44,014 nucleotides of DNA from Candidatus Sigynarchaeum calidifontis. Lineage in GTDB: Archaea > Asgardarchaeota > Lokiarchaeia > Sigyniarchaeales > Sigyniarchaeaceae. How positions within the stretch are numbered: position 1 is the first letter of the stretch; each line of letters opens with the position of its first letter. The notes beneath the pieces were generated by a model. It worked only from the letters and a program-made list of their open reading frames with translations, was not told the origin of the DNA and ran no database searches. The stretch covers positions 1 through 44,014 of the forward strand of contig JAUQYZ020000257.1 of the NCBI GenBank assembly GCA_030587475.2, written 5' to 3'. Shown here piece after piece: positions 1 to 44,014 of the stretch. The position numbers and the translations under genes were made by a program.

Positions 1-169
1 CAGTGCTTGTTTTCGCTCATTCCACCAGCACGAGTAGTGCGCTCGTAGAAATACGCTTCGCTCTTGGCCAAAATTAATAATATTGCATCGACATGTTGAT
101 ATGCACCCGCGAACCTTTTATGTGCCATTCATTTAACATAGGTAAACGGTCGTGTCTGGTCGGTCATCG

Positions 170-1711
170 ATGGTAGAAAAGACCTTTGAATCGATCAATG
201 AACGGATCAAGAAGGGCGACGCGGTTGTGCTCACCGCGGACGAGATGGTAAACTACGTCCAAGAGCACGGTGTCGAAAAAGCGGCCAAGGATGTCGACGT
301 GGTGACGACCGGCACGTTCGGTGCGATGTGTTCCTCCGGATGCTTTCTCAATTTTGGGCACAGCGACCCGCCCATCAAGATGGAAAAGGTCTGGCTCAAC
401 GACGTGGAGGCATACCACGGCAACGCGGCGGTTGACGCGTACCTCGGCGTGACCAAGATGTCGGAGAAGTTCCCATTTGAATACGGTGGTGGTCACGTGA
501 TCGAGGACCTGTTGCTCGGGAAATCGATCGAGCTCCGCGCCGAGGCTTACGGGACTGATTGCTATCCCCGAACTCATCTCAAGACCACCATCACGCTCGA
601 TGACTTGAATCAAGCCATCTTGTGCAACCCCCGGAATGCCTACCAGCGATACTCGTGCGCGACGAACTCGACGAACCGCACGATCTACACGTACATGGGC
701 AAGCTGCTTCCCGAGTTCGAGAACGCCACGTTCTCGGGCGCCGGCCAGCTGTCTCCCCTCCAGAAGGACCATGCGTTCGAGACGATCGGGGTGGGCACGC
801 GCATCTTCCTCGGTGGAGGTAAGGGATTCGTGATAGGCGAGGGGACACAGCATAACCCCACGAATGGATTCAGCACGCTGTTCGTGACAGGCGATTTGAA
901 GCAGATGCGCGCCGATTTCCTCAAGGGGGCGACGTTCACGAAATACGGGACATCTATGTTTGTCGGTCTCGGGATTCCAATTCCTGTACTTAATGAACGA
1001 ATTGCGAGAAACTGCGGGCTGAAGGATTCAGAGATAATCACGGATATCGTCGATTACGGCATACCCCGGCGCAACAGGCCGAATATCGGCAAGGTTTCTT
1101 ACGAGCAATTGAAGTCCGGCGAGATCACGATCAACGGGAAGGACGTGCGGGTCAGTCCGCTCTCGTCACTTGCCAAGGCTAAGGAAATAGCCGCAATCTT
1201 GAAGACCTGGATTCAAAAGGGCGAGTTCTTACTCACGAAGCCAGTGGAAAAAATATCCACTACGACAAAGTTCAAGCCTATGAAACCAGAGGAAGGCATT
1301 TCCTTCGTGAAAGAGCTATTCAAGGACGCACTTACATGCAAATTGGATGACGATCTCGAGAGCGTCGCAAAATTGATCGTGGCAAACAACGAGGACCATG
1401 TCGTGGTGATTGATGATAAGCATATCTTGCAAGGAATATTGACGAGTTTTGATATCACGAAAGCAGTAGCTTTCAACAAGAGAAAAGTGAGCGAGATCGT
1501 CACGCGCAAGGTCATCTCGGTAACTCCAGAGGAGACCATCTACGAGCTCATTGGCAAACTGAAAAAATACAACATCTCGGCCATGCCTGTCGTTGACAAT
1601 AATAACAAGGTTTTAGGCATCGTATCGGCGGATATGCTAGTCAAGGATCTCGCGCCAAAGCCTAAAAGCGATTCACAAAGCAGCAAGATTGCTAAAAAGG
1701 AAAAAAAGTGA
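170..1711 (+). CDS. L-aspartate semialdehyde sulfurtransferase (homocysteine biosynthesis, MA1821/DUF39-type) with C-terminal CBS pair
   Basis: N-terminus INERIKKGDAVVLTADE, motif DVVTTGTFGAMCSSG with the conserved Cys, NPRNAYQ, two C-terminal CBS repeats. ATG at 170 preferred over GTG at 152. Confidence 0.9.
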   Translation: MVEKTFESINERIKKGDAVVLTADEMVNYVQEHGVEKAAKDVDVVTTGTFGAMCSSGCFLNFGHSDPPIKMEKVWLNDVEAYHGNAAVDAYLGVTKMSEKFPFEYGGGHVIEDLLLGKSIELRAEAYGTDCYPRTHLKTTITLDDLNQAILCNPRNAYQRYSCATNSTNRTIYTYMGKLLPEFENATFSGAGQLSPLQKDHAFETIGVGTRIFLGGGKGFVIGEGTQHNPTNGFSTLFVTGDLKQMRADFLKGATFTKYGTSMFVGLGIPIPVLNERIARNCGLKDSEIITDIVDYGIPRRNRPNIGKVSYEQLKSGEITINGKDVRVSPLSSLAKAKEIAAILKTWIQKGEFLLTKPVEKISTTTKFKPMKPEEGISFVKELFKDALTCKLDDDLESVAKLIVANNEDHVVVIDDKHILQGILTSFDITKAVAFNKRKVSEIVTRKVISVTPEETIYELIGKLKKYNISAMPVVDNNNKVLGIVSADMLVKDLAPKPKSDSQSSKIAKKEKK

Positions 1712-1717
1712 GAAAAA

Positions 1718-2113
1718 ATGGGAAAAATAAATGTCATTTTTCCTAAAAACTACAACTTCAACGGCATCAAGCCAAAGCTATCCATCGACGTGAACGGCAA
1801 GCCGGTTTCCGCCACGATTATACGATCGACATTTACGGCAGATGGTGCACATCTCGTCCTGGACATCCCTACGGGCGTGGATCTCGATGATTTCGTAAGC
1901 TTTATGTCCCAAGACGGGGCGAGGGCCTATAAACGGGCGCTTGTCACGGTCGATGCAAACGAGTGCATCCAATGCGGTCAATGCACGGGATCTTGTGCCT
2001 ACGATGCACTTACGCTCGATGCGGACTTCAAGCTCGTCGTAAACCAGGAGAATTGCATTGGCTGTAGAACTTGTATGGATACGTGTCCACGGCGATGTAT
2101 TACTGTTTATTAA
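1718..2113 (+). CDS. NIL-like domain + 2x[4Fe-4S] ferredoxin (MA1822-type partner of the homocysteine synthase)
   Basis: CIQCGQCTGSC and CIGCRTCMDTCP motifs. Starts 6 nt after the DUF39-CBS gene, the known gene pairing. Confidence 0.85.
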   Translation: MGKINVIFPKNYNFNGIKPKLSIDVNGKPVSATIIRSTFTADGAHLVLDIPTGVDLDDFVSFMSQDGARAYKRALVTVDANECIQCGQCTGSCAYDALTLDADFKLVVNQENCIGCRTCMDTCPRRCITVY

Positions 2114-2396
2114 TGCTATTCCGTCGGTTTATTAACGTGGCAATAGCCATTGTACCCTCCCTGGCAGCATGGATGATGTGATTCTTATTTAAGCGAATGA
2201 ACATGTTTCATTTCAAAAGTAAAGCGCCTATCGGATTAATCAAGCGAAGAGATCGACAAAAACATTTTAATAATTACAGAATAATATTCCTTTACCCACT
2301 GGTGCTTGGTAGGAACACCGTGTTGCGTGGGAAGCCCTTGGGCTTTGTGGAACCGAGGGGTACATCGGTATATCATGCGTGTGAGTTGACGTTAGG

Positions 2397-2681
2397 ATGA
2401 AAATAATCACGATCAATCTGTCGGAACCCCATGTCAAGGCATTACAAGTCTTGCAAGATCTTGGCTTATATCCAAGCCGTTCTGAGGCTATTCGCGTTGC
2501 CATCCGCGATTTTTTGCAGCGGGAACTTGGCTTCGCACAAAAAATTGATGATATCGACGCACCAGCATCTAATCACGAGAAAATCACGCCAACCGCGCCC
2601 GTGGCTGACAAGAAAAAGGAAATTGCCAGGTTATTGCGGAAATTGCGGGAGGAAACGCCGGACTTGAGCACCGTTGCGTGA
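2397..2681 (+). CDS. Ribbon-helix-helix (CopG/Arc/MetJ-type) DNA-binding protein
   Basis: MKIITINLSEPHVKALQVLQDLGLYPSRSEAIRVAIRDFL fits the RHH pattern (strand-helix-SRSEAIR helix). Confidence 0.85.
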   Translation: MKIITINLSEPHVKALQVLQDLGLYPSRSEAIRVAIRDFLQRELGFAQKIDDIDAPASNHEKITPTAPVADKKKEIARLLRKLREETPDLSTVA

Positions 2682-2715
2682 ACTACGCGGTGTTCTTTTT
2701 TTCCCCCATTTTCTC

Positions 2716-5658
2716 CTATTTGCCCTTTCGTATCTTCATATATTGCAGCTCATAAAGGTGGTTGTAAAGTCCTTTCTTCTTGAGCAATTCCTCGTGGTTA
2801 CCCTCCTCCACGATACGTCCATCGTCGATGACGATTATACGGTCTGAATTGATGACAGTTGATAGGCGGTGTGCTATCGTGATGGAGGTTCGATCCCGGA
2901 GCAAAACATCGAGGGCGTTTTTCACGATTATCTCGCTATAGGGGTCGATGGCGCTCGTGGCCTCGTCGAGGATGAGTATGGGCGGGTCGACGAGGAGCGC
3001 CCGCGCGAACGAGATAAGCTGCTTCTGGCCGAGGCTGAGTCGCGACCCTCGCTCGCGCACGGGCGTATCGTATCCCTTTTCCATGTTCATAATGAATTCG
3101 TGGATGCCGAGCTTTCTCGTGATAGCGTAGACCTCCTCGTCGGGTGCCGAGGGCTTGCCGTACTTGATGTTGTCCATGACCGAGCCCGAGAACAAATAAT
3201 TATCCTGGAGCACTATGCCCATGAGCCGCCTGAGCGCGTCCAGCTTGAAATGTCGCAGGTCAATATCATTGATCAAGATTCGGCCGCTCGTGGGATCCCA
3301 AAAGCGACTGAGTAGCGCGATGAAGGTTGTTTTCCCCGCGCCTGTATAACCAACCAGCGCGAGTCGCTCCTTTGGTTTTACCTTGAGCGTGATGTTCTTG
3401 AGTACCTGGATGCCTTTCTCGTAACCGAATGACACGTTTTCGAATTTTAGCTTGATCGTTTCCTTGTTCAACGCCTCGAACTCGGGCGAGCCGATGCCTA
3501 TCGAGTGGCGCTTTTCTTGTACGGATGACTGTGCGTCGATGAGGCGGATGATACGTTCGCCAGCTGCCATGGAATTCTGGAGCTGTGACGTGAAACCCAT
3601 GACCTGGATCACCGGACCGATAAATTGTATGAGATAGATGATGAAGGAAAATAGCCTTCCACGAGTGAACGCGTCGGTCGCGACCGCGGGGGGAAAGATC
3701 AGCGACTGCGTGTAAAGCCAGCCACCGAGGAGAATAAGTACCATCATGCCCATGCTGATCACGGCGATGATACCGCCTGGCAAGGCAGCGAAGAGTCTGG
3801 CTGCCTTTAAATTGATCTCGAGCTCCTCGCTAGTTGCTCGCCTGAACGTCGATGCATCTTTCTCCTCTATGGCGAATGCCTGGATCACCCGCATCCCAGC
3901 GATTGATTCTTGCGTGTGTGTCGTTACGGCGGCAATTTTGTTCCGCATCGTAACAAAATACTGGCGAGCCTTCCTAAAAACAAACATGCCTAGAATGCCG
4001 AGGAATGGAAGAATCATGAATGCAACAAGTGAGAGCTGCCAAGAAATGACGAACATGAAAAAAACCGAACCGATGAGCTGGAATATCTGGATGAAGATGG
4101 TCAAGAATCCCTGGCTCACGAGCTGCTGTATCGTTTCTACATCATTCGTGATATAGCTGATGATTTTCCCGGCGGGCTGCGAGTTGTAGTAATCGAATGA
4201 CAATTGCTGGAGGTTTGCGAACATGCGGGCCCGCATGCTGTACATAGTCTTGTTCGCGAGATATTGGATGAGATAATTGGTTACAATATGGAAAACCGTG
4301 CTCGTACCAGAGAAAATCAGGAAAAAAATACCAGCATTCATGATGACCGACCAACTCGCGTCAGTATCGGGTAGATCACCTAGCCCGTAATCAACAAGAT
4401 ACCTGAAGATGAGAGGCGTGATCATGCCTACAAGAGCATTGAAAAAAACCATGCCGAGCAATATCCCAAGCTTTTTCCTCTCTTTTCCCGCGATTTCGGA
4501 CAATAATCGCTTGATCACGTAGAAATCGCTCATTGTTCGCTTTCGCTTGAGCATCCAGAAGAGTTTACCGAATAATTTAACAATGAAACTGACAAGAACA
4601 AGATCGTGCTTGTATTTGTCGTCAAGGTTGACATCTTGTCCTGGAACCAGCTGCTTGATTAGTTTTTCGACATGTTGTTTTAAGTTTTCAATAAGATCCT
4701 TGGTAACTGGATCATCCGTATAAAAATCTGGATTTTCTTCCATATCCTTGAATCGATAGACGATCGTGTTTAACGTGTGGAGTTGGTCGAGGTATCTCTT
4801 GAAAAGATCTTCGTGTTCAGGAGTGAGCTTCTTACTCGAAGTCTTTTCGTTCAATTCAATTCCCTGGTGGAATATCTTGCTTTCGATCGAGCTGATCTTT
4901 CGCCGTATCGCGTGTAAGCGCTCGATGATGTAGAGGAGCTCGAAAACTGCAGGATGCAGGTTCCCATTTGCTCCATTAATGCTCGGAGGAGATTCTGGTA
5001 TGATAAATCGTGTTTCTTGTTCGGGTAACGTGAGCAAGTTTTGCTTTATCTGAAGCAGCTGGACGACGCGGAACAGATATTCAAGCTGCGCATCCTTGTC
5101 GACGACGTTCCAGTTGAACAGCCGGAGATTGTCCTGTAAGTCAAAAAGAAGCTCGAGTGCCTTGTACTCGTAAGGCTTCAGATTCTTCTTATACTGCTGG
5201 AGGATCTGTGCCGTGAGCTTGTCGAAGTAGAACTCTTCTCGGTGAGAGATCTCGCTGAACCGCTTGTTAACCTTCTTTTTCACCTTGTCAATCTTGTCGA
5301 TTGCCTTGGCGACGACTTTTCTCGGCTCATGCTTTTTCGCAAAGAGCTTGAACATAAATTGATTGAAGAACCGGCGCGCGTCATCTTCTGGGGTGAAGAC
5401 CCGTCGTTCAATCGCCCCAGGCCACCCACCAACCGAATCCCGATTGAAAAATTCTTCTCGATATTCATTTATCTCGGCTTGTAATACAATGCGTTCGATC
5501 GGATTGCAGAGCTCCCTAACCCGGAGAAACTTCTTTGTCGTTATATCGGAAATCTCGTAGGGACAATCCGGCGACGTCGTCCGTTTCAAGCTTCGCTCGA
5601 TAATTTTAAGTTCTTCTTTCGTGTCTTTGCGAAGCTGGCGACCCCTTCTGATGCTCAT
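2716..5658 (-). CDS. ABC exporter half-transporter (TMD+NBD, consensus catalytic motifs) with ~375-aa N-terminal extension
   Basis: Walker A GYTGAGKT, signature LSLGQ, Walker B ILILDE, H-loop IAHRL, 6-TM domain. Start overlaps the upstream stop (ATGA). Confidence 0.92.
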   Translation of the reverse strand: MSIRRGRQLRKDTKEELKIIERSLKRTTSPDCPYEISDITTKKFLRVRELCNPIERIVLQAEINEYREEFFNRDSVGGWPGAIERRVFTPEDDARRFFNQFMFKLFAKKHEPRKVVAKAIDKIDKVKKKVNKRFSEISHREEFYFDKLTAQILQQYKKNLKPYEYKALELLFDLQDNLRLFNWNVVDKDAQLEYLFRVVQLLQIKQNLLTLPEQETRFIIPESPPSINGANGNLHPAVFELLYIIERLHAIRRKISSIESKIFHQGIELNEKTSSKKLTPEHEDLFKRYLDQLHTLNTIVYRFKDMEENPDFYTDDPVTKDLIENLKQHVEKLIKQLVPGQDVNLDDKYKHDLVLVSFIVKLFGKLFWMLKRKRTMSDFYVIKRLLSEIAGKERKKLGILLGMVFFNALVGMITPLIFRYLVDYGLGDLPDTDASWSVIMNAGIFFLIFSGTSTVFHIVTNYLIQYLANKTMYSMRARMFANLQQLSFDYYNSQPAGKIISYITNDVETIQQLVSQGFLTIFIQIFQLIGSVFFMFVISWQLSLVAFMILPFLGILGMFVFRKARQYFVTMRNKIAAVTTHTQESIAGMRVIQAFAIEEKDASTFRRATSEELEINLKAARLFAALPGGIIAVISMGMMVLILLGGWLYTQSLIFPPAVATDAFTRGRLFSFIIYLIQFIGPVIQVMGFTSQLQNSMAAGERIIRLIDAQSSVQEKRHSIGIGSPEFEALNKETIKLKFENVSFGYEKGIQVLKNITLKVKPKERLALVGYTGAGKTTFIALLSRFWDPTSGRILINDIDLRHFKLDALRRLMGIVLQDNYLFSGSVMDNIKYGKPSAPDEEVYAITRKLGIHEFIMNMEKGYDTPVRERGSRLSLGQKQLISFARALLVDPPILILDEATSAIDPYSEIIVKNALDVLLRDRTSITIAHRLSTVINSDRIIVIDDGRIVEEGNHEELLKKKGLYNHLYELQYMKIRKGK

Positions 5659-7586
5659 TTTATATATCCCTCTTTTTCGAGCGTCGAAAACAATTTCTGG
5701 TATATGCCCCCATCCTGGGCGATAAGCTCTTCATGCGTTCCCATCTGGGCGATCCGGTTGTTATGGAGGACGATAATTTTATCTGCCAGGCGCACGGTCG
5801 ACAATCGCTGGGAAATGATAAAAGTCGTGCTCCCGCGGCCTTGGAAAAGGTTTTTGAAGCTCTTCTGAATTTCGTATTCCGTGTCCACATCGATAGAGCT
5901 CGTGGCGTCGTCGAGGATGAGGATCCGGGGCCGTTTAATGATAGCGCGAGCAATCGCGATACGCTGCTTCTGGCCGCCAGATAGCGTGACCCCACGCTCG
6001 CCGACCATTGTCTCGTATTGTTCGGGCAGCGAGTCGACAAAATCATGGATGCTGGCGAGCTTAGCTGCATTGATGATGTCATCCATTGAATATTCATTGT
6101 CCTTGTCGGAGATGGCTATATTTTCCTTGATCGAACGAGAGAACAAGAAAATCTCTTGTGAAACGATGCCTATTTGCGTGCGCAAGGAGTGTAAATCGTA
6201 ATCCTTTACATTAATGCCGTCGATCAAGATCTCTCCACAACCCTCTGGAACATCGTAAAACCGGGGGATTAAATTTATGATCGATGACTTGCCAGAGCCC
6301 GTGGCGCCAAGGATAGCAATCGTCTCTCCCGGCTCGACTTTAAAGCTGATATTTTGTAAGACGTATTTTTCCGTTCCAGGATACTTGAAGCTCACGTTGC
6401 GGAATTCCACGAACCCATTTATTTGGATGTCAATAGCGTTCGGTTTTGAAACAATCTCGGACTTGGCATTGAGAACATCGACCACGCGCTCACAAGCAGC
6501 ATTTGTTTGGCTGAAATTTCCCAAAAAAACGCCGAGAAACCTTAGCGGGCCTTGGGCAAATTGCATGAGCAAGATGAACGTAAAAATATTTCCTATGGTC
6601 ATCTCCTTGGAGATGAAGAGCCACCCGCCGATGAAAATGATGGTCACGAGACCGAACACGTTAAGCAAACCGATGATGGGATCGAATAAAGACGTTAACC
6701 GGGCGATGCGCATCTGTTTCCCGTAATAATCGTCGTTTTTCGCCCCAAATTTTGTCGTTTCATTTTGACCCTGGGCAAAAGCCCGTACCACCTTTACGCC
6801 AGTGACGTTCTCCTCGACCACGCTCGTGAGCTGGCCATAGCTCTTGCGGGAGGCTAGAAAAAGCGGGTGCATCGCCTTGCGATACTTGAACATGACGAGC
6901 ATTATGAATGGCATGATGAGCAATGCGAGAGAAGCCAGAAAGGGTTCCACGATGAACATGAGCACCAGCGCGAGGCCGAACTGCAAGATATCGCGGATGA
7001 ACATGGCCAGCTCTTGAGTTAAGATGTGGCGCAGCAGGTTCACGTCGGACGTCGTGCGGGCGACCAGGTCTCCGACTTGTTGCTTGTCATAATAGCTATA
7101 GGGTTGGACTTGCAAGGAGTCGAAGATAGCATTTCGTAAATCAAAAATGATCCTGTTACCAATGTATTCATTCTGGTATTGACGCGTAAACATCACGATT
7201 GCCATCGAAATGACGCTGATTAGTAGTAATACGATGATCCCGCTGAGTGCGTTCATTGCTGCTTGTAGCACGACATTTGGATCCGCCCCTTGCAATCCTG
7301 GCATGTTGTGGTCGGTATCATACTTATCAAAAACGATTGGAATGATGTCCAAAGCTTGTCCGGCGAGCATTGGTAGCAAGAGAAACAACAAAGCTTGCAT
7401 GATCGAGAGAATTATCGTCGCGATGAATCGCCGCTTGTATGGCATCATGAACTGGAAGACCCGCATGAATTCCGGGCTTATAAGCTTGTAATTTCGAGGC
7501 CGATCATCCAGTTCTTCGTAAATATTCATGTACTCGGCGTGTCCAGCCATGTTCGCCAACCAGCGTTGGAATTCACGGCGCGGCAT
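5655..7586 (-). CDS. ABC exporter half-transporter (degenerate-site subunit of a heterodimer)
   Basis: GATGSGKS, LSGGQ, Walker B ILILDD (E to D), switch ISQRL (H to Q). This is the TM287/288-type degenerate pattern. Confidence 0.93.
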   Translation of the reverse strand: MPRREFQRWLANMAGHAEYMNIYEELDDRPRNYKLISPEFMRVFQFMMPYKRRFIATIILSIMQALLFLLLPMLAGQALDIIPIVFDKYDTDHNMPGLQGADPNVVLQAAMNALSGIIVLLLISVISMAIVMFTRQYQNEYIGNRIIFDLRNAIFDSLQVQPYSYYDKQQVGDLVARTTSDVNLLRHILTQELAMFIRDILQFGLALVLMFIVEPFLASLALLIMPFIMLVMFKYRKAMHPLFLASRKSYGQLTSVVEENVTGVKVVRAFAQGQNETTKFGAKNDDYYGKQMRIARLTSLFDPIIGLLNVFGLVTIIFIGGWLFISKEMTIGNIFTFILLMQFAQGPLRFLGVFLGNFSQTNAACERVVDVLNAKSEIVSKPNAIDIQINGFVEFRNVSFKYPGTEKYVLQNISFKVEPGETIAILGATGSGKSSIINLIPRFYDVPEGCGEILIDGINVKDYDLHSLRTQIGIVSQEIFLFSRSIKENIAISDKDNEYSMDDIINAAKLASIHDFVDSLPEQYETMVGERGVTLSGGQKQRIAIARAIIKRPRILILDDATSSIDVDTEYEIQKSFKNLFQGRGSTTFIISQRLSTVRLADKIIVLHNNRIAQMGTHEELIAQDGGIYQKLFSTLEKEGYIK

Positions 7587-7709
7587 CGTTAAAATACACG
7601 ATCCATGCCCGTACCATCCGCGCGCGTGAAGAAATGGTTTGGTGCTTATGCGAAAGTGACGTGGCTTTGCTTTAAAATTAATATTTCATTGACTAAGCAT
7701 GACATCACA

Positions 7710-8006
7710 ATGTCAAGGACCATCGATGAGGAAACGGTCGTCCACCTGGCCGAGCTCGCCCGTATCACGCTGTCGGAGAAGGAAAAAAGGGAGTTCGCGA
7801 AACAATTATCGAGCATACTCGAATTTTTCTCCCAGATCAGCGAGTTGAACACGGAGAACGTGAAGCCCACCTATCACGTGCTGGATCTCAAGAATGTTTT
7901 TCGCGATGACGAGCCCCGGGAAGGGTTGTCGCAAGAAGCGGCTTTGAAAAATGCGCCGCAAAAGGAAAGAGGGTACTTCAAATCACCCAAAATCACGGAA
8001 GAGTAA
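7710..8006 (+). CDS. gatC: Asp-tRNA(Asn)/Glu-tRNA(Gln) amidotransferase subunit C
   Basis: IDEETVVHLAELARI...NVKPTYHVLDLKNVFRDDEP...NAP...GYFKSPKI. ATG at 7710 gives the typical ~98 aa length. Confidence 0.93.
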   Translation: MSRTIDEETVVHLAELARITLSEKEKREFAKQLSSILEFFSQISELNTENVKPTYHVLDLKNVFRDDEPREGLSQEAALKNAPQKERGYFKSPKITEE

Positions 8007-8021
8007 GGTTTGTTTCTCCTT

Positions 8022-9353
8022 TTACCTCGCGGTACACGATGCATCCGAGGTGCCTTTCACGCACGGGATGATTTGCGGTCCTGCGGGTAGTATCAAGATT
8101 CTCGCGCGTTTCCCGTGTTTTTTCACTGCTTGCGCGATAGCTTGTTCTACACCCGGCACCCACTTTATGCCGAGCTTGACATCCTTGAAGGCCGACTCGG
8201 GCATCGAACTGGCGACGAGGATTTCAGCCCGCGTGGCGGCACGGGCGAGAGTTTGCACCTGCCAGGAAGTCTCGACGACGAGTTCCTTCGTGAGGAGTTT
8301 CTTGATCAGGGCATGCGGGTCGGCTTCACGCTTTATGATCGCCTCGAAATCGTCGGAGCCGAAACCATCCCGCATTTCGTTGGCCGAGATGATCGTACCA
8401 CCCTCCTTTACGGCCAATTCACCAAGGACTATGCTCTTCACGGCCTGGTACAAGTTCAAATCGAGCGGATACCCGCCGTTGTTCACGACGACAATATCAA
8501 AGTAATGATCAAAGTTTGCAACGATTGTCCGCCTCATGAATTGCACGAGTTCGTTATGGGCTGCTTCGAGATCACCCGCGGCGACCTTGATGATGCGGTG
8601 CCGCTCGTCGAGGCACACGTTGACGATGAAATTCACGCCCACGTGCCTTGCTATCTCGAGTGCGTCTTCGTGGATCGGGTTACCCGCCAGCACGGCAAAT
8701 CGGGCGCATGGGTGATTGATATGCGCAGCGGAATGGTTTCCCATGATCGTGGCATCGCCGGCGATGCCAGGCACGATCGCCTTGCGACCGCCTGCAAAGC
8801 CCGCGAAAAAATGCGGGTCGACGTAGCCCGTGAGCACCTTGAGATCGGCGTCCGCATAAGCTTTATTGATCCAGATGGGCGTACCGCGGCTCGAGATTCC
8901 ACGGTTAACGAGCCGAGTCGCATCCTTCGAGTCGTGGTTTACGATTGAATAGGTCGAGACGATATCCTTCCCGAGCATTCGTTCTAGCTCCTCGGGCGTG
9001 GATGCCCGGTGGAGCCCCGTGGCGACGAGGATCGTGATGTTGCCTCGTTGGATTCCCTCGGCTTCGATCCGCTCGAGCAAGGGGGGAAGGATGTCCCTCG
9101 ATGGGACGGGGCGCGTGTGGTCTGAAACCACGATGCAGGCCGTTGCATCTGCTAGTCGCTTCCGCCGATTTGATCGATCTTTTATTATGCTCTTGATAGA
9201 CCGTCCTCCGACGGGATGATCAATAGCCGCCGCGACAGCGGCTTTCGGGTCGATGAATGGTTTCTGGGGAGCTGGCTTCGCGATCGTGATATCGAGATCG
9301 TCCGGGATTTCGATGTCGAGACCAGCCGTCCCATATTGGATGTTGACCTTCAT
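8022..9353 (-). CDS. larA: LarA-family nickel-pincer (NPN) dependent lactate racemase / 2-hydroxyacid epimerase
   Basis: SDHTRP, ATGLHR, HFFAGFAGGRK, GNH and NLYQAVK motifs, including the two cofactor-related lysines. Confidence 0.88.
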   Translation of the reverse strand: MKVNIQYGTAGLDIEIPDDLDITIAKPAPQKPFIDPKAAVAAAIDHPVGGRSIKSIIKDRSNRRKRLADATACIVVSDHTRPVPSRDILPPLLERIEAEGIQRGNITILVATGLHRASTPEELERMLGKDIVSTYSIVNHDSKDATRLVNRGISSRGTPIWINKAYADADLKVLTGYVDPHFFAGFAGGRKAIVPGIAGDATIMGNHSAAHINHPCARFAVLAGNPIHEDALEIARHVGVNFIVNVCLDERHRIIKVAAGDLEAAHNELVQFMRRTIVANFDHYFDIVVVNNGGYPLDLNLYQAVKSIVLGELAVKEGGTIISANEMRDGFGSDDFEAIIKREADPHALIKKLLTKELVVETSWQVQTLARAATRAEILVASSMPESAFKDVKLGIKWVPGVEQAIAQAVKKHGKRARILILPAGPQIIPCVKGTSDASCTAR

Positions 9354-9552
9354 CACGTGTCAGCACGGTTTTTCGAGTTAGTAAGTCTCAATGAAGCATA
9401 GCAATAAACCCATATCGGAAATAATAGAATTGCGGAAAATCGATCAAGATATATCCATTGCGAAATTTTCCAACTTACACGGATTAACGCTTTAATTACT
9501 CCCACACGAAGAATAATCAATCATCGTCGTCGCAAGGGAGTTATCGTATCGA

Positions 9553-10548
9553 GTGAAAATGGTCATGGCGGTCAAACCAGCAATAAAAGATATTTCCGTG
9601 ATATTAACGAACGCCCCCCAATTGATGCTCGGGACGAAGCAATACCCTTTGACCTTCACGATCATGAACTTGCGCAACGATGTGAAGGATGTATCAGTGG
9701 AATTCGCTTCAAAATCCTTGAAGATGGATTCGACGACCTTCGACCTCACGCTAGCACCCCAAGACAAGCAAAGCATCACTGTCACGGTTACCCCGGAGAA
9801 GGACGGCGCCCTCGACTTGGCGGTCACGATCAACGAGAAGAAGACCATCAAATACACGGAGACCGTGCTAGAGGGGCACGAAAATGATATGCATCAAGAG
9901 GCGGCCCCGGCAGCCACGCCAACACCAGCACCCGTGACGGCCGCAGCTGTAACCCCCGCGAAACCAATTCAGAAGCCGACAGGAGCCCCGGTGAAACCGG
10001 TGAAGCCATCGGGAGCTGCTGCCCCCGTAACCGTGCCAGCGGTGCAAAAACCGGCTGGTGCCCCCGTAAAGCCCATGAAACCCGCGGGAGAAATTACTCC
10101 GGCCAAGCCGGTGAAGCCGGCTGTTATCATAGCTCCGCAGAAGGTTGCTGTCGGGGCGGAAGACGCCCTCGAAAAGCGCATCTTGTCCATCAAGGACAAG
10201 TACATGGCTGCCCGTACCACTTTACAGTCATTAAAACAAGGATCTCCCGAGTATATGCGCACGTACCAGGAGGCGGTGAAATACAAGGAGCAATACGAGA
10301 AATTAAAGTCTATATACGAGTCCGGTGGCACGATGGCGGATGCAGAGGCTGCGGTACCGTCCGAGTCCAAGGATCCCGTCACGGAGCTGAAGGAACTCGG
10401 CCAACGATATACTGATATGAAGAATCGCCTCTCGATGTTGAGCCCTGGCTCACCCGAGTACGAAAAACTCAAGCAAGAGGCGATGGCAGTGTATAAGGAA
10501 TACAATGACAAGCGGAACAAGGCCAAGGCGCAAGGCATAGTCGTATGA
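9553..10548 (+). CDS. Hypothetical protein: beta-sandwich-like N-terminus, Pro/Ala/Lys linker, two GSPEY helical hairpins
   Basis: 331-aa ORF with alternating hydrophobic strands, a repeated QKPxGAPVKPxKP linker and a duplicated helical unit. Start could be the ATG at 9559 or 9565. Confidence 0.75.
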   Translation: MKMVMAVKPAIKDISVILTNAPQLMLGTKQYPLTFTIMNLRNDVKDVSVEFASKSLKMDSTTFDLTLAPQDKQSITVTVTPEKDGALDLAVTINEKKTIKYTETVLEGHENDMHQEAAPAATPTPAPVTAAAVTPAKPIQKPTGAPVKPVKPSGAAAPVTVPAVQKPAGAPVKPMKPAGEITPAKPVKPAVIIAPQKVAVGAEDALEKRILSIKDKYMAARTTLQSLKQGSPEYMRTYQEAVKYKEQYEKLKSIYESGGTMADAEAAVPSESKDPVTELKELGQRYTDMKNRLSMLSPGSPEYEKLKQEAMAVYKEYNDKRNKAKAQGIVV

Positions 10549-10568
10549 ACCCTGGAGTATGAAATGCG

Positions 10569-11603
10569 ATGAGCGAGATCGAGAACATCCGCAACCAACT
10601 CGACCAAATCGAGCAAAAATACAACGGCTTGCTCGAGGAGCTGCAACGGATCGCGGACACGAAGGGGGACGCGGCTTCATCGGATCCCGATTACATCCAG
10701 AAATATGATGAGGCATCGGCGCTGAATGCCAAGTTCGAAGCGCTGCAAACCAAGCTCCAAGAACTCGAAGCTGCATCGCCCCAGGCACCAGCCATTCCTG
10801 AGGCCGCTGTTGGAACCGACGTGGCAGCGGCGGTCGGGGGGATTGACGCCGTGGCACCACCGGAAGGTGTCTCCATGGTGCAAGAGCAACCAGCAGCCGT
10901 TCCTATCGGCGGAGCTCCTGCCGTCGTGGGCGATGCAGCCGTGCAGCCCGGGGAACCCGGGATCGTCGCACCGCCCGCCCCGAAATACGTCACGGTCGAG
11001 CGTGTTCGGGTCGAGATATCGAAAATTCACGAGCAATCCTGGAGTTTCGTTGGTATAACATCCAATGTTTCTCCCGCCGTTCAAGAGCTCGTCAACAAGG
11101 GTGGATATATCAGCGAGAATTTACTGGAAAAGAAATTCGGCAAGCTCACGTTGTTATGTCCCTTCGAGGTGGACTTTCAGATCGGTGGCATGATCTCCGC
11201 TTACAGCCGGCGTTCCGGTTCCCCCGTTGGTCTTATTTATTACCCCCAATCGACTCCTTCCCCCCAAGCAAGCGCCACGCTCGGACAGCTCGTGCAGCAA
11301 TTCGTCGCATCGGGGGCCCCGCGTGGCCACGTGGTTGCATTCCTGAAGGTAAACAAGGTCGAAAGCGATGATAAGGTTTCGATCATCATTGGTGGCTTGA
11401 CCGATCAAGATGGCCGGATCGTGCAAGCGTTAAAGCGGCTTGGCAATGTATTTTCTGATAACGGCATATTTTTCAAGGGTGCTTTATTGGATGATGTTAA
11501 ATCTATAGCCGCGAAGCTCGGTATCAAGCTCGTGACGATCGTTTGTACCAGTAACGTTATTCAGAACCAAGACAATCTCAAGGTACTTGTAGAATCTTTC
11601 TGA
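10569..11603 (+). CDS. Hypothetical protein: helical hairpin, Pro/Ala linker, C-terminal alpha/beta domain
   Basis: 344-aa ORF with GGAG at 10554-10557 upstream of the ATG. Lies 20 nt after the previous gene. Confidence 0.75.
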   Translation: MSEIENIRNQLDQIEQKYNGLLEELQRIADTKGDAASSDPDYIQKYDEASALNAKFEALQTKLQELEAASPQAPAIPEAAVGTDVAAAVGGIDAVAPPEGVSMVQEQPAAVPIGGAPAVVGDAAVQPGEPGIVAPPAPKYVTVERVRVEISKIHEQSWSFVGITSNVSPAVQELVNKGGYISENLLEKKFGKLTLLCPFEVDFQIGGMISAYSRRSGSPVGLIYYPQSTPSPQASATLGQLVQQFVASGAPRGHVVAFLKVNKVESDDKVSIIIGGLTDQDGRIVQALKRLGNVFSDNGIFFKGALLDDVKSIAAKLGIKLVTIVCTSNVIQNQDNLKVLVESF

Positions 11604-11657
11604 CACAGCAGAAATGATCCTTTTCAAATTACTTGAATAATCGATGGGAAAAACCGT

Positions 11658-13487
11658 ATGGATAAAAAACAATTGAAAGAATTAATCGGTTCTGCCAAGA
11701 AAACCATAAAAGAAGCCGACAAGCTCGCGAAGAACGACGTGAACGGCGCCTTCCAGGCCTACCGGCAAGCCGCCGAGTGGCTGCAACATGCCGCAGACGA
11801 TGCGGAAGCCGTGTCCTTGTACCAGGAAGTCGTTGGCAAGATGCAAGAGCTCGTCAACCGGAGCCAGCAGCAACCCGCCGCGCAGCCGGCCACGCAAGGC
11901 GGCTCTTTCCTTTCATTTGCTTCTCCACAAACCACGAACCAAATGTCACGCGAGCAAAGATACAACATACAAGCCCAGCAGCAATACGCGCAGCAACAGC
12001 AGCAGAAACACGGGCACAAGGGCTCAACCGTGCAACCCCCACCGAGACAAGCTGGTGGCTGGACGCCACTCGTTTTCACCCATGGCCAGGAGCTCGAGGT
12101 GCAACTCGTCCGCACGGACGGATCTTTTCTCTCTGGTGAAGAAATGGTGCACCTGATGGGCGAGCTCGTGAAGGAAGCATACAACAAGTTCAAGCAATGG
12201 ATGGATGCCGGGCAAGTGCCGCAATACATAGTGCAGAAGATGGGCGGGTACCCCGTGCTGCACGAGGATCACGAAAAGGGCCTGGTAATGCAGATCCCCT
12301 CCTTGCTTCCCGCTGGTAATCGAATTAACATCGACTCGTTCGGTCGTGACGGCAACGTCGCTGCCATCACCTATATCCTCGAATTAGTTACCCCTATTTG
12401 TCAGTATGTCGAGGAGCTCGCGTGGTGGGAAAGCACGCTGTTCAGCCTCGCTCACCAGGTCCTGCAATCACAAAAAAGTGACTTGTTCATCGTCGGCAGC
12501 GGCTTGAACGGGACGGTCGAGTACATGCGGGGTCTATCATTCGGTGACCATAGCCACATCGGTACGTTCCAGTCGCCGCTTGAAAAGATCCAGTTCTACG
12601 ACATGATCCGGAACTTCATTCCGGCTATCATTTCCTTGTCTGTCAACAGCCCGATCGTGAGCGGGAAGCCGACCGACGAGGTCAAGATAGTAAAAGGTCG
12701 ATACGCGGCCCCGAACTGCGTTCGTTCGATCCGGTTGCTGAATAACACGACCATGCTATCGAGCAACCAACCGGCGAAGTATCCACCATATTTACTCGAT
12801 GATAACGAGCAGACTCGCCAACAATTCCTTTCGACCGTGGGAAAAGCGGATTTTTACGATGCCCGGTTCCAGGACGTGTACCCGTACACCGATTTCGGCA
12901 CGATCGAGGTGCGAGTGTGTGATGCCCAGATTAGTATCGCCCGCCGCATCGGCTTGTGCTTGCTACTCCAGGCCCTCGGTTACAAGACCCGCAAACTCCT
13001 TGCCGCCGGGCGCTACGTGCCAGGTGCGTCGTCGGAATGCCTCGTTAAAAACCGCGAGAAAGCTGTCCGGCAAGGCTTGTTCGGCACGTTCACGACTGAA
13101 GGCATGGACGAGGCCCAGTTCCGCTCATATGACGCGGAGTTCGCAAACATGTACATCGGGGACAGCACGTCGAAGCCTCGATACATGTTCGAGCACGTGG
13201 ACCGAATGTTCCGCTGGCTGGCACCAGAACTCAAGGAGCTTGGCTACGCGAACTCGCCTTACTTGCAACCTCTCATCGCGAGCGTGTATGGCGATCTACC
13301 GAACGGTATCCTTCCCCCGTTTACCGAGGCAGATTACCAGCTATCCCTGTATTATTACAAGGTTTCTAATAGACTCGATCCAAACATCGTTCCTGAATTG
13401 ATCACGCAAACCAAGCAGCACACGTTAAATCCAACGACATCTCCTCTCTCCGGCGGGCAAATTCGTTACCCGCCAGGTTTTCTCTGA
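11658..13487 (+). CDS. Glutamate--cysteine ligase family 2 (GCS2/YbdK carboxylate-amine ligase) with N-terminal MIT-like helical bundle and Gln-rich linker
   Basis: FTHGQELEVQLV, LELVTP, FGDHSHIG, LSVNSP and FGTIEVRVCDAQ. N-terminal ~70 aa form three helices including AFQAYRQAAEWL. Confidence 0.8.
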   Translation: MDKKQLKELIGSAKKTIKEADKLAKNDVNGAFQAYRQAAEWLQHAADDAEAVSLYQEVVGKMQELVNRSQQQPAAQPATQGGSFLSFASPQTTNQMSREQRYNIQAQQQYAQQQQQKHGHKGSTVQPPPRQAGGWTPLVFTHGQELEVQLVRTDGSFLSGEEMVHLMGELVKEAYNKFKQWMDAGQVPQYIVQKMGGYPVLHEDHEKGLVMQIPSLLPAGNRINIDSFGRDGNVAAITYILELVTPICQYVEELAWWESTLFSLAHQVLQSQKSDLFIVGSGLNGTVEYMRGLSFGDHSHIGTFQSPLEKIQFYDMIRNFIPAIISLSVNSPIVSGKPTDEVKIVKGRYAAPNCVRSIRLLNNTTMLSSNQPAKYPPYLLDDNEQTRQQFLSTVGKADFYDARFQDVYPYTDFGTIEVRVCDAQISIARRIGLCLLLQALGYKTRKLLAAGRYVPGASSECLVKNREKAVRQGLFGTFTTEGMDEAQFRSYDAEFANMYIGDSTSKPRYMFEHVDRMFRWLAPELKELGYANSPYLQPLIASVYGDLPNGILPPFTEADYQLSLYYYKVSNRLDPNIVPELITQTKQHTLNPTTSPLSGGQIRYPPGFL

Positions 13488-13526
13488 TCTATTCCTTTTT
13501 ACTTGTCTATTAACTTTATACCAGTT

Positions 13527-14510
13527 ATGGAAATTCGATCTAGTCTTGCGACGACGGGGAAACTCGGCTCGCTTTGGAAGTTACTTTTCTCGCCCGAACG
13601 TCCTGGCGTGGCGGCTATTAGTCCGGGAATCTCGTTCGGGTTATGGTGGAAAACGCGATCGCGCGATGTGCAAGAGCGGGATCTTTTCGAGGGGGCGGTA
13701 GCCGGGGGGTTCGATGCACCTTGCTTGGCTTTTGCATTCGGCACTGGGTACCAGATGGCCTTGCGGCGGCTCGTGCCTGGCTTGCCCCTAGATCTCGTCG
13801 CGTGCATCGCCGCCACCGAGCAAGGGGGTGCCCATCCTCGCGCCATCCAGTCGACTATCCGGTCAATCGATGCATCGAGCGGCGGTGGTAATCTCATCCT
13901 AACGGGTCGCAAGAAATGGATCACGCTGGCGGCCGAGGCATGGTTCTTCATCATCGCCGCGTCCGCGGGCACGGCGGTTGATGGGCGGAACCAGATCCGG
14001 ATGGTCAAGGTGCCCAGGGACGCGACAGGGTTGTTGGTAATGCCGATGAAGAATGTTCCCTTCTTGCCCGAAATCTCCCACGGGGAGGTTATCTTGGAGA
14101 GCGTTCGTATAAAATCCGATGCAATTCTCCCTGGAGATGGTTATGCCGATTACCTGCGCCCCTTCCGTACCGTGGAGGACATATTCGTTGGTGCAAGTCT
14201 TCTGGGATTCATTTTCCGCGCTGCCCGCGAGCGCGGGTGGTCACGGGCAATTCTCGAGCTCCTCGCGTGCCAGATAGCGGGATTGCACGCGATCGCGAGC
14301 GATGACCTGACCGCTCCCGAGACGCATGTCGCATTGGGGGGATTTCTCGCCCAACAGCGTCTTGTGCTGGAGCAGGTCGACAAGCTTTGGCAAGCCGCCG
14401 ATCCTGCATCGAGGGATGCATGGAACCGGGACAAGCTGGTCCTAGAGATTGCGGGCAAGGCGCGGGCCGCGCGCCTCGACAGCGCATGGAAGCGACTGGG
14501 ATTGGTTTAG
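13527..14510 (+). CDS. Acyl-CoA dehydrogenase-like flavoprotein (short type)
   Basis: AATEQGGAHP, LTGRKKWITLA, GDGYADYLRPFRTVED. Start uncertain (TTG 13503 or ATG 13527). Confidence 0.7.
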   Translation: MEIRSSLATTGKLGSLWKLLFSPERPGVAAISPGISFGLWWKTRSRDVQERDLFEGAVAGGFDAPCLAFAFGTGYQMALRRLVPGLPLDLVACIAATEQGGAHPRAIQSTIRSIDASSGGGNLILTGRKKWITLAAEAWFFIIAASAGTAVDGRNQIRMVKVPRDATGLLVMPMKNVPFLPEISHGEVILESVRIKSDAILPGDGYADYLRPFRTVEDIFVGASLLGFIFRAARERGWSRAILELLACQIAGLHAIASDDLTAPETHVALGGFLAQQRLVLEQVDKLWQAADPASRDAWNRDKLVLEIAGKARAARLDSAWKRLGLV

Positions 14511-16498
14511 CTGGTGATCCGCAAGAAGGGCGGCACGATGCGCCGGAACTCAGCATCGTCCTTGTTCTTCGTGTATATCAAGGCGCGGATGAGTTTCTCC
14601 TCGAACAATTCGCCGGTCACCTGGCGGCTCTTGATGCTCGCCCCCTTCGCCAATTTCAAGGTATACGATTCGGGTGGTCCGGCCAGCTCGACTTTTCTCG
14701 GTATCACGAACCCAACGAGACCCAGCGTCGATGAATATGCCACCACGATCGACTTGAACTCGCCCTGGTTTTCGATACTGATGAGCTCGAGCTCTCCCTT
14801 GAGATCGTCGTTCACCTTCGTCATGGGGGTCCAGTCGTTGTAGACGTGAGGGAACGGCTCGTACATGAGACTGTTGAACTGGGCGAGTTGCATGACTTGC
14901 TCGTTATATTGGTCGATTTTGGTCTTTTCCGTGATGTCGAACGACTGGTCGATCAGGCTATCCAGGTGCATCCCCCCCTTCTCAATCTCGTTCATGCGTA
15001 CCCCCGCGATGATATAGGACTTTTTCATACGCTCGATCAAGGAGCGATTCTTGTGCACTTGGCCCGAGACGATCGCGGCCTCGAGAGCCTCGTCGTAGAG
15101 AAAAACAGAATATTGCGGTTTACCGAAGATCAAGAAGTAATCGGCCATTTCAGAGAACGCACTGGCCGCTGCATCGGGATTTTTCATGGACAGGCTTTGC
15201 ACCATCTTGATGAAGTCCTGGACTTCCTCAACTCGCTCGACCTCGTACGATGCGATGGCTTTGGCAAGTAAGCACTTGATCTGCATCTCCACGTCCTTTA
15301 CTTTCTCTGCAAGATACCGGGCGTACTCGAAGTGCTCGATGGCCTTGATGTAAAAGTCGGAGATATCGGCGAAGTTGAAAAAAAAGAGCATCGCCTTCAT
15401 GTACACGGCATTGAGAACGGCTCGATCTTGGTGGCTCTGCGACCCCCAATAGGCGGTTTCCGTGAGGTAGGTGAACGCGTTGAGCAAGTCGCCGTGTAGC
15501 AAGTAGACATAAGCCTTGAAGAAGGTGACCTTGTATATCTGCAACGCAGTGAGCACGTAGAGGAACGGGTAGGCGTCTTTGAAGTCGAACTTGGCACGGA
15601 TGATGTCCTCGATCAAATCGCTGTCCAGCTGCTTCACGGCGTTTAATGCGGAAGGTAAATCCTCGTCGAGGATGTGTTTTCGCATCTCGTCGAGCTTGGC
15701 CACGTGTGCCTTAAGGTTATCGAGGTATTCCTTGTACGGCTCGATTGAGCTCGCAGTTTTTTTATCCAGTGCCAGAGTACCGGACACGTAGACATCGGCG
15801 ACGCGGAGCTTGGCCATCGAGGTATCGTCGAGTTCGCCAGACGTGATGTAGCCGGTCTTGGACTTGATGACGTCCATGGTCGCTGTTGCACCCGGTTCGG
15901 TCCCGCCTTCGCTCGCGTTTACCAGAGCTGCGGTGCGGTCTATTAACCACGACAGTTTCTTGGCTGCCGGGTAAATATCCTTGCGGGACAAGATGTACTG
16001 GATGGAATAATCGGTGAGTTTCTTCTCCATGGACTTGTAATAGCGCTTTAAAACAGCATCGTTCGTGAGCGTCGACAGCTTAAGCATAAAAGCGCCAGGG
16101 GTGAGGATCTTGATGTCCTTGTTTAATTTCTGGGCATTCTCGACCAGCTTGAAATCATCGGTGACGAGCCACGTTTCCTCCGTCTTTGAGAAGCTATTCG
16201 CGAGGTATAACAGCGACAAGTCATTGTCTTGCGCGGGATTACGATCGTTGAGGGCTTTCTTGATGCCATCGATGTCTGCTTGCGTGACCTTATCGACCGT
16301 CACGACGTAATTGAAATCTTTCTTGGCATCACCCTTGAGAAATGGCATCTCGGCGATAATCTGCCCCGAAACGTGGTACTTGATGCTTTCACTTGCGTTC
16401 TCGCTTTTAACCGCGTTGAGCTTGTTTATCCAGAGCTTTTCCGAAAGCTGATTCACCGAGATAAAAAAGTTGGTGTCGATGACGAAGTGTGTTCCCAT
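14507..16498 (-). CDS. PIN-domain ribonuclease fused to TPR-like helical repeats
   Basis: FVIDTNFF, IIAE, QDNDLSL and LVTDDFKL supply the PIN acidic residues. Central TPR-like helices (KAIEHFEYARYLA, YDEALEAA). Confidence 0.8.
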   Translation of the reverse strand: MGTHFVIDTNFFISVNQLSEKLWINKLNAVKSENASESIKYHVSGQIIAEMPFLKGDAKKDFNYVVTVDKVTQADIDGIKKALNDRNPAQDNDLSLLYLANSFSKTEETWLVTDDFKLVENAQKLNKDIKILTPGAFMLKLSTLTNDAVLKRYYKSMEKKLTDYSIQYILSRKDIYPAAKKLSWLIDRTAALVNASEGGTEPGATATMDVIKSKTGYITSGELDDTSMAKLRVADVYVSGTLALDKKTASSIEPYKEYLDNLKAHVAKLDEMRKHILDEDLPSALNAVKQLDSDLIEDIIRAKFDFKDAYPFLYVLTALQIYKVTFFKAYVYLLHGDLLNAFTYLTETAYWGSQSHQDRAVLNAVYMKAMLFFFNFADISDFYIKAIEHFEYARYLAEKVKDVEMQIKCLLAKAIASYEVERVEEVQDFIKMVQSLSMKNPDAAASAFSEMADYFLIFGKPQYSVFLYDEALEAAIVSGQVHKNRSLIERMKKSYIIAGVRMNEIEKGGMHLDSLIDQSFDITEKTKIDQYNEQVMQLAQFNSLMYEPFPHVYNDWTPMTKVNDDLKGELELISIENQGEFKSIVVAYSSTLGLVGFVIPRKVELAGPPESYTLKLAKGASIKSRQVTGELFEEKLIRALIYTKNKDDAEFRRIVPPFLRITS

Positions 16499-16544
16499 GG
16501 TGCTCCCTTCCGTGCCGACAATGATGATGATTGGTGGCGACGGG

Positions 16545-16626
16545 GAAAAAAAAAGATTAGCTCGCGAGGGCCGGATTGCCGGATATCAGACAGACCCGGA
16601 AAAAAAAAAGGAATTAACCGAAAAAA
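16545..16626 (-). terminator. Oligo-T tracts (archaeal terminator-like)
   Basis: Plus-strand A runs at 16621-16626, 16600-16609 and ~16545-16554 read as U tracts on the minus strand. Confidence 0.45.
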
Positions 16627-16920
16627 GGTGCCATGTTTCCCGGCATTAACACTCTGCTCTCATTGAATGGCCGTTTCGCCATTTTCTTGAGCATGTTCTC
16701 TCATGCCAGGATTACTGGCACCCGGCGGGTGAGAAGCCGTGTTCGAGCATGGGGTTGTCTTGCAATCATCCACGAGTGAGCCACTCGGCTGTCGTGCAAG
16801 GGCCGTGTGCCCGGTGTCCAGCTTCCAATCTCGGATGTGTCCCGCTCCATGCCCTTAGCCTCATCGTTTGGTGCTCGGCAAGGCCTCGAAGCGGGCGCTT
16901 AGCTCGTCAGCGATTCCCGC
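16610..16920 (-). ncRNA. Candidate structured non-coding RNA (~310 nt), family unassigned
   Basis: No ORF of 60 aa or more on the minus strand here. GC-rich block with AT-rich flanks, many nested stems, paired 5'/3' ends, upstream TATA/BRE and a downstream U10 tract. Confidence 0.55.
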
Positions 16921-16940
16921 AATATTAAAGAACGAGTATT

Positions 16941-16955
16941 TACATAAATTCTTTG
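16941..16955 (-). promoter_or_regulatory. Putative archaeal BRE-TATA promoter for the ncRNA candidate
   Basis: Minus strand reads CAAAGAA-TTTATGTA, ending 21 nt before the G at 16920. Confidence 0.5.
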
Positions 16956-17048
16956 CGTCGTTACTGCGGAATTGATGGGGGAGCCGTGATACGGCACAAG
17001 ATACTTGGATATATCGATGGGAAGTACCTTATCCGCCGGACATATCTG

Positions 17049-17282
17049 ATGCTAATAACTTTCGGCTTGATTTTTCTATGCGTAGCCTTATTCATGATGT
17101 TTTTATTTTATGTCCTTCGATTCATTTTCCTTGGGATAGGGATTTCCATGCAAATCGTCGGTGGAATCAAGAGGAAACAAGTTATGATGGCCCCCATCGA
17201 CAGCGATCAAGCCCGGGGCATCCAGGGTACCGCATCCAGATCGCTTTTCAAAAAGAAGGACAATAATTCGCTGCTCCCTTGA
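17049..17282 (+). CDS. Small membrane protein (hypothetical)
   Basis: MLITFGLIFLCVALFMMFLFYVLRFIFLGIGISMQIVGG hydrophobic stretch followed by a basic tail. Confidence 0.45.
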   Translation: MLITFGLIFLCVALFMMFLFYVLRFIFLGIGISMQIVGGIKRKQVMMAPIDSDQARGIQGTASRSLFKKKDNNSLLP

Positions 17283-17304
17283 TAAAATAGAGCGTTCTGG
17301 GGTG

Positions 17305-18396
17305 TCAGAAGGTCGTTGCCAAGTATGCATCATACGCGTCGTGTAGTGCCAGGGCCGGCACAGAGTATTGTTTCGACAAGTAGTGGGGGATGTCAAACAC
17401 GACGATCTTGTCCGCGTATCGACATTCCACGTCGAGCTGCGTGGCGAGGCGGTCCATCGTGCAAGGTAGCCAGGTGTCGATGTCGAATATCTCGAGGTCG
17501 GTCCAGAACTCGACCCCCGCGGCGGCGCAGCTGTCCGCGATGGCGGCGTAGATGGGCGGGAGGTCCTTCGCCGGGTCGCACCGCCTTGCACCGACGCTGT
17601 CCTGGACCATGAGCACGTCGATGCCCGCCGCGGCGAGGAGGGCATCCGCGTACGAACGCGCTTGCCCGTACCAAGCGGGCGCGCACGCGGGCGCGACCGA
17701 GATCTGGAGCCGGTGCCTGCCGAACGCAGCCAGCTCGGCCTCCTTGACGGCGGCGGCGATCCTGGCGAGGAATTTCCCGTATCGCTTGCCCTCTGGAGCG
17801 CCCGCATCGCTGCCAAAGATGTCCTCGTAGGGGAGGTAGATGCCCGCGAGGCTCGGGAGGTGCTTGTAGCGGCCGAGTATCTCGCTCGCGAGGAATTTCG
17901 CCTCGTCAATCTCCGCCGCGAGCCACGTCGCGTCGTCCATGTGCCACCAAAACGTCCAGTCCGCGGATAGACCGACGTGAACGCGGAGTCCGTGCTTCTC
18001 GGCCAGGTCAAAGAACACGTTGAGCATGTCGGGCAGGTCGTGGTTCGGGAAGGAAGCGTTCGCGACCGTCATGCCCGCCCCGACCGAGGTCGCATCAAAG
18101 GGGTACTTGCTTGACTGGTAGAGCGTCTTGTTGGTCGCCGCGTCGTGGATCCACTGGAGGATGATCGTGTCTATGCCCAGTGCCGCGAGTTCACCGAGCT
18201 CTGCGTCCCACATGGTGTAATTCCACGTCGCAAGCCCTGTATATTGGATGAAAGTGCCAGCGATTCGCTGCGCGACCTTGCGCGTCGGCCGGAGAAAATC
18301 GTGCTGGAAGTTGAGGTAGTAGGCCACGGGATATTCCGTGGCAGCTACCACGAGGAGTATAACAGTGCCGACGCGAAAGGCTTTTGACGCGTTCAT
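17305..18396 (-). CDS. DUF4434/DUF5109-like glycoside-hydrolase-type TIM-barrel protein with N-terminal membrane anchor
   Basis: IAGTFIQ, LGIDTIILQW, AEKHGLRVHVGL, GIYLPYE, DVLMVQDSVG, FWTDLEIF. Hydrophobic N-terminus. ATG at 18396 preferred. Confidence 0.75.
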   Translation of the reverse strand: MNASKAFRVGTVILLVVAATEYPVAYYLNFQHDFLRPTRKVAQRIAGTFIQYTGLATWNYTMWDAELGELAALGIDTIILQWIHDAATNKTLYQSSKYPFDATSVGAGMTVANASFPNHDLPDMLNVFFDLAEKHGLRVHVGLSADWTFWWHMDDATWLAAEIDEAKFLASEILGRYKHLPSLAGIYLPYEDIFGSDAGAPEGKRYGKFLARIAAAVKEAELAAFGRHRLQISVAPACAPAWYGQARSYADALLAAAGIDVLMVQDSVGARRCDPAKDLPPIYAAIADSCAAAGVEFWTDLEIFDIDTWLPCTMDRLATQLDVECRYADKIVVFDIPHYLSKQYSVPALALHDAYDAYLATTF

Positions 18397-18477
18397 ACGT
18401 GCTCCTCTCGCTTGCGGGGATTTAACAATGTCGCCTGGCAAAAAGGAGGACAATAATAATTAACAAGAACGTAAAGG

Positions 18478-19140
18478 TTAGCCGTCGAGTTCCTTCTTGA
18501 GTTTTTCGAGCTCTTTTTTGACCTTCTCGCTGCGGGTGGCCTCGTCCTCGACCGACTCGGGCTCATCTTCCAACGGAACCGCTATGTTGCTTGTTGGTGT
18601 CGAGGGCAAGGTTTGGCCATCGAGCATAACTGCCGCCTTGAGCTCCTCGAGTTCTTCCTCGACCGCATCGCTTTCCGCTTCGCTCTCCGGGTTTTCTGAC
18701 ATGACCTCGGCGCTTTCATCCAAGGCTGCTATGGCTTCCTCCGATTCTTCGTTCAATTCCATAATTTGTTCGGGCTGGAGCTCTTCAACGTGCTTCTTGA
18801 GTACGGCAGTCGTGGATTTCATGGTCTGGCCCATGGTCTTGATGGTTTCCGCTGACTCGATGGCATCCGATTGGCGTTCCAATTTTAAAATAAATCCTTG
18901 AAATCTTTCCAAGTTATTAAGAGCACGCTTCCTGCGAATGAGATAAGTCTTAGCCAGGTTTATGTTACCATCAATAACCGCTTTTCTTGCTTTGAGTTGA
19001 AGATCTTGAGCATCTTTCTCGTATTTCTTGATGCCAAGTCTAATCTGGTTGATAGATTGCTTGAGATCGGCCTTACCGGTATCGACACTTGGCTGCTTCT
19101 TTTTCGGAAAGAGCTTCTTCATCTTGATCAATCCGTTCAT
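18478..19140 (-). CDS. ESCRT-III / Snf7-family protein (Vps20/32/60-like)
   Basis: Basic N-terminus KKLFPKKK, helical hairpin ARKAVIDGNINLAKTYLIRRKR...LERQSDAIESA, acidic VEEELEELK, LPSTP and a terminal KKELEKLKKEL helix. Start 19140 or 19122. Confidence 0.88.
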   Translation of the reverse strand: MNGLIKMKKLFPKKKQPSVDTGKADLKQSINQIRLGIKKYEKDAQDLQLKARKAVIDGNINLAKTYLIRRKRALNNLERFQGFILKLERQSDAIESAETIKTMGQTMKSTTAVLKKHVEELQPEQIMELNEESEEAIAALDESAEVMSENPESEAESDAVEEELEELKAAVMLDGQTLPSTPTSNIAVPLEDEPESVEDEATRSEKVKKELEKLKKELDG

Positions 19141-19353
19141 GCTGCTTAATCTAAAAAAAGTTATGGATAAAGGCCATGAATCAAGGTTATCGCAATGTTC
19201 GATAGACGTGTATGCGGCACGCCACGACATGATGATGATCCGAGATAACAATAATCGAAAGTCGCGTCTTGCACTCGATATCCAAAAGCTGCTTTGCTTG
19301 TAAGCACTATCAAATGACATCTATCGTATTGGAAAAAGAACTATGTAAAATTG

Positions 19354-19930
19354 ATGAAAAAATACGACCACACCCTCACACACGACGCCAATTCCCAGCG
19401 CCCCAGCGGGCACCATCTGGTTCGAATCAATCGTCCAGTTCGTCGGGGGTAACAAGACTGTATTCACGAAAGACATCAACCCGGAAAAAATGAAGGAGCT
19501 TCAAAAGGCTATGGAAAAACCGAAGGAAATGAAAGCAACCACCCACGTGCTGGCCAAGGCTGCGACAGAACCGAAGCCAATAACTCCCGTGGCTATCGTT
19601 TCGGGTGTGCAATCCTCTGCAGCGGCTGAACCAAAAGCAGCAACTCCTTTGGGTAATGCATCGAAAAGCTTATTTCCTGCGGAGGAGGTAACAAGCAAAA
19701 TAGTAGAAGCTGCTGGACTTTCGAAGGTTTCATCTCTTGCAGTGGTAACACCGGAAACATAATCACCCGTTGCAGTGGAATTAAAGGTGGAGAAATTTGC
19801 GGAAGAAGAAATGAGATTGGATTTCGTCAATATCGAGAATGAACACGATTGCGGGAAGAGCGGAGAAAAAAAGGCGATATATTCGATTTTCCCGGCATGG
19901 AAAAATAACCTTCTTAATATTTTTCGCTGA
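19354..19930 (+). pseudogene. Probable disrupted gene for a low-complexity Ala/Pro/Glu/Lys-rich protein
   Basis: One protein-like frame runs 19361-19930, broken by TAA at 19760. The ATG at 19354 is out of frame across an A6 run. Confidence 0.35.
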
Positions 19931-19998
19931 TTACTTATTCTATAGCTAAGCATGGTCTTGCGTTACCGTGCTCAATGGCATATACAAGCGTGCTGTCC

Positions 19999-22900
19999 AT
20001 GAATACTAAAGTCTTGCACGAGATCAAGCACTTATTCTCTAGCGGCCAGAAAGACTTCAAGCACGGTGATTTTAATTCGGCTCTCGTGCAGTTCAATGCA
20101 GCATTTGGCAAATTCCGAGACCATGGCGACTCGGAAGGTATGGCCGAGACCCTATACGAAATCGGCATAACACAACAGAAGCTCGGGCAGTTCAATGATG
20201 CTATCGTGTCATTGAAGGAGGCTTTGGAACTATACCGCTTCTTGAAGAAGCAAGAACGCGAAGTAATCACTTTGCACGCCATCGGTATAATACAAGCTGA
20301 AATTGGTGCCGACGAGATTGCCACGAAATATCTGGAAGATGCACTTGCTATATACAAGATCAAGGATTACAAATCAGGTATTGCCGCTATCCAATTCGAG
20401 CTCGGCAACATCTACTTTAAAGGCGGTGAACACGCAGAGGCAAGGCGTCAATACGAGGAAGCCGTTGCGATCATCAAGCAAATCGATGGCATAATGGGTA
20501 TGGCCAAGGTCAAATATATGCTCGCACTCCTCGATTTCGTGGAAGGGGACCTCGATGCTTGTATGGAGAAACTTGACGAGGCGAGTGCCTTGTTCCAGAA
20601 TGATTCGGACATCGAGGGTCAAGTCCGCGTACTTTCCATCGAGGGCCTCATCGCGTTAAGAAAGGGCAATACGAAGGAGGCGGAAAATTGCTTTGACGAG
20701 TGTGCGCGCTTGGTTGCCGAGGGATATTTGCGGGAACCGTCCAAGACAGGTGTGCTGGATAAGCAGATGGAAGTCCAGCTTCTCCTCTATATGGGCACCT
20801 TGCTATTCAACGACACCAAGTACAACCTCCCGGATCTTGGAATGACACTGCACCTGCGCGCATACAAGTATTTCGAGGATGCAGTTGTACTGGCAGAAAA
20901 AATCAAATATCGGAGCGGCGTATGCCAGGGTCTTTTCAATATGGGGATGATCCTATTCGATAGGGGAGATTTAGACAGTATCAAATCTTCCGTCGACAAA
21001 TTTTCTAGCGTGCTCGACATTGCGAAAGAAATCAAGAACAACGAGCTGATCGTAAAAAGTTTACTTTTCCTGGGAATTGCCCATAGGTGCTTGAACAAGC
21101 ACGACCAAGCATTGGTTTACTTGCAAGATTGCTCGATTATCTCCAAGCGGCTTAAATACGCTATGCTAGAGGCCCGTGCATTGATGGAGAAGACGCGCAT
21201 CATGCTCGTATTCGGGAAGCTCGATGATGGGTTTTCAACTCTAGCCCAAGCGCGCGCCATCGTTGCCGGGAACGCGGATCTCGCCGTGCTCGACTGGGAG
21301 ATCCTCGTCCTCCAGAGTGATCTCTACCAAGGCACCGGGGCGCTAGACAAGGCAACAGAGTCATTACTCAGAGCACGGGATGAATGTATCAATCGGAACG
21401 ATAAGAAAGGGCTCGTCAAGGTATTGCACGAGATGGTCAAGCTCGACGAGCGACAAGGTTTCATTTCCCATGCCATCGCATGTTTGACCGAGATCGAGTC
21501 CATCCATAAGGCTTCAAACCAGTTCACCGAGATGTCGCGGGCCAGGATCGATAAGGCTAGGCTCGTTTTCATTTCGGGCGATGTCGATCGTGCCATGGGC
21601 ATGCTACGTGACGAGATCACGTTCATCCGTGACACTGGCATCACTGATGGCGACGCGCTTATCGCTAGTGCCAGGGTTATTCTCTTCAAGATTCTTAAAT
21701 TCAAGAACGAGATCATAGAATCGGAGGAAATATTTCGTGATTTACTTTCATACTTTAGCGAAAACAATAAAATGTCACAATTGTTTGATATATTCATCGA
21801 AATCGCATATGATGCCATAGATGATGGCAATATCATCTCATTAAAACGCTCGATGGAAAAACTATGGAAGATCATTAGCCAGTCACGCGAAACGATCGAA
21901 CAAAGCGAGCAACTAGTCTATTTCCTTCATGTATATGGCTTGATGCATCAATGCGAGGGAACTGCAGCAAGTCTCGATTTGGCACGGAAATACTTCGGGG
22001 AATGCCTCACCATCATCCAGAAGGCAAATATGGACGATATGAAGCCCGTGATCACTGCCCAACTGGCAGATCTGGCCGTCGTCGAAGGAAAAGGAGAAGC
22101 TCTTTCCCTTTTCAACGAGGCACTCCGGCACTTCACGGAGGCGGGAAAACTCTTGGACGCGGTTCGAGTCCATGAACAGATCGCCTGGATTCTTTACACT
22201 AGCGGAAATCTCGACGAAGCGCTCGATCACGCTTTAAACGCGGCCCGGATGTTCGAGGATCACTTGATTGCCCATTCTCCATATGATATTACCAATGACA
22301 TCAAGCGAAAGTTCCACTACTATACCCGGCGGTTCGATGTATATGCTTTCCTTGCAAGCTTGTATCTCGAAAAATTTATCCAAGAAAAGGACGATATCGC
22401 ACTAGAGCGGGCATTGATCTCAGTTGAGTTCCAAAAGATTTATACTTTCCACCAGCAATACTATGCAAAGCACATGTTCACGATGCTATCTTGCCCGAAA
22501 CTAGAAAAATACATCGAACAAGATGAGCAGCTGTCAAGGGAGGCCGTGGTGAAGCAGAAATCGATCAATTTCCTCGCGGATTGTAAAGCATTCCACGAGC
22601 GGATCTTGATGACTCCCGATGCACATAAAGAATTCACGAAGAGAACAATCGATTTCTTGAAGGAAAAATTGAAGGACGAGCGCGCGGCGCTTGCAAGTAT
22701 CGTGTCGAAGGTCAAACTCAACCGTGCGTACTTGATGGAATGCAAGGATCCAGGCTCACTGCTGCCATTCATCGGATTCAACGTGGTAAAGCAAGCGCAA
22801 AAACAGCTAGCAAAATACCCGGATTTCGCAGTGCTCGATTATGCCATCCTTCCTGGGATCGCTAAGATTGCCACTTTTTTAATGTACAAGGATCGCATTG

Positions 22901-23862
22901 AAGTTTTTTTAAAAGAATTGACCCCCGATTTTTTTGCAATTATCGATCGATTGCGCGAGGCACGCTCGATGGTACATGCGGCCGAGATCCTCGTCTTGCA
23001 CCGGCAGCTAACGGCTTGGCTATTTCCGCCCCGGTTAAAAGAATGCATGGCTAAACAAGGTGTAAAATACATTTTCATATCACCAGATGCCAGGCTCGGC
23101 GACGTGTTCTTTACGCTGCTTGGCGATGACAATGATTTAGCTAAAACCTTCACGTTTGTTTATATATCGCACTTGATCGATTTCAAGATCGTGATGCGGG
23201 AGGGGACAGGAGCCAAGGGGTCGGGAGGCTTGAATTTTTACATTCTGTTCCCGGATGCAACAGACGAGATCACGATCGACGAGAAGGCCAACTTCGAGCA
23301 TTTTTTCGCTGGACGTTCCAGCAAGGCTCCTCATGCAAGCCCCGCCCATGTTATTATGGTGGATAATGATGCTGGCTATCAAGGGTTGAAGGACATCGCA
23401 AGGATCAACCCGAATGTCATCCATTACACCGGAACTTGTTTTTTTCCTGCGTCATTGCCATTTAAAGGACATTTGAATATGAATGACCGCTCGTACTTCC
23501 TCGAAGATTTCATGGACCTCGATCTCGCCAACAAGCAAGGCTTGCTGTGCATATCTTCGACCGATGAAAGCCCTCTCGATATCAATCAAGCTCTCGTTTC
23601 GTGGAAGACTCTCGCGCTGTGCAACATCCCCCATCTCTTCTTCGTGCAATCCCGATTTGGTTCCTCCGGGCGGATATTCACGTTCTTCTATGATTGCTTG
23701 CTCAAAGGGGATACGATCGGGCAAGCCTACCACAACACTATGCTTTACTTTGCAAAAATGCAAGAGATCTCGCCACTCGCGCTCTCAAGCCACGTGCTGA
23801 TAGCCAATCCATTCTGGAAGCTTGCTGGCGTTGAAGCAGCTGAAAAAGAAGAGGAGATTTAG
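19999..23862 (+). CDS. Large TPR-repeat protein with C-terminal CHAT (caspase-like) domain, catalytic dyad degenerate
   Basis: Many TPRs (e.g. AETLYEIGITQQKLGQFNDAIVSLKEALELYR), CHAT-type FISPDARL, VIHYTGT and LCISST, and terminal GQAYH...HVLIANP. Start 19975 or 19999. Confidence 0.8.
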   Translation: MNTKVLHEIKHLFSSGQKDFKHGDFNSALVQFNAAFGKFRDHGDSEGMAETLYEIGITQQKLGQFNDAIVSLKEALELYRFLKKQEREVITLHAIGIIQAEIGADEIATKYLEDALAIYKIKDYKSGIAAIQFELGNIYFKGGEHAEARRQYEEAVAIIKQIDGIMGMAKVKYMLALLDFVEGDLDACMEKLDEASALFQNDSDIEGQVRVLSIEGLIALRKGNTKEAENCFDECARLVAEGYLREPSKTGVLDKQMEVQLLLYMGTLLFNDTKYNLPDLGMTLHLRAYKYFEDAVVLAEKIKYRSGVCQGLFNMGMILFDRGDLDSIKSSVDKFSSVLDIAKEIKNNELIVKSLLFLGIAHRCLNKHDQALVYLQDCSIISKRLKYAMLEARALMEKTRIMLVFGKLDDGFSTLAQARAIVAGNADLAVLDWEILVLQSDLYQGTGALDKATESLLRARDECINRNDKKGLVKVLHEMVKLDERQGFISHAIACLTEIESIHKASNQFTEMSRARIDKARLVFISGDVDRAMGMLRDEITFIRDTGITDGDALIASARVILFKILKFKNEIIESEEIFRDLLSYFSENNKMSQLFDIFIEIAYDAIDDGNIISLKRSMEKLWKIISQSRETIEQSEQLVYFLHVYGLMHQCEGTAASLDLARKYFGECLTIIQKANMDDMKPVITAQLADLAVVEGKGEALSLFNEALRHFTEAGKLLDAVRVHEQIAWILYTSGNLDEALDHALNAARMFEDHLIAHSPYDITNDIKRKFHYYTRRFDVYAFLASLYLEKFIQEKDDIALERALISVEFQKIYTFHQQYYAKHMFTMLSCPKLEKYIEQDEQLSREAVVKQKSINFLADCKAFHERILMTPDAHKEFTKRTIDFLKEKLKDERAALASIVSKVKLNRAYLMECKDPGSLLPFIGFNVVKQAQKQLAKYPDFAVLDYAILPGIAKIATFLMYKDRIEVFLKELTPDFFAIIDRLREARSMVHAAEILVLHRQLTAWLFPPRLKECMAKQGVKYIFISPDARLGDVFFTLLGDDNDLAKTFTFVYISHLIDFKIVMREGTGAKGSGGLNFYILFPDATDEITIDEKANFEHFFAGRSSKAPHASPAHVIMVDNDAGYQGLKDIARINPNVIHYTGTCFFPASLPFKGHLNMNDRSYFLEDFMDLDLANKQGLLCISSTDESPLDINQALVSWKTLALCNIPHLFFVQSRFGSSGRIFTFFYDCLLKGDTIGQAYHNTMLYFAKMQEISPLALSSHVLIANPFWKLAGVEAAEKEEEI

Positions 23863-25886
23863 AACTGCAAGCCTTGTGTCGACGTTTGGATCGAAGCGAG
23901 CCTTCTACGCAACTCTTGACCCTCCTGGTTGAGGGCAATCATCTTTTCGGAAAATAGCTGGTGCGTCGAAAAGTAGACGCTAGCAGCGATCTTGCCAAGC
24001 TCGAATTTGGCTTCGAGGTTTCGCATCGTTTCCTTGATGGACGCTATGCGCTGCTCGATCGCTTGCAGTTGATTCATGAGCATGCGGATTTCTTGAGATT
24101 TCTGGATCCTGGCTTGCATTAGTTGTTGCTGGTAAGCATCGACACCTTGCTGCATATTTCCGCTGCCCGTTCCGGCATTTGATCCGAAAGACGTCATACC
24201 TGTAGCAGGTGAGCTATACATTGCCGTTGTGGCCGGTTGAGGTGCGAATATGGGAACTTGAAAGCGTGTGTCGACCTGGGGGTATGCTTGGGTCAGGACT
24301 TGTTGGGTTTGTCCTTGGCCGTGCCCGCACACCGGGTTGTAGTACCGACTGTCCACGTTCGGGATCACGGGGGTTGTTAAAAAATCCTGAGGTGCGGCAT
24401 CCGGCTGGCAAATATCGACTGGGAACATGTTTCCGTCCACGTAATATTTCCCACAATGGGCGTTATGGATTCCTTGGGAGCCCGGCGATGCGCCCGCCGA
24501 CCGTGGTCCTTGGTCAAAGGGGTTGTCGCCAGCGATGGTCAGGATTTGATCGAGTTCCGTGTTCGAGGTCGCTGCCACGCTAGCTTGGTTCCTCGTGAGT
24601 TGGGAGACTGGTGAGCCGGCATACTGGGTCGGCGCAGTTGGAGGACTCGTATCGCATGGGTTGAGCAAGCTATTGATGTTTTCTTCGATAAAGGCCTTGA
24701 TCTTGAAGATCGAGTTCACATCAAACGCCTTGATCCGTTGGATCTTGTCTTGGTCCAGCTTGTTCAGCGTTTCGAAATTTAACAACTGGTCGAAATACTT
24801 GGCGAGCAACTGCATTTTCTCCTTGTCCATGTTGAACTTCAAGTTGATGCCTTGGAACTGCAAGGCCATGCGCTTGAAGATCCTCCCGATGATGTCGGTC
24901 GATAACAATTTACTGACGGGAAACGAGAAGAGCAGCGCGTCGGTCTTCTTGATGTGCCCCTGGCACTTGATAAATTTGAAAGACTTGGTCGTGAGGAGCA
25001 CGTGGCCGTGCCCTTTGTGTTCCTCGTCGTCAGATTCCAGTTTGACGTCCTCCACGTGTATAACCGGGTATTCTGCCTTGTCGATGCTGATGATGCCCTT
25101 GTTCATATACTTGATGAAAAATTCCTTGATCGTAAGCAAAAACTCGATTCGATCTTTCAATGATTGCAGCATCTCAAGCGGCTGGTTGAAACTCTCTGAT
25201 ACCTGGGCCGTGAACGACAAGAAATCCGATTGTAACTGGCTGATGTATGTTTCCAGAACCGCCACGTCCTGGTTCTGCCATGTCTTACCGTCGAAAAAAT
25301 ATGGCTTCTTTGATCGAAGAAAGAGGAAAAAATGCTGGATCCTGTTCATTATCCGGCGTTCGATGAGAGCCCCCTCCTCGAAGAGACTTAGCATCTCTTG
25401 TTCCAATCCAGGCTCGTGGAGCATAACCGGCAGTTCTAAACGCAATTTCATGAGTTTTTGCTTGGCCGTGCTAAGGATTCCCGTGAAGTTGGAAAATTCT
25501 TCAAGGATATTCCGGCTGTCGATGACGATGCTCTTGTATTTTTCTTTTAAGTTACTCTTTAACTCGTCGATCTCGGACGTGTTCGGCGAGCGGCATTTCG
25601 GGCAGACTTGTTTATCACGTTGTACTGAAACGATTCGTGCACTGCCAATGCCCTCTTCCTTGCATTGTCTGCAGAAAAATTCGCCGGTCTTCTCATCAAT
25701 TGCGAAAAAATTCATTCCACATTCGCTGCACACCTGAACCTCCTCCTTTTCCTTCACCACGCAAGAATCACAGAAAATAATGTGGCAGTCATGACAGAAG
25801 TGGTTGGCCGAACGAATATTTTTGTTGCAGACCTCGCATTCCATGAAATTGGGCAATACATGGCGAGACATGGCTGTTTGACTCAT
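23859..25886 (-). CDS. Multidomain protein: B-box-like Zn finger, Zn ribbons, coiled coil, PH/GRAM-like domain, low-complexity region, steadiness-box-like C-terminus
   Basis: CEVC-x9-HFCHDCHIIFCDSC, CSEC/CRQC/CPKC, GHVLLTTKSFKF, LEAKFELGKIAASVYFSTHQLFSEK. Confidence 0.65.
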   Translation of the reverse strand: MSQTAMSRHVLPNFMECEVCNKNIRSANHFCHDCHIIFCDSCVVKEKEEVQVCSECGMNFFAIDEKTGEFFCRQCKEEGIGSARIVSVQRDKQVCPKCRSPNTSEIDELKSNLKEKYKSIVIDSRNILEEFSNFTGILSTAKQKLMKLRLELPVMLHEPGLEQEMLSLFEEGALIERRIMNRIQHFFLFLRSKKPYFFDGKTWQNQDVAVLETYISQLQSDFLSFTAQVSESFNQPLEMLQSLKDRIEFLLTIKEFFIKYMNKGIISIDKAEYPVIHVEDVKLESDDEEHKGHGHVLLTTKSFKFIKCQGHIKKTDALLFSFPVSKLLSTDIIGRIFKRMALQFQGINLKFNMDKEKMQLLAKYFDQLLNFETLNKLDQDKIQRIKAFDVNSIFKIKAFIEENINSLLNPCDTSPPTAPTQYAGSPVSQLTRNQASVAATSNTELDQILTIAGDNPFDQGPRSAGASPGSQGIHNAHCGKYYVDGNMFPVDICQPDAAPQDFLTTPVIPNVDSRYYNPVCGHGQGQTQQVLTQAYPQVDTRFQVPIFAPQPATTAMYSSPATGMTSFGSNAGTGSGNMQQGVDAYQQQLMQARIQKSQEIRMLMNQLQAIEQRIASIKETMRNLEAKFELGKIAASVYFSTHQLFSEKMIALNQEGQELRRRLASIQTSTQGLQF

Positions 25887-26023
25887 CACGACGCATCGAC
25901 ACCCGTGTTTTACTAACCTACGGCTACACTCCGACCTGGGGACTACTTATATGGCCATGTCATCCCGATCATCCGCCAAGGAAAGATAGATAAGGGCCAA
26001 GGACGGCGTCAAAGCGAGCAGTA

Positions 26024-27469
26024 ATGAATGTCGATGACGTAATCGAGAAAATCAAGGCGCTGCAAGCACTCCCGGCGATTCACGTGCCGGATCGCGTGCT
26101 CGCTCAATCAATTAGACAATTCGAGACCAAGTTTGCCAAGTCTAAGGCTTTGCAAAAAGAATTGCTCGCGGCCATCCCTGGCGGCGTTGAACACACGAAT
26201 GCCATCAAGGAGCCGTTCCCGTTGGTCATGCAAAAGGCCCAAGATTGTTATCTCTGGGACATCGACGGCAACCGTTTTATCGACTATCTCATGGCATCCG
26301 GGCCGATCATCCTCGGGCATAACTACCCGGAGCTCCGCGATCACGTGATTAAGGTCATCCAGGAGCAAGGACCTGCCACCGGCTTCATGGTCGAGGCGGA
26401 ACTCGCAGCAGCGAAGAAGATCAAGCAGCACATGAAATCGATCGAGCAGGTGAGGTTCTTCCAGTCCGGCACCGAGGCATCCATGGAAGCCATGCGGCTC
26501 GCGCGGGTTTTCACGGGGAAGCAAAAGGTCATCAAGCTCGACGGTAGTTATCATGGCTGGCACGACCAGATGTTAATCGATCTACACATTCTCGGAACGA
26601 AGAATATCCTCTGCCACGGCATCCCGCTTGGCTGCTATGAAAACACGATTTCGGTGAAACATGACGATCCGGACCGGCTCGAGAAGGTCATCAAGCGCAA
26701 CCAGGGCGAGGGCAAGGACGGCGTTGCTGCGGTCTTCATCGAGCCCCCCGGCGGCGACGGTGGCACGCATCCGCTTCACCCCGAGTATTACAAGGCAGCG
26801 CGGGAAATCTGCGACCGGCATGGCGTGCTGCTCGTCATGGATGAAGTAATCACTGGCTTCCGGCTTGCGCTGGGCGGGGCGCAAGAATACTTCGGTGTGA
26901 AGGCCGATCTCACGCTGCTTGGCAAGGTGGCGGTCGGGCACGGGTATCCGTCAGCTGGCGCCCTCGGGGGCCGGGCGGACATCATGCAATACCTGGCCGG
27001 CGGTGTCGGCAGCACGGATGATAAGGGTGAGGCGATAAAGAAGAACGCGTATTCCAGCGGCACGCTCGCGGGAAATACACTAACATGCTCGGCAGCAGCG
27101 AAAGCGATCGAGTGTATCGAGAAGACTGGTGCCATCGACGTGGCGGCTCGCGTCGCCACGAAACTGCGCGAGGGCCTCAACGACATTTTCGAACGCCACG
27201 GCTTGCCCTTTTTCTCGTATAATTTCCAATCGATCTTGCACGTGGTGACTGCGGATTTTTTCCACGTGAGTATGAACCGGGCTGACGCGCTCGAGCAAAT
27301 CAATACCCGCCGAAAACTGATGGCCGATTATGTTGCGTTATTGGCACTCGAAGGGATCACGTCGCTGCAAGGGGTGCGCCACTACACGTGCCTCAAGCAC
27401 GACGACCCGAAGGTCATCGATCAGACACTCGTGGCATTTGATGCGTTCTGTAAAAAACTCAAGACATAG
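26024..27469 (+). CDS. Class III PLP aminotransferase (GSA-aminomutase-like)
   Basis: LWDIDGNRFIDY, SGTEA, GSYHG, FIEP, MDEVITGFR, LGK (PLP lysine), SGTLAGN. Confidence 0.88.
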   Translation: MNVDDVIEKIKALQALPAIHVPDRVLAQSIRQFETKFAKSKALQKELLAAIPGGVEHTNAIKEPFPLVMQKAQDCYLWDIDGNRFIDYLMASGPIILGHNYPELRDHVIKVIQEQGPATGFMVEAELAAAKKIKQHMKSIEQVRFFQSGTEASMEAMRLARVFTGKQKVIKLDGSYHGWHDQMLIDLHILGTKNILCHGIPLGCYENTISVKHDDPDRLEKVIKRNQGEGKDGVAAVFIEPPGGDGGTHPLHPEYYKAAREICDRHGVLLVMDEVITGFRLALGGAQEYFGVKADLTLLGKVAVGHGYPSAGALGGRADIMQYLAGGVGSTDDKGEAIKKNAYSSGTLAGNTLTCSAAAKAIECIEKTGAIDVAARVATKLREGLNDIFERHGLPFFSYNFQSILHVVTADFFHVSMNRADALEQINTRRKLMADYVALLALEGITSLQGVRHYTCLKHDDPKVIDQTLVAFDAFCKKLKT

Positions 27470-27481
27470 AGGATCCAGCAA

Positions 27482-27949
27482 ATGGAACGGAAAATCAACC
27501 AGATCGGCATCGTGGTGAAAGATATTGCCAAGGCTGCCGAATTTTACCTGCACACCTTTGGAATCACCTTCCAAGTCATAGATCGGCCAGAAGAAACCTG
27601 CCAATTGCACGGAACGTTATCAACATTCCGTATAAGAACAGCGCTCGGTAACGTCGCCGGATTGCAGATCGAGCTCATCCAGGTTCTCGAAGGCCGCACC
27701 GCCCATGTTGAGTTTATGGAAACGCATGGCGAGGGAATACACCACCTCGGTATTTACGTCGAAGATCTCGAATCCGAGATCGCTGCATGTGCCAAGGACG
27801 GCATCGGCGTTATCTCCCGCGGCGAGTTCCTCGGTGTGAAATGGGCGTACATGGACTCGACAAGGGTGGCAGGTGCCATCATCGAATTCATCGAGCTGCC
27901 GAAACCGCGCGCGAGGAAACAGAAGAACGACTCTACTACTGTCCCGTAG
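27482..27949 (+). CDS. VOC/glyoxalase family protein (methylmalonyl-CoA epimerase-like)
   Basis: INQIGIVVKD, QIELIQ, HGEGIHHLG, IIEFIE. Confidence 0.85.
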   Translation: MERKINQIGIVVKDIAKAAEFYLHTFGITFQVIDRPEETCQLHGTLSTFRIRTALGNVAGLQIELIQVLEGRTAHVEFMETHGEGIHHLGIYVEDLESEIAACAKDGIGVISRGEFLGVKWAYMDSTRVAGAIIEFIELPKPRARKQKNDSTTVP

Positions 27950-27967
27950 CCTGATTGAAGGGATAGA

Positions 27968-28729
27968 TCAAGTCAAATCGCCGCAAGAGCAGCGGGTTTC
28001 ATCGATCAAGTCGAGTAACTCTTTTAATCCCGTGCTTCTGCCCTCCGTGATAGATAACTTGATCAATTGCATTGCCGGGAGCAATTTTTCAACGATATCC
28101 GCCGCGCGGGATGCAAACTCGGTGAGTTGCCCCTTGGTTGCGTCCATGATACCTTCCTTCAATGCACGCCCGTCTTGTACATAGGTGCACGCGGCGGGAC
28201 GGAGAAGATCGGCTTTCGACACGGCGTGCAGTAACGGTGCATGGATGGTAAGATGTAAACCTGTTAGGGTGAGGAGGACGAATGCGAAGCTGGACGGCGT
28301 GTTGATGATGTCTCCTGGTATCAAGAAAATGGCAATCAAGTCATCGAACAGCTCCTTCATCCGGTCGATCAGCCGATTGCCAATGTCCGAAAAGATCAGC
28401 GGTTCGAGCTGCCCCGGCGCGTCGATGATAAAAAGGTCGGATCGCGAGTGCTCCAGGCAAGCGAACAGCGCATCGACCCGTTCAGCCATGACCTCATAGG
28501 CCTTCATGAGAGCACCATTTGGCCCGATGCCGTACTTCTCCATGATATTATCGACCGTGAGCATCGACCGGACATCGATATCCCACGGAAAATCGTCGCG
28601 AGAGCCTGGATCGAGGTTACAAGATCGAACGTCGTGAAAGATTCCTGATTCTCGTGTATAATTGTAAAGAGCTTTCGTGAGCGTCGTTTTACCCGACCCG
28701 GCAGGGCCGAGCACGAGTATCGTCGTCAC
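27968..28729 (-). CDS. GPN-loop GTPase
   Basis: GPAGSGKTT, NLDPG, GIGPNGAL, DAPGQ, SKAD, C-terminal CSCGDLT. Confidence 0.9.
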   Translation of the reverse strand: MTTILVLGPAGSGKTTLTKALYNYTRESGIFHDVRSCNLDPGSRDDFPWDIDVRSMLTVDNIMEKYGIGPNGALMKAYEVMAERVDALFACLEHSRSDLFIIDAPGQLEPLIFSDIGNRLIDRMKELFDDLIAIFLIPGDIINTPSSFAFVLLTLTGLHLTIHAPLLHAVSKADLLRPAACTYVQDGRALKEGIMDATKGQLTEFASRAADIVEKLLPAMQLIKLSITEGRSTGLKELLDLIDETRCSCGDLT

Positions 28730-28877
28730 CGTCGAAGCACATCCGGAGAGTACCGTGATGCCATCTCATCACTCGATCCATTGTGTATGTCGATTTGAAG
28801 CCGATCACCTATGAGTTAGACAAGGTTTAATAGCGTCCCAGGGCTTAAACTCCTATCCCATTCGTGGTTTAAGGATC

Positions 28878-29159
28878 ATGTCTGCGATTGTACAATCTAA
28901 GGGAGTAATCACGTCCTTCAAAAGAGGACGTTCCCGCGTGCACGAATCAATCATTCTCTGCAAGATCGACGGGTTTGACGACCGCAAGGCAGCGGCTGCC
29001 TTGATCGGCCATTGGATCGAGTGGACATCGGAGACGGGCAAAACTATCCGCGCCAAGATTACCCGCGTGCACGGGGTCAAGGGGGTCGTACGTGCGCGCT
29101 TGCCTGGACCGGGGATTCCCGGCAGCGCCATCGGATCCCCGATAATCGTCGTTAAGTGA
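28878..29159 (+). CDS. rpl35ae: 50S ribosomal protein L35Ae (eL33)
   Basis: KGVITSFKRG...KIDG...AAALIG...KITRVHGVKGVVRAR...PGSAIG. Confidence 0.9.
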   Translation: MSAIVQSKGVITSFKRGRSRVHESIILCKIDGFDDRKAAAALIGHWIEWTSETGKTIRAKITRVHGVKGVVRARLPGPGIPGSAIGSPIIVVK

Positions 29160-29291
29160 ACCCATTCTTGTATGCTATATGCGGACCGGTTGCAGGTGAT
29201 CAATCACGATCTTTCCGCATTTCTTTTAAGACTTTGATTATCCCAATTTTTTAGCTAGAACAAAGAATTTTATTACTCTTTCCGTGATAGC

Positions 29292-30206
29292 TTATAATTC
29301 ACCGGCTTTACGGTAGTCCTTTATTTTTTCCAAGAACTTGATGATGCGTTCCCTCTTGATATCGTCCGGTTCAAGCTTGACGAGCACGCTCGATAGGTGT
29401 TCGATATTGTAATCGTAGATCTCAATGTAGAGCGTGCGCAGAACCACTACGAAAAAAATGGTGCTCAAAGCCAAGGTTATCACCTGACTCAAGCTGATAT
29501 AGCCGGTGGCTGGGCCTTCCATGCCAATGCCTGGTAAATAAACAATGATAACGTTCACTTGCAATTGACTGATAATATCAATAATATTTAGCATTAGAAG
29601 GAAAATATATATTATGATATTTATGATCGTGAATCGTTCGAATCTTTGTTGGGCGGGTGACCATAACGTGTATTTTTTATGGATCGGGAGGGGCATCATT
29701 ATCGACAAGTCTTCGTCCTCCTCGTCGAATGCATGGACCCTCCCGCTTTTTTCTTCAGTGAAAAGGTCGATCCTCGCCGTTAACCACGCCTTGTTAATAG
29801 CGACGTGGAAGCACGACGCGAAAGTGATCGTTATGAGAAATGTGAAAATCTTAAACACGGGTGCGAAAAAATTCGGCGCGAGCTTTGCTTCGTATCCCAG
29901 TACAACCGTGAGTAGCAAATCAACGATGTACCCCACGAAAAACACGCCGTGCATGTAGGCCTCATCGCCAAGTGGGTATTGGAACATGGCGACACCCGCG
30001 ATGTTGACATTTGGCTTGGAGATGGCCAAGATGTCGAAGAAAATCGCGAAAAAGCCCAAGATCGCAGGGATAGAGAGATATAATGCCCCCATCCCCCATC
30101 CTTGGCTCAAAATGACGACGCAACATGCGAGCGTAATGACTAATGTTCCCAGGATCGAGTAATTGAGCAATATATCCTTGATACTGACACGCTCGGCATG
30201 TTCCAT
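29292..30206 (-). CDS. Hypothetical multi-pass membrane protein
   Basis: About 6 hydrophobic segments in a 304-aa ORF. Confidence 0.7.
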   Translation of the reverse strand: MEHAERVSIKDILLNYSILGTLVITLACCVVILSQGWGMGALYLSIPAILGFFAIFFDILAISKPNVNIAGVAMFQYPLGDEAYMHGVFFVGYIVDLLLTVVLGYEAKLAPNFFAPVFKIFTFLITITFASCFHVAINKAWLTARIDLFTEEKSGRVHAFDEEDEDLSIMMPLPIHKKYTLWSPAQQRFERFTIINIIIYIFLLMLNIIDIISQLQVNVIIVYLPGIGMEGPATGYISLSQVITLALSTIFFVVVLRTLYIEIYDYNIEHLSSVLVKLEPDDIKRERIIKFLEKIKDYRKAGEL

Positions 30207-30358
30207 TTCGATTCCCGCGAGATTGTCATATTATACTAGCAAACGAGTCGAATTTCTAATATCTTCGAGGCATATCAAAAATAAAAAACTCATACCAAGT
30301 ATTTAACACCAAAGGTTTCACATGATGCATCACGATTCCAGGCAAGTTGAACCCATCG

Positions 30359-32377
30359 ATGATAGGTCCCGACAAGCTTTTTCCGTACGCGCACTTCCGT
30401 AACGAGCAAGAGGCATTCATCAAGAAGGCATACGAAGCATTGGAAGCCGGAAATCATGTCATTGCTTCAGCGCCGAACGGGTTCGGCAAGACTATTTCAG
30501 TATTATGCGCGACGCTGCCCGTTGCGATTGAAAACGATTTGAAGATCGTGTATTGCTGCCGTACGCACATGCAGAACTCGCGCGTTATTACAGAGCTTGA
30601 CACGATCCATAAACATATGCTAAACAAGCAAATTGTATCTAACATCGATGATATTGCCGAAAACTATTCTGGCGTGAGTTTACGCGGGCGCAATGAGATG
30701 TGTTTCATGGACCAGATACGGGAAACCGAATTGAGCCCAAATGATTCCTCTGCAGTGTGTACGCAACTTCGCAAGGACGGCCGGTGCAAATACTTTAAAA
30801 ATTTCCAAAAGCTTTCGTCGGGCGACCCTGGAACACGCGTGCCTTCCTTGAAGAAATTCGCCCTCGACTCAGATGATATCTTGTCAGAATGCAGCATGAA
30901 AGCGGTGTGCCCCTATTTCTTTAGCCGTGATTTCCTCAAGTCGGCTCGGATCTCCGTGGGGAACTATCAATGGTTTTTCAATCCTTGGATACAAGACAAA
31001 TTCCTGGAATCCATCGGTGCGGGTATCGAGGACGTGCTTCTCGTGATCGACGAGGCGCACAATCTCCCATCCCTTTCCGAGGAGATTCACTCGCTGCGGA
31101 TGGGTAAATTCACGATAACAACAGCAAGAAAGGAGCTGCGGGATTATTTCCCAGGCGAAACCGTACTGGAACCGGTTGAGAACCTGCTACGCGTGTCCGA
31201 GGAATTATTTGATTCTTACGAGCGTGGCCTGAAAAATCAGGAAGAGATCGAGATCGATGCACGCGCGATCATCGAGCACTTGCAATCCTCCATCCGATTC
31301 AGTTTGCCGGATGCAATCAAGTTACTGGATGACCGGGGCGACGAGATCCAGAAGCAAAAGCTCGAAGCGGGGCGTAAAAGTCCTCGATCGTTCTGTAAAG
31401 CTGTCGCACAGTTCTGGTCAGAATGGCACTCGTCCACGATGGACAAGGCCGCGTATTACCATTGCTTTTCGACCGAGCGAGATCGTAAATATTCCTCGAA
31501 TTACATGTTCGAGGCCGTTTGCCTCGACCCGGGGCTTGTTGGAATCAAAACAATTATGGATAACGTGTATGCGTCCATTTCCCTTTCTGGTACCATCATC
31601 CCGGAGGCCTATTCTGCTATCTGTCGGATACCGCGCCCCGAGATTATGCGAATGAATTCCCCGTTCGATCCAAATCACGTGAAGACCATCATCCTCGATG
31701 GTGTTTCGACGGCGAAAGAACGGCGTAGCACTGGCATGTACCAGAAATATCTGGAGAAGATCGTCGAAATGGCTCAAGCAACCCCGAAGAATTCTGCCGC
31801 TTTTTGCCCTTCGTATAGCGTCGTGAAGGGCATAATGGAAGCAGGTTTCGAGGGTGCGATCCGTCGTATCGGCAAGTTACCTGTCATCGAGAAGGAGGGC
31901 ATGAGTTCATCGGAGAACGACGAGCTTATCGCGCAGTACAAGGAGTACTCGCGCATTTCCGAAGGTGCAGTTCTCCTGGGCGTTACTGGAGGCAGGAATT
32001 CAGAGGGTGAGGACTTTCCTGGGGATGAAATGAATGCGGTAATGGTAATTGGCGTTCCATACGCGACGCCCACTCCACGGGTTAAGAAAAAAATCGAATA
32101 TTACGACACCGCTTTCGAGGGGAACAAAGGCTGGTCGCTGGCATATGAAATCCCGGCCGTTCAAAAAGCAAATCAAGCTTGTGGCCGGCCCATACGCACG
32201 CTCGACGACCACGCCGTGATCATCCTCGCGGATGAAAGATTCAAGAAGGGGACGATCCAGGCACTGCTCTCGCCTTGGATCTTGAGGAACATCTGTTCGA
32301 TCAAGGATGTACCCGGCCATTTACGTATATCAGTCGAAAGGTTTTTCGCCAGTGCGTCACGGAACGGTCGTTCTTAA
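30359..32377 (+). CDS. xpd: XPD/Rad3-family Fe-S DNA helicase
   Basis: Q motif FRNEQ, APNGFGKT, four Fe-S cysteines, IDEAHN, SGT, GRNSEGEDF, QACGRPIR. Confidence 0.9.
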   Translation: MIGPDKLFPYAHFRNEQEAFIKKAYEALEAGNHVIASAPNGFGKTISVLCATLPVAIENDLKIVYCCRTHMQNSRVITELDTIHKHMLNKQIVSNIDDIAENYSGVSLRGRNEMCFMDQIRETELSPNDSSAVCTQLRKDGRCKYFKNFQKLSSGDPGTRVPSLKKFALDSDDILSECSMKAVCPYFFSRDFLKSARISVGNYQWFFNPWIQDKFLESIGAGIEDVLLVIDEAHNLPSLSEEIHSLRMGKFTITTARKELRDYFPGETVLEPVENLLRVSEELFDSYERGLKNQEEIEIDARAIIEHLQSSIRFSLPDAIKLLDDRGDEIQKQKLEAGRKSPRSFCKAVAQFWSEWHSSTMDKAAYYHCFSTERDRKYSSNYMFEAVCLDPGLVGIKTIMDNVYASISLSGTIIPEAYSAICRIPRPEIMRMNSPFDPNHVKTIILDGVSTAKERRSTGMYQKYLEKIVEMAQATPKNSAAFCPSYSVVKGIMEAGFEGAIRRIGKLPVIEKEGMSSSENDELIAQYKEYSRISEGAVLLGVTGGRNSEGEDFPGDEMNAVMVIGVPYATPTPRVKKKIEYYDTAFEGNKGWSLAYEIPAVQKANQACGRPIRTLDDHAVIILADERFKKGTIQALLSPWILRNICSIKDVPGHLRISVERFFASASRNGRS

Positions 32378-32639
32378 AAGTCTTGCCTAGCGTTGCCTTA
32401 ACGCCACGCATTAGGAAATATAGGTTGGATTAAGTTGTTGGTTCTTCACACTCTAAAAAAAAATGAATCGGTAGTTCCGGGGGCGAATATGCGTCGAAAG
32501 GATGTCCGGCAAAAAGTGAAAAAAAATTTCTTAGGTAATGCGCGGTAAATTCTACACGATCAACCCGCTTATGTTTCGAATTCGGGAATTAACCCCCGCC
32601 GAGTGATGCCCCACGGATCAATCCCCGGTCAATAACCAG

Positions 32640-33953
32640 TTGAATGGCAAGCCGATTGGCAAGTGCTTCTGGGCTCCATTCCTTCATTTTTACCAGCCCC
32701 CGACTCAGGACGTGCACGTTTTAAAGGAAATCAACGAAACATGTTATGAGCCTTTGTTTTCGATGCTTCTCGACAACCCTGACTTCAAATGCACGTTTAA
32801 TATAAACACGGTTCTCCTGGACTTGCTAGTCGATCACGGGTTAGCTCGAACAATCGACCTGATAAAGGAACTCGCGGCAAAGAAGCAGATCGAGATCGTG
32901 GGCTCGGGAAAATTCCACCCGATCCTCCCCTTGATACCTAAACAAGAGGTCTTGCACCAGATCGAGATGCAAGAGTCCGATCTGAAAAAAACGTTCCCTG
33001 GATGGAGCAAGGGCGGTTTCTTCCCGCCGGAGATGGCGATATCCCCCGGCATCACATCGCTCGTCGCCAACGAGGGCTACAAGTGGGTTCTATCGAGCGG
33101 GATTTCTTGCCCTTCCGACTGGGCCTTTGACAAGATTTACTTGAATTACGATGGAAATGCCTTTTTGTTCTTCCGAGACGACGTCATCTCCAACGAGATC
33201 TCGTTCAAGAAGATTTCGGTCGATTTCTTCATCGAAAAACTTAAAATATTGTATAATACCCCACATTACATCATCACCGCCCAAGATGGAGAGACATTCG
33301 GGCACCACGTCAAGAACTACGAGAAAACCTTCCTGGAAAAAGCCATGCGAATGGCCATCGATGATAAAGATATCGAGCTCGTCTTCGTTTCGGAATTGCC
33401 GGTTCATTTCAAGACCGGCGGCAAGGTTCGTCCCGTGGCATCGAGCTGGAGCACGTCACAAAATGACTTGGACTACAACACCCCCTACCCGCTGTGGAAC
33501 CATCCTGACAACCCTGTACACCGGGTCCAGTTCAAGTTCCTCAAGAACGTTCTCGAGCTGGTTTACATGCTCGAGGCAAATCCCGGGCAAAAACCTGTTC
33601 AAGAGTCCGTGACTGCACGGTATTTTCTCGACCGTGGTCTCCACTCTTGCCAGTTCTGGTGGGCTAGCGCGCGGCCGATGTGGAGCCCCAATCTTATCCT
33701 CCGTGGTGGAGAACTCTTGTTACGTGCTGCCTTTAATGCACGGCTTGGTATAATAGATTCTTTCCAGAATAAAACGTTGATCGCGGAATCCGAAGAAATT
33801 TTTGACCAGGTGAGCCAGTACTATTCCTTGCTCTTGCAAGAGATAATGAAGATGGAACAAGTCGTCGCGGGCAAGCGTGCGGCGCAGGAAACGCTGTTCG
33901 AGAGTCTATTCACGAGCGACAAGGACGCGGCCGGTGGTGTGGCAAGGCAATGA
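32640..33953 (+). CDS. Glycoside hydrolase family 57 protein
   Basis: FLHFYQP, HPILPLI, FFPPEMA (nucleophile), QDGETFGHH (acid/base), SCQFWW. TTG start. Confidence 0.85.
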   Translation: MNGKPIGKCFWAPFLHFYQPPTQDVHVLKEINETCYEPLFSMLLDNPDFKCTFNINTVLLDLLVDHGLARTIDLIKELAAKKQIEIVGSGKFHPILPLIPKQEVLHQIEMQESDLKKTFPGWSKGGFFPPEMAISPGITSLVANEGYKWVLSSGISCPSDWAFDKIYLNYDGNAFLFFRDDVISNEISFKKISVDFFIEKLKILYNTPHYIITAQDGETFGHHVKNYEKTFLEKAMRMAIDDKDIELVFVSELPVHFKTGGKVRPVASSWSTSQNDLDYNTPYPLWNHPDNPVHRVQFKFLKNVLELVYMLEANPGQKPVQESVTARYFLDRGLHSCQFWWASARPMWSPNLILRGGELLLRAAFNARLGIIDSFQNKTLIAESEEIFDQVSQYYSLLLQEIMKMEQVVAGKRAAQETLFESLFTSDKDAAGGVARQ

Positions 33954-35068
33954 AGGGGAAAAAGGTCATACTCGAGATCACGGGTAGTTGGGCCGAGGCC
34001 AAACCGGTCTACATCGAGGCGATCACGGCTGGATTCACGACTTTCGTCGTGCGCACGGAGGGGGACGCCAAGAACTTGCGAGGCTTGGGTAAGGTCGAGA
34101 TCATTTCTCCCTTGCCCGACATAGAACCGGATTATATCCTCCTCGATGCCATTTCCACCCATCCAAGCAAGTCGCAGCTCGATGCGTTCTTCTCGAGCCC
34201 GTCGAAGAAATGCGTCCATCTCGCCCTGGGTTCCAAGGATGACGAAAAGCGCGCGATCGAGGTCGCAAGTAAGGGTGCGAACCTGGTCATCGTCGACGCG
34301 ACGGACTGGAAGGTCATCCCCCTCGAGAACCTCATTGCCGAGCTGCAGAAAAAGAGCACGATGCTCGCCGGGCGCGTCGGAAGTATTGAAGAGGCCCGGC
34401 TATTCTTCGAAACGCTCCAGGTCGGGGTCGACGGCGTGTTCCACGTTATCAACGCTACCAATTTTAAGGCAACCGGCTTTGATTTCGCCCCGTGGAAACG
34501 TCTCGTGGCGGGTACAGAATCGATCCATCTCGTGACGGCCACGATAACCCGTATCGAAGACGTTGGATCCGGCGACCGCGTGTGCGTTGACACGATATCA
34601 ATGCTAGAGCAAGGCGAGGGGATGCTCGTCGGTAACCATGCAAGCGGGTTTTTCCTCGTCCACGGTGAAGTGACCGATACCGAGTTCGTCAATGCCCGGC
34701 CGTTCCGGGTGAATGCCGGCGCTGTCCATTCCTACACGTTGCGAGCCGGGAACAAGACGGCTTATCTCTCCGAGTTAAAAGCGGGTGAGCCGGTTATGGT
34801 CGTCGATTGGCAAGGACACACGAGAATGACACGGGTTGGCCGTGCCAAGATCGAGACACGCCCCATGTTACTCGTCGAGGGCAAGGTCGGGAACGAGACC
34901 ATTTCCGTGATTTTGCAGAATGCGGAGACAATATGCCTCGTGGATGATTCAGGGAAGCAATTATCTATTTCCAAATTACGAGTCGGGGACAAGGTACAAG
35001 CATTCGTGACCGGCGAGAAGGGACGTCATTTCGGGAAGAATGTAGAGGAAAAAGTAATCGAAAAGTAA
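33950..35068 (+). CDS. aroB': 3-dehydroquinate synthase II (archaeal AroB')
   Basis: DWKVIPLENLIA, GDRVCVDT, RPFRVNAGAVHSY, KIETRP, LQNAETI, GRHFG. Confidence 0.93.
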   Translation: MKGKKVILEITGSWAEAKPVYIEAITAGFTTFVVRTEGDAKNLRGLGKVEIISPLPDIEPDYILLDAISTHPSKSQLDAFFSSPSKKCVHLALGSKDDEKRAIEVASKGANLVIVDATDWKVIPLENLIAELQKKSTMLAGRVGSIEEARLFFETLQVGVDGVFHVINATNFKATGFDFAPWKRLVAGTESIHLVTATITRIEDVGSGDRVCVDTISMLEQGEGMLVGNHASGFFLVHGEVTDTEFVNARPFRVNAGAVHSYTLRAGNKTAYLSELKAGEPVMVVDWQGHTRMTRVGRAKIETRPMLLVEGKVGNETISVILQNAETICLVDDSGKQLSISKLRVGDKVQAFVTGEKGRHFGKNVEEKVIEK

Positions 35069-35086
35069 TTTTTTCTTGTTTTTCCT

Positions 35087-35938
35087 TCAGATCAACGATT
35101 GAATGAGCCTCAAGTACTTGATGCATTCTTCCGCGTACTGGTCGGCTTCTGGCCTCTCCGAGGTCTTTGAGGCGTAAACGTCGGCTGCAGTTGGCGGGAG
35201 CGGCTCGCAGGCCAAGGATCCGTTGAAGTCAATGTCCTTGAGCGCCCGCATTATCTCGAACCAGTCGGTCATGCCCCGTCCCGTGCTCTTGCGGTTGGAA
35301 TCCGCGACGTGGCAGTGGATTAAGTTCTTGCCCGCTGCGCGTATAGCATCACCATTATTGCTTTCTTCTATGTTGCAGTGAAAGAAATCGAGCATCATCT
35401 TTACTTGCGGGTGGTTAAGTATCTTGAGTAAAACGAGTGCTTGCTCGCCGCGCTGCAAGAACGCATTCTCGTACCTGTTGATCGGTTCGATGGCAAATAA
35501 TATCTTGCCCGTTTTTTTTGCGTGATCGCCGATCTCCTGCAATGCCTGGATGCATTTTTGCTGGTTCTCGTCGTTCCAGCCATCCGTCACGTTCGCGACG
35601 CCGGACGGCACGCTCAAGACGAGCTTGGCGCCCAATTCTTCTCCAATGGTGATGCAACCTTTCAAGTAATCGAGGGTGTTCTTTACAACCGCAAGATCTT
35701 TATCGATCAAGTTCCTGCGGTGATCCTTATCAGCCGCCCCTGTCATCATCGTGCAGATGGACGAGACTGGCATGTTGTATTTTTTCATGTAGGTCTTGAC
35801 CTGAGCCTTGTCGAGCTTCGCCGGGTCTTCGACCATGAGTTCGATGGCATCATAGCCGAATTTCTGGAGCCGCTGGAACGCCTTCTCGAGCGGCTCGGTG
35901 CCATAGATCCAGTTACTGATCGCGTAAGTTATCTTCAT
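35087..35938 (-). CDS. Sugar phosphate isomerase/epimerase (ketose 3-epimerase / AP-endonuclease-2 TIM barrel)
   Basis: GYDAIE, IEPINRYE, LDFFHCNIEE, HCHVADSNR, ACE metal ligands. Confidence 0.88.
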   Translation of the reverse strand: MKITYAISNWIYGTEPLEKAFQRLQKFGYDAIELMVEDPAKLDKAQVKTYMKKYNMPVSSICTMMTGAADKDHRRNLIDKDLAVVKNTLDYLKGCITIGEELGAKLVLSVPSGVANVTDGWNDENQQKCIQALQEIGDHAKKTGKILFAIEPINRYENAFLQRGEQALVLLKILNHPQVKMMLDFFHCNIEESNNGDAIRAAGKNLIHCHVADSNRKSTGRGMTDWFEIMRALKDIDFNGSLACEPLPPTAADVYASKTSERPEADQYAEECIKYLRLIQSLI

Positions 35939-35966
35939 GGCTCGCGCGCTCCATAGGTTTGTGAAT

Positions 35967-36608
35967 TTATCGCTGGGTAGGGCGCAAGAACGGCACGTCG
36001 CAAATCTGGCAAGAACCTTTCATCAAGAGACAAACGCGGAGACAATTCTCGTGGTAAACGGTCTTGCAACCTTTACAACGCCAGATATCGCCCTCGGCGT
36101 TTCCGTGATCATCCAAGATCTCCCCATCACCATATGCACATTTCTGATCCCGCTTTTCCAGGTCGTCGGGTAACACTTGCTCCAGGTTGAGGAGATCGAT
36201 ACGGGACAAGTCAATGCTCTGTATATCGAATGGTTTTTGGTCTTGGGATGGTTGCTGCGTGGCAGGCACTTGATCCTCTCCTGGATATCGAAAAGATAAG
36301 GAATCATCTGATGTACCCCGGCCGAGCATGTGTTCCCCGAGGACAAGAACCTCGGCGGTGAAAAGATCGTCGTCCTTGTGGCGCTCGTTGATGAGCTGTA
36401 TAAGGTACGCGTAATCCCGCTTAACCTTGTTATTCGTTTCTTTGATGATGCCATCCTCGATCTTTAGGAGATGCTCGCGGAGCTTGGCCTCGGTTTTTTT
36501 ATCCACTTTTCCTTCTAATTTCTTTGCAAGCTCATTGTATTCGTTCGCAACCTTGATGACCCTTTTGTCCCACTTCGGATCAGGCGGTATCTGCTTGAAA
36601 TTGACCAT
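35967..36608 (-). CDS. Protein with C-terminal RING-like zinc finger
   Basis: CAYGD...CKGC-x4-HENC-x10-CQIC spacing. Confidence 0.65.
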   Translation of the reverse strand: MVNFKQIPPDPKWDKRVIKVANEYNELAKKLEGKVDKKTEAKLREHLLKIEDGIIKETNNKVKRDYAYLIQLINERHKDDDLFTAEVLVLGEHMLGRGTSDDSLSFRYPGEDQVPATQQPSQDQKPFDIQSIDLSRIDLLNLEQVLPDDLEKRDQKCAYGDGEILDDHGNAEGDIWRCKGCKTVYHENCLRVCLLMKGSCQICDVPFLRPTQR

Positions 36609-36707
36609 CTCGAACGCCCGTGAGCGAAATCGTACTATTCGTGCGTGATTATAAATCTTCTTTCAAGGATTTATACTAAAGCAATTCGACGTGAAGTCGA
36701 TGTATCT

Positions 36708-37454
36708 ATGAACGAGACCAATACCGGTTGTAACGCGACACGTTCCACGGTTCCTGGCCATGGTTTTGACTTGAGGCGGGGTTATCTATACGAGTCTATC
36801 GTGGGGGTGTTGGATCAAGAAGGGGTTCCGCACTTCGCGCCAATCGGTGTTCGTGTTTTGGAACTACACGATGACGGGCAATGCTTGCTCGAAGCACGCG
36901 TTTTCTCGACCGCAGCCACGTATTCGTGCTTGAAGCGCTGCGGGGAATGCACGGTACACTTTCCTGGGCTGTCCCAGCTTGATCTCTTTTTCCTGGCGTT
37001 CCGGGACGAATTGCCTGGCGTGTCCATGAAAATCGCCCCGCCGGCGATGATCAAGCGCGGGAGCTCGGTTCATTCGCCAGTCCACCTGGGTATCGCAAAC
37101 TATATCGAAGCGGGGGTTGCTTTCGTGGAAGACAAAGCCGTGAGCGACGTGATATCAACCTATGGCAGCGAAAGCAGCCGGCTTGGCATTTTCCATTTAT
37201 CATCGCGTGTCGTCGTGATCAACGACCCCGCTTCGAAGCCCATCAATCGTCAAGATGGCTTGATCCTCGAGTTCCTGGTGAAGGCAAGCCGCTTCCGCCA
37301 ATTCCCTTCAGGATCTGATGAGCAGCATGCCAGCTTATCCCAGCTGGTTGAGATTATCGAGAAAATGGAAAAAGTGGCTCCAGGGGATGATAAGAACGCC
37401 CTTGCTCGTGAAATCATTAGATCCTTTCAACGGGAGCCAAAGGGCAAGTCGTGA
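36708..37454 (+). CDS. DUF447-family (FMN split-barrel-like) protein
   Basis: YESIVGVLDQEGVPHFAPIGV, PINRQDGLILEFLVKASR. Confidence 0.7.
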   Translation: MNETNTGCNATRSTVPGHGFDLRRGYLYESIVGVLDQEGVPHFAPIGVRVLELHDDGQCLLEARVFSTAATYSCLKRCGECTVHFPGLSQLDLFFLAFRDELPGVSMKIAPPAMIKRGSSVHSPVHLGIANYIEAGVAFVEDKAVSDVISTYGSESSRLGIFHLSSRVVVINDPASKPINRQDGLILEFLVKASRFRQFPSGSDEQHASLSQLVEIIEKMEKVAPGDDKNALAREIIRSFQREPKGKS

Positions 37455-37539
37455 CCATGTGCGCCATCAAGTAAATTAATCTCGAGATAGAATAAGGTGT
37501 GAAGACACGATTTCATAGCATGGTGGAGTATCGAGACAC

Positions 37540-37980
37540 TTGCATCGAAACATTCAAGCCAAGATCAAGTCCTTTTTAGAGCAGAAGGATTTACGTTACG
37601 ATGTTGTTGATGACAGCACCATCATCGTGCCTTATGAAATCGAAAAGCGGCTATTCAAGCCGCTTATTGTCATCAACGGCCCGTGGATAACCATTTCTTG
37701 CCTAATCGTCAAGGGAAAGAACTTACCATCCACAAAGGAGCCATACTTGTTTCTATTATTCAAGAGGTTACTCATCGCCACCCACGAGCTTCCTGAGATC
37801 AATTACGACGTGGATGAAGAAAACAATATTTACACGAGCGTGGATATGCGCGCGGATATCACCGATTACAACAATTTCTTCAGCGAATTCTTTGCAGTAC
37901 CATACGGCGTGAAATATTTCATAGATAAAATAGCACCCGCGATGGATCCAAGAATCGAGGTCAAGGGATGCGAGGAATAG
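37540..37980 (+). CDS. YbjN / type-III-chaperone-like fold protein
   Basis: IKSFLEQKDLRY...strands...LFKRLLIAT...YDVDEENNIY pattern, 146 aa, TTG start. Confidence 0.55.
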   Translation: MHRNIQAKIKSFLEQKDLRYDVVDDSTIIVPYEIEKRLFKPLIVINGPWITISCLIVKGKNLPSTKEPYLFLLFKRLLIATHELPEINYDVDEENNIYTSVDMRADITDYNNFFSEFFAVPYGVKYFIDKIAPAMDPRIEVKGCEE

Positions 37981-38034
37981 CGTTATGAGACAAATTATGT
38001 TTTAATCATTTATTAGTTCGAGGCGATTTTCAAA

Positions 38035-40098
38035 ATGGACAAAGTAAATTTCCCTGTCGTTATTCATTTCCACCAGCCTGTCGACAACTTCGATGAAGTT
38101 ATCGAAGGTGTTTATAACCGCTGTTATAAACCGCTCATGGAACGCATCTACAATTCCAAGGTCAAGTTCACCTTGCATTTCACAGGTTCTATGCTAGACT
38201 GGTTCGAGAAGCGCCATCCCGATTACATCGACACGGTCAGAGACTTGTGTCATTCTAACCGGGTCGAACTAATCAGTGGCGGGTATTACGAGCCGATCCT
38301 TCCGGTTATTCCTGATGACGATAAGCTCGGCCAAATCAAGTTACTCACCGACAAGATCAAGAAAGATTTCGGCATACAACCAAAAGGGATGTGGCTTGCC
38401 GAGCGGGTTTGGGAGCCTTCCCTTCCCCGCATCATTGCCAAGGCAGGTCTGGAATACGTCATCCTCGACGATAATCATTTCAGGTCTTGCGGATTCGCAG
38501 AAGAGGACACCTATCATTATTACACGACCGAGGAGTCCGGCAGCATGATAAATGTTTTCCCGATAAACGAACCCGCGCGGTATCTTGCTCCATGGCAGCC
38601 CGTCTGGCGATTACGAGACTACCTGAACGGGGTAAAAAATGCCGCGGGAGACCGAATCGTGATTTACATGGCCGATGCCGAGAAGCTGGGTGAATGGGGC
38701 ACCACGCATCAGCTATGCTATATACGGGGGCACGATGGCGAATCCCCTTTCGTAGAAGCATTTTTCAAGTTCATTGAAACCACGGAGTGGATCAACTCGT
38801 TGACGCTATCCGAATGCTTAAGAAGGTTCCAGCCGAAAGGTTTATTGTATTTACCAAATTCCAGCTATGATAAAATGGAGGAATGGGTTCTCCCGACCGA
38901 ATCCAGGCGCAAGATCGAGATTATCAAGGAGAAAATAAAACATAACGAGGTCAACATCCCGTGGGATCTCGATTTGAACAGATTCGTGAGAGGCGGCTTC
39001 TGGCGCGGCTTCTTGTTCAAGTACCCTGAAGTTAACAATATGCACAAGAAGACATTGCACGTCCACGACAAGATCGCCAAGTACGAGATCGAGACCGGCG
39101 ACAAGCTCGGTGTTGGGGACGCGTGGCGCGAGCTGTACATGGCTGAGGCGAACGATTCTTATTGGCATGGCCAGTTTGGTGGTGTATATTTCAGTTTTTT
39201 GCGGCACTCTGTCTATAAACACGCGATCGAGGCTGAAAAGAAAGTTCAAGATCTGTATCGCGCAGTCAAGCGTCGTTCACTAACTCCCAAGGTTATTACG
39301 ACATCATTCTTGAAGGACGGCTTGAAACAAGTGCTACTTGAGACATCAAAGGTCAACGCGTACGTGAATCCCGAAGATGGCGGCACGCTATTCGAACTTG
39401 ATTACAAGGATCTCTCATACAACTTGATGAACACGCTCGCGAGGTGGAAAGAAGCCTACCATTTCGGCGGAAACAGCCAGAATCTCGTGATGGACAGTTA
39501 TCGGAAGGTCGCCCTTCGGGATCATTTCGCACGGCACGGCGTGAGCCCAGATAACTTCAAGCGAAACGCGTTCGAGAGTCTCGGCGGGTTTTCGACAGGA
39601 TCATATGTCATCCGCACGACCGACTCGGACGGGTTCCGGGTTCAAGTAAATCTCGAACGTGAAGGGGTGATCGATGGGATAAATATGCTTGTAGACAAGC
39701 GAGTTATGCTTAAAGAAGATAATGCTGAATTGCAAGTAAAATACCGCGTCCAAGGCGTTCCAACTGACTTTCTCGACAAGTACGATTTCATGATCGAGTT
39801 TCCGATTTATTTCAATGGCGAACCGAAGGAATTCTTGCTTCACCACGAAGGCGCCAATGGGAACCCGCTTCACGGGATGGCGTTCGATGCCTCGCATTTC
39901 ACGCTGGAGGACAGCAGTTACAAGCTTTCCCTGGAATTTGATTTATCTTGTCCGTTCAAGGTCTGGACATATTCACACGACACGTATTCACGCATGAACA
40001 CCGACGATTACCAATCCCGGTACCAAGCAATTGGCCTGGTCTTGCTCCCTACTGAGAAAGAATTCAAGATTTCTGTGAAGATGAGAAGCGGGAAATAA
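38035..40098 (+). CDS. GH57 4-alpha-glucanotransferase / alpha-amylase (with DUF1925/DUF1926-type C-terminal domains)
   Basis: HFHQPVDN, GGYYEPIL, GMWLAERVWEP, DAEKLG, SYDKMEEWVLP, KYPEVNNMHK, NDSYWHG. Confidence 0.92.
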   Translation: MDKVNFPVVIHFHQPVDNFDEVIEGVYNRCYKPLMERIYNSKVKFTLHFTGSMLDWFEKRHPDYIDTVRDLCHSNRVELISGGYYEPILPVIPDDDKLGQIKLLTDKIKKDFGIQPKGMWLAERVWEPSLPRIIAKAGLEYVILDDNHFRSCGFAEEDTYHYYTTEESGSMINVFPINEPARYLAPWQPVWRLRDYLNGVKNAAGDRIVIYMADAEKLGEWGTTHQLCYIRGHDGESPFVEAFFKFIETTEWINSLTLSECLRRFQPKGLLYLPNSSYDKMEEWVLPTESRRKIEIIKEKIKHNEVNIPWDLDLNRFVRGGFWRGFLFKYPEVNNMHKKTLHVHDKIAKYEIETGDKLGVGDAWRELYMAEANDSYWHGQFGGVYFSFLRHSVYKHAIEAEKKVQDLYRAVKRRSLTPKVITTSFLKDGLKQVLLETSKVNAYVNPEDGGTLFELDYKDLSYNLMNTLARWKEAYHFGGNSQNLVMDSYRKVALRDHFARHGVSPDNFKRNAFESLGGFSTGSYVIRTTDSDGFRVQVNLEREGVIDGINMLVDKRVMLKEDNAELQVKYRVQGVPTDFLDKYDFMIEFPIYFNGEPKEFLLHHEGANGNPLHGMAFDASHFTLEDSSYKLSLEFDLSCPFKVWTYSHDTYSRMNTDDYQSRYQAIGLVLLPTEKEFKISVKMRSGK

Positions 40099-40162
40099 AC
40101 CGGAGGAACATCGTTTGATATATTTCCTTTCACATCCATGAATCGGGGTTGATAGAAAAGGG

Positions 40163-41917
40163 ATGGAGTCGGCACCAAAAAAATACATCATAAACGAGGA
40201 TTTCTCGAGTGATTCTTTGAACCAGCTGTCATGGGTGACAACGTTTTTCACGGACACGTTGCATACCTTCCGGTGGTCTGGATTGTCCGGCATGGTTCTG
40301 GATCACGATGCCATGTCTGTCATAGGATTTTTGCCTGTATTTCATGCTGACGACGATGCTGTTTCTGGTTTTGCGATCTCCGTGGTGCGAAAGGATGATA
40401 CCATTCCTCCTCCATTGTTTGCAATTCCCGTGGGCATCAAGGTCGAGTCTGGGGCGGAGCGAGAACCACGCGACGCTGGCGCAATCGAAGCGATATTCCA
40501 GTTCAAGAACGGCATCCATGCATGCGCAAGGATCTTGATAAACGACATGGCTTTCTGGAAGATGCTCGGAAGGGTATTAATGAGTCAATCTGTTCCTAAA
40601 AAAGAGTTAATTTTCGATATGCTCGATCCAGGCTTTAGCATCGGTATAAAATCCATTGGTACACTAAAAGACGATGACATCGACTTGCTATTCCTGGGGG
40701 GCGGCGACACCACGAATATCGTTATAAAATTCAAGATGCATGCGAATCCGGGTATGGATTTCGTTCTCAAGTTTTATCCGCGGGTCGCTTTTAACACGTC
40801 AAGATTCCTGAACGACATGCTCGCGAGTGCCAGGTTCCATAAATTCGCCCGCTTGGTTGCTACGTGTGATTATACAATGGAAACGGTGCAACGGTTCTTT
40901 CACGATTCGAGATCCGGAGCATATTTCGATCAAATCGCGCTATCATGTGCAGCATTGAACTTTCCCGTCAATCGATTCTTTCCGTTCATCCATTTTTTTC
41001 AATTCATTCCCGGAAATGGCGATGGTGGAATGCCCTTCTGGAATTCAGCCGTAAGCCCATATCAAGACGAGATGAATGCCCCCGGGAACGATATCGTTGA
41101 CATCACCACGAGATTGGGGAAAACGATCGCGGAATTTCATCAAGCCTTACGTGGAAAGACGGTCTATTTTGCGGAAAACGGGGCATTTCAACTTCAAAAA
41201 CTAATTAGGACCGTGGAGAGCCAGTTTCGCACCATTAGAGCCCATTTAATCGAATATCAGAAAATACTTCCCAAAGAATACGCTGAAATGATCTCAAAGC
41301 TGATTCAAATGCTAGAATTCCAGGAAATCTCCAGAAAAATGATCCCTGACGAGGCCGAATATCAGAGATCTGCGTGTCAATATATCCACCAGGATCTCCA
41401 CATGGGCCAGCTCATGTACATCGATGCGCTGAAAGAGTTTTACATTCTTGACCTCGAGGGTGACCCGCAATTGCCCTGGAACGAGCGAATCGAGGGATCT
41501 CCAATTGAGCGAGACATTGCGTCACTAGTTCGTTCATTGTCCTATATCAAGATAACGGCATTACGGAATCGCATAGAACGCGAGTTCAAGGATGTCGTGA
41601 AAATGATTCCCCGGTTTAACGAAATTTATCCGCTGCTTTTCTTGGCATCTTCAGGTCTTGTCGATTACTTGTATTCCTTGCTCGAGCCAACTGTTATGAA
41701 CGCCCTTAAGAAACGCGTGACAGTATTGAACGCTTGGGAGAGAAACCTTCACGAGATTATTATAGATTCATATGCCCAGGAACAGCCCATCAGCAAGAAA
41801 AATCTCTTGTTTTTCACGCTCCTAAGGATCTTGAACGAAATCACCTACGAGATCAAGTTCCGGCCGGGGAATGTCTTTATACCATGCGTTGGATTGCTCG
41901 AGCTCATAGAGAAATGA
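40163..41917 (+). CDS. Maltokinase (Pep2/Mak)-like phosphotransferase
   Basis: LGKTIAEFHQAL, IHQDLHMGQ, ILDLEGDP, SPIERDIASLVRS, EITYEIKFRP. Confidence 0.75.
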   Translation: MESAPKKYIINEDFSSDSLNQLSWVTTFFTDTLHTFRWSGLSGMVLDHDAMSVIGFLPVFHADDDAVSGFAISVVRKDDTIPPPLFAIPVGIKVESGAEREPRDAGAIEAIFQFKNGIHACARILINDMAFWKMLGRVLMSQSVPKKELIFDMLDPGFSIGIKSIGTLKDDDIDLLFLGGGDTTNIVIKFKMHANPGMDFVLKFYPRVAFNTSRFLNDMLASARFHKFARLVATCDYTMETVQRFFHDSRSGAYFDQIALSCAALNFPVNRFFPFIHFFQFIPGNGDGGMPFWNSAVSPYQDEMNAPGNDIVDITTRLGKTIAEFHQALRGKTVYFAENGAFQLQKLIRTVESQFRTIRAHLIEYQKILPKEYAEMISKLIQMLEFQEISRKMIPDEAEYQRSACQYIHQDLHMGQLMYIDALKEFYILDLEGDPQLPWNERIEGSPIERDIASLVRSLSYIKITALRNRIEREFKDVVKMIPRFNEIYPLLFLASSGLVDYLYSLLEPTVMNALKKRVTVLNAWERNLHEIIIDSYAQEQPISKKNLLFFTLLRILNEITYEIKFRPGNVFIPCVGLLELIEK

Positions 41918-42034
41918 CCGGTCATTCAACGTTACTTCAGTATGTTGGAAAAGCATCACATATAAATTAGAGCATTATACCCAAGTGCTAGATAAAAAGG
42001 GTGGGACATGCATATCATTAGGTGATGGTTGTTC

Positions 42035-43192
42035 ATGGATGAAACATGGACCGGTGTTATTCTAGCTGGCGGCTTGGGTTCACGGTTGTTTCCATTGACC
42101 CAAGACATTCCGAAACCGCTCGTTAAAGTATGTGGAAAGGCGATGCTTGATTATGCAATAGATCACCTGAGATATGCGGGCATCAAGAAAATTATTATCG
42201 TGTTAAAGCACATGGGTGAAAAAATACGCGAGCATATGGAAAAACACTGGTTCAACGATGCTAATCGCCTCGGCGACCTGGAAATCAAGATTCCATATGT
42301 AGATTCCAAGGACACGGCAGATGCACTCCGCAGCGTTGACAACCTCATAAATACCGAGAATATACTCGTCTCCATGGGTGACATCGTTACCAATCTCCCG
42401 TTAAAGCGGTTTCTGGATTATCATTTGTCGAAAAAAGGATTCGCAACGATTAGCATGAAACCGATTGATGAACCCACGCAATATGGTGTCGTCATCTTGG
42501 ACGCCGATAAAAAGATCCACACGTTTCTCGAAAAACCGGACAGCCAGGAGCTGTACGTGAGTTCGATGATTCAGCGAACGGGCATGTTTCAACACACGAA
42601 CCTTATCAATACTGGCATTTATGCTTTTAACAAGGAAATCCTCCAGATACTGCGAAAAGAACATCAATTGATGGATTTCGGGAAGCACGTGTTCCGTTTT
42701 TTGCTTGAAAACAAGTATTCCATCTATGGTTTCGTTGAAAATTACTACTGGATGGATGTCGGCCAGCCGAGACCATACCTTTGGGCGAATTGGGACCTAC
42801 TACGAAAGCATGGTTGGCCGATCACGCCTCCCGGTTTTGAACACGATGATGGTCTCTGGTATGACAATTACCCTGTTCATGGCGATGGCCTCAAGTTACA
42901 CGGGCCCGTGTTCATTGGCAATAACGTTCGCCTTGGGCGCGAGGTGAATATTCTACCTTTGAGTGTTATTGGCGATGACGTGGATATAGGTAATCAGACC
43001 ACGATTGACAAGAGCGTCGTGTGGGAAAACGTCCAGATCGGTTCAAAATGCACCATTCATGAAACGATCATTTGCACCGGCGCGAGGATCGGGGATAACG
43101 TGAATTTAAACGAATGCGTGGTCGGCCCCGGATGTGTGATACTTCCCGGCTCGATTAAGCGATCTGAAAAGATCGTGCGTTCTTCTGGATAA
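42035..43192 (+). CDS. NDP-sugar pyrophosphorylase (sugar-1-phosphate nucleotidyltransferase with left-handed beta-helix)
   Basis: GVILAGGLGSRLFPLT...PKPL, GD, FLEKP, INTGIY, YWMDVG, hexapeptide repeats. Confidence 0.88.
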   Translation: MDETWTGVILAGGLGSRLFPLTQDIPKPLVKVCGKAMLDYAIDHLRYAGIKKIIIVLKHMGEKIREHMEKHWFNDANRLGDLEIKIPYVDSKDTADALRSVDNLINTENILVSMGDIVTNLPLKRFLDYHLSKKGFATISMKPIDEPTQYGVVILDADKKIHTFLEKPDSQELYVSSMIQRTGMFQHTNLINTGIYAFNKEILQILRKEHQLMDFGKHVFRFLLENKYSIYGFVENYYWMDVGQPRPYLWANWDLLRKHGWPITPPGFEHDDGLWYDNYPVHGDGLKLHGPVFIGNNVRLGREVNILPLSVIGDDVDIGNQTTIDKSVVWENVQIGSKCTIHETIICTGARIGDNVNLNECVVGPGCVILPGSIKRSEKIVRSSG

Positions 43193-43417
43193 ACTATGTA
43201 TAAAAAATGGCTTCGCTTGCCTCCTTTCATTACTTTAATGAGCAAATCTGGCTTCTCTATATGCAGTACGCGATCAAGAACTGTCTTCAGGGCAAAAATG
43301 TCGTAGTTCATTGCACAAGTAACGATATAACTGCTTGGAGTGTATATGCAATACAAAAAAATAATGGAAAAAAGCGAAGGTACTTATCGTTCTAGCTAGT
43401 GCCTTCTTTTTTATTGG

Positions 43418-43978
43418 TTAGATCTCTTCCGGACCGAACACTGCCCGACTGATCAAACCGCCAAGTAGCCCACCGAGAATCGAGAACCCGACGGGGGTGA
43501 TAATCGCACCACCTATGAAGGTTAAGGCGTTACCACCATACAAAATTACCTCGGGGATGAGATCCCTGCCAGCGATTACTTTCATCAGCATATAAAGGAG
43601 TATTTCCACGATGACAAAAACCGCTGCCGAAAGAATCCCCTTCTTGATGGATTGGGTGAAAAAGCCAGAGAGCAGGCCGCAAACCAGCCACGAGAGCATC
43701 GCTGGAAGGAAATACAAGAAGGGGTACTGGGTGGGATTCATTATCATCGCGATGATGTCCGGATTGAAGACGATACGAGAGTCGACCATAAACGCACCCG
43801 CATATGGATCCGGAAATCCGGCGCTAAAGAGTGCTGAGAGACTATTTGGTACGGTAAAGTTGGATATTATATCCGAGAATGTTTTAAAATTATCTCCACT
43901 TATGAGCGCAAATACGTGGGGGAGGAAGATCGAACCAACAATACCGACGAGCAATCCCAATCCTATGGCTCCTTTCAT
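43418..43978 (-). CDS. Hypothetical membrane protein
   Basis: About 4 hydrophobic helices with a Gly-rich C-terminal helix (GGLLGGLISR). Confidence 0.7.
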   Translation of the reverse strand: MKGAIGLGLLVGIVGSIFLPHVFALISGDNFKTFSDIISNFTVPNSLSALFSAGFPDPYAGAFMVDSRIVFNPDIIAMIMNPTQYPFLYFLPAMLSWLVCGLLSGFFTQSIKKGILSAAVFVIVEILLYMLMKVIAGRDLIPEVILYGGNALTFIGGAIITPVGFSILGGLLGGLISRAVFGPEEI

Positions 43979-44014
43979 CTTGTTACAGCTTCATATCATG
44001 CCGCGGATAGATGT

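Follow-up and report, generated by a model that had tools for sequence, protein, structure and literature searches.

Ligases of the carboxylate-amine superfamily share a chemistry in which an acyl-phosphate is formed at the expense of ATP and is then attacked by an amine. To our knowledge the only protein-conjugating use of this fold is pupylation, where PafA and Dop offer a precedent for conjugation together with its eraser. Members of the superfamily are recognised by GhExE in strand 1, acids in strands 2-3, HxH in strand 4 and ExRxxD in strand 6 (PMC2588565). The same study (Iyer, Burroughs and Aravind 2008) described bacterial neighbourhoods in which a GCS2-sized ligase occurs with an amide-cleaving enzyme, the partners being GATase-like peptidases or gamma-glutamyl cyclotransferases, and read ligase-plus-peptidase neighbourhoods lacking a tag gene as devoted to small-peptide synthesis.

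The window analysed here is the whole stretch of 44,014 nucleotides from Candidatus Sigynarchaeum calidifontis (contig JAUQYZ020000257.1), and its features are collected in Table 1. The ligase that it encodes belongs to an Asgard family that resembles those bacterial systems in combining a GCS2-sized ligase with an amide-cleaving enzyme and no Pup-like ORF, but whose partners are different, namely an Amidohydro_2-like enzyme, a Cdc48N-like/VWA protein and a scaffold with an apparently dead PghP/FGase fold. No paper describing this module was found in the literature, an earlier account in Iyer 2009 or Scott 2005 being possible.

Table 1. Features of the window around the carboxylate-amine ligase gene
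Feature	Position	Strand	Remarks
First gene of putative operon, 20 nt gap	9553..10548	+	Ig-like domain, Pro-rich linker, helical hairpins
Upstream partner gene, 54 nt gap to ligase	10569..11603	+	Helical hairpin, linker, alpha/beta domain
Carboxylate-amine ligase gene (YbdK/GCS2 fold), Sigynarchaeum-family form	11658..13487	+	609 aa
Three-helix bundle, TPR/MIT-like, family-specific	11664..11870	+	aa 3-71
Gln/Pro-rich linker, variable in length and sequence	11871..12059	+	aa 72-134; aa 74-92 disordered in model
Ligase domain with family-specific inserts and extra C-terminal helices	12060..13484	+	aa 135-609
GxExE metal-binding motif (G143, E145, E147)	12084..12098	+	
HxHxG motif (H298, H300, G302)	12549..12563	+	
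RFQDVYP, Tyr408 at the strand-5 Arg position	12864..12884	+	
GTIEVRxxD motif (E417, R419, D422)	12897..12923	+	
Context: Snf7/ESCRT-III gene with MIM2-like (LPxTP) and MIM1-like tails	18478..19140	-	Pfam E 1e-17
Context: ESCRT-I-like gene, likely Znr_PH_CC_SB	23859..25889	-	Named by architecture against PMC10936438

The ligase gene is a real one: its 609-aa frame is open throughout and full-length homologues exist at 62-89% identity, the closest being from Candidatus Sigynarchaeum and other Promethearchaeota. In the structure model built on 101 homologues (pLDDT 91.5) the GS-fold core starts at aa 135, and its best match is YbdK, represented by Salmonella 1tt4 and E. coli 1r8g (Foldseek E 7e-15; Z 33 with an rmsd of 2.7 over 332 residues). 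Second comes plant GCL (2gwc) with a Z of 26, followed by Dop and PafA with 19.6 and 19.4, respectively. The earlier note had pointed to PafA as a protein-conjugating member of the superfamily; the catalytic domain is YbdK-like and not PafA-like, PafA and Dop being much more remote within the same superfamily. Moreover, no match to PF03136 (Pup_ligase) was obtained in the genome at E<=0.1, while the Corynebacterium control was positive.

The motifs read earlier from the translation were all found, at residues 143-147 (GxExE), 298-302 (HxHxG), 414-422 (GTIEVRxxD) and 406-409 (DVYP). Across the family, G143/E145/E147, D231, E242, H298/H300 and E417/R419/D422 are kept in 97-101 of the 101 homologues, and E242, H300, R359, E417, R419 and D422 are invariant. 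The published signature is thus retained with the exception of the arginine of strand 5. The replacement in DxRP that had been pointed out is present but is not peculiar to this protein, for 97 of the 101 homologues have F or Y at position 408 (Tyr408 here), and DVYP is consequently a signature of the family. The superfamily arginine of the loop preceding strand 5 is represented by R359 in all 101 sequences and by R403 in 96. The latter, which lies five residues ahead of position 408, may substitute for the lost strand-5 arginine, and the loss means that the chemistry of the ligase may differ.

In profile searches the ligase passes the cut-off of Pfam GCS2 (PF04107; 25.2 bits against 21) but misses every NCBIfam cut-off for YbdK or GshA, with 60.8 bits against 176.4 for TIGR02050 and failure in all PRK1351x models. 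With YbdK/GCS2 enzymes it shares the fold and the GxExE, E, HxHxG and ExRxxD motifs; it differs in its identity of about 20%, in being about 120 aa longer, in the exchange of the DxRP arginine for F/Y with a new conserved arginine five residues earlier, in its association with a hydrolase, a VWA protein and a scaffold, and in its fusion to interaction domains. We file it as a separate family within the superfamily, neither YbdK proper nor PafA.

The ligase domain is present in 128 of the 151 genomes of the class, mostly in single copy, and the phylum sample shows it in seven or more Asgard families. Distant homologues carry it within proteins of 650-3800 aa (up to 3804 aa) together with Ig-like, VWA, zinc-ribbon, HhH and SAP regions, all with a family match, and helical-repeat regions. 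A fusion of VWA and ligase exists (P0146), and no fusion to a metabolic enzyme was recognised among those with a family match. The genome contains two GCS2-like genes only, the ligase and a paralogue of 1327 aa with a long C-terminal region, which is located two genes away from a VWA gene.

The gene neighbourhood is conserved. Of 51 loci, 47 have the scaffold gene directly upstream of the ligase and 32 have the amidohydrolase just downstream of it; some genomes are counted twice in these figures, and the counts are not independent since the genomes are related. In deeper lineages the operon is opened by a gene encoding the Cdc48N-like/VWA protein. Among the 20 loci that hold distant homologues or paralogues, a VWA gene was found nearby in 14, the amidohydrolase in 11 and a small pseudo-hydrolase in 9, and Snf7 or MIT in none. 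The Sigynarchaeum family departs from this layout in two respects. Its scaffold is divided into two genes, 9553-10548 being the split-off N-terminal part of the Lokiarchaeial scaffold and 10569-11603 the remainder, and its hydrolase and VWA genes are located elsewhere in the genome. These are present in all four lineage genomes tested, and in the genome studied here their motifs are intact, the VWA MIDAS included. Conversely, genera g7 and g20 are without both the ligase and the hydrolase (five genomes searched), and two g7 genomes that lack the pair retain a Vps4-type MIT. Rfam searches over 9000-26000, including 16500-17300, gave no match at E<=0.1, and promoter scans revealed nothing above chance.

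The C-terminal domain of the upstream partner was not recognised by HMM searches against PDB and Pfam, PF05908 included. Its predicted structure was related to PF05908 by Atlas features (0.90), with TM of 0.61-0.62 to FGase clusters. In 30 sequences no conserved His/Glu column that could provide zinc ligands or a catalytic Glu was detected, and only D-x3-F-x2-G is kept. The partner is thus apparently a dead enzyme of the poly-gamma-glutamate-hydrolase/FGase fold, a Zn-carboxypeptidase-like alpha/beta fold that is predicted here from one Atlas call.

The reading that best accommodates these data, and to which we assign about half of our confidence, is that the ligase writes a reversible amide mark, probably gamma-glutamyl, on a protein or peptide. 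It would be the writer of a four-part module distributed throughout Asgard archaea. By analogy with the chemistry of the superfamily, it would, with ATP and Mg, convert a carboxylate (most likely the gamma-carboxyl of Glu) into its phosphate and would then join it to an amine. The context suggests that the acceptor would be a protein or peptide, that the metal amidohydrolase would remove the amide, and that the Cdc48N-like/VWA protein and the Ig-like scaffold with its dead glutamyl-hydrolase fold would present or read the substrate. In the Sigynarchaeum family the ligase has gained a TPR/MIT-like bundle where sister lineages carry a poly-Lys tail. The observed basis of this proposal is the GS/GCS fold, the intact metal and phosphate ligands, the conserved partners and the joint absence of ligase and hydrolase. 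Against it stand the closest solved structure, which is that of a small-molecule ligase, the reading of tagless ligase-plus-peptidase neighbourhoods in PMC2588565, and the ligase neighbourhoods themselves, beside which no small Pup-like tag gene or proteasome gene is conserved, ORFs of at least 90 aa being covered. Compared with pupylation, the candidate eraser is moreover an unrelated TIM-barrel amidohydrolase.

The alternative that survives best, although we consider it doubtful, is a make-and-break cycle acting on a small molecule or a cell-envelope compound, in which the VWA protein and the scaffold only localise the enzymes. A gamma-glutamyl amine, a short gamma-glutamyl peptide, or a cofactor or lipid tail would be candidates. 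Such a cycle agrees with the best structural matches (YbdK and plant GCL), with the published view of ligase-plus-hydrolase pairs that lack a tag gene and with the fold of the partner, which is that of poly-gamma-glutamate and formylglutamate hydrolases. However, the ligase neighbourhoods share no conserved transporter or pathway enzyme, and the recognised fusions are with interaction domains. The general idea of the earlier note, that the enzyme would act on something other than free Cys and plausibly on a protein, fits these fusions and the partners; its targeting to ESCRT-III does not fare as well.

In that proposal, confined to the Sigynarchaeum family, the N-terminus would be an MIT domain that binds the MIM tails of ESCRT-III and brings the ligase to ESCRT-III or its cargo, which we regard as improbable. 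The three-helix N-terminus itself was confirmed by the structure model (H3-26, H28-44 and H49-71; pLDDT 88 over residues 3-71). The linker that follows had been described as poly-Gln; it is Gln-rich, but with 19 Gln among the 67 residues of aa 68-134 and a longest run of 5 it is not a true poly-Gln. The weak point of the claim is the identity of the bundle as MIT. MIT is its top Pfam match, with 9 of 13 members at E<=1 and a best value of 5.7e-5, but the whole protein scores 18.8 bits and aa 1-75 alone 23.6 bits, both under the cut-off of 30, and several unrelated helical-repeat proteins of the same genome reach equal values of 18-23 bits, whereas the genuine Vps4 MIT of this genome obtains 47.8 bits against PF04212. 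Likewise, MIT structures hold the top seven ranks in Foldseek, but at E-values of 0.14-0.24, with none at 0.001 or below. The N-terminal profile gave nothing at useful E-values against solved structures.

Structural comparison leads to the same ambiguity. The bundle is an antiparallel three-helix one with a Z of 10.1 to the MIT structures 2w2u, 4u7i and 8uc6 (VIA-align), yet TPR proteins reach 11.0 and 10.3, designed bundles also tie, and the Atlas shape search returned a TM of 0.90 to TPR proteins. With a profile of Asgard Vps4 MIT the bundle scored 11.7 bits against 99 for Vps4 itself. In hhalign it matched Lokiarchaeial three-helix repeat units, independently chosen from another protein of the same genome, at 57%, compared with 5-27% for Vps4 MIT and 4% for TPR units. 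MIT domains have been described as resembling the first three helices of TPR (PMC13413365), so that the fold alone cannot decide the identity of the bundle. With the MIT domains of Vps4, spartin and calpain-7 it has in common the three antiparallel helices, a similar size, an rmsd of about 2 and the Ala/Tyr pattern of helices 1-2; it differs in that helix 3 lacks the Y..RA..L of Asgard Vps4 MITs (ungapped register), and in that TPR-plus-cap and Lokiarchaeial repeat units match it equally well or better. The bundle cannot be told apart from TPR-like or Lokiarchaeial three-helix repeats.

Its history is short. The bundle occurs in only 13 of the 120 best homologues, and a search of 5.8 billion proteins did not find it on other proteins, nor did the N-terminal profile find a further carrier among longer proteins. 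The 12 bundle-bearing ligases placed in the tree form one clade (support 100/100), whose sister consists of orthologues with poly-Lys tails, and the deeper branch of the class has no extension. As judged from this tree, the bundle is a single late gain in the Sigynarchaeum family. The ligase N-terminus is hence swappable, being absent, poly-Lys, a three-helix bundle or large repeats, which argues for a lineage-specific targeting and not for a function of the family. Most probably the bundle serves for docking in a generic way and does not determine the function of the enzyme; its docking partner may be the helical hairpins of the scaffold.

The presence of an ESCRT-III gene 5 kb from the ligase, also put forward in support of the targeting, is correct: Snf7 is there, on the opposite strand. 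Seven loci of the Sigynarchaeum family have it 2-4 genes downstream of the ligase, its MIM-like tails are conserved, and Asgard Vps4 MIT domains are known to bind ESCRT-III subunits (PMC7240154). However, the same family block also holds two ABC transporters, gatC, larA and a PIN-TPR gene, so the linkage of Snf7 is normal synteny at the level of the family. In the genomes checked outside the family the ligase has no Snf7 nearby, and in near-closed ones the two are at least 100 kb apart. Snf7 stands with a Znr_PH_CC_SB-type gene in 12 of 20 Lokiarchaeial loci, none of which contains the ligase, and the stretch is best read as the meeting of two independent gene blocks. The bundle and the proximity of Snf7 coincide in a single clade and amount to one event, which is no proof of co-evolution. 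When aa 1-75 were modelled in complex with the C-terminal 50 residues of the Snf7 encoded nearby, the prediction scored 0.02, the mark being 0.32, and it is counted neither way. With the bundle and the Snf7 linkage restricted to the same clade and partners that are not ESCRT genes, the link between MIT and ESCRT appears to be mostly a coincidence of a generic bundle with local synteny.

Some details of these loci deserve mention. The listed Snf7 ORF of 280 aa (18478-19320, minus strand) probably starts at 19140 or 19122, its orthologues having 215-228 aa. At locus L144 no Snf7 is found within 5.6 kb of the ligase, where the contig ends. Downstream of the ligase, the first gene to be conserved in those family loci that reach far enough is one with PIN-like and helical-repeat regions (14507-16498, minus strand); its linkage to the ligase is tighter than that of Snf7, and other Lokiarchaeial ligase loci did not show it. 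Another genome (G153) encodes, on scaffold PPR_0005, a chimera in which an unrelated GTPase-like/helical ORF of 780 aa is joined in frame to the C-terminal half of the ligase (L003:7643-11038). This is probably a misassembly, and since the chimeric ligase makes the scaffold suspect, the distance of 870 kb between ligase and Snf7 in it was not taken as decoupling.

It is also very unlikely that the enzyme is an ordinary glutamate-cysteine ligase making gamma-Glu-Cys as a thiol buffer. The passing of Pfam GCS2 and the presence of only two GCS2-like genes in the genome are compatible with that role, but the scores fall far under the NCBIfam cut-offs, the N-domain of glutathione synthetase (PF02951) was not found in this genome, which is 89% complete, and GshA would not be expected to come with paralogues, giant fusions or linked hydrolase and VWA genes. 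Matches to PF02955 (27-49 bits) in the genome were discounted, being probably ATP-grasp proteins of a generic kind, since the Methanocaldococcus and Sulfolobus controls were positive and PF02951 was not found. The explanation that we find least credible is that the enzyme is a deamidase or isopeptidase of the Dop type, or that its fold serves some purpose other than ligation. Although Dop has the same fold and the strand-5 arginine is replaced family-wide, the module already has an amidohydrolase, the closest relatives are ligases and R403 may replace the lost arginine.

The writing of a reversible mark on a protein would, if true, give Asgard archaea a third protein-conjugation system beside ubiquitin and pupylation. 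In its complete form, in which a gamma-glutamyl or isopeptide mark is written by a ligase derived from YbdK, erased by the amidohydrolase and read by the VWA protein and the pseudo-hydrolase, and in which the bundle redirects the system to ESCRT-III in the Sigynarchaeum family, this scheme is hardly probable; the protein mark taken by itself stands at about an even chance. The module, made up of a ligase, a hydrolase and interaction proteins, has been retained, duplicated or lost as one unit among the nearest relatives of eukaryotes and is a candidate, open to testing, for a hitherto unknown reversible modification of proteins. Its parts are soluble-looking products of single genes and can be expressed. 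The locus described here adds a family-specific variant with a dispersed module, a split scaffold and a gained three-helix cap.

Several further observations concern the relatives of these proteins. Three large proteins of the genome (C93:5671-7695, C204:13354-16641 and C157:703-4905) contain dispersed three-helix units with the pattern A..lI..A......A...Y..A.....GW, and proteins of this kind give many sub-threshold MIT matches in Lokiarchaeia; they seem to form an as yet unnamed class of repeats, intermediate between TPR and MIT. Six giant proteins of 2200-3800 aa (P0142, P0147, P0151, P0154, P0160 and P0161) carry the ligase domain near the C-terminus, and one giant of this kind has HhH and SAP motifs. 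One homologue carries a Thermoplasmatota label (L068:273-4748) and has N-terminal helical repeats; the 766-aa gene directly after it had no HMM match at E<=0.01, and by eye its end resembles the pseudo-hydrolase domain. The VWA-ligase fusion at L069:600-10889 follows genes for a DNA methylase, SLATT, TGT-like, QueC, TIR and QueF proteins, surroundings that look like a defence island.

Genes for gelsolin-like, roadblock, longin and small-GTPase proteins, which are common in Asgard genomes, flank the module by eye in several Lokiarchaeia (L052, L059 and L055). Finally, the genome studied here encodes a paralogue of the Cdc48N-like/VWA protein (C26:5907-11454) with a C-terminal segment that is ubiquitin-like by eye. 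E1-like and E2-like genes occur no more than 4 kb away from it, and it may tie the VWA family to ubiquitin-type conjugation.

Follow-up and report, generated by a model that had tools for sequence, protein, structure and literature searches.

The sequence analysed here is a 44,014-nucleotide stretch (the window) comprising positions 1 to 44,014 of contig JAUQYZ020000257.1 of the Asgard archaeon Candidatus Sigynarchaeum calidifontis (GCA_030587475.2). A structured RNA element occupies the minus strand between a DUF4434 gene, which lies upstream, and a gene for a 663-residue protein, which lies downstream; both genes are on that strand too (Table 1). An ESCRT-III (Snf7) gene lies two genes upstream of the RNA, and is also found near it in two related genomes, G001 and G002. 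A TATA-like TTTATGTA begins 30 nt ahead of the first GGG of the window's copy (the query), and 25 of 29 homologues carry a TTT(W)A motif 29-32 nt ahead of theirs, in agreement with a preliminary description of this DNA that had given the element its own promoter. At the other end lie two U tracts that probably form an archaeal terminator region; the RNA probably stops at the U6 run rather than at the U10 run favored in that description, giving a length of about 295 nt instead of about 310.

Table 1. Features of the RNA locus and neighboring genes; window coordinates, rRNA positions in E. coli numbering.
Feature	Position	Strand	Details and basis
Snf7 (ESCRT-III) gene	18478-19320	-	
BRE/TATA-like promoter	16941-16955	-	Sequence; TTTATGTA at 16948-16941; offset matched in homologues
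Whole guide RNA, three box H/ACA units (probable)	16626-16920	-	Fold, homologues, covariation
Helix P0, 5' strand GCGGG	16916-16920	-	Pairs with CCCGC 16729-16725; RNAalifold; GGG/CCC kept in family f4
Basal K-turn, bulged strand	16904-16915	-	C-stem AAUC, 3-nt bulge, GA; partner 16835-16827
H/ACA unit 1	16836-16895	-	Lower stem 16895-16891/16845-16841; upper stem 16883-16877/16860-16853
Unit 1 K-loop and ACA	16876/16862; 16838-16836	-	K-loop GA 16876/GA 16862
Unit 1 guides	16889-16884; 16852-16849	-	5' UCGAGG; 3' GCAU; predicted target 23S U2496
H/ACA unit 2 (rod of the preliminary description)	16732-16826	-	Basal helix 16826-16819/16739-16732; lower stem 16813-16808/16749-16744
Unit 2 upper part and ACA	16800-16759; 16742-16740	-	Upper stem 16800-16795/16764-16759; K-turn; apical stem 16787-16773
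Unit 2 guides	16806-16801; 16756-16752	-	5' ACGGCC; 3' AACCC; predicted target 23S U2586
H/ACA unit 3	16626-16723	-	Basal helix 16723-16716/16633-16626; lower stem 16710-16703/16646-16639
Unit 3 upper part and ACA	16682-16667; 16636-16634	-	Upper stem; K-turn (AA/GA variant); apical stem 16682-16667
Unit 3 guides	16702-16697; 16650-16647	-	5' GAGAGA; 3' GUUA; predicted target 23S helix 69 U1915, perhaps U1917
U6 and U10 tracts (probable terminator region)	16600-16626	-	U6 16626-16621, U10 16609-16600; sequence; homologues have U/A tracts at the same place at their ends
663-aa gene	14507-16498	-	PIN-like start (HFVIDTN) by eye

The minus-strand fold has a predicted energy of -122.8 kcal/mol, against -103.0 +/- 4.5 kcal/mol for shuffled sequences, and none of 100 shuffles folded as well (z of -4.39); z scores range from -4.4 to -4.6 for the minus strand and stand at -2.5 for the plus strand. 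The element matches no Rfam family at the gathering score or at E<=10, and a tRNA/tmRNA search found none. By BLAST, copies were found in two of the three other genomes of family f1, the family of the source genome, with 91% and 69% identity. A covariance model, R1, built from the query and two relatives (the copies in the source genome, G000, and in G001 and G002), matches 65 of 141 genomes of the order, nearly always once per genome and mostly at full length, and a model restricted to unit 1 matches 95 of the 141 genomes sampled across the phylum. The record behind G002 (L091) is titled Bathyarchaeota, yet the genome groups with the Asgard family of the window and shows synteny with it. Two matches were set aside as chance: L090, from a euryarchaeal MAG, was a pattern match inside a coding region (R1 E of 0.23), and the other was L004 (G047). 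Searches gave no homologue in G003 (63% complete), and neither guide model matches the three complete, single-contig genomes of family f2 (G021, G031 and G011), though Cbf5 is present in them; in this family the guide may be lost or strongly diverged. A further f2 genome, G009, does have a unit-1 match.

Alignment of 33 homologues supports the fold at the level of individual base pairs. Of the cells assessed for pairing, 83% pair, compared with around 40% for slid controls, and double changes are seen in 51 of 71 pairs; because the homologues are related by descent, the shuffle count of this pairing test is not a p-value. The stems covary, among them those of the rod and its K-turn recognized in the preliminary description (16826-16732), while the pockets and loops, GA pairs and ACA boxes supply the invariant columns. 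Thirteen contigs from four metatranscriptome runs in three studies map to 16653-16909, one of them at 99% identity, and six compensatory changes in these environmental RNAs fall in unit 2 (among them C-G to A-U at 16796/16763 and A-U to C-G at 16823/16735). Elsewhere in a 2-kb stretch there was only one 37-nt metatranscriptome piece; the contigs come from relatives, and the uncovered flanks may partly reflect lower conservation. These observations establish a real and conserved RNA gene. It is probably also expressed, the contigs of relatives lending support rather than proof of a discrete transcript. The earlier view of the element as an unannotated, independently transcribed, K-turn-bearing Asgard non-coding RNA was right.

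The position of the RNA about 125 nt ahead of the 663-residue gene, on the same strand, raises the possibility that it is the partner or leader of this PIN/TPR-like gene and that the two form an RNA-protein system. The two are adjacent in G000, G001 and G002, and the protein, for which a Pfam search gave no significant match, is kept in relatives at 56-88% identity. However, the adjacency is restricted to family f1: at about 40 other homologues of the RNA, none of the proteins tested from the window is encoded nearby, a 68%-identical copy of the gene (L083) has no RNA upstream, and the U tracts stand between the RNA and the gene. We consider this reading barely credible, and we see no functional link between the RNA and its downstream neighbor.

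The conserved architecture is that of three units, each with a lower stem, an internal-loop pocket, an upper stem, tandem G-A pairs forming a K-turn or K-loop, and an ACA box. UGA is invariant in all three units; the AA/GA variant of unit 3 occurs in the query and several homologues. Productive archaeal H/ACA guides follow a rule of 14 nt between the guide and the ACA (PMC2377435; PMC4652768), the range allowed for an ANA box below the top of the pocket being 14-16 nt, and the query has 14 nt in all three units. Across the 33 homologues, counting from the first base of the 3' guide, ACA or AUA lies at 14 nt in 26 cases for unit 1 and in 29 for unit 2, and for unit 3 at 14 nt (5 cases) or 16 nt (20 cases); in G002 the ACA of unit 2 is replaced by GCA. 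Measured against the 10-bp rule for the stem leading to the GA pairs (PMC4652768), unit 1 has 8+2 in most homologues but 7 bp and a bulge in the query, and in units 2 and 3 the two sides differ by one or two bases. Further elements accompany the units. Helix P0 pairs the 5' end with the linker between units 2 and 3 and so encloses units 1 and 2; a fourth, basal K-turn closes unit 1 from below, its bulge bases variable and its stems covarying; and basal helices enclose the ACA boxes of units 2 and 3 within internal loops. The basal K-turn is present in 27 of the 33 homologues: every one of the 25 from the order, plus two from family f5. A shorter, two-unit guide in which unit 1 or unit 2 is missing appears to occur in some Asgard lineages (L130, L132, L135, L136).

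This architecture revises much of the secondary structure first proposed for the element. Every motif quoted in the preliminary description is present where it was placed, and the lower stem of its hairpin A survives within unit 1; the UUCG/UGGA extension of that hairpin is instead the guide pocket. The proposed pairing of the 5' and 3' ends was not confirmed as the conserved fold: in homologues the 5' bases pair with 16729-16725 and form the K-turn with 16835-16827, G001 lacks the 3' AUUCC segment and the register is not kept, and pairing with 16621-16610 would compete with P0 and the basal K-turn. The bases assigned to two local hairpins, UGCCAG/CUGGCA and UGCCG/UGGCA, build two long-range helices closing hairpin 3. 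One of the four K-turns had been noticed, and the three ACA boxes and their pockets had been missed. A hammerhead-like reading of CUGACGA...GAAAC was discarded on inspection by eye, as CUGA is not kept in G001 and G002.

Two better-known RNAs were weighed as identities for the element, and its earlier separation from both stands. Archaeal SRP RNA (RF01857) was rejected since the SRP54 motif of helix 8 is absent from the query and the SRP RNA of the source genome lies elsewhere, at G000:C173:6613-6919 (L005:1501-1807), where it scores 80.8 bits against the Rfam cut-off of 96.5. That SRP RNA and unit 2 of the query have a 12-base word in common, probably by chance. The case for a highly diverged RNase P RNA starts from its apparent absence from family f1, where RF00373 finds no match in any of the four genomes (G000-G003, 63-89% complete), nor does a profile made from the RNase P RNAs of 16 relatives in G000, while Pop5 is present; the similar length and the K-turn rod would also fit. 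However, full-length homologues of the element co-occur with canonical RNase P RNA on other contigs of many genomes (for example G014, G050 and G035-type f4 genomes), the query has neither CR-I nor CR-V, which form the P4 pseudoknot, and no nhmmer match to the 16-relative profile, and its pockets and ACA boxes are accounted for by H/ACA. The co-occurrence refutes this identity, to which we leave a negligible probability. Family f1 may possess a very diverged RNase P RNA of its own.

Taken together, fold, homologues and pocket sequences make it very probable that the locus is an independent gene encoding an archaeal box H/ACA guide RNA of three units. This RNA would be the orthologue, in Asgard archaea, of HgcG/Pab40/Pf7/Afu4 and is a predicted pseudouridylation guide for 23S rRNA. 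The RNA is best filed as a diverged Asgard structural variant of HgcG/Pab40 and not as a new RNA class, so that of the earlier wording, novel or highly diverged, the second term applies and the first does not. The query has no match to the corresponding Rfam model, RF00064 (gathering threshold 77 bits), even at E<=10, and RF00064 matches 14 Asgard genomes below its threshold, at best with 52 bits. R1 in turn matches RF00064-positive Asgard loci (L125, L127, L128) at 61-66 bits, with E of about 1e-19. Because the query itself is unmatched by RF00064, its membership of that family is transitive and anatomical; its failure to reach the threshold is a limit of model coverage and not a biological feature.

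The anatomical likeness is extensive. Like HgcG, Pab40, Pf7, Pho40 and Afu4, the RNA has three units with ACA at 14 nt, and their targets follow the order 2496 - 2586 - helix 69. Unit 1 shares with HgcG/Pab40 the pocket CGAGG/GC(G/A)A, an upper stem that has 8 bp in most homologues, and a K-loop, unit 2 the 3' guide AACCC and unit 3 the 3' guide GUGUUA; these pocket strands recur in the Rfam HgcG consensus (CGAGG/GCGA, AACCC, GUGUUA). In contrast to that consensus, only the RNA described here has the fourth, basal K-turn, basal helices closing around the ACA boxes, and the helix from the 5' end to the unit 2-3 linker. The 5' guide of unit 3 also differs, being GAGAGA here and GGGUUA in HgcG; GAGAGA predicts the U1915/U1917 mode.

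To predict targets, the pockets were scored on the complete 23S rRNA of another family in the order and the G002 16S rRNA, 960 uridines in all, the rRNA of the source genome being unassembled and 23S rRNA of family f1 missing; targets are numbered as in E. coli (rrlB). Each of the three pockets ranks one site first among the 960 uridines. Unit 1 would pair as UUGC-UU-CCUCGA at U2496 in helix 89, unit 2 as GGGUU-UA-GACCGU at U2586 at the base of helix 93, and unit 3 as UAAC-UAUAA-CUCUC at U1915 in the loop of helix 69, where five target bases are left unpaired. Shuffled pockets equal these scores in 13/200, 14/200 and 2-19/200 cases for units 1, 2 and 3 (per-pocket p of 0.01-0.1). Each rank is modest alone, but all three fall on known pseudouridine sites, and the 23S rRNAs of the order keep the target sequences. 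The pockets of the query have small flaws, with a U-U in the 3' guide of unit 1 and a C-A mismatch in the 5' guide of unit 2. Two other pairings were rejected: unit 3 with U1921, which scored 17 against 20-22 for U1915, and unit 2 with GGGGUUG-UA-GGGCCGUG in 23S domain I, a sequence not found in about 30 LSU loci of the order (family-f1 23S missing). In several 23S genes of the order (L055, L069, L070, L072, L075) the sequence diverges abruptly just past helix 69 or the U2586 region, as would fit introns or insertions in the rRNA beside the guided sites.

These sites correspond to those of characterized guides. Pab40, Pf7 and Afu4 have three motifs, of which motif 1 modifies P. abyssi 2588 and motif 3 modifies 2016 in helix 69, with motif 2 of Pf7 and Afu4 predicted to act at P. 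abyssi 2678 (PMC2377435); in P. abyssi itself, motif 2 now acts at a different site (1932). The spacing of P. abyssi 2549, 2588 and 2603 matches that of yeast 2826, 2865 and 2880, and yeast 2826 is E. coli 2457; an offset of 92 therefore applies, and P. abyssi 2588 corresponds to E. coli 2496 and 2678 to 2586. The H. volcanii RNA sR-h45 is the guide for 2605 and for 1940/1942, where UNUN stays unpaired (PMC7075261). Its SL1, acting on U2605 (E. coli 2586), and SL2, acting on U1940/U1942 (1915/1917) with four target bases unpaired, resemble our predictions for units 2 and 3; unlike the Asgard RNA, sR-h45 has only two units, lacks a U2496 unit, and has a 56-nt linker with a possible pseudoknot in place of the closing helices. 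In yeast, snR46 and snR191 guide the equivalent sites, 25S 2865 and 2258/2260 (PMC5699541). These are two-hairpin eukaryotic snoRNAs from separate genes, with an H box and no K-turn, and are compared here by their sites. As these sites are already common to Pyrococcus and Haloferax, they point to no special link between Asgard archaea and eukaryotes.

By analogy with established H/ACA biochemistry, L7Ae would bind the K-turn or K-loop of each unit, and Cbf5 would bind the ACA box and lower stem, joined by Nop10 and Gar1. The two strands of each pocket would pair with 23S rRNA on either side of one uridine, which Cbf5 would convert to pseudouridine: U2496 for unit 1, U2586 for unit 2, and U1915, possibly also U1917, for unit 3. 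Genes for Cbf5, Nop10 and L7Ae are present above cut-off, and Gar1 gave a weak match below it (E of 6e-5). An RNA of H/ACA descent might instead now serve mainly as a scaffold or chaperone for 23S rRNA in 50S assembly, with at least one unit catalytically idle. With the additional basal K-turn and closing helices, the three units could be packed into a single particle, and the imperfect pockets of the query and the GCA in G002 would fit such a role. However, nearly all homologues strictly conserve the ACA boxes and their 14-nt spacing, which is what selection for catalysis would produce, and we regard this shift of role as very improbable. Somewhat less remote, though still unlikely, is a reading with several copies of Cbf5 in one particle: in Loki-type and Odin-type lineages the guide may have gained the fourth L7Ae site and the ACA-closing helices, folding the three units into one multi-Cbf5 particle, holding together helix 69 and two segments of the peptidyl-transferase center, that would act as a 50S assembly scaffold with cooperation between units as in eukaryotic two-hairpin snoRNPs.

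A search of one literature library found no publication on Asgard H/ACA guides. The function and sites of this RNA are already known from Pyrococcus and Haloferax, which makes its presence here a modest surprise, and what is structurally new is limited to the fourth K-turn and the placing of ACA boxes within internal loops. It is some extra folding elements that hide the RNA from Rfam. The HgcG/Pab40 guide is nevertheless widespread in Asgard archaea, as the reach of the unit-1 model indicates, and it yields testable predictions of pseudouridines in Asgard ribosomes at U2496, U2586 and U1915/1917.
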